This document shows positions 1 through 32,000 of a stretch of 32,000 nucleotides of DNA, in pieces. A model generated the notes under the pieces. That model did not search any database, was not told the origin of the DNA, and saw only the letters and a list, made by a program, of their open reading frames with translations. A program made the position numbers and the translations under genes. Source of the stretch: Candidatus Hermodarchaeota archaeon (GTDB lineage Archaea; Asgardarchaeota; Heimdallarchaeia; Hodarchaeales; Hodarchaeaceae); assembly GCA_048886185.1 (NCBI GenBank), contig JBHLKY010000020.1, positions 1 through 32,000 of the forward strand. The letters run 5' to 3'. How positions within the stretch are numbered: the first letter of the stretch is position 1; each line of letters begins with the position of its first letter.

Positions 1-504
1 CTTCGTATTAGTGAAATAGGAGCTGTAGTTCAAGAAACCATTGAAGATTTTGGATATAAACCTATCTCAAATTTAACTGGTCATCAAATGCAGAAAGGAA
101 TTCTTCATACTGGAATTTCGATACCCAGTGTAAAATCTACTCCATTTTCTCAAAGAACAAAGTTAAAAGAAGGGGATATTCTCGCTATAGAACCCTTTAG
201 TACTCTGGGAAAAGCAGGTTATGTGGAAGCAACTGGTCTACCATTAATTTATTCATCAAAAGACAATCCAAAAACAGAAATAGGGAAAATTTTAAAGAAA
301 AGATTTCAGATTCTTCCTTTTTCTCTACGATCAGCTGACCTGTTTCTAAAGAATTTGCAAAAACCAACTGACAATTTGGTTGAAATTATGAAAAAAGATA
401 ATTTCCATGGTTATAGTCCTTTATTCGAACAAACTCATGGTTTTGTTGCACAAGCAGAACACACAGTTTTAGTAACAAGTAATGGAGCGAAAATCCTTAC
501 ATAG
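1..504 (+). CDS. map: Methionine aminopeptidase type II, 5'-truncated by the window edge
   Basis: Frame is open from base 1 (LRISEIGAVVQETIEDFGYKPISNLTGHQ). It carries the pita-bread metal ligand motifs TGH, AIEPF and AQAEHTVLV. The ORF-track start at 88 is an internal Met. Confidence 0.92.
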   Translation, partial: LRISEIGAVVQETIEDFGYKPISNLTGHQMQKGILHTGISIPSVKSTPFSQRTKLKEGDILAIEPFSTLGKAGYVEATGLPLIYSSKDNPKTEIGKILKKRFQILPFSLRSADLFLKNLQKPTDNLVEIMKKDNFHGYSPLFEQTHGFVAQAEHTVLVTSNGAKILT

Positions 505-511
505 CTATTTT

Positions 512-2488
512 TTATATAGTTCTTTTCGCAATTTGAGCCTCTATATTTAATAAAGCAAGACTGCTGAAATACCGAATACTAGGATCCTTTTCCAGTTTGT
601 GTTGTATTAATTCTAACAGTTCAGGAACAGCTGACACTCCCCCACGATAACCAAGAGCTTCGGCTGCTAATTCACGTACGGTGTAAACCCGATCTGTCTT
701 AATTGCTTGGATTAATACTGGAGAAATTAAAGAATCATAACCCTCAAAATGACCTAATGCATGAGCACTAGCACTTCGTACAGTATTAGCCTTATCCCCC
801 TTAAGTAAAGAAATTAAAATATCAATGATTTTATGTGTATAATACTCATTCGTAACCAACTCTGGAGTATCAATGATGGCTGTAAGAAATTCAACAGCTT
901 CTTGTCGCCATTCAACCTCTAAGGTTGGTTTCAGATATTCGAGTACTAACGGAACATCTTTGATATTAGCCCAAGCTGTTAAGATTTCTAAAAGGAATGG
1001 AACGATTTTTTGGTTCATTTTATCCTTCAAAAGCATGTGGATCTCTTCACTATGGTATATCGGATTTAATTTGGAAATAGCCCAAGCTGCTTGTCGTCTT
1101 ACAAAAGTATCATCATCAATTGTTAACCTATCTAAAAGAAATGGAAAGGTTGTTTCATCCTTTAATTGTCCAAGAAAGGTACATATTGCTGCTCTGAGAG
1201 AAAAAGACTGGGAAGTGGCTAAAATGTTTAGGATAAAAGGGAGATCGTTATTTTGAAAGTTATAATTATCTTTTAAGTGTGGAATAAAATTTTCCAAGGC
1301 CTCCAGGACTAATTCTCGAATAGGAGATTTGTCTTTCCTGAAAATAGTAAGTAAACAATTAGCTGCTTCTGGTACAGAATTCATCCGGGCTAAAAGTGCT
1401 ATCATCCCACTACGAATGTTTGATTCTAATTCAATCGAGCCAGCTGCATAACAAATTCTTTGTATAAGCTCAGAAGATGCTGGTTGGATCTGTTCAATTG
1501 ACCATGCTGAAATAGATCGAACATAAGAATCCTGATCTTCTAATCCTTTAAGTAATGCAGCAATTGCTTGTTGTGATTTAAGATTCCCCAATGCTTCAGC
1601 TGATGCTTCACGAACGGAAAAACTTGGATCCGTTGATAAAGCATCAGATAGTTCAGGAAGAGCATCAAAAGACGAGATCGTCCCAAGGGCATTAGCAGCG
1701 GCTGCACGGACACTAGGGATCCCATCATACTTTAATTTTTCGATTAATAATGAGGATAATTCAATTATTCCCCATTTACCCACAATTTCAATAGCCTTTT
1801 TTCTTAACAAAGGATTATGATCTGTTTCTATGATCAATTCTAATAAATCAATTAGTTTTGGATCATTAATTTCTCCCAATGCATCAAGTCCAAGTTTTCG
1901 AAGAGATGAAGACTCGTAAGTAGTTTCGACAAGGCTTATTATGTAATCTTGGAGACTAGTAGCGAGAACTTGAGCTTTTTTAGCTTGATGAAGAATTCCA
2001 CGGAGGATAGAGGCTCTAATTTCATCATTAAAACGATATTTATATAATGAATCTAGAAGAATTGAAGAACTAATGCTTCCAGTACAATAACCAACTAATT
2101 CTAAGCAATATCTTAAATGACACTCTTTTTGAATGAGATCCTTCAATCGAAAAGCTGTGTTATTGTTATCACTTTCCTCAGTCACCTTGAGGAGGATTGA
2201 AGAGAGGCTAATGAATAGCTTGTCAATTGTTGCTGAATCAGTTTCAGCCTCAAACCAATTTAACATTGCATCAAGGACTTCAAAATGACCAGTAAGACTC
2301 ATTGCAATGATTTCACGAACCTCAGGGTTATGCGAGCGTGAGAAAGTCATCAATTTGTTTATCAAACGGAATGATTTCCGTTGGGCGAGATGAGATGCGA
2401 TTAAGGCTTTAACTTGAAGATCGGGATCTTCTTCAATTGTCTGCAATAGGAAATCCTGGATAATTTTTATATCAGGTGCTTCAACCAT
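512..2488 (-). CDS. HEAT/PBS-lyase-like repeat protein (alpha-solenoid), 658 aa
   Basis: Recurring units such as VRAAAANALGTI, VREASAEALGNL, VRRQAAWAISKL, VRSASAHALGHF and VRELAAEALGYR run through most of the protein. Confidence 0.9.
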   Translation of the reverse strand: MVEAPDIKIIQDFLLQTIEEDPDLQVKALIASHLAQRKSFRLINKLMTFSRSHNPEVREIIAMSLTGHFEVLDAMLNWFEAETDSATIDKLFISLSSILLKVTEESDNNNTAFRLKDLIQKECHLRYCLELVGYCTGSISSSILLDSLYKYRFNDEIRASILRGILHQAKKAQVLATSLQDYIISLVETTYESSSLRKLGLDALGEINDPKLIDLLELIIETDHNPLLRKKAIEIVGKWGIIELSSLLIEKLKYDGIPSVRAAAANALGTISSFDALPELSDALSTDPSFSVREASAEALGNLKSQQAIAALLKGLEDQDSYVRSISAWSIEQIQPASSELIQRICYAAGSIELESNIRSGMIALLARMNSVPEAANCLLTIFRKDKSPIRELVLEALENFIPHLKDNYNFQNNDLPFILNILATSQSFSLRAAICTFLGQLKDETTFPFLLDRLTIDDDTFVRRQAAWAISKLNPIYHSEEIHMLLKDKMNQKIVPFLLEILTAWANIKDVPLVLEYLKPTLEVEWRQEAVEFLTAIIDTPELVTNEYYTHKIIDILISLLKGDKANTVRSASAHALGHFEGYDSLISPVLIQAIKTDRVYTVRELAAEALGYRGGVSAVPELLELIQHKLEKDPSIRYFSSLALLNIEAQIAKRTI

Positions 2489-2686
2489 AGGAAACCGCCC
2501 AAAATCAAAAGAAATAGTGAATTTGTAAACATTTGACTTATTGGCACTTTCCTATCCTTGATATTTATAAATCCTCGAATACAATCTTCTTATAACATTG
2601 TGAAATGTATATTTTGAATATATCTTGAGATCAAACAATACCACTAAATTAATACAAACTAAAAACCAAAGAGGACAGTTTGATGT

Positions 2687-3490
2687 ATGTCAGAACGAGA
2701 ACAGAATAAGATTGCTGAAGATGAATTATTGGAAAATCTCACTCAGATCATGTTTTTCCCATCATGGAGTAAATTAATTCAATCTGAATCCTTTTTTGGG
2801 TTTTATTTAAACCAACCTGTCTATGAAGTAATCAAGGATAATGTTATTCTATTGCCTGATCTTGTTCTTACAGGATTAGAAGAAACTACAGGAGAACCCT
2901 TTATATTCCTAACTGGGGTTGGAACATATTATGTGCAATTTCGGTTAAGACCTGGAGAAATTATAACTGATCATCGTGAGCTTACTGGTATTGTCCTACC
3001 TTTAGACATTTATGATAAAGCTCAAGATGTAACAGGATCAATGGTTAATTCTGAAAAACTGATGATGACTGAATATCTGGTTTCCATTCCTTTTTCCTTA
3101 TTATTTGAAAAACAAACAACCCAAATGTATCTTAGAGGTGTGGTTGCTAGGAATGTTATTCATCCTTATAAAGACTGCTTCAACCAATTTTTAAAAGTCT
3201 GTAGTGATCCTAATAGTTTAACGAAAGAAGAAGGATTCAAAGTTCTTTCAGGAGGTTTATCAACTCAAATTCCACTCTACAACAATGAACTCTTAACAGA
3301 AAAAACATTAGCTAATTATTCTAAAATTACGGCTGGTCTAAAAAATATCCAACCTAAAGTAGGAAAAATACTTTCTGATCTTCAGTTGGAGGATGAGTCA
3401 ATGAGAAATTCGATTTTTGAAAAAATTAGTTTAATTAAGAGAGATTATGTCGAATTAGGATATCCTCGCCTATTAGATTGGGTACCATAA
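2687..3490 (+). CDS. Hypothetical protein, 267 aa
   Basis: Long ORF with protein-like composition and GAGGA upstream of the ATG. No family motif recognised. Confidence 0.8.
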   Translation: MSEREQNKIAEDELLENLTQIMFFPSWSKLIQSESFFGFYLNQPVYEVIKDNVILLPDLVLTGLEETTGEPFIFLTGVGTYYVQFRLRPGEIITDHRELTGIVLPLDIYDKAQDVTGSMVNSEKLMMTEYLVSIPFSLLFEKQTTQMYLRGVVARNVIHPYKDCFNQFLKVCSDPNSLTKEEGFKVLSGGLSTQIPLYNNELLTEKTLANYSKITAGLKNIQPKVGKILSDLQLEDESMRNSIFEKISLIKRDYVELGYPRLLDWVP

Positions 3491-3525
3491 TAATCTATTC
3501 AATTTCCTTTTCTCGTTCTCTATGG

Positions 3526-4290
3526 CTAGAGGCTTAAATTTTTAGTTAAAAACTGTAGGAGAATTTTATTAAATTCCTCCGTATTTTCATGAACAATTCC
3601 ATGATCACTATCGAATTCAATAACATCAGCCTGAGGAAGATGTTTTTTTAATATCTCAATTACTATTGAAGGATTGACGCTATCCTTGCTACCATAAAGC
3701 ATTAAAAGAGGAACCTTTATTTGTTCAAGCTGTTGAAAGTAAGGAGTCAATCGCTTATAACGTCTTTTTACTGAGATATAGGTTTTATATTTTTGAACTC
3801 TCTTTACTATCACCCATAAAAATGAAATCAGATAACTTCTGTTTTGACCAATTCGCTTCTCTTTTGCCATAAAATTCCATGATCGCGTTATCTTACCAAG
3901 AAATGGACGAGGACTCACAAGGATTATTCCTTGTACACTTTCAGGATATTCTAATGTATACATTAAAGCTAATGTTCCACCAATACTATAACCTACAAGG
4001 ATTGGTTTTTGTTGGAGTTGTAATTGAGTCAATAAGAATCGTAAATCAAGGATATGATCAGATGTTTTGTGTTTTTCCACCTTTTTACCAATGCTAGATT
4101 TTCCATACCCACGTAAGTCAGGTGCTATCAGTTGGAATTGAGATAATAGTTTCGGATTGTTTAATTGATGGCCCCAGTGGGTTTGTGAACTTCCTAAATA
4201 TCCATGGATAAACACAACTGGGTATCCCTCGCTAATTTTCCCAGTGTGGTAATAGAAAAGACGATATCCGTCGCGAGTGATGTGTGGCAA
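3526..4290 (-). CDS. Alpha/beta-fold hydrolase
   Basis: Motifs FIHGY (oxyanion), DLRGYGKS, the GYSIGG nucleophile elbow, YGSKD and DHG (acid and His). The TTG start is needed because the first internal Met lies after the nucleophile. Confidence 0.9.
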   Translation of the reverse strand: MPHITRDGYRLFYYHTGKISEGYPVVFIHGYLGSSQTHWGHQLNNPKLLSQFQLIAPDLRGYGKSSIGKKVEKHKTSDHILDLRFLLTQLQLQQKPILVGYSIGGTLALMYTLEYPESVQGIILVSPRPFLGKITRSWNFMAKEKRIGQNRSYLISFLWVIVKRVQKYKTYISVKRRYKRLTPYFQQLEQIKVPLLMLYGSKDSVNPSIVIEILKKHLPQADVIEFDSDHGIVHENTEEFNKILLQFLTKNLSL

Positions 4291-4472
4291 TTATACTTGA
4301 ACTCCAACCTGATATGGACGATTTTTATTGGGATTAAGTGATTGTACAAAGACTTTCTATCATTATGATAATGGTATCGAAAAAATTCTACCTCTATTAC
4401 TTAAATCTTCTTAAAATAATCATCATATCTTGAAATTCTGATGTAGAAACAAGAATAAAATAAGATTATTCA

Positions 4473-4613
4473 CTATTCCAAAACTGGGGTAGTAGCGAAT
4501 GATCCACAAAATGGGCATGAAAATGGCCGAATTTTGGATCTATTTTTCTCTGTTTTCACTGTAAAAACATGAAAGCAATGACCACAAGCGATTTTTAGCT
4601 TAACTTTCGACAT
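4473..4613 (-). CDS. Small zinc-ribbon/CPxCG-type microprotein, 46 aa (not in ORF track)
   Basis: Hand translation: MSKVKLKIACGHCFHVFTVKTEKNRSKIRPFSCPFCGSFATTPVLE*. It has an ATG start, a TAG stop and CxxC-x19-CxxC, and lies wholly in an otherwise empty intergenic gap. Confidence 0.75.
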   Translation of the reverse strand: MSKVKLKIACGHCFHVFTVKTEKNRSKIRPFSCPFCGSFATTPVLE

Positions 4614-4956
4614 TCTAATATTAATAGGTTTACTGTGTTATTCATCCCCTATAAAACCTACTGGCATAGGATAATTAAATACTGTTCCCTTACTAGCCAT
4701 GAATCCATCAATTTTATCACGAAATTCTTGAGTAACTAGATCAATCCACTTGAATATCTTCTGTGAAATGCCTATTCCTTTTTATCAAAGGATTATAGAT
4801 GATAGAGAATTTTCATTACCAATTTGTAATAATTTTTTAAAGTCTTGAAGTTGAATAACTCGAATGAGTATGTAGATTATTCATTGCTATCCCTAGTAAT
4901 GGAAATCATAACTTTCGTAGTAGACCGAAATGAATTGAATATTGATTTGACTAACA

Positions 4957-6627
4957 ATGAATCTTCAAAAATTAAATTTAGAAAATTTTCGAAGCATACC
5001 TCGTTTAGCACTAAACAATCTCCAGAAATTGAATTGTTTCATTGGTCCATATAATTCAGGGAAGACAAATGTATTAGATGCAATTTCTATCTTTTGGGAT
5101 CCCTTTATTCGTGCCAGAGTGCAACAAAACCAATTGAAAACAGAAAGTTTAGGCCAAGAATTACAACAGGCTCCTCCAATTCTTTCATTTATAAGTAAAT
5201 CAAACGTTATTCGAGGGATGTTTGAATTAAGGATAGATAGAACACTTGAATCTTGGCGTAGAAATGACTATCTTCGTGAAATCTTCGCAAAAACTGCTTC
5301 ACTCCATAAAAAAAAACAGTCATATGATTTTTTCGACAAATTCCTTGAAAAAATAGAAGTAATGGTGAATCTTTCAGAGATTTCAGCTCTCAAATTTGAT
5401 ATGCTCCTTTCTCAAGAACAATTAATGTTTACTGAACAGAAATGCTTTTTACAACTAAAAAATGATGAAATAATACCATTTAAATCAAACAACATTCCAA
5501 TAATCCAACAAGCAATAGGATCAGTATTTTTCAGACGTTTTCAAGAAAATTCTGAACATGAGTTCCTAAATGAAAATATTTCACGAATAATAAAGAATAA
5601 GGATTATACTGCAATAACAGCAATTGAAAACTTTTTAAAGGATGTAGTAGGGCAGGAATTTGTTTTTGAGTTAGGAAACAAACAAGACGTACAGATTACA
5701 ATTGAAAACGCTTTTTCAAGCCCTCTTTGGAGAATGTCCATAGGCAGTATTAGAATTATATCTCTAGCATATCTTCTAACTGCAAGTCCAGTAAATCAGA
5801 TTATTATAATAGATGATCCAGGATTATATCTTCATCCGAAAGGGGAACGAAATCTTGCCAGAAAGCTCGAAACTTTCTCAGTTGATCATCAAATCTTCTT
5901 CTCTACTCATTCAACAAGATTATTGATTGGTCATGCGTTTCTAGTAGAGCTCAATAAAGGATGGACCAAAGTTCGCCCTATCTATGGCGAAAAATCAATG
6001 AAGAAAGTTGTAAAACTACTAGGTATTAGACCATCAGACTCTCTTGGAGCTGATGTTGTTGTTTTCGTAGAAGGAAGAACAGATGCAAGAGTTTTTCGAG
6101 TGTTCGAAGATATTATACTAGACAACCAATTTCAAGGATTTCGCAACAGGGTTTCTTATATTGGAGTTGGTGGATGGACAAATATGAAGTTTGTTCTTTC
6201 TATTGAACTTCTGAAAAGTAAGTTTGTTCGGAGTCGGGCGGTGGCAATTACTGATGGCGATATCATTGATTCTGAAACATACCTTAATATTAAAAAGAAC
6301 TGGGCTTCAGTTTTTCCAGAAAGTACATTCTTTTCATTAAAAGCATCTAGTATTGAAACTTTGTTCCTCAATAACCCAGCTGTTTTTTTAAGGGCAATTC
6401 CCATGAAATCTAAGGAACATCCGCCCATAGAAGAAATCAAAGATTTCATCGCAAGGAAAAGAGAAAGAAAAGTACTAGATAAGAAAATTATGTTAGAAAT
6501 TTTAGAGAGATATTTTAGTGGGAGACGATATGGATCTACTATGGCTGAACTTCTTGCAAAGAACTTCAAGAAAAATGAAATTCCAGATTATTTGATTGAT
6601 TTCTTCAAAGAACACATTATTTATTAA
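4957..6627 (+). CDS. OLD-family-like ABC/AAA ATPase with C-terminal TOPRIM nuclease domain
   Basis: ATPase motifs: N-terminal LENFRSI, Walker A GPYNSGKT, Walker B region IIIIDDPGLYLHP, H-loop STHS. TOPRIM motifs: VVFVEGRTD, IGVGG, ITDGD. Confidence 0.85.
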   Translation: MNLQKLNLENFRSIPRLALNNLQKLNCFIGPYNSGKTNVLDAISIFWDPFIRARVQQNQLKTESLGQELQQAPPILSFISKSNVIRGMFELRIDRTLESWRRNDYLREIFAKTASLHKKKQSYDFFDKFLEKIEVMVNLSEISALKFDMLLSQEQLMFTEQKCFLQLKNDEIIPFKSNNIPIIQQAIGSVFFRRFQENSEHEFLNENISRIIKNKDYTAITAIENFLKDVVGQEFVFELGNKQDVQITIENAFSSPLWRMSIGSIRIISLAYLLTASPVNQIIIIDDPGLYLHPKGERNLARKLETFSVDHQIFFSTHSTRLLIGHAFLVELNKGWTKVRPIYGEKSMKKVVKLLGIRPSDSLGADVVVFVEGRTDARVFRVFEDIILDNQFQGFRNRVSYIGVGGWTNMKFVLSIELLKSKFVRSRAVAITDGDIIDSETYLNIKKNWASVFPESTFFSLKASSIETLFLNNPAVFLRAIPMKSKEHPPIEEIKDFIARKRERKVLDKKIMLEILERYFSGRRYGSTMAELLAKNFKKNEIPDYLIDFFKEHIIY

Positions 6628-6726
6628 TTCTTGAAGAAGACATTTGTAAATCCTGTCAAAATAACAAAGTACTTAAGCAAGTTTTAATGTTATGAGTATA
6701 AAACAACCCCACAAGATGGACGTCGG

Positions 6727-7602
6727 ATGCCTAAGATATTACTCCTCGGATTACCTAAAGCTGGAAAATCATCAATACTCAGAGAATCATATGAGAAAAT
6801 AACTAAATTAGAAGAGAATCCATATAAAAATAAGATACTTAAAGTCAAATCTCTCGAAAAAATTCTTCATATTGAATTCCAAGAAGTAAATTCTATTGAA
6901 CACTTCTCTGAAGAAGAAATCGAAGAAACATTTTCGAATGTTCAAGTTGTTTTATGGGTGTTGGATGTTGCTGAGGAAAGCACGATTTCAATTTCTCTGT
7001 TTCATTGGAAGAAGACTATTAAATATTTAAAAAAATACTCCCCATTTGCATCAAAATTCATTTGTTTTCATAAAACAGATTTATTAACCATAGAAGATGA
7101 AAAAACCTTCTTCAACACATTAAAAAATGATTTTCAAGTTGATCTTGAAGGAAACGTAAACTTCTACAACACCTCCCTAACAGATGAATCACTGTTAGCT
7201 ATGATGGCTCAAATCATGAAAATGATTCACGAGTCATCATTTGAGATAAAACAAGCCCAAAATAAAATGACCGAATTTTTAAATGCTAATGAGGATTTTT
7301 ATGGTGTTACAATTCTCTCTTCGGATGGATTACCGGTTACTGAATATGGTGAAAAGGTTGAATATGTTATTCTACCAGCCAATTTATGGCTTGGCGCCAA
7401 TGAACGATTAAAAGAAGCATTTGGCACAAAAACACTATCTTGCACAATACATCTTGACGATCAATATTTAATCTTTTTTGATATCGGATCCGATTTATTA
7501 TTAACGACAGTTGCTAAGAAAGAAGCTCCTTTGCAATTTTCATTTATAAGAAGTGACTTATTAGCACAATCTCTACGTGAAATTTTTGGTTCTTCTCATT
7601 AA
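6727..7602 (+). CDS. Rag/Gtr1-like small GTPase fused to a C-terminal roadblock domain; G3 motif degenerate
   Basis: G1 GLPKAGKS; Rag-like segment TFSNVQVVLWVLDV; G4 HKTD; G5-like FYNTSLTDES. The C-terminal part has the roadblock-type GVTILSSDGLPV. Confidence 0.8.
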   Translation: MPKILLLGLPKAGKSSILRESYEKITKLEENPYKNKILKVKSLEKILHIEFQEVNSIEHFSEEEIEETFSNVQVVLWVLDVAEESTISISLFHWKKTIKYLKKYSPFASKFICFHKTDLLTIEDEKTFFNTLKNDFQVDLEGNVNFYNTSLTDESLLAMMAQIMKMIHESSFEIKQAQNKMTEFLNANEDFYGVTILSSDGLPVTEYGEKVEYVILPANLWLGANERLKEAFGTKTLSCTIHLDDQYLIFFDIGSDLLLTTVAKKEAPLQFSFIRSDLLAQSLREIFGSSH

Positions 7603-7625
7603 CAATCAATGTTTTCTTTTCTTAG

Positions 7626-8780
7626 TCATTTTAACTTCTCTTCTTTAGCAAAGTCACGGTTTAATGAAAATTCCTTTAGAATCTCTTTATCCTTTGTTGT
7701 ATTTTTTTTAGCTACAAGACGTGCAATAACTTCACCAATCCCTGGTCCAAGCATATATCCTTGACCGCACATCCCCACTGCATTAATATATCCTTCAATT
7801 TCATTAATTGGACCCACAATGGGACACCCATCAGGAGTCATGGGATATAAACCACGCCAAGTACGCCGAACACGGATGCTTTTGAGTCTTGGAAGTAAAT
7901 TAATCATTCTTTTTGCTATTTGTGGTAGAAAAACACTTGTTTCTCGTCTATCTGTTCCTACAATAAGAGGGTGTGGTGTAAGACAAAAAATTATCTTTCC
8001 CTCTCTATTCTGGTAAAAATAATAGTTCGTAGATCCTTCTGAAGGTCGAATATCTACAATCATTGGTGAAAAGAATCGTTTAACTGGCTCTGTAATACCT
8101 GCTTCATGAGAATCAGGAATTACAGGAACATTAGAGTCTATCATTCGAGCAATATCTCTCGCTTGAGCCCCTGCAGCATTAATTATGTATTGTGATTTAT
8201 GATTATCCTTGAGAGTCTTTACAGATAGTATTTTTTTCTTATTATTAGTCTTAATATCTATTACTTTTTCTTTGAATTTAAAATTTACTCCATAATTCTG
8301 TGCTTGACGATAAAAAGCATTTATAGCACGTAATGGGGAAGCATTGCCATCCTTGGGTGAAAATGTTCCTCCCAGAAGCCCATTCCTATTAATTCCTGGA
8401 ATTAATTCCATAATTTTTTCAGGCTGTAAAAAATCGATTTTCAACCCATATTGTTTTTGGAACTTTACAGTTTCCTTCAACATTTGTTCATGGGCTTCAT
8501 CATAGGCTACAAAAGAGTATCCACCTTGTATCCACTCAATATCATCCCCAAATTTCTCCTCCCACTTTGAAAATATCTCTATAGAACGTTGACACACCCA
8601 TATTTTCGCTTTATGGGAATGAGTTGCTCTTATCCCTCCAATTGCGTGTTTATTATCTCCACATCCTACAGAAGGAGCACTATCTAGCACTAATGTCTTA
8701 AGGCCCTCTTTACCCATAGCTAATGCCGTGGGAACACCTACACTGCCTGCTCCAATGATAATGCAATCATATTCAGTCAG
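7626..8780 (-). CDS. FAD-dependent oxidoreductase (DAO / sarcosine oxidase beta / proline dehydrogenase beta-like)
   Basis: The in-frame extension upstream of the ATG at 8717 contains the Rossmann motif YDCIIIGAGSVG. Other motifs: WRGLYPMTPDGCPIVG and GMCGQGYMLGPGIG. Probable CTG start at 8780. Confidence 0.88.
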   Translation of the reverse strand: MTEYDCIIIGAGSVGVPTALAMGKEGLKTLVLDSAPSVGCGDNKHAIGGIRATHSHKAKIWVCQRSIEIFSKWEEKFGDDIEWIQGGYSFVAYDEAHEQMLKETVKFQKQYGLKIDFLQPEKIMELIPGINRNGLLGGTFSPKDGNASPLRAINAFYRQAQNYGVNFKFKEKVIDIKTNNKKKILSVKTLKDNHKSQYIINAAGAQARDIARMIDSNVPVIPDSHEAGITEPVKRFFSPMIVDIRPSEGSTNYYFYQNREGKIIFCLTPHPLIVGTDRRETSVFLPQIAKRMINLLPRLKSIRVRRTWRGLYPMTPDGCPIVGPINEIEGYINAVGMCGQGYMLGPGIGEVIARLVAKKNTTKDKEILKEFSLNRDFAKEEKLK

Positions 8781-10858
8781 TGATTCTTCACTTCCTTAGC
8801 ACAGGCAAAGACCTCTAATGGTACTTCTACAAATAACGGTCGTTGTGTTCCTTGAGTGACTAAGTCGTAATCAATACCTTCCTCCTTAAAAATTCTATTA
8901 ATTAACGCGGTACATGTTTTTCCACCGCAGGCACCCATTTGAACGTGTGTAAGAGCTTTTAATTGGTTGATATCTGTTACACCTTGACGAATCCAATATT
9001 TTATTTCTCCAGCTGTTACACGCTCGCACCTGCATACAATTGCGTCATCTAGCACTGGTGGTTTATGATAGATTTTTAATGGTTCCGAAATTTTATCCAA
9101 CTGTGTTTTTATCCCAATGGCGTATTTTGCAACTTCCTTAGGCAGCTTAACAGTAATTAAGAGAGTTCGTGGATATCTCTTAAGTTTTCTAATTCGTTCG
9201 ATAGGAAATTCACCCAATACTCCTTCATTACTCATTATTGTAATCTGTTCCCCTTTTTCTATGCTTTGGTCAGACATTTCATGAGGTAAAGTGACAAATG
9301 GATTTTCTTTATCTTTCCTATAGTCTAAAAGTGAAATCGCCAGTCCTGGACAAACTGCAACACATTTTCCACACCCTGTACACATTTTTTCTCCTTTAAA
9401 ATAAGGCAAGCTTGTTATTAAGTCATTTTCAGTCTCTATCTGATGTTGAGGACAAACTGTAGTACAAGGATTACAAGGAATTTCTTGATCACAGTGAAAA
9501 ATAGGGAAAATCCCATCTTCCTCAGGAGGAACCCCTCTTGTTTTAGGTTTTGGTGGGGGAGATTTCATAATCTGAGCTTTTTCTTCAAGTTCATCAAGCT
9601 TTTCCTCTGTGTTGATACCAAGTGAATGAAGGATTTTTACTGCTTCTAATCGGCCTGTAAAAATTGCTGCAGATGCTTCTGCTATTTCTTGAGCGTCTCC
9701 TGCTACCCATGCGTCAAATCCAAATTCCTTAGCTTTGATAAAGAATTCATTAACGGGATCCAACCCAACAGCGATTAAAATAGTATCACACAAAAATGAC
9801 TTCTCAGTACCTCGGACAATATCCCAATTTTGGTCTAGCTGAGCAATTGTTATTGATTCTACTTTATCATCACCATTAGCAGAGAGGATTGTATGACTTG
9901 TATAAATAGGGACACCTAAACGACGGAGCTTATTTTCATGAACTTTATACCCACCACATTGTGGTAATGCTTCAACTAATCCAACAACATTGATTCCAGC
10001 CTGTAAAGCATGATAACCTGCGATTAATCCAACATTACCCCCTCCAACAATGAATATTCTATTGGCAGATTTTACTAGATCACGATTAACTAAAGTTTGA
10101 AAAGCTCCTGCTCCATAAACTCCAGGGAGGGTATCTCCTGGAAAAATAAGCATCTTTTCCCTTGCACCTGTAGCTATAAGTAGTTTCTTTGGTTTTACCA
10201 ACCTATATTCTGTACTTTTTATAATTCCGACAGTTTTATCGCTATAAACGGCAATTGCTGTACTTGATAACCATATATCAACATTTGAAAACGATTCTAA
10301 TGCTTTACCGAGTATTTCAGCGATTTCAATACCTCTCTTTCCAGCAAAAACATCTTGTATCGAACCGAAGAACTTATGGGATTGAAGAACGAGCTTCCCT
10401 CCTACACGATCCTTATCATCAACTAGAATTACTTTAAGCCCTTTTTCACCCAATATCTTGACTGCAGAGAGGCCTGCAGGTCCTGCCCCTATTACAAGAA
10501 CATCTGTCTCATCCAGAGGGATCTCACCAAAAGTAACTAAAGAATCATCCTCAACTAGTTCGGGTACACCATGACACCTTTCTATTTTCATCCCCTCCTC
10601 TAGTCGAGTCATACAAGACTTTACAGGCTTTCCATTAACAAGCACTGTGCATTGAGCACACTGATTATTTGCACAAAAAATACCTTGAGGGCTGTTATCT
10701 TTAATATGATAGCCAAATACCTTAATACCATTCATGAATAAGGCCGAGGAAATAACTAAACCCTCCACGCCTTTCATTGTTGTTCCCTCCCATATGAATG
10801 ATATTTCCTTCAATTTAGGAATAGAAAGAATAGGGTGTTCAGAAATTCTATTTAACAT
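8777..10858 (-). CDS. Multidomain FAD/NAD(P) oxidoreductase with N-terminal 2Fe-2S, 2x[4Fe-4S] and C-terminal BFD-like domains (sarcosine oxidase alpha / proline dehydrogenase alpha-like fusion)
   Basis: Motifs in order: GIFCANNQCAQC...SC; VIGAGPAG; ATGARE; VGGGNVG; CDQEIPCNPCTTVCP; CTGCGKCVAVCPG; VCRCERVT...MGACGGKTC. Confidence 0.88.
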   Translation of the reverse strand: MLNRISEHPILSIPKLKEISFIWEGTTMKGVEGLVISSALFMNGIKVFGYHIKDNSPQGIFCANNQCAQCTVLVNGKPVKSCMTRLEEGMKIERCHGVPELVEDDSLVTFGEIPLDETDVLVIGAGPAGLSAVKILGEKGLKVILVDDKDRVGGKLVLQSHKFFGSIQDVFAGKRGIEIAEILGKALESFSNVDIWLSSTAIAVYSDKTVGIIKSTEYRLVKPKKLLIATGAREKMLIFPGDTLPGVYGAGAFQTLVNRDLVKSANRIFIVGGGNVGLIAGYHALQAGINVVGLVEALPQCGGYKVHENKLRRLGVPIYTSHTILSANGDDKVESITIAQLDQNWDIVRGTEKSFLCDTILIAVGLDPVNEFFIKAKEFGFDAWVAGDAQEIAEASAAIFTGRLEAVKILHSLGINTEEKLDELEEKAQIMKSPPPKPKTRGVPPEEDGIFPIFHCDQEIPCNPCTTVCPQHQIETENDLITSLPYFKGEKMCTGCGKCVAVCPGLAISLLDYRKDKENPFVTLPHEMSDQSIEKGEQITIMSNEGVLGEFPIERIRKLKRYPRTLLITVKLPKEVAKYAIGIKTQLDKISEPLKIYHKPPVLDDAIVCRCERVTAGEIKYWIRQGVTDINQLKALTHVQMGACGGKTCTALINRIFKEEGIDYDLVTQGTQRPLFVEVPLEVFACAKEVKNH

Positions 10859-11096
10859 TTAGTATCCTCTTTTTATACCACAGTATTAACAAAAAAAAGT
10901 ATCAATTACCAAACATGGTTTTTCAGGGATCTATGGTTAAATTGACTTTATCTATTAATTCTCTTTAATATTAGCGTTGTCTATGGGAAAATAACTCCCT
11001 AAAGTTTTAAACTTATTTCTTGAAAGTTCTTATATCTCAACTGCTTATCAATAAATACGTTTGATTCAAAGCTAAAACAAAACTAGGGAATAAAAA

Positions 11097-11768
11097 ATGA
11101 CTCCAACACCAGAATCTCAAGCTGCTTTAGATATCTTACGAACATTCCCAGCAGAATTCAAATGGTATCTCATCCCATTATTTGCTATAATTGTTTATAT
11201 GTATGCAGTGGAAATTGAGAAAAAAAATTGGAACCGTGTTCTAGCTGGTTTAGCTTTTTTTGGAATGGATCTTTTTAACGAAACATGGAATGCTCTTATA
11301 CTTTATTTTACTGATTACTCTGCATTTTGGACGTGTGCTGGGGAAACAGGATTTTTAATTTTCGTTGGATTAAATATTGAGATTTCTTTGATGTTTGCGA
11401 TGGCTGGAATCGGTTTTACTAAGATGCTTCCAGAAGATAAGAATTTGAAAATTGATTTGTCTCACATTAAAATTCCAATTAAAATTCCTAATCGATGGGT
11501 GTTTGCCGTTGGTAATTCAATTTTCTGTGTATTTATTGAAATTATTTTAAATGCAGCAGGAGCTCTAATATGGGAATATTCATTCTGGAATTCATCCTTG
11601 ATTGGAGTCATTCCAATAATTGTTTTCGGCTATCTTCATTTTATGATCGTTTCTTTCTGGGTATATGATATGGAGAAGATTAGAAATAAGATTCTTGTGG
11701 TTAGCGGAATTTTATTATACGATTTAGTCGCCATAAGCCTTTTTGCTATTATTCTTGGCTGGATCTGA
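11097..11768 (+). CDS. Integral membrane protein of unknown function, 223 aa
   Basis: Several hydrophobic segments of about 20 aa. No family recognised with certainty. Confidence 0.8.
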   Translation: MTPTPESQAALDILRTFPAEFKWYLIPLFAIIVYMYAVEIEKKNWNRVLAGLAFFGMDLFNETWNALILYFTDYSAFWTCAGETGFLIFVGLNIEISLMFAMAGIGFTKMLPEDKNLKIDLSHIKIPIKIPNRWVFAVGNSIFCVFIEIILNAAGALIWEYSFWNSSLIGVIPIIVFGYLHFMIVSFWVYDMEKIRNKILVVSGILLYDLVAISLFAIILGWI

Positions 11769-12129
11769 ACCGAGTACTAAGTATCATGGATTTCCATCCC
11801 TAAAGTAGCATCTGTTATAGTTATTCTTGCTAGATAACATCAAAATGTGAACCAAATTTACTAAATAGAAATTAAAATTCAATCCTCATCCTTATGATCT
11901 AAAAAGACATGTAATCATATCATCTGACTTTCAAGTTTTTTGAAAGATCTCATAAAAGAAAATTAAGTCAAGGGTTCTTCTTTTATTTTGGTTGAAAAAC
12001 AGCATAAAAAGTAAGAAAATTCTTTAGAATAACATGAAATAATGGTATCTCTTAATCCTGAAAGATTCCAGAATCAACAGAGAAAATAGCTTTTTAAATG
12101 AACTGTAGAGTCAAGAAAAAGCATTATAG

Positions 12130-13713
12130 GTGTTTAATGTGAGGAATGATCAAACCGATAAAGAAATGCAACAATTTCTTGAAAAGATTATGGCTTTTGC
12201 AAACAAAACTGGTATTGCATTTATTACTGGAAATATTTATGGGGGTCTCGCAGGATTCTGGGATTTTGGGCCAATTGGAGTAGAGATAAAGAATCGCATT
12301 AAAGACACTTGGTGGACTGATTTTGTCCGCAATCGTGATGACATAGTTGGTTATGAAGGATCAATAATCACTCATCCCAAAGTATGGGAAGCATCAGGCC
12401 ACTTAACAAGTTTTAATGACCCTCTGATTTTTTGTCAGGGTAAGTGTAAAAAGAAACACAGACTAGATCATTTAGTGGAGGATCAACTGAACATTCGTAC
12501 TGAAGATCTAGATATTGCCGATCTAGGGGAAATTATCAAAGAAAAAGGGCTAAGATGTCCTGATTGTGGAGGTACTTTTGGCGAACCTGTCACTTTCAAC
12601 TTAATGTTCAACACATACATCGGGCCTGTACAAGATTCAGCTTCTCTTGCCTATTTGCGTCCAGAAAATGCCCAACTCATCTTTTCTGGATTTAAAAATG
12701 TCATCGATTCTACACGTGTAAAAATACCATTTGGAATAGCACATACAGGGATTGTTTTTAGAAATGAAATTTCCCCCCGTAATTTTCTTTTTCGAGTAAG
12801 GGAGTATGAGCTAATGGAATTTGAATACTTTACAAATCCAGAGAAAACAAACGAATGTCCTTATTTTGAAGAAATAGCAGAATTAGATATCAATGTATTA
12901 TCACAAAATGATCAAGGTCAAAATCATGAAAAAAAGAATCTAGAGGAAGACTATCGAGTCATGAAAGTAGGTGAGGCATGGGAAAATAAAATATTCAAGA
13001 ATAAATGGCAATTATATTGGCTAACTATTTTCGTTTACTGGTTTATTGAAGCATTAGGGATACGAGGAGAAAAATTACGGTTAAGACAACACATGAAAAC
13101 AGAATTAAGTCATTATGCTTTAGACACATGGGATTTAGAATACAAATATCCTTTTGGTTGGAAAGAACTAATGGGATGCGCGAATCGAACTCAATTTGAC
13201 TTGAACCAACATCAAATGCACTCCAAAATCAAAATGCAGTTCATTGAGCAGACTGAAAACGGATTAAAAAGATATATTCCGTATGTTGTAGCTGAACCCT
13301 CTGTCGGATTAGGTAGAATCCTTCTAACTGTAATTGCTGAAGGTTATACAGAGGAAGTTGTCAAAGGGCGTAAGCGTATTGTTTTGAAAATTCATCCGCG
13401 GCTAGCACCTTATGATGTTTCAGTTTTCCCCTTACAAAAAGATGAGAAAATTTTCGCTAAAGCACGAAGTATTTTTGAAAATCTTCGTAATAATGGATTT
13501 ATTGTCCAATATGATGACAGTGGTTCGATTGGAAAACGCTATAGGAGACATGATGAAATTGGTACACCATTTTGTGTCACGATCGATTATGAAACCTTGG
13601 AAGATGAACAAGTGACAATAAGGATTCGAGATACAATGGAGCAAGTAAGAATTCCAATAAAAAACCTCCATAAAGAGCTAAGTTACCGAAAGAAGCATTA
13701 TAAGATGAACTGA
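12130..13713 (+). CDS. glyS: Glycine--tRNA ligase, homodimeric (archaeal/eukaryotic-type) class II
   Basis: Motifs GFWDFGPIG, LRPENAQ, FRNEISPRNFLFRVRE and EPSVGLGR, plus the anticodon-domain motif GSIGKRYRRHDEIGTPFCVTIDY. GTG start. Confidence 0.9.
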   Translation: MFNVRNDQTDKEMQQFLEKIMAFANKTGIAFITGNIYGGLAGFWDFGPIGVEIKNRIKDTWWTDFVRNRDDIVGYEGSIITHPKVWEASGHLTSFNDPLIFCQGKCKKKHRLDHLVEDQLNIRTEDLDIADLGEIIKEKGLRCPDCGGTFGEPVTFNLMFNTYIGPVQDSASLAYLRPENAQLIFSGFKNVIDSTRVKIPFGIAHTGIVFRNEISPRNFLFRVREYELMEFEYFTNPEKTNECPYFEEIAELDINVLSQNDQGQNHEKKNLEEDYRVMKVGEAWENKIFKNKWQLYWLTIFVYWFIEALGIRGEKLRLRQHMKTELSHYALDTWDLEYKYPFGWKELMGCANRTQFDLNQHQMHSKIKMQFIEQTENGLKRYIPYVVAEPSVGLGRILLTVIAEGYTEEVVKGRKRIVLKIHPRLAPYDVSVFPLQKDEKIFAKARSIFENLRNNGFIVQYDDSGSIGKRYRRHDEIGTPFCVTIDYETLEDEQVTIRIRDTMEQVRIPIKNLHKELSYRKKHYKMN

Positions 13714-13731
13714 AGCATTATTGAATTTTGA

Positions 13732-14655
13732 GTGGATTTTATGGTTTCCTCAGACAATTTAAATTCATCATTTTTTGGTGCTACAGTCGAAGATATTGAT
13801 GAAGGAAATTTAATTGTATTAGGCATTCCTTGGGATTTTTCTTCTTCTTATAGAAAGGGGTGTACAAAAGCTCCTGAAACATTACGTCAAGCAACTTCAG
13901 GAGAATTATATAATACGTATACAGAAGCCATGGTTAATATTAAGGATAAATGGCAGATATTTGATGCGGGAGATGTTAATATCTCATCAAATGATGCCAT
14001 GACAACTCGAAACGAAGTCTTAACCAAATTAAAACGAATTAGCAATATTGAGAAAGATAAACGATTTCTTTTTCTAGGAGGAGATCATCTTTCAACTTAT
14101 TTTTGCTTCTTTTCGCTTTCTGAAATTGGATTCTTTCAAGAAGATAATAGTGCAATAATTTACTTAGATGCCCACCCAGACTTATACTATCAGTATAAAG
14201 GGGATATCTATTCTCATGCTTGCGTATTACGACGTATTATTGATCAAACAAGGATAAAACCAAGTAATATTATTCAATTTGGAATCCGAGCTAGTACCAA
14301 TGAACAAAGAGAATTTGCCCATAATGCGGGAATTCAAACTATTACTAAGAGGAAATTTTTGGAAAAAGGAGCATTAGAAATAGCAAACATGATTAAAGGC
14401 ATGTTTTTAAATAATCCTAGTAAAATCTATTTGTCTATCGACCTAGACATTTTAGATCCTGCTTTTGCACCTGGTTTAGGAAATCCAGAGCCTGGGGGAC
14501 TAACTACTCGAGAATTAGTTTCATTCATACAAGAACTCTCAGATCTACCTATTGTTGCTTTTGATGTCGTAGAATTTTGCCCTAATTATGACCAATCAAA
14601 CATAACTGCTTTTGCTGCAGCGAAAATAATCAAGGAGATTCTCGGGATAATATAA
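13732..14655 (+). CDS. speB: Agmatinase / ureohydrolase (arginase family)
   Basis: Motifs GGDH, DAHPD, SIDLDILDP and GNPEPGGLT. The start could be the GTG at 13732 or the ATG at 13741. Substrate is assigned by family only. Confidence 0.85.
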   Translation: MDFMVSSDNLNSSFFGATVEDIDEGNLIVLGIPWDFSSSYRKGCTKAPETLRQATSGELYNTYTEAMVNIKDKWQIFDAGDVNISSNDAMTTRNEVLTKLKRISNIEKDKRFLFLGGDHLSTYFCFFSLSEIGFFQEDNSAIIYLDAHPDLYYQYKGDIYSHACVLRRIIDQTRIKPSNIIQFGIRASTNEQREFAHNAGIQTITKRKFLEKGALEIANMIKGMFLNNPSKIYLSIDLDILDPAFAPGLGNPEPGGLTTRELVSFIQELSDLPIVAFDVVEFCPNYDQSNITAFAAAKIIKEILGII

Positions 14656-14853
14656 ACGGAGCTAAATCCCCTCTTTTGGATTTTCAAGTCACTTGAGAAA
14701 ATAAAAAATGTCCTTCAGATTTAAGTTCCAGAGAACAGAATTATGTCAACTTACAAATGAAATTACGTTATGTATATAACAATAGTTAAAAAAACAATTG
14801 TTATATTTTCTATTTGAAGAACATTTCAATAAATAAGAGAAGGCGGAACATTC

Positions 14854-16107
14854 TTGAAAGTTTATTTGGATAATAATGCTTCGACAAGGGCTGATCCAGT
14901 AGTCATCGAAGCCATGATGCCTTATTTTTCAGATATTATTAGCCCACCAAGCTCTGATTATGGCCATTCTTTTGGAGTAGAAGCAAAACAGGCCCTTGAT
15001 TCAGCACGAGAAACTCTTGCCTCTAAAATCAATGTCCATTCCTCTGAAATAGTTTTTACCTCTGGACAAGCAGAATCAAATAATTTTGCGATAAAAGGTA
15101 TAGCTCTAACAAATCTTAAAAGAAAGAGGAAAATCTTTATTGCATCAAGTGTTTCTCATTCTACAATTTTAGATAGCTTATCTTCTTTGAAAAAACATGG
15201 TTTCGAAGTAAAACTAATAAAAGTTGACTCAGAGGGTTTTATTGACCGTAGTCATTTACAAAAGCTTCTTACAGAAAATAATGAACTCCCTCTATTAGTT
15301 TCAATCCCTCATGGTAATGTTGAGATTGGTACTGTCGAAAATATTCAAGAAATTTCGTCTATCTGTCATGAATACAAAGTTCCGCTTCATGTTGAGGCGA
15401 CGTACAGTTTTTGTAAAATCCCTCTCGATGCTTCTCTTGTAGATATGGCAACAATAACTAGTCACTTAATCCATGGACCTAAAGGCGTCGGAGCTCTCTA
15501 TATTAAAAAAGGCCTCAAGATTCAAAGGTTAATTGATGGTGGTCTTCAGGAAAACAAAAAACGAGGAGGAACTGAAAATTTACCAGGAATCGTCGGTTTC
15601 GCCAAAGCAGCTGAATTGTACACACCAGCTATCAATGAGAAAGTTAGAGAACTTCGTGATTATCTGTGGGAAACCTTTAATAAAAAAATCTCAGATTTCA
15701 AAGTTACTGGCCCAACTGATAGAGATAAAAGATTACCAAATCATTTTTCAGTTGTAATTAACTATGTTGAGGGAGAATCTATCTTATTACATTTAGATTT
15801 ACTCGATTTTATGATAGCAACAGGATCTGCTTGTTCATCAAAGCAGTTAAAGGCAAGTCATGTTCTTTCAGCAATTGGACTACCAACAGAGGTCAGTCAT
15901 GGAAGTGTTCGGGTAGGATTAAGCAAATATAATACCAAGGAAGAGATTAATCAATTTATCGATCATTTAGTGAACATTGTTGAAAGATTAAGGGCAATCA
16001 GTCCAATGAATGCAGATTTTATGAGAGAGTGGCAAGAAATGAAGGATCAGGGAGTTATAGAAGAAAATAATCATCATCATGATTTTGAAGAAATAGAGGA
16101 TGAATAA
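14854..16107 (+). CDS. iscS: IscS/NifS-like class V PLP-fold protein lacking the Schiff-base lysine
   Basis: Motifs YLDNNAST, FTSG, GPKGVGAL, RGGTENLPG and TGSACSS (Cys327). The canonical SxHK motif reads TSHL. TTG start; followed directly by iscU. Confidence 0.9.
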   Translation: MKVYLDNNASTRADPVVIEAMMPYFSDIISPPSSDYGHSFGVEAKQALDSARETLASKINVHSSEIVFTSGQAESNNFAIKGIALTNLKRKRKIFIASSVSHSTILDSLSSLKKHGFEVKLIKVDSEGFIDRSHLQKLLTENNELPLLVSIPHGNVEIGTVENIQEISSICHEYKVPLHVEATYSFCKIPLDASLVDMATITSHLIHGPKGVGALYIKKGLKIQRLIDGGLQENKKRGGTENLPGIVGFAKAAELYTPAINEKVRELRDYLWETFNKKISDFKVTGPTDRDKRLPNHFSVVINYVEGESILLHLDLLDFMIATGSACSSKQLKASHVLSAIGLPTEVSHGSVRVGLSKYNTKEEINQFIDHLVNIVERLRAISPMNADFMREWQEMKDQGVIEENNHHHDFEEIEDE

Positions 16108-16516
16108 GATGGCGAAAATTTATTCCGATGAGGTCATGAAATTATTTATGAATCCAAAGAATATGGGAGAAATTGAAAATCCCAGTGGTCTTGGAAAAGT
16201 AGGAAATCCAGTTTGTGGAGACGTAATGTGGATTTATATTAAAGTTGATGACGCTACAGATGTGATAGAAGATATCAAAGTCAAAACTTTTGGATGCGTT
16301 GCTGCAATTGCCACAAGTTCAAAAACAACAGAAATGGCTAAAGGAAAAACTCTTAAGGAAGCCTATGCGATAACGAAGAAACAGGTTGCTGATGATTTAG
16401 GGGGTTTACCAAAACAAAAAATGCATTGCTCAAATCTAGCTGTTGATGCACTTCAAAGAGCAATCGTTAATTATTTTGAGAAGAAAGGTAGATCTATTGA
16501 AGAATTAGAGGGATAA
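16100..16516 (+). CDS. iscU: Fe-S cluster scaffold IscU/NifU-N family
   Basis: Motifs GNPVCGDVM, FGCVAAIA and KMHCSNLA. The ATG at 16109 is an equally likely start. Confidence 0.95.
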   Translation: MNKMAKIYSDEVMKLFMNPKNMGEIENPSGLGKVGNPVCGDVMWIYIKVDDATDVIEDIKVKTFGCVAAIATSSKTTEMAKGKTLKEAYAITKKQVADDLGGLPKQKMHCSNLAVDALQRAIVNYFEKKGRSIEELEG

Positions 16517-16525
16517 GAGAATTCA

Positions 16526-16774
16526 ATGAAAACGGAAGAACCTGACTTTTTAATTGATATCACAGGGTTAACCTGCCCAATTCCGCTGATTAAGGCACGA
16601 AGGGCAATAAAGAGCGCCAGAAAAGGTCAGAAAATCAAATTTGTGGGAACAATTGAGGAGGAAGTATCACGAAAGGAAATTCTTATAGCCATTTCTAATC
16701 TAAATCAGCGTTTAATAGAAAATATAGACCAGATTGAAGAAAAAAGATGGTATATATTAATTGAAAAAAATTAA
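16526..16774 (+). CDS. tusA: TusA/SirA-family sulfur carrier protein
   Basis: 82 aa with the IDITGLTCPIP (CPxP) motif, 9 bp after iscU. Confidence 0.85.
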   Translation: MKTEEPDFLIDITGLTCPIPLIKARRAIKSARKGQKIKFVGTIEEEVSRKEILIAISNLNQRLIENIDQIEEKRWYILIEKN

Positions 16775-16824
16775 TTCTATTGAATTTATAAAAAAGAGCG
16801 AGATTATATCTCATTGATCCTCCT

Positions 16825-17703
16825 TTAAGGACTTAATTTTGGAAAGAATTGGAGAAAACCACTCAATGAGTTTCCCAAAAGAATATCAATCATAAATAAT
16901 GTAATCAATGTTGAGACAGGGATTAATAAATTATCGAGATCTGATGGGGAGAAAGCTTCGATTACCATTGCAACTACACCAAGGATAATGATGACAATAA
17001 GTATGAATGCGATATCAATATTTTCTCCTGGATTAGCAAGTATAATGGAGTTAGTACCAAAGTCCATGCTGCCAATAATCCCAAGGAGTATATAAAAGAT
17101 CAAACATCCTGCTATACTAAATAATAATACTCCGAGAGACCCTTCTAAAGTTTTTTCGCGTCCCAAAGTCTTATATTTCCGATTTCCCCATCTTTTCCCG
17201 ATATATGGGGCAATTCCATCACCCCATCCCACAATCGCCATCATGAACATTCCTGCATAACTTCCGTATAGAGCTGTTCCTGCAACCATCATGACAATTG
17301 TGAAATATAATGGGCCCTTCATTAATTCACGTGGATCACCAGTTCTAGTCATTGTTTTTACATCTGGATCGTCTGATGAACCTTTCATTCCTTTATATAT
17401 AAAAGTTAAAAAAAATAAGAATGGTACAGTGATATTCAACATATAAGAGAAAAATGCTTTATCCGAGGTATTCATAAACAACCAGATCCAAATAAATGAG
17501 CCTGCTGCAATATGAATAATCTTTCGGGAAAGATCAGAGGAGAGTTTGCCAGAATCTACTAATTTTTCTAATAATGAGATTATCACTTTTACATATATCA
17601 TTGCAACTATAGCACCAAAGAAAAAATTCCATAATATTGCTCCAACATCAACACCAGCGAAGAGTATTTCTGGAAAAATCGTTATGTAACCCATTTTCAT
17701 CAC
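16825..17703 (-). CDS. CTP-dependent polyprenol/phytol/dolichol kinase family membrane protein (SEC59/VTE5-like)
   Basis: Motifs RKIIHI, GWGDGIAPYIGKRWG, KTLEGS and DNLLIP in a multi-TM protein. Confidence 0.85.
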   Translation of the reverse strand: MMKMGYITIFPEILFAGVDVGAILWNFFFGAIVAMIYVKVIISLLEKLVDSGKLSSDLSRKIIHIAAGSFIWIWLFMNTSDKAFFSYMLNITVPFLFFLTFIYKGMKGSSDDPDVKTMTRTGDPRELMKGPLYFTIVMMVAGTALYGSYAGMFMMAIVGWGDGIAPYIGKRWGNRKYKTLGREKTLEGSLGVLLFSIAGCLIFYILLGIIGSMDFGTNSIILANPGENIDIAFILIVIIILGVVAMVIEAFSPSDLDNLLIPVSTLITLFMIDILLGNSLSGFLQFFPKLSP

Positions 17704-17799
17704 ATGATTTATTCTCTAATTTAAAATACCAGAATAATTCTTAAATTTTTAAAATCAATTACATCCTGTTGTCAAAATAAAATCTCAAGACAACACTTT

Positions 17800-18495
17800 T
17801 TAACTAATTTTTTGAAGCATTTTAATCTCATTAATGAATTTTCTTGTCTCAGATAATGATAAATCGTACCAATCTTTATATGCATCAGCTACAGCAAAAG
17901 GATATCGATCACGAATATTTAAAACAATTATTTTATCTACATGTGGTTCTAAATGATGTACTGAGCTAATAGGAGCTGTTGGGACAGCAATGGAAATTTC
18001 TTCAGCACCAAGCTTTTTCAGCCATTTTGCTCCTGCTAGTACTGAAAAACCAGAGGCAATTCCATCATCTGTTATCAATACTTTCTTACCATATACTTTT
18101 GGTTGTTTCTTTAATTGAAGCAATTCTCTTCGTTTTTTCTCAACTTCCTGTACTGCTCTTTCTATCTGCTGCTCTAACTGAAAATTTGTTAAAGACAGAC
18201 GAGAGACAATGTCCTCATTCAGGAATATTTGGCCATCAGGTGTGATTGCTCCCATACCTGCTTCTGTACTTCCTGGGATCTGAATTTTTCGTATTATTAA
18301 GAGATCGAATGGTTTTTTGGCTGGTATTAAGGGGAATTCTAACAAACCCAATCCGACTGGAACACCACCATTTGGGATAATATAAAGAACATCGAAGTCC
18401 TCTAATGTGACAAAAGATCCAAGTAAGAAGCCAGCACGTCTCCGAGAATGAAAGATATAGTATTTATTTCTTAATTCTTTATTTTCTATAATCAT
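17800..18495 (-). CDS. Type I phosphoribosyltransferase (predicted, substrate unknown)
   Basis: Motifs IPNGGVPVG, RKIQIPG..EAGMGAI and the PRPP loop VLITDDGIASG. Confidence 0.88.
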   Translation of the reverse strand: MIIENKELRNKYYIFHSRRRAGFLLGSFVTLEDFDVLYIIPNGGVPVGLGLLEFPLIPAKKPFDLLIIRKIQIPGSTEAGMGAITPDGQIFLNEDIVSRLSLTNFQLEQQIERAVQEVEKKRRELLQLKKQPKVYGKKVLITDDGIASGFSVLAGAKWLKKLGAEEISIAVPTAPISSVHHLEPHVDKIIVLNIRDRYPFAVADAYKDWYDLSLSETRKFINEIKMLQKIS

Positions 18496-18561
18496 TCTCT
18501 TTCATTCCCCATTAGAAATCCCATCTATTATCCAGCGTTAGGAAATAAAGTTAAAGGTAGG

Positions 18562-19497
18562 TTATTTTGATGTTTTTTCTATCCATAATTCAAATAGTTC
18601 CTCGCCTAGATTTCTAAAGCTATCTAAATCTTCTATGATATCAATCCAATTTTTTGGAATCCCTCTTTCTCCCAAGAACGCTCCTGCAATTGCACCTGAC
18701 ATACAGGCTATTGTGTCTGTATCCCCTCCACAGCGTATTGAAGAATGTAGAACTTCGTAAAAATTTGTTCTATTACTTAAAAAATGATATATAGCTGAAG
18801 GAACGGATTCTGGAGCTGTTACATTCACTCCAAGCTGGCTAACTATTCTATCAATAGGAGGAGGAGAACTTAAATAAGTTTCAATTCTTTCAAGTTTTTG
18901 TTGATATACTTTAGATAATTGCAACGTTCTAAGTTGCTCCATAAAATCCAAAACTTCAAAATTTTTTGGATCACTATTAACAGCTAGCGCCACAGCATAA
19001 GATTGGAGAATAGCTCCCTGTCTTCCAAGTGTGTGAAAATGTGTGATCATTGATACTTTATCAGCTATTTCTTTTACTTTTTCTAAATCTTTGTGATAAA
19101 GTAAGCCTACTGGCCCAATTCTCATGGCAGCACCATTTCCCAACGACCCCTCACCATAGAAAGCTTCTTTAGCTGGTATATCCCATTGATTTCCATCCTT
19201 TATTTGCATTAAAATGGAAATAGTTCCAGGACCATAGCCTCTAGTATGATCAAAATTACGTACGAAAGTATCTGCCATATCTTGTCCGTTGAACTTCCCT
19301 TTATTACCCAATAAGGATTCCAAAACTCCTTTCATCATTTCACTATCATCAGTGTATCTCCCTCCAACCATCTGAAAATCTTCAACACGGATAGTTTCAT
19401 GAAACGATCCTTCATACTTGGCTCCCCATGAATCGCCTATCACACTTCCCAAGATAGAACCTAGGAATTTATCCTTTATCTGGTTATACTGGTTCAT
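18562..19497 (-). CDS. ADP-ribosylglycohydrolase (DraG/ARH family)
   Basis: Motifs GSVIGDSWG, YTDDSEM, GNGAAMR and GGDTDTIACMSGAIAGA. Confidence 0.93.
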   Translation of the reverse strand: MNQYNQIKDKFLGSILGSVIGDSWGAKYEGSFHETIRVEDFQMVGGRYTDDSEMMKGVLESLLGNKGKFNGQDMADTFVRNFDHTRGYGPGTISILMQIKDGNQWDIPAKEAFYGEGSLGNGAAMRIGPVGLLYHKDLEKVKEIADKVSMITHFHTLGRQGAILQSYAVALAVNSDPKNFEVLDFMEQLRTLQLSKVYQQKLERIETYLSSPPPIDRIVSQLGVNVTAPESVPSAIYHFLSNRTNFYEVLHSSIRCGGDTDTIACMSGAIAGAFLGERGIPKNWIDIIEDLDSFRNLGEELFELWIEKTSK

Positions 19498-21563
19498 TAG
19501 TAAAACCTAGCAAGAATCGCGTTCTTTTGAATAGCTAAAGCCTTTTCTTTCTTTGGATCTTTCTGATGGAACTGATCCAAAATATACTCTAGACTCTCCT
19601 TATCTAGTTCATAAATCTTAGCCACCAACGAATCAATTGTCGCTTGGATATAAGCTCTGTTTAAAAGGGACTGATCTGAACAGCTTGTCCCAAACTGATT
19701 ATTAAGGGTCTCAAATTTAGGAAATAGATCCGCAACGTTTCTTACAATCTCCTGATAGATAATGTCGTGCTTAGATAACCGTGGCACAGGCATATCATAG
19801 ATGAAAAACATGTTCAAATTTGTAGTGACTTTCAGTCGAAGCAAATAATCGAATACAAAACTATTGAATACTCCACACAAATATAATAAATCGGATTCAC
19901 TGATCAGTCTTCGCCCCTCTGGATCATAAATTTTAGTTACAATTAAAGAATTTCCACAACAAACATTGCGCGGTATGATTGAAGCAATCATTGTTCTTCG
20001 ATTAGTACTCGCAGCGACTGCTCGAAATCCCAAACGATATTCGCTAAAATCTTGGTAATGTGAACCAAACTTAGACATAACATGTTCTTTTAGGATCCAG
20101 TACCTTGGTTCTTTGAACTTATGGGTATATTGCTCAATCATCTTCCCTTCATAGAGTGTAAGCCCTTTTTGTTCTGTGTTAAATAAGCTACTATCGAGTG
20201 AAATATCAAATTCCCTAAAAAAGTTAACCCTCCAAGAGTCAGGGATTGATACTCTTAGAGGAGGGTGCTGGTATAGTTTTTGTGTAAGTTCCACATCTCT
20301 GAATCTCTTGAATTCCAAAATAGACCATGATGAAGGGGATAAACACTTAATTATTTCCCATTCAATCGAAATTGTCTTACTATCAATTTCTTTAATAATA
20401 TCTGGATCGTGTAACATAAAAGCTGCATCAAATAATCTTGTTTTTCCTTTTTTTCTAAAAATTAAGAGATCAAACTTGAAAGATTTATGAATAGAGTGAA
20501 AAATACCTTTACGATTCTCAAAAGAATATAGTTTACGAACCTCATTTTTTTCGAATAACAACTCTCTTAATCCTTTAGTACCAGCATCAGTATGGAACCC
20601 AGATGGAATTATAACTCCACAATATCCTTGAGGCTTTAATAGGCAATAGATCCTCTCAAGGAACAGTTTATAAAGATTAATATCCCCACTTACCGTTTTC
20701 AACCTGTTACTTCCCAAAATTTTACCAGATTGATATTTGTATTCCTTTCGATAATAATTCTTAGTTATTGAGAATGATTGCTTATATTCTTGCCATTCCA
20801 ATCTGATATCTTCTTTTTCAAGTAATTCATGTATGATTTGTTTCGCCTCTTTTTTATCAACACCATATTTTGTCAATCGAGAATCATATTGAGAAAAAAA
20901 TTCCTTCTCAATTGGTTTATAGATATTCCAAGGAGGATTACCTATACATAAATCAAACCCTTTACTTTCAGTAATTTCAGGAAATTCTACGTTCCAATGG
21001 AAAGTTTTTAACTTAGGAAATTGTTTCTTTTGAAATTTCTTCTTACTTTCTATAGAACCTAGTAGTGAATTGCCACATCGAATGTTTGTACTTATTTTGG
21101 AACTTACATTACTGTCATTATCCTTAATTAACTCCAAAAAGATGGAAAATCTAGTCCTACATTCATCAATCGCAAGAGGAGAGAGATCGACACCATAGAT
21201 ATTTTTCCCAATAATCCATTTTCTTATTTGAAATGAATCCCAATCACAAATATCAATCATAACTAGATAATCATATATTGTTTCTAGTGTTAATATTGCT
21301 TCTAAAAGAAAATGTCCTGTTCCCACTGCAGGATCAAGTATTTTAATGGTTTTTACAACATCCATTAGATATTGCAGTTGTTGCTTGTTTAATTGATTTA
21401 AAATATTCTCAATGTCGCCTTTATATTGAAACTTCGTCCCAAAATGATCATTTACTTTGTCAAGAACATAAGGGAATATTGTATATCGACAAAGATATGT
21501 TGTTATATTTTTTGGGGTATATATAACACCTAAATCCTTGATTTTGAGTGAAGACATCCTCAC
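19497..21563 (-). CDS. Amino (probably N6-adenine) DNA methyltransferase, Eco57I/TaqI-like gamma class with C-terminal target-recognition domain and no evident endonuclease domain
   Basis: Motifs GVIYTP, LDPAVGTGHFL, YGVDL, GNSL, FDLCIGNPPW and later EGKMIEQY. The start is GTG 21563 or ATG 21557. Confidence 0.88.
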   Translation of the reverse strand: MRMSSLKIKDLGVIYTPKNITTYLCRYTIFPYVLDKVNDHFGTKFQYKGDIENILNQLNKQQLQYLMDVVKTIKILDPAVGTGHFLLEAILTLETIYDYLVMIDICDWDSFQIRKWIIGKNIYGVDLSPLAIDECRTRFSIFLELIKDNDSNVSSKISTNIRCGNSLLGSIESKKKFQKKQFPKLKTFHWNVEFPEITESKGFDLCIGNPPWNIYKPIEKEFFSQYDSRLTKYGVDKKEAKQIIHELLEKEDIRLEWQEYKQSFSITKNYYRKEYKYQSGKILGSNRLKTVSGDINLYKLFLERIYCLLKPQGYCGVIIPSGFHTDAGTKGLRELLFEKNEVRKLYSFENRKGIFHSIHKSFKFDLLIFRKKGKTRLFDAAFMLHDPDIIKEIDSKTISIEWEIIKCLSPSSWSILEFKRFRDVELTQKLYQHPPLRVSIPDSWRVNFFREFDISLDSSLFNTEQKGLTLYEGKMIEQYTHKFKEPRYWILKEHVMSKFGSHYQDFSEYRLGFRAVAASTNRRTMIASIIPRNVCCGNSLIVTKIYDPEGRRLISESDLLYLCGVFNSFVFDYLLRLKVTTNLNMFFIYDMPVPRLSKHDIIYQEIVRNVADLFPKFETLNNQFGTSCSDQSLLNRAYIQATIDSLVAKIYELDKESLEYILDQFHQKDPKKEKALAIQKNAILARFY

Positions 21564-21675
21564 CTGTAAAACGCCAATCCGCGATTGTTGGTAATCTATT
21601 TTTATAATATTCTGTTTTGTTCTTAATTGAATATTTTTTGAGGAAAGCTGATAATTTAATCAATATCTAAAAAAT

Positions 21676-24600
21676 GTGTATTACATGATAGTGGATCGTA
21701 AAGCTAGGGATACCTACCAATTTGAAGACTCATTCTTCAACTCTCGGGGTTATGTTAATTTCCCTCACCTACATGACGTTCGGATATTTGTCCAAAAAAT
21801 TAACCAAAAACGAGATCTTATAAATTTCCCAGAAATTGCGGTAAGAGGTAGTGAAATTAACGGTATTGCCCTTGAAACTGAAATTTTTCACCACTTTTTT
21901 AATATCTATCAGAAAGAAACTGATGTCGATTTAATTGAAGAGATTCCGAAATGGTTAAGGGAAAAAATAGGTGCCGAAGAATTAAATGAGACATTAAAAT
22001 CAATGCTAGAGGAATTTCCTTCACCACCTATTTACAATGGTGAAATGGATATTGATACGTATCTAAAAGAAGAAACAGATGGAATTCCCAATGTTTATAT
22101 AACAATTTCATCAATGATCAATCTATGGCTAAGTAATTTTAATCCCGCCTTTTCAAACAACTTGGATCTATTTAATGATTCTGAATTAGAAAAGAAAACC
22201 AAATACTTGCAAATAATTAAGAATATTGAAGAGCTTTTTGATATTTTACCTTCTTTTGGCCCTGAAAACCAGAATTTCATCAAAATGTTACATTCATTAG
22301 CTATTGAGAAACCACATTCTATCAAAGGTCAATTAGAGTATATTAATGAAAAATGGGGATCTTTAATAACCCCATTTCGATTTAAAATACTATTAGCCTT
22401 AGATCTCTTTAATGAGGAAGAGAAATTACGAGGAATAGGCCCAGGAAGAGCTCAAGTCTATGAATACGACTACTTAGACGAAAATTATACACCTGATAAG
22501 GATTGGATGCCAAAAGTTGTTATGATAGCCAAGAATATTTATGTTTGGCTAAATCAACTCTCAAAAAAATACAAAAGGCCCATTCATAAACTCAACCATA
22601 TACCAGATGAAGAATTAGATCAATTTGCGGTATGGGGATTTAATGCATTGTGGCTTATTGGGGTTTGGGAAAGAAGTAGCGCTTCTAAAACAATTAAACG
22701 TTGGTGTGGGAATCCTGAAGCAGAGGCATCTGCATACTCTTTATATGATTATGTCATTGCTCAGGATTTAGGAGGTAATGCTGCTTTAGAGAATTTAAAG
22801 AATCGTGCTTGGAATCGGGGAATCCGCATCTCATCAGATATGGTACCTAATCATACAGGAATCGATTCTAAATGGATGATGGAACATCCAGATTGGTTTA
22901 CTTCGCTTCCATATAACCCATTCCCAGCATACTCCTACAGTGGACAAAGTTTGTCCAATAATCCAAGAATAGGCATTTTCATTGAGGATCATTACTTTTC
23001 ACGAACAGATGCGGCAGTAACGTTCAAATGGGTAAACTATGAGAGTGGAGAGGTGCGATATATTTACCATGGGAATGATGGTACATCAATGGCTTGGAAT
23101 GACACCGCTCAACTTAACTTTCTCCTACCAGAAGTACGAGAAGCAGTTATTCAAACAATATTACATGTAGCTCGAATGTTTCCCATTATTCGATTTGATG
23201 CAGCAATGACTCTGACAAAAAAACATTATCATAGATTGTGGTTCCCTCCGCCTGGAAGTGGAGGGGATATCCCTTCACGGGCTGAGCATGGATTAAGTAA
23301 GCACGATTTTGACAAGGCAATGCCACAGGAATTTTGGCGGGATGTAGTTGATCGAATAAATCAAGAAGCTCCAGATACATTATTACTTGCAGAGGCTTTT
23401 TGGTTACTTGAGGGATTTTTTGTACGAACATTAGGCATGCATCGTGTATATAATTCTGCCTTTATGAACATGCTGAGAGACGAAGATAACGCTAAATATC
23501 GGTCTGTGATTAAGAATACTCTTGAATATGACCCTGAGATTTTGAAGCGATTTGTTAATTTTATGAATAATCCAGATGAAAAAACTGCTGTAGACCAATT
23601 TGGAAAAGGGGATAAGTATTTTGGAATATGCTTGCTTCTGGTTACAATGCCAGGCCTCCCAATGTTCGGTCATGGACAAATTGAGGGATTTGAAGAGAAA
23701 TATGGAATGGAATATCGTCGTGCTTACTGGAATGAGGAAATCGATTATGGTTTCGTTCAGTACCACGAGAAAATTATTTTCCCTTTAATGAAAAAAAGAC
23801 ATCTATTTGCTAAGGTTGAAAATTTCCTTCTATATGATTTCTATACACCAAATGAGGCTGTTAATGAAGATGTTTTCGCTTTTTCAAATCGTTCAGTCAA
23901 TGACCGATCTTTAGTAATATATCACAACAGATTTGCAAATACTAGCGGTTGGATAAAGACTTCAGCTGCCTTTGCATTAAAGAAAGGTGATCAAACACAG
24001 CTTATTCAAAAGAATTTAACCGAGGGATTATTATTGCATCAAGAAGGAGATTTCTTTTGTATTTTCCGAGAGCACATTAAAGGTCTGGAGTATATCCGTA
24101 GTAGTAAAGAAATCTATGAAAAAGGATTGTATTTCAAGTTAGGGGCTTATGAATCAGTAGTTTTACTTGACTTTCGTGAAGTTCAAGATGATGAAAACAA
24201 GCATTATACACTCCTTAATAACTTCTTAATGGGTAGAGGTGTTTCTAATATTGATGAAACTCTTCAAGAGCTAGTTTATCATTCTCTTCACAAAGCATTC
24301 AAGGAAATAGTAAATCCTACAGTCTTTAAAACAATCATAGAAGCAATGAATAAAAATAAATTACCAGAACTTGAGAATATTTTAGATATTATTGATTCAA
24401 AGTTACTCCATCTCCAGAAGGAGGTAGCAGAGTACTCTTCAAGCGATATTACTGATTTAGATTTAAAAAAAGAAATTAGTAATAAGCTTCGCAATCTTAT
24501 CAAAATAAAAACAGTTATTAACAAAGTAACCTATTTATCTGAAATATCGGATGAATTACAGGAATATTTAAAGGAAAGCTTTTCATTTAATCATGATTGG

Positions 24601-25125
24601 AGCCTCATCTTGTCATGGATATTTGTACACTTACTTGGAAAGGTTGCAAATCCTGTTAATTATGAACTTAAAAGCAGGAGCTGGATAGATGAGTGGGGAC
24701 TCGGTAGAATAGTTGAATTATCATTAAAAGAGTTCTATGAGAAACAAACATCTATTATGGAGTCCTTAGTTTTAATAAAAATTCTAACCTCGCATCAAAA
24801 TTGGTATGGACAAGTAAGAGAAACAAAGTACCAAGCTTCTCAAATCATGAGAATTATTATGAGTGATTTGGAGGTTCAATCTTACATCCAAACTAATCGG
24901 TACAAGAATATTCTATGGTTCAATCAAGAATCCTTTGAAAATCTCGTTCAATGGTTATTCAAAATCTCAGTAATAAATTCTTACCCACAGAAAAAAGAAG
25001 AAGATCTTGCACAAAACCTGGAGAATCATTATAGAATTACAAAAATTTGGTTAAGAGCAGCTAAAAACTCTAATTACCAAGTTGAAAAGTTATTCGATAT
25101 TCTTGAGGGGATTGAAATTCTCTGA
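21676..25125 (+). CDS. Large alpha-amylase family (GH13) glycoside hydrolase, 1149 aa
   Basis: Conserved regions DMVPNH (I), IRFDAAM (II), LAEAFW (III) and FMNNPDE (IV). Uncharacterised N- and C-terminal extensions. The start is GTG 21676 or ATG 21685. Confidence 0.85.
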   Translation: MYYMIVDRKARDTYQFEDSFFNSRGYVNFPHLHDVRIFVQKINQKRDLINFPEIAVRGSEINGIALETEIFHHFFNIYQKETDVDLIEEIPKWLREKIGAEELNETLKSMLEEFPSPPIYNGEMDIDTYLKEETDGIPNVYITISSMINLWLSNFNPAFSNNLDLFNDSELEKKTKYLQIIKNIEELFDILPSFGPENQNFIKMLHSLAIEKPHSIKGQLEYINEKWGSLITPFRFKILLALDLFNEEEKLRGIGPGRAQVYEYDYLDENYTPDKDWMPKVVMIAKNIYVWLNQLSKKYKRPIHKLNHIPDEELDQFAVWGFNALWLIGVWERSSASKTIKRWCGNPEAEASAYSLYDYVIAQDLGGNAALENLKNRAWNRGIRISSDMVPNHTGIDSKWMMEHPDWFTSLPYNPFPAYSYSGQSLSNNPRIGIFIEDHYFSRTDAAVTFKWVNYESGEVRYIYHGNDGTSMAWNDTAQLNFLLPEVREAVIQTILHVARMFPIIRFDAAMTLTKKHYHRLWFPPPGSGGDIPSRAEHGLSKHDFDKAMPQEFWRDVVDRINQEAPDTLLLAEAFWLLEGFFVRTLGMHRVYNSAFMNMLRDEDNAKYRSVIKNTLEYDPEILKRFVNFMNNPDEKTAVDQFGKGDKYFGICLLLVTMPGLPMFGHGQIEGFEEKYGMEYRRAYWNEEIDYGFVQYHEKIIFPLMKKRHLFAKVENFLLYDFYTPNEAVNEDVFAFSNRSVNDRSLVIYHNRFANTSGWIKTSAAFALKKGDQTQLIQKNLTEGLLLHQEGDFFCIFREHIKGLEYIRSSKEIYEKGLYFKLGAYESVVLLDFREVQDDENKHYTLLNNFLMGRGVSNIDETLQELVYHSLHKAFKEIVNPTVFKTIIEAMNKNKLPELENILDIIDSKLLHLQKEVAEYSSSDITDLDLKKEISNKLRNLIKIKTVINKVTYLSEISDELQEYLKESFSFNHDWSLILSWIFVHLLGKVANPVNYELKSRSWIDEWGLGRIVELSLKEFYEKQTSIMESLVLIKILTSHQNWYGQVRETKYQASQIMRIIMSDLEVQSYIQTNRYKNILWFNQESFENLVQWLFKISVINSYPQKKEEDLAQNLENHYRITKIWLRAAKNSNYQVEKLFDILEGIEIL

Positions 25126-25161
25126 AAGCTTGATTTCTTTATGCTTATGTAAATCTCGATT

Positions 25162-26142
25162 CTATAGTAGATCTGCTTTTTTTAAATAAAACCATATTGG
25201 AACTATTAAAATTGCACTAAGGATCAAGATTATCCAAAAAGAGAAAGGACTATTTGCCAAAGGCAAAAAACTAAAATCAGACCCTAAATTCATTCCATAC
25301 AAGGAAGCAATAAGAGTAGGAACCATAAGAATTAAACTAATTGAAGCTAATACCTTCAAAAGATCATTTTGATTGTTAGAAATGATAGATGAGAACGCAT
25401 CAAGACTAGATTCAATGAGATCACGGTAAATCCTGAGAAGATCAGCCTGTTGCTGAAGGTCAATTGCTAAATCTTCTAGATCATCAAGAAATTCAGTATG
25501 ATCCTCAAATTGTGGTGCTTTCTTCAAACCATAAAAGGCACGGAGGTTACCTCTTAAGGCAGCATCGAGATAGGTGGCATCTCTCGATAATCGGAATACC
25601 TCTTCAATTGAAGAACTTCTAATTGATTGAAAAATAACCCTTTCGACGTTTTCTAAATCTTGATCTATTATATCCACTTTAAGCTCGAAAGATTTAACCA
25701 CGGTTTCAAGATAATCAAGTAGTACTAGGATAGTTGGTGTGGCCCTTTTTCTACGAGAACCAATCGGTTTTCTAATTCGTTTTGTTCTGAGTTTAGCGCT
25801 CTGAATGGTGATTAAATGATTTTCTGTTAAAAAAACGACTGCTGGTTGTGTTGATGGTGGAAGTTGTTCTTCTTCTTCTCTAAAATTTTCTAATGCAGGA
25901 ACTCGTAAGACAAGTTTGAGAAATGGGGGTTTATAATCAGGTTCTAGTTCCAATCGAGGCCGCTCATCCTCATCTAATGCATCTTCTAAATCTTCATAGG
26001 GAATATGAAAGGTTTGTTGGATCGTATGAAGTTCATCTTTGGTTGGATTAGTGCAAATAAGCCAAGTAGGAATTTTAGGGGTTATTCCTGGAACAAAATC
26101 AGTGTATGTTAACCCACTTTCTAAATCCTTGATTTCTATCAT
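25162..26142 (-). CDS. corA: CorA-family Mg2+/Co2+ transporter
   Basis: C-terminal PTLIASLYGMN signature with two TM helices, and an N-terminal DALDEDERPRLE motif. Confidence 0.93.
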   Translation of the reverse strand: MIEIKDLESGLTYTDFVPGITPKIPTWLICTNPTKDELHTIQQTFHIPYEDLEDALDEDERPRLELEPDYKPPFLKLVLRVPALENFREEEEQLPPSTQPAVVFLTENHLITIQSAKLRTKRIRKPIGSRRKRATPTILVLLDYLETVVKSFELKVDIIDQDLENVERVIFQSIRSSSIEEVFRLSRDATYLDAALRGNLRAFYGLKKAPQFEDHTEFLDDLEDLAIDLQQQADLLRIYRDLIESSLDAFSSIISNNQNDLLKVLASISLILMVPTLIASLYGMNLGSDFSFLPLANSPFSFWIILILSAILIVPIWFYLKKADLL

Positions 26143-26245
26143 GATAAGACCACCAATGTAAAGACCTACAATTCTATGGTTAGTAACAGCGTAAAGACTT
26201 GTGGAATATTCTGTTATATTTTTCTTTACGTTTAGTTCTTATCTA

Positions 26246-27184
26246 CTACATAAGAAGTCTAGGATGAAAAACCTTTAAAGCTTTTTTAATACGGTCAATT
26301 TCATCATTTGATAATTCAAATTCAGTGGAATTCACATTTCCCTCCAATTGAGCTAAATTCTTTGCACCAGGAATTGCTATCACTGATGGATTCTTAATCA
26401 CCCAATTGAGTGCAATTTGAGCCATAGTAGTCTGATGATCCTCAGCAATTTCTCTAATAATAGATAACAATTGCTCTCCACGCTTAAAGTTCCTCTTTGA
26501 AAATAATCTGTTAGTTCGTCGAATACCTTTGGGTGAGTTATCAGCAGAATATTTTCCTGTTAACCATCCTTGAGCGAGAGGACTATAAGCCATTAATGTC
26601 ATTCTTTCTCGTTGGACATATGGAAGAAGATCTTTTGCTGCTTTATTCTTGGCTATGCTATAATTTACTTGATTTACTTGCAATCGATGATTCTGCATTT
26701 TTTTCTGGGCATTCTGCAGCCTCTTCTGATTAAAATTACTCACTCCAATATAGCGAATTAATCCATCATCAGCCATTTTTTCCATTTGATTGAGAACTCG
26801 GCCAATAAACCAAGGAGCAGGCCAATGAATTAAGTATATATCAATATAATCTGTTTGTAGCCTTTTAAGACTCTTATTCAAAGCTCTTACGACAGCAGAG
26901 GACCTGATTGCTGTTGGCATGAATTTAGTCGAAATAATGAGGTTTTCACGATCGTAATCCTTTATTGCTTCACCTATTATTATTTCAGATTTTCCTTGAC
27001 CATATACTTCAGCGGTGTCTATTATATTAATCCCTAATTCTAATGCTTTCTTAACAATTGAAATAGCATCAGCTTTGTTAAAATCAGTACCATAACCCCA
27101 GCTTTTAGATCCGAATTGCCATGTTCCTAATCCAATTTGGGAGGCCTTTACATCTGTGTTTCCTATAACAGAAAATTTCATCAT
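26246..27184 (-). CDS. Aldo/keto reductase
   Basis: Motifs IGLGTWQFG, IDTAEVYG, STK, DIYLIHWP, IGVSNF and AYSPLAQG (D-Y-K-H tetrad present). Confidence 0.93.
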   Translation of the reverse strand: MMKFSVIGNTDVKASQIGLGTWQFGSKSWGYGTDFNKADAISIVKKALELGINIIDTAEVYGQGKSEIIIGEAIKDYDRENLIISTKFMPTAIRSSAVVRALNKSLKRLQTDYIDIYLIHWPAPWFIGRVLNQMEKMADDGLIRYIGVSNFNQKRLQNAQKKMQNHRLQVNQVNYSIAKNKAAKDLLPYVQRERMTLMAYSPLAQGWLTGKYSADNSPKGIRRTNRLFSKRNFKRGEQLLSIIREIAEDHQTTMAQIALNWVIKNPSVIAIPGAKNLAQLEGNVNSTEFELSNDEIDRIKKALKVFHPRLLM

Positions 27185-27387
27185 AACCCATTGGATACTT
27201 TTTGTGATAAACTCTTAAAAATTTAGTTTCAATTATTCGAAATATGATTTAATTGGTTTATAATTCAATGAGAGGTTATTCTAGCTTTTATTTTAAACAT
27301 TTCTGCTTATATTTGAATAAAACTGTGAATTAAAACTCGGTAAACATTGAAATAATCACCATATTATTCTGTGATCCATAATATTTT

Positions 27388-28524
27388 ATGAGGAAAATGA
27401 AAATGAAGTTAAACATCGATCAATTAGAAGCATGGACTAATGCTTTTGGCCCATCAGGCTTTGAACATGAAGTAGCAAAACTCATTAAAGAATATGTCAC
27501 CCAATTTGTTGATGAAGTTTCTCAAGATAAGACAGGTTCAATTATTTTCCGAAAAGGCAATCAAGGGCCTAAAATTATGCTTGCAGGCCATATGGATGAA
27601 ATAGGTTTCATAATAACAGGGATCAATAAGCAAGGGTATCTCACTTTTAATCAACTTGGTGGGTGGTGGGATCAAACTCTTTTAAGTCAGAGAGTTATCA
27701 TAAAAGTACGAGATGGCTCGAAAATCACAGGTATTATTGTTGCTAAACCACCTCATATACTTGATCCTGAAGAAAGGAAAAAAGTCGTGGTTAAAACAAA
27801 GATGTACATTGATGTTGGATGTAAAAGCAAAAAGGAAGTTGAAGCCCTTGGTATTAAAATCGGTGATCCAGCTGTACCTGATAGCAAATTCGAACTATTA
27901 AAACGTACACAGATAACAAAAGAGAAGGACGAGGAAAAAAAGAAAGAAGTAACATTAGCAATGGCCAAAGGTTTTGATGACCGAATAGGTGCTTTTATTG
28001 CAGCGGAAGTTATGCGACGCTTGAAAGAGGAGAATATTGAGCATCCAAACCAGATTTTTGGTGTTGCTACAGTTCAAGAAGAAGTTGGATTACGAGGCGC
28101 TCGTACTGCCGCCCATGTCATCCAACCTGATATTGGATTTGCTTTGGAAGTAGATATTGCTGGAGATGTACCAGAAGTTGAGAAGACCAAAGCTCCATCA
28201 GAAATGTCCAAAGGAGTTTCAATTCTGACTGCAGACGCGTCTATGATACCGAATCCAAGATTAAAACACTTCGTATTAGATATCGCAAAGAAAAAGGGGA
28301 TAACTCATCAACTGTCCATAGTTTTAGGAGGAGGGACTGATGCTGGAATGATTCACATAACAGGTGCAGGTTGTCCTTCTCTAGTGATTAGTGTACCTAC
28401 GAGACACATCCATTCACATAATGGAATATTAGATCTGGGAGACGTGGAAGAAGCAGTGAAACTGCTTGTGGAAGTCGTTAAGAAGCTTGATCAGAAAACT
28501 GTTGAGTCATTCACTCAGATATAA
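27388..28524 (+). CDS. M42-family metallo-aminopeptidase (TET-like)
   Basis: Motifs GHMDEIG, FDDRIG, QEEVGLRGA, GGGTDAG and PTRHIHS. Confidence 0.93.
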   Translation: MRKMKMKLNIDQLEAWTNAFGPSGFEHEVAKLIKEYVTQFVDEVSQDKTGSIIFRKGNQGPKIMLAGHMDEIGFIITGINKQGYLTFNQLGGWWDQTLLSQRVIIKVRDGSKITGIIVAKPPHILDPEERKKVVVKTKMYIDVGCKSKKEVEALGIKIGDPAVPDSKFELLKRTQITKEKDEEKKKEVTLAMAKGFDDRIGAFIAAEVMRRLKEENIEHPNQIFGVATVQEEVGLRGARTAAHVIQPDIGFALEVDIAGDVPEVEKTKAPSEMSKGVSILTADASMIPNPRLKHFVLDIAKKKGITHQLSIVLGGGTDAGMIHITGAGCPSLVISVPTRHIHSHNGILDLGDVEEAVKLLVEVVKKLDQKTVESFTQI

Positions 28525-28532
28525 AAAAAGGA

Positions 28533-28569
28533 AAGGATGAATTAATGGGATTCATCCTTATTTTTTTTT
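28533..28569 (+). terminator. Hairpin plus T-tract after the M42 peptidase
   Basis: Perfect 10-bp inverted repeat AAGGATGAAT (28533-28542) / ATTCATCCTT (28550-28559) with a 7-nt loop, followed by T9 (28561-28569), immediately after the stop codon. Confidence 0.65.
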
Positions 28570-28623
28570 CTTCCCACCTCAAGGGTTTTCAATGAAGTAA
28601 AGATCAAAGAAATTACCCAGCTC

Positions 28624-29751
28624 TTGGAATCTATTCACATGAAACTCAATAGCTCTAATATTAGATGGATCATGAAATTAACAAAACCAGAGCGAGATAA
28701 AGGGTATACACGAACATTTTACTCGTACCCAGCAAAGTTTCAAGCGAAATTACCAAGAGGATTGATTGAACGATTTACTACTGAGGGAGATCTTGTTCTA
28801 GATCCATTTGTAGGAGGGGGAACTACTGGATTAGAAGCAATGCTTCTAGATAGAAGATTTCTTGGATATGACATCAATCCATTTGCAATTCTCGTTTCTA
28901 GTGTAAAAACTACCTATCTTGATTCTAATATCTTAAAAGCTTATCTTGTAACAATACTTTCACAAGTAAGTGAAACGATAGACCCTAAATGCGATATTCT
29001 AGATTATGAGGATAAAGTATGCCTCGGATCTTCGATTTCAAATGAAATTAATTCTATTTTTGCAATGATTTCAACCATTTCTAAGGAGCTTTCTTTTAAA
29101 CAATTTTTTGAACTAGCTCTTATCCATTCCATCAAAATTGTTGGAAGAAGGGATTTTGAAATCAAAAATAAAAATATCTCTATTATTCCAATCTTTGAAC
29201 GTAAAGCAAGTAAAATGATACGAGAAATTTCATCCCTTCCACGAAGCCCTAAATTTACCCCCGTTTTTAAATTGGCTTCAAACCAATATATGGAACAAGA
29301 AAATGACTCAGTTGACTTAATAGTGACTTCACCTCCCTATAAAGACAAGGACATTGAATATCAAAAAGTTCAGATCCAAAGACGATCTTTGAGGAAGTCA
29401 AAACGATCTGATGTGATTTCTAATATACTGAAAATCAATCCTCTTTCAAAAATAGAACTCTGTTGGACTGGTAGATCTGGAAGAAATTATTGGGAGAACA
29501 GTCTAAAATCACTGAAAGAGTGTTACCGACTGCTTAAACCTCTTAAATATGCCTTTTTTTGGCTTGGTTTCAAAAATACATCTGATATACAAACATTTGA
29601 ATTACAGTTAACAAAGGTAGGTTTTCAAGTTTTAAAGTCAATTCGAGTGAGATTAAGCGATGATCGTGCTGCTTCAGGGCGTTCAACTCATCATGGAAAA
29701 TCAACAGGAATGATGAGTCATGATTACCTTTTTACCGTTGGAAAAGAATAG
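28624..29751 (+). CDS. Amino DNA methyltransferase, probably N4-cytosine, alpha-type motif order
   Basis: YSYPAKF, then motif I VLDPFVGGGTT near the N-terminus and motif IV DLIVTSPPY after the variable region. The start is TTG 28624 or ATG 28639. Confidence 0.85.
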   Translation: MESIHMKLNSSNIRWIMKLTKPERDKGYTRTFYSYPAKFQAKLPRGLIERFTTEGDLVLDPFVGGGTTGLEAMLLDRRFLGYDINPFAILVSSVKTTYLDSNILKAYLVTILSQVSETIDPKCDILDYEDKVCLGSSISNEINSIFAMISTISKELSFKQFFELALIHSIKIVGRRDFEIKNKNISIIPIFERKASKMIREISSLPRSPKFTPVFKLASNQYMEQENDSVDLIVTSPPYKDKDIEYQKVQIQRRSLRKSKRSDVISNILKINPLSKIELCWTGRSGRNYWENSLKSLKECYRLLKPLKYAFFWLGFKNTSDIQTFELQLTKVGFQVLKSIRVRLSDDRAASGRSTHHGKSTGMMSHDYLFTVGKE

Positions 29752-29766
29752 AGAATGAAGGCTTTA

Positions 29767-30099
29767 TTACCCATAGAAGGATGGTGGTTCTTCTTCTTCC
29801 TTTTTAACAGGACGTCCTAATTGGATCTCTCCATGCATATTTTCAAATCGTTTTACGTGTTCAATCATCCAAAGAGCCATTCTTTTGAAAACTGCAGGAC
29901 TCATTCTGACGGTAACTACAAAATTATGTTCAATTGTATCTAAGATGATCTGTCCTGGTCTATCACTTTCTCGTGGAATAAGTTGATCCTGAAAGAAGCT
30001 TATATTTCCCTCATTGGGATTAACTCCACCAAAAAAACCTGAAATAGCGAAACTCGGTACGTCTTCAAATTTCACTTTAATAATTGGTTGTTTGTGCAT
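29767..30099 (-). CDS. DUF3467-like small protein
   Basis: The pattern ...ISFFQ...VTVRMSPAVFKRMALWMIEHVKRFENMHGEI resembles DUF3467 (recognised by eye). Confidence 0.65.
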   Translation of the reverse strand: MHKQPIIKVKFEDVPSFAISGFFGGVNPNEGNISFFQDQLIPRESDRPGQIILDTIEHNFVVTVRMSPAVFKRMALWMIEHVKRFENMHGEIQLGRPVKKEEEEPPSFYG

Positions 30100-30241
30100 T
30101 TTCTTTCCCTTCTATTCATGTAATCCAATTTTACCTCTGTACATTAAACTCTTTTCAGTTATGGATTTTTATGAGTCTAACAAAGAAGCAGTGAACATGT
30201 TAAATTTGGATGATAACTAGTTAGAATTTATCACTGAATTA

Positions 30242-30249
30242 TTATATAT
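30242..30249 (+). promoter_or_regulatory. Candidate archaeal TATA box for the APC permease (possibly leaderless transcript)
   Basis: TTATATAT ends 22 nt upstream of the ATG at 30272, the spacing expected when transcription starts at or near the ATG. The AT-rich background makes this weak. Confidence 0.3.
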
Positions 30250-30271
30250 CATTAATTGATGTTGAAGATCC

Positions 30272-32000
30272 ATGGCCCCAATTCCTGATATGCTATTTGG
30301 TTTACTGTTAATAGCTATCTCTCTTTTTATTATCATTGGATTAATCGCCTACTCGTTAATACAAGTGGTATTCTTAAGTAGGAAACGTTTTATTCTTGAG
30401 CCTAAACCATATAAAGGGCAAGATACCGTTCTAAATGGTGCAGATCTATCAAGGGATATGACAGTAACTCAAGCAACAATGACTGGTGTTGGAGCTATGA
30501 TTGGTGCAGGTATATTTGTACTTACTGGAATTGCCGCAGGAATTGCAGGTCCAGGATTATTGGTTGCTTTTGCTTTTAATGGATTAATTGCAACCTTAAT
30601 TGCAATGGTTTATGCTGAACTTGGCTCTGCAATACCTGAAGCTGGTGGAGGCTACATTTGGGCACGCGCAGGTTTAGGGGAAACTCAAGGATTCTATTCT
30701 GGATGGATGAGCTGGTTTGCAGCGGCTGTAGCAGGTTCATTATATGCACTCGGTTTTGGTGCGTATTTTGTTGCATTTCTTGTTAATCTAGGGATTAATA
30801 TCCCTAATGAACATATATTTTTTGTAGAAAAGGGAATCGGGGTAACAGCTATCATTTTATTCATCCTCATCAATCAGTTTGGATCTTCGGTTATGGGAAA
30901 AGCAGAAACATGGATATCTGGATTAAAAGTATTAATTCTTGGCTTTTTTATCTTTACAGGATTAATAATTATGATTCTAAATCCTTCTCAAACCTCATTA
31001 AACTTCGTAGATTTTTTTCCAAGAGGATTTTTTTCCATTTTCACCGCCATGGGATTTACTTTTATTGCATTTGAAGGATATGAAGTTGTATGTCAAACTG
31101 GAGAGGAGATTTATGATCCAAAAACTAGTATCCCAAAATCTGTTCTTCTCTCAGTTTTAATAGTCATCCCTATCTATCTACTTGTAGGTATGGTCTCTCT
31201 TGGAGCATTCGTAGTAGAAGGACAAACAAATTGGGAATTTTTAAGCGAAAACAAGGAATTAGGTCTATTATTTGCTGCTCAACAGATGATACCTGGACTA
31301 GGATTGGTTGTTATTCTATTTGGAGGAATCTTATCAACATTATCAGCATTAAATGCAACTATTTATTCTTCCACTCGTGTAGCTTTTGCACTAGCAAGAG
31401 ACGGATCGTTACCACCCCAATTAGGAGCAGTTTCAAAGAAATGGCATACTCCAATAAATTCGATTTACACAACAGGGTTGGTAGTTATCATCATGGCTAT
31501 TATAATTCCTATTGAAGCTGTAGCGACCTCAGCTGACATAATGTTTATGATACTCTTCGGACAAGTCATGATTTCAGCCATTTTAATCCGAAAACGGGTG
31601 AGACTATCAAAAGAGAAGCTAGATTATGGCTACGAAACTCCACTATTCCCTTTGATTCCTCTTTTAGGTGGAATAGCTCTTTTAATCATCTTCATGTTCA
31701 CATTATTCCTTCATTTTGAGGCATTTTTTACAACATTGATATGGCTATTGATTGGAACAGGACTCTATATTAGTTATGCTCGAAAAAGAACCCCAATGCA
31801 AGCCCCTCAGAAATTAATAAAACATATCAGGCCCCGAGCTGATTATATACCTGAAGCATTTTTTACTACGGTATTGAATAATATCTTAGTTCCAGTAAGA
31901 GGGAAACCATTTGAATGGGATACACTTAGAATAGCGATACATATTGCGCATGAATTTGGACCAAAAGTGACGTTGTATCATTTTGGATACGAAAAAGAAG
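30272..32000 (+). CDS. APC-superfamily amino acid permease with C-terminal USP-like domain, 3'-truncated by the window edge (absent from ORF track)
   Basis: ATG at 30272 with an in-frame TGA three codons upstream. Motifs GAMIGAGIF, YAELGSAIPEAGGGY and FIAFEGYE..CQTGEE..DP..SIP. After the last TM helix, NNILVPVRG resembles a universal stress protein N-terminus. Ends were translated by hand and the frame spot-checked. Confidence 0.9.
   Translation, partial: MAPIPDMLFGLLLIAISLFIIIGLIAYSLIQVVFLSRKRFILEPKPYKGQDTVLNGADLSRDMTVTQATMTGVGAMIGAGIFVLTGIAAGIAGPGLLVAFAFNGLIATLIAMVYAELGSAIPEAGGGYIWARAGLGETQGFYSGWMSWFAAAVAGSLYALGFGAYFVAFLVNLGINIPNEHIFFVEKGIGVTAIILFILINQFGSSVMGKAETWISGLKVLILGFFIFTGLIIMILNPSQTSLNFVDFFPRGFFSIFTAMGFTFIAFEGYEVVCQTGEEIYDPKTSIPKSVLLSVLIVIPIYLLVGMVSLGAFVVEGQTNWEFLSENKELGLLFAAQQMIPGLGLVVILFGGILSTLSALNATIYSSTRVAFALARDGSLPPQLGAVSKKWHTPINSIYTTGLVVIIMAIIIPIEAVATSADIMFMILFGQVMISAILIRKRVRLSKEKLDYGYETPLFPLIPLLGGIALLIIFMFTLFLHFEAFFTTLIWLLIGTGLYISYARKRTPMQAPQKLIKHIRPRADYIPEAFFTTVLNNILVPVRGKPFEWDTLRIAIHIAHEFGPKVTLYHFGYEKE

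What the first reader, a model, noticed from the sequence alone, without database searches (positions are those of the whole stretch)
14854..16107. IscS homologue lacking the PLP Schiff-base lysine but keeping the loop cysteine: probable non-catalytic pseudo-desulfurase
Seen: the canonical S-x-H-K-x-x-G-P-K-G motif reads T-S-H-L-I-H-G-P-K-G (Leu205, TTA at 15466-15468). Other PLP-site positions also deviate: H-x-D-A-x-Q reads HVEATYS, TSGATE reads TSGQAE, and EH reads SH. Cys327 (TGSACSS, 15832-15834) is intact. Established: that Lys is essential for cysteine desulfuration. From memory, Archaeoglobus fulgidus IscS also lacks it (Asp instead), has no desulfurase activity, and uses its Cys to ligate a 2Fe-2S cluster on IscU. 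Inference: this is a similar cluster-ligand IscS with a different substitution. It implies Fe-S assembly from a sulfur source other than cysteine. Several coordinated changes argue against a single sequencing error.
Basis: partly seen in the sequence, partly recalled or inferred. Interest (0 to 1): 0.8.

Follow-up and report, generated by a model that had tools for sequence, protein, structure and literature searches.

The report
Lysine-less IscS partner of IscU
An Asgard archaeon's only recognisable iron-sulfur cluster assembly operon encodes an IscS-type "cysteine desulfurase" that has lost the lysine holding its PLP cofactor but kept its sulfur-carrying cysteine. It is a conserved, independently evolved relative of the inactive IscS known from Archaeoglobus, so the sulfur must reach the IscU scaffold by another route.

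Summary
ORF 14854-16107 (+, 417 aa) is a full-length type-I (IscS/NifS-like) class-V fold protein. Its Schiff-base motif reads S-H-L (TTA at 15466-15468) instead of S-H-K, and the loop Cys327 is intact. It is not an error: four sediment-metagenome assemblies agree at this codon. All 58 clade members lack Lys (52 Leu, 5 His, 1 Tyr), and dN/dS is about 0.07.

The clade also carries fixed pocket changes: G72Q, T73A, E101S and Q184Y. It lost Lys separately from sequences with the A. fulgidus-type S-N-D motif (AU p = 2e-9). Lys was lost at least 6 times among the archaeal homologues sampled.

The gene overlaps iscU by 8 nt, and a dedicated tusA follows. This three-gene operon was found in 17 of the 18 loci with sequence downstream of iscU. 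The 96%-complete genome shows no SufB/D, no A-type carrier, no SufE and no second IscU. It does encode an orphan SufS-like enzyme with both Lys and Cys.

Most likely this is a non-desulfurase platform and Cys-ligand for IscU, as in Archaeoglobus. Sulfur would come from sulfide or a TusA relay. Inactivity and the sulfur route are inferred, not shown. This is a new variant of a known kind. The scan earlier noted a similar case in a Thorarchaeota genome.

The parts
14774..14806 (.). Inverted repeat (arms 14774-14787 and 14793-14806) 48-80 nt upstream of the iscS* start; candidate operator or promoter element
   Evidence: the repeat finder gives 14-nt arms, 93% complementary, 5-nt spacer. A related repeat (AATAGTTAA...TTAACTATT) lies in the conserved block of the upstream alignment of five same-genus operons. 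Function not tested.
14854..16107 (+). iscS* (misS-like): type-I class-V fold protein, 417 aa, without the PLP Schiff-base lysine
   Evidence: Pfam Aminotran_5 5.5e-59. Best solved relatives are 9wer (E 2e-91) and A. fulgidus IscS 4eb5/4r5f (E 5e-86). AF2 model pLDDT 81; Foldseek TM 0.83-0.92 to NFS1, AfIscS and EcIscS. Scores fall below all NCBIfam NifS/IscS equivalog cut-offs.
15466..15468 (+). TTA = Leu205 at the position of the Schiff-base Lys (E. coli K206)
   Evidence: In the clade this position is 52 Leu, 5 His, 1 Tyr and 0 Lys. No read or contig variant.
15067..15072 (+). Gln72-Ala73 in TSGQAES, replacing the G/A-T of the PLP-phosphate loop
   Evidence: Position 72 is Q in 56 of 58 clade members and G in 53 of 53 Lys-bearing homologues. 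Position 73 is A in 51 of 58 against T in 51 of 53.
15832..15834 (+). TGT = Cys327 of the mobile loop (A-T-G-S-A-C-S-S), invariant
   Evidence: Cys is present in 58 of 58 clade members. The loop 322-334 has low pLDDT in the model, as expected for a flexible loop.
16012..16104 (+). Clade-conserved C-terminal extension: helix 387-398 (FMREWxEMK) followed by a disordered acidic tail with HHH (residues 407-409, nt 16072-16080)
   Evidence: Alignment of 42 orthologues. Model secondary structure and pLDDT. Similar His/Asp tails occur in other Asgard IscS-like clades. A metal-binding role is inference only.
16100..16516 (+). iscU (misU): U-type scaffold, 138 aa, overlapping the iscS* stop by 8 nt
   Evidence: Pfam NifU_N 1.9e-45. 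The motifs PVCGD, FGC and HCS are present here and in the 18 other complete same-clade iscS*-iscU loci. It is the only NifU_N match in the genome.
16526..16774 (+). tusA: 82-aa TusA-family sulfur carrier with the G-L-T-C-P-I-P motif
   Evidence: Pfam TusA 2.2e-10, 40.7 bits against a cut-off of 28.6. Cys17 and Pro18 are invariant in 26 orthologues. The subfamily has only 36 members in the 5.8-billion-protein search. Nine of them list the same longest-contig length as an IscS* orthologue.

Best explanation
This gene encodes a non-desulfurase IscS. The protein keeps the type-I desulfurase fold, the dimer-type architecture and the mobile Cys327 loop. It cannot make the PLP internal aldimine or the Lys-mediated proton transfers, because Lys is replaced by Leu and the cofactor pocket is refashioned (G72Q, T73A, E101S, Q184Y, D181E). 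It most likely serves as the docking platform for the co-translated IscU and lends Cys327 as the fourth ligand, or as a persulfide-carrying arm, for the nascent [2Fe-2S] cluster. This is what was shown for A. fulgidus IscS-IscU. Sulfur therefore enters from outside the protein. It could be free sulfide, since the organism comes from sediment. It could also be sulfane sulfur carried by the co-operonic TusA, loaded by the genome's orphan SufS-like enzyme or its rhodanese-TusA proteins. Shown here: the sequence state, its conservation and selection, its independent origin, the operon, and the failure to find any other scaffold in the genome. Inferred: loss of activity, the ligand role, and the sulfur route.
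For: Lys to Leu is confirmed at DNA and alignment level and in four metagenome assemblies. None of the 58 clade members has Lys. The clade-specific replacements G72Q, T73A, E101S and Q184Y are fixed in the clade. The residue aligned with the phosphate-binding Ser varies (T/A/S/E/D) in the clade but is S or N in 52 of 53 Lys-bearing homologues. Purifying selection is strong: dN/dS about 0.07 against the 81%-identical orthologue, and pN 0.17-0.24 against more distant orthologues whose synonymous sites are saturated. The Cys loop, R353, H102 and GPKG are invariant or nearly so. The experimental precedent is A. fulgidus IscS: no Lys, no activity, Cys ligand to the IscU cluster, although it keeps GPKG. 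The fold matches AfIscS at rmsd 2.4 A and 40-42% identity. The iscS*-iscU-tusA operon is present in all 14 other complete loci of the genus and in 3 of the 4 more distant clade members checked; for one of those three only the gene table was returned, no DNA. All IscU and TusA sequences that could be read keep their cysteines. The genome is 96% complete. It shows no SufB/D by Pfam model or by tblastn with relatives' SufB/D (best E 0.32). It has one IscU only, no A-type carrier, no SufE, and no second type-I IscS at E <= 1e-30.
Against: No biochemical data exist for this clade. Several pocket residues that bind cofactor or substrate in active enzymes remain invariant: His102, Asn155, His204, Thr240 and Arg353. 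The pocket may therefore still bind PLP/PMP or another ligand and have a function beyond scaffolding. A. fulgidus IscS differs at exactly these points (H to N, R to L), so the analogy is imperfect. The genome is a 75-contig assembly at 96% completeness, so a missing SufBC or second IscS cannot be formally excluded. Six same-genus genomes carry this operon together with one SufB-like gene, so the operon is not always the sole system.
Confidence: 0.65

Rival explanations
1. The protein is a sulfur-relay station rather than a passive ligand. TusA, loaded with persulfide by the orphan SufS-like desulfurase or by rhodanese-TusA proteins, hands sulfane sulfur to Cys327 of IscS*, which delivers it to IscU. 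This would reverse the E. coli IscS-to-TusA direction. Cysteine would then remain the ultimate sulfur source.
For: A dedicated TusA subfamily of 36 members is known, and nine of them list the same longest-contig length as an IscS* orthologue. Its CPxP cysteine is invariant. It sits in the operon in 17 of the 18 loci with sequence downstream of iscU. One orthologous operon continues with a DsrE-like gene. The SufS-like enzyme has Lys and Cys but no SufE or SufU partner in the genome, and it is present in all 14 same-genus genomes with a complete iscS* operon. The genome also holds two rhodanese-TusA fusions and a DsrE-TusA-FlpD-HdrA cluster. Rhodanese/TusA/DsrE cascades are an established kind of sulfur relay (PMC11094781, abstract listed).
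Against: A Lys-bearing Asgard homologue (L015, 51% identical) also has IscU and TusA downstream. TusA could therefore be an inherited acceptor retained for another pathway such as tRNA or cofactor thiolation. The most basal clade member checked (P0054) has no tusA in the operon. No direct evidence of contact between the two proteins was obtained.
Confidence: 0.25
2. The remodelled pocket has a new ligand or chemistry. It might bind PMP/PLP non-covalently, or cysteine, a persulfide or another small molecule. The protein would then be a neo-functionalised enzyme or sensor rather than a pure scaffold.
For: The replaced residues are themselves fixed (Q72 in 56 of 58, Y184 in 50 of 58, L205 in 52 of 58), which is not the pattern of decay. 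His102, Asn155, His204, Thr240 and Arg353 stay invariant or nearly so. A. fulgidus IscS still binds PMP without the lysine.
Against: No known PLP-fold chemistry works without the lysine as general base in this family. The phosphate-contact positions T73 and the Ser equivalent are lost or variable, including Glu/Asp at the Ser position in some members. The tight coupling to IscU points to Fe-S assembly.
Confidence: 0.15
3. The protein is still a working cysteine desulfurase. It would use non-covalently bound PLP or another lysine, such as Lys210 of GPKG, in place of the missing one.
For: Lys210, His204, Arg353 and Cys327 are all conserved. The protein is the only type-I IscS homologue in the genome.
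Against: GPKG is conserved in all homologues, including A. fulgidus IscS. That protein has no activity, and its D199K variant still carries PMP rather than PLP. Further PLP contacts (T73, Q184, D181 in half the clade) are also changed. Lys was lost repeatedly in this family with very different replacements (L, H, T, D, V, R, M, Y), which suggests the position is simply no longer needed.
Confidence: 0.06
4. The feature is a sequencing or assembly artefact, or a decaying pseudogene.
For: None found.
Against: Four assemblies agree at the codon. The frames are intact, and 58 orthologues at 58-82% identity show the same state. dN/dS is about 0.07.
Confidence: 0.01

Closest known systems
Archaeoglobus fulgidus IscS2-IscU (PDB 4eb5, 4eb7, 4hvk; D199K variant 4r5f)
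   Same: Both are type-I desulfurase-fold proteins without the Schiff-base lysine. Both keep the loop Cys and GPKG and are encoded next to IscU. The window protein is 40-42% identical to AfIscS, with rmsd 2.4-2.5 A to the model. For AfIscS, experiment shows no desulfurase activity, and its Cys ligates the [2Fe-2S] cluster on IscU.
   Different: The substitution pattern differs. Af has S-N-D, keeps TSGATE, E-H and Asp, and loses Gln (to A) and the substrate Arg (to L). The window protein has S-H-L, keeps His204 and Arg353, and changes G72Q, T73A, E101S, Q184Y and D181E. It is also a separate lineage. Asgard sequences with the Af-type S-N-D motif sit among Lys-bearing clades, and forcing them together with the window clade is rejected (AU p = 2e-9). 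Af has no TusA in the described system and no His-rich C-terminal extension (382 aa).
Methanosarcina acetivorans IscS1 (of three iscSU clusters)
   Same: It is an archaeal IscS paralogue reported to lack the catalytic lysine and proposed to act like AfIscS (PMC7585200).
   Different: M. acetivorans also has the active IscS2-IscU2 and two SufBC systems, so its Lys-less copy is one of several. In the window genome, the Lys-less protein accompanies the only IscU found, and no SufB was found.
MIS (minimal iron-sulfur) system, MisS-MisU, as defined by Garcia et al. and described in PMC13066941 and PMC12192291
   Same: It shares the two-gene desulfurase-homologue plus U-type scaffold unit. No A-type carrier was found in the genome and there is no chaperone or ferredoxin gene in the operon. 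It is archaeal.
   Different: MIS is described as having a cysteine desulfurase. Here the MisS-like partner lacks the catalytic lysine, and a TusA gene is an added, conserved third member.
E. coli IscS-TusA and IscS-IscU complexes (PDB 3lvj, 3lvl)
   Same: The same three protein families are involved. The model superposes on E. coli IscS at TM 0.82-0.90.
   Different: In E. coli an active IscS donates persulfide to TusA and IscU. Here IscS* cannot generate persulfide from cysteine by the known mechanism, so the direction of any IscS*-TusA transfer is open.
Other Lys-less Asgard IscS-like clades, including the earlier scan note e1-5422021 on a Thorarchaeota genome
   Same: These are Lys-less, Cys-retaining proteins next to IscU, many with His/Asp-rich C-termini.
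   Different: The 17 sampled proteins of the clade with A/G-H-[HLVR] motifs (one A-Q-V) also have Asp at the phosphate-Ser position, and most have lost the stacking His (V/T in 14 of 17). The loci checked have no tusA. The window clade keeps His102 and has tusA.

Membership tests
Class-V aminotransferase fold, type-I cysteine desulfurase (IscS/NifS) | Aminotran_5 fold over the full length | tested here: met
   Pfam PF00266 at 200 bits, covering residues 3-368 and profile positions 1-371. Foldseek TM 0.83-0.92 to NFS1, IscS and NifS.
Class-V aminotransferase fold, type-I cysteine desulfurase (IscS/NifS) | Schiff-base lysine in S-x-H-K | tested here: not met
   Leu205 (TTA at 15466-15468) aligns with the Lys of 9wer. 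None of the 58 clade members has Lys.
Class-V aminotransferase fold, type-I cysteine desulfurase (IscS/NifS) | Nucleophilic Cys on the mobile loop (S-G-S-A-C) | tested here: met
   Cys327, TGT at 15832-15834, invariant in the clade.
Class-V aminotransferase fold, type-I cysteine desulfurase (IscS/NifS) | Remaining PLP contacts: Thr of the TSG-x-T-E loop, stacking His, Asp to the pyridine N, Gln to O3', and Ser and His to the phosphate | tested here: not met
   His102 and His204 are kept. Thr is replaced by Ala73 and Gln by Tyr184. Asp is replaced by Glu181 in the window and in 31 of 58 clade members. The Ser equivalent is variable, and Gly72 is replaced by Gln. Assignment of contact roles rests on established knowledge of IscS structures, not on a structure of this protein.
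Class-V aminotransferase fold, type-I cysteine desulfurase (IscS/NifS) | Score above NCBIfam equivalog cut-offs for NifS or IscS | tested here: not met
   TIGR03402 NifS 395.6 against a cut-off of 530.75; NF010611 IscS 315.6 against 548; TIGR02006 307.5 against 643.2.
Class-V aminotransferase fold, type-I cysteine desulfurase (IscS/NifS) | Cysteine desulfurase activity | not testable with these tools
   This needs purified protein.
Inactive IscS of the A. fulgidus kind (Cys-ligand partner of IscU) | No Schiff-base Lys, but loop Cys retained | tested here: met
Inactive IscS of the A. fulgidus kind (Cys-ligand partner of IscU) | Encoded next to an IscU with three Cys, Asp and His ligand residues | tested here: met
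   iscU at 16100-16516 overlaps iscS* by 8 nt. The motifs PVCGD, FGC and HCS are present.
Inactive IscS of the A. fulgidus kind (Cys-ligand partner of IscU) | Same evolutionary lineage and same motif (S-N-D, DA-x-A, Arg lost) | tested here: not met
   The motif differs. S-N-D sequences form a separate clade, and the AU test rejects joining them with the window clade (p = 2e-9). The A. fulgidus sequence itself was not in the tree; S-N-D Asgard sequences stood in for it.
Inactive IscS of the A. fulgidus kind (Cys-ligand partner of IscU) | Cys ligates the [2Fe-2S] cluster on IscU; PMP bound; no activity | not testable with these tools
   This is known for AfIscS only.
MIS (MisS-MisU) minimal system | Adjacent desulfurase-homologue and U-type scaffold, without HscAB, Fdx or an A-type carrier | tested here: met
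   Operon content. No PF01521 match in the genome. The IscU loop reads LPKQK, not the HscA-binding LPPVK.
MIS (MisS-MisU) minimal system | MisS acts as a cysteine desulfurase | tested here: not met
   The catalytic Lys is absent. This is a sequence-level test only.
TusA sulfur carrier (window 16526-16774) | Pfam TusA above the cut-off and the conserved Cys in the CP-x-P motif | tested here: met
   40.7 bits against a cut-off of 28.6. C17, P18 and P20 are invariant in 26 orthologues.

The most novel reading that the evidence does not exclude
In Hodarchaeales-like Asgard archaea, housekeeping Fe-S assembly may run on a three-part IscS*-IscU-TusA machine whose IscS is PLP-dead. Sulfane sulfur would be made elsewhere, by an orphan SufS-like enzyme or by rhodanese-TusA proteins. 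It would be brought in by TusA to the IscS* Cys loop, the reverse of the E. coli IscS-to-TusA flow. The conserved His-rich acidic tail of IscS* would recruit iron. This would be a distinct architecture of Fe-S biogenesis in the archaeal lineage closest to eukaryotes.
Probability: 0.2. Interest if true: 0.75.

Novelty: new variant of a known kind. Interest (0 to 1): 0.55.

Why it matters
Fe-S cluster biogenesis is usually described as starting with a cysteine desulfurase. The minimal archaeal MIS system is currently described that way too (PMC12192291). Here a 96%-complete Asgard genome shows only one scaffold system, and its "desulfurase" cannot work by the known mechanism. That state is fixed across a whole Hodarchaeales-like clade.

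This turns the open question of where sulfur comes from in minimal archaeal systems (sulfide or protein persulfide relay) into a concrete, testable three-protein case.

It also bears on claims that eukaryotic NFS1 and, more weakly, ISCU show Asgard ancestry (PMC12872458). At least some Asgard IscS-like proteins used in such comparisons are not desulfurases.

The repeated independent loss of the lysine, at least 6 times in the sample, suggests that the platform and Cys-ligand role of IscS can be separated from catalysis and is selectable on its own.

Tried and rejected
- **Complex prediction (IscS* and TusA alignments):** verdict "no answer" (median score 0.17, mark 0.32). It counts neither for nor against binding.
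- **The look-up of sequencing runs:** no RNA holder was listed, so there is nothing on expression.
- **Literature on 9wer:** a search for the PDB codes of the closest Lys-bearing solved relative (9wer and its series) found nothing relevant. Its organism stays unknown to me.
- **Garcia et al. 2022:** the Nat Ecol Evol paper is not held. I could not check whether Lys-less MisS in Asgard is already tabulated there.
- **Search terms MisS/MisU:** the search was swamped by unrelated words.
- **dN/dS:** for all pairs beyond the closest, synonymous sites were saturated, and one pair (L014) failed in my script. Only win-L011 gives a ratio.
- **Sequencing error or pseudogene:** considered and rejected.
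- **Lys210 of GPKG as substitute:** considered and rejected. A. fulgidus keeps it and is inactive.
- **IscU as a SufU-type sulfurtransferase for the SufS-like enzyme:** considered and rejected. It scores 56.9 against a cut-off of 92.5 for SufU and has the IscU-type HCS motif.
- **Pocket geometry:** I could not inspect model coordinates. Whether Gln72, Tyr184 and Leu205 fill the PLP site remains untested.
Full report
**1. Observation**

The ORF at 14854..16107 (+) starts with TTG and encodes 417 residues. Bases 15454-15486 read I-T-S-H-L-I-H-G-P-K-G, with TTA (Leu205) at 15466-15468. TGT (Cys327) lies at 15832-15834 within T-G-S-A-C-S-S-K.

HMMER alignment to the closest solved, Lys-bearing desulfurase (PDB 9wer, E 2e-91) puts Leu205 on its Schiff-base Lys.

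Contigs from four sediment-metagenome runs of one study cover the stretch and show no variant in the Leu codon. One of those runs is not flagged as a possible source of this DNA.

**2. What the protein is**

- Pfam gives Aminotran_5 over the whole length.
- An AlphaFold2 model built on 42 orthologues has mean pLDDT 81 and pTM 0.84. Its low-confidence segments include the Cys loop (322-334) and the last 14 residues.
- Foldseek matches human NFS1, A. fulgidus IscS (rmsd 2.4-2.5 A, 40-42% identity) and E. coli IscS at TM 0.82-0.92.
- The protein scores below every NCBIfam equivalog cut-off for NifS and IscS.

It is therefore a type-I desulfurase-fold protein that fails the family's catalytic criterion.

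**3. Organism and conservation**

The closest proteins (58-82% identity) come from metagenome bins named Heimdallarchaeota, Hodarchaeales or Promethearchaeota by their sources. The genome is thus an Asgard archaeon, probably Hodarchaeales-like. It is 4.84 Mb in 75 contigs and 96% complete.

Of the 58 sequences in this clade, none has Lys at position 205 (52 Leu, 5 His, 1 Tyr). Several other positions differ in a fixed way from the 53 Lys-bearing homologues in the sample:

| Position | Clade (58) | Lys-bearing homologues (53) |
|---|---|---|
| 72 | Q in 56 | G in 53 |
| 73 | A in 51 | T in 51 |
| 101 | S in 58 | E in 98% |
| 184 | Y in 50 | Q in 47 |
| 202 (aligned with the phosphate-binding Ser) | T/A/S/E/D, variable | S or N in 52 |

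Conserved in both groups are His102, Asn155, His204, Lys210 (GPKG), Thr240, Cys327 and Arg353.

Against the 81%-identical orthologue, dN/dS is about 0.07. For more distant pairs, synonymous sites are saturated while pN is only 0.17-0.24. The protein is under strong constraint, and the altered pocket is a fixed state rather than decay.

**4. Independent origin**

- A FastTree of 155 archaeal homologues gives the window clade support of 100. An IQ-TREE of 71 (LG+C20 PMSF) does the same, and needs 7 Lys/non-Lys changes, at least 6 of them forced by well-supported branches.
- The window clade groups (SH-aLRT 93) with two other almost entirely Lys-less clades, drawn mostly from Asgard genomes.
- Asgard sequences with the exact A. 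fulgidus-type motif (S-S-N-D-I-Y-G-P-K-G, DA-x-A, Arg lost) nest elsewhere, among Lys-bearing sequences.
- Forcing them together with the window clade costs 93 log-likelihood units (AU p = 2e-9). I named this group after seeing the tree.
- The A. fulgidus sequence itself was not available as a file and is represented only by these motif-sharing sequences.

**5. Surroundings**

- iscU (16100-16516) overlaps the iscS* stop by 8 nt. tusA (16526-16774) follows 9 nt after iscU.
- Upstream lie glycyl-tRNA synthetase and an agmatinase-family gene.
- Downstream on the other strand lie a membrane protein without a Pfam match, a phosphoribosyltransferase and an ADP-ribosylglycohydrolase. None is obviously related.
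- The iscS*-iscU-tusA order is found in all 14 other complete loci of the same genus. In every one, IscU keeps C-G-D, F-G-C and H-C-S, and TusA keeps C-P-x-P.
- Three of four more distant clade members checked also have this order. For one of them (P0050) only the gene table was returned, and it adds a DsrE-like gene after tusA. The most basal member checked lacks tusA.
- The TusA is a small dedicated subfamily with 36 proteins in the large database. Nine of them list the same longest-contig length as an IscS* orthologue.
- A 14-nt inverted repeat sits 48-80 nt upstream of the start. A related repeat is conserved in same-genus operons.

**6. The rest of the Fe-S and sulfur machinery in this genome**

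| Component | Result |
|---|---|
| SUFBD_core (SufB/D) | no match; found in all 14 control genomes |
| SufB/D by tblastn with relatives' proteins | best E 0.32 |
| NifU_N (IscU) | one match only, the window's IscU |
| A-type carrier | none |
| SufE | none |
| Mrp/NBP35-type carriers | two |
| Second type-I IscS homologue | none at E <= 1e-30 |

There is a stand-alone type-II SufS-like protein at C5:132407-133648 with both the H-K lysine and the H-C cysteine. It scores below the SufS cut-off. It is found in 17 of 21 same-genus genomes, including all 14 with a complete iscS* operon. A small wHTH-like ORF follows it.

Three further TusA domains exist. Two are rhodanese-TusA fusions, and one sits in a DsrE-TusA-FlpD(MvhD)-HdrA cluster.

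Within the genus:

- At least 8 genomes, including this one, show the iscS* operon and no SufB.
- 6 genomes show it together with one SufB-like gene.
- 2 genomes lack it and have a full SUF system.

**7. Mechanism**

The experimentally characterised precedent is A. fulgidus IscS. It has Asp in place of Lys and binds PMP. It has no desulfurase activity even as the D199K variant, and its Cys is the fourth ligand of the [2Fe-2S] cluster on IscU (PMC8918507; PMC7585200).

By analogy, IscS* most likely does not desulfurate cysteine. This fits the fixed loss of Lys and several PLP contacts, the invariant Cys loop and the coupling to IscU. It would act as the dimeric platform and Cys327 ligand, or arm, for IscU (confidence 0.65).

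The sulfur source is open. Sulfide is plausible for a sediment organism, and it is known to serve archaeal minimal systems. A TusA-mediated relay from the SufS-like enzyme or the rhodanese-TusA proteins is an attractive alternative. A complex prediction for IscS* and TusA gave no verdict.

Arg353, His102, His204 and Thr240 are retained, unlike in A. fulgidus IscS. This leaves room for a pocket that still binds a ligand.

**8. Comparison and novelty**

Lys-less IscS paralogues are known: A. fulgidus IscS is characterised, and M. acetivorans IscS1 has been noted. This scan earlier flagged a Thorarchaeota case on other DNA (e1-5422021), so the kind is known. Several things are different here:

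- an independent and differently remodelled lineage fixed across a Hodarchaeales-like clade;
- a conserved third gene, tusA;
- a conserved His-rich acidic C-terminal extension;
- its position as the only scaffold system detected in a near-complete genome. The MIS system is generally described as containing a true desulfurase.

I found no paper describing this in Asgard archaea.

A recent analysis reports NFS1 as Asgard-associated (PMC12872458). By sequence score, the window protein is closer to archaeal MIS-type proteins (310 and 293 bits) than to NFS1 (241 bits).

**Verdict:** a real, conserved feature. It is a new variant of a known kind and of moderate-to-good interest (0.55).

Noticed in passing
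window 16012-16104 (residues 387-417); also loci L016-L030 and L044-L053: The Lys-less clade has a conserved C-terminal extension: an amphipathic helix (FMREWxEMK) and then a disordered acidic tail with a His cluster (HHH at residues 407-409). A second Lys-less Asgard clade ends in D-H-H-H-D...D-D-W. A Lys-bearing Heimdall-class clade ends in D-E-H-D-D-D-H. These may be metal (iron) binding tails; A. fulgidus IscS has none.
   Followed up: partly
window 14774-14806: A 14-nt inverted repeat (93% complementary, 5-nt spacer) lies upstream of iscS*. A related repeat (AATAGTTAA...TTAACTATT) sits at the same place in same-genus operons. It is a candidate operator, but no regulator gene is adjacent.
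   Followed up: partly
G000 C5:132407-133648 (L001/L058) and the 89-aa ORF after it (P0122): An orphan type-II SufS-like enzyme has its Lys and Cys, but no SufE, SufU or SufBCD was found anywhere in the genome. A small wHTH-like ORF overlaps its stop codon. The gene is conserved in 17 of 21 same-genus genomes.
   Followed up: partly
G000 C2:262860-263648 and C2:272097-272882; C1:54191-56874: There are two rhodanese-TusA fusion proteins, each beside a quinone-oxidoreductase-like gene. There is also a DsrE-like / TusA / FlpD(MvhD) / HdrA-like cluster. This is a rich sulfur-relay inventory for an organism with no recognisable canonical desulfurase-scaffold pair.
   Followed up: partly
same-genus genomes G107 and G119: In these two genomes (91-93% complete) I found no IscU, no SufB/D and no orthologue of the window protein. 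No recognised Fe-S scaffold was found with these queries.
   Followed up: no
G136: L012 and L048/L084: One genome carries both the S-H-L type iscS*-iscU-tusA operon and a second pair. The second pair is an A. fulgidus-like S-N-D IscS with an IscU gene in an unusually long (275-codon) open frame.
   Followed up: no
Asgard phylum sample, loci L016-L030: A second Lys-less Asgard clade (A/G-H-[HLVR]) has Asp at the phosphate-binding Ser position. Most members have also lost the PLP-stacking His (to V/T). This is a more thorough dismantling of the cofactor site than in the window clade, and the loci checked have no tusA.
   Followed up: partly
window 16825-17703 (-): A 292-aa multi-pass membrane protein has no Pfam match. 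A distant orthologous operon (P0050 locus) also has a membrane protein in the neighbourhood, with a faint CTP_transf_1 hit.
   Followed up: no
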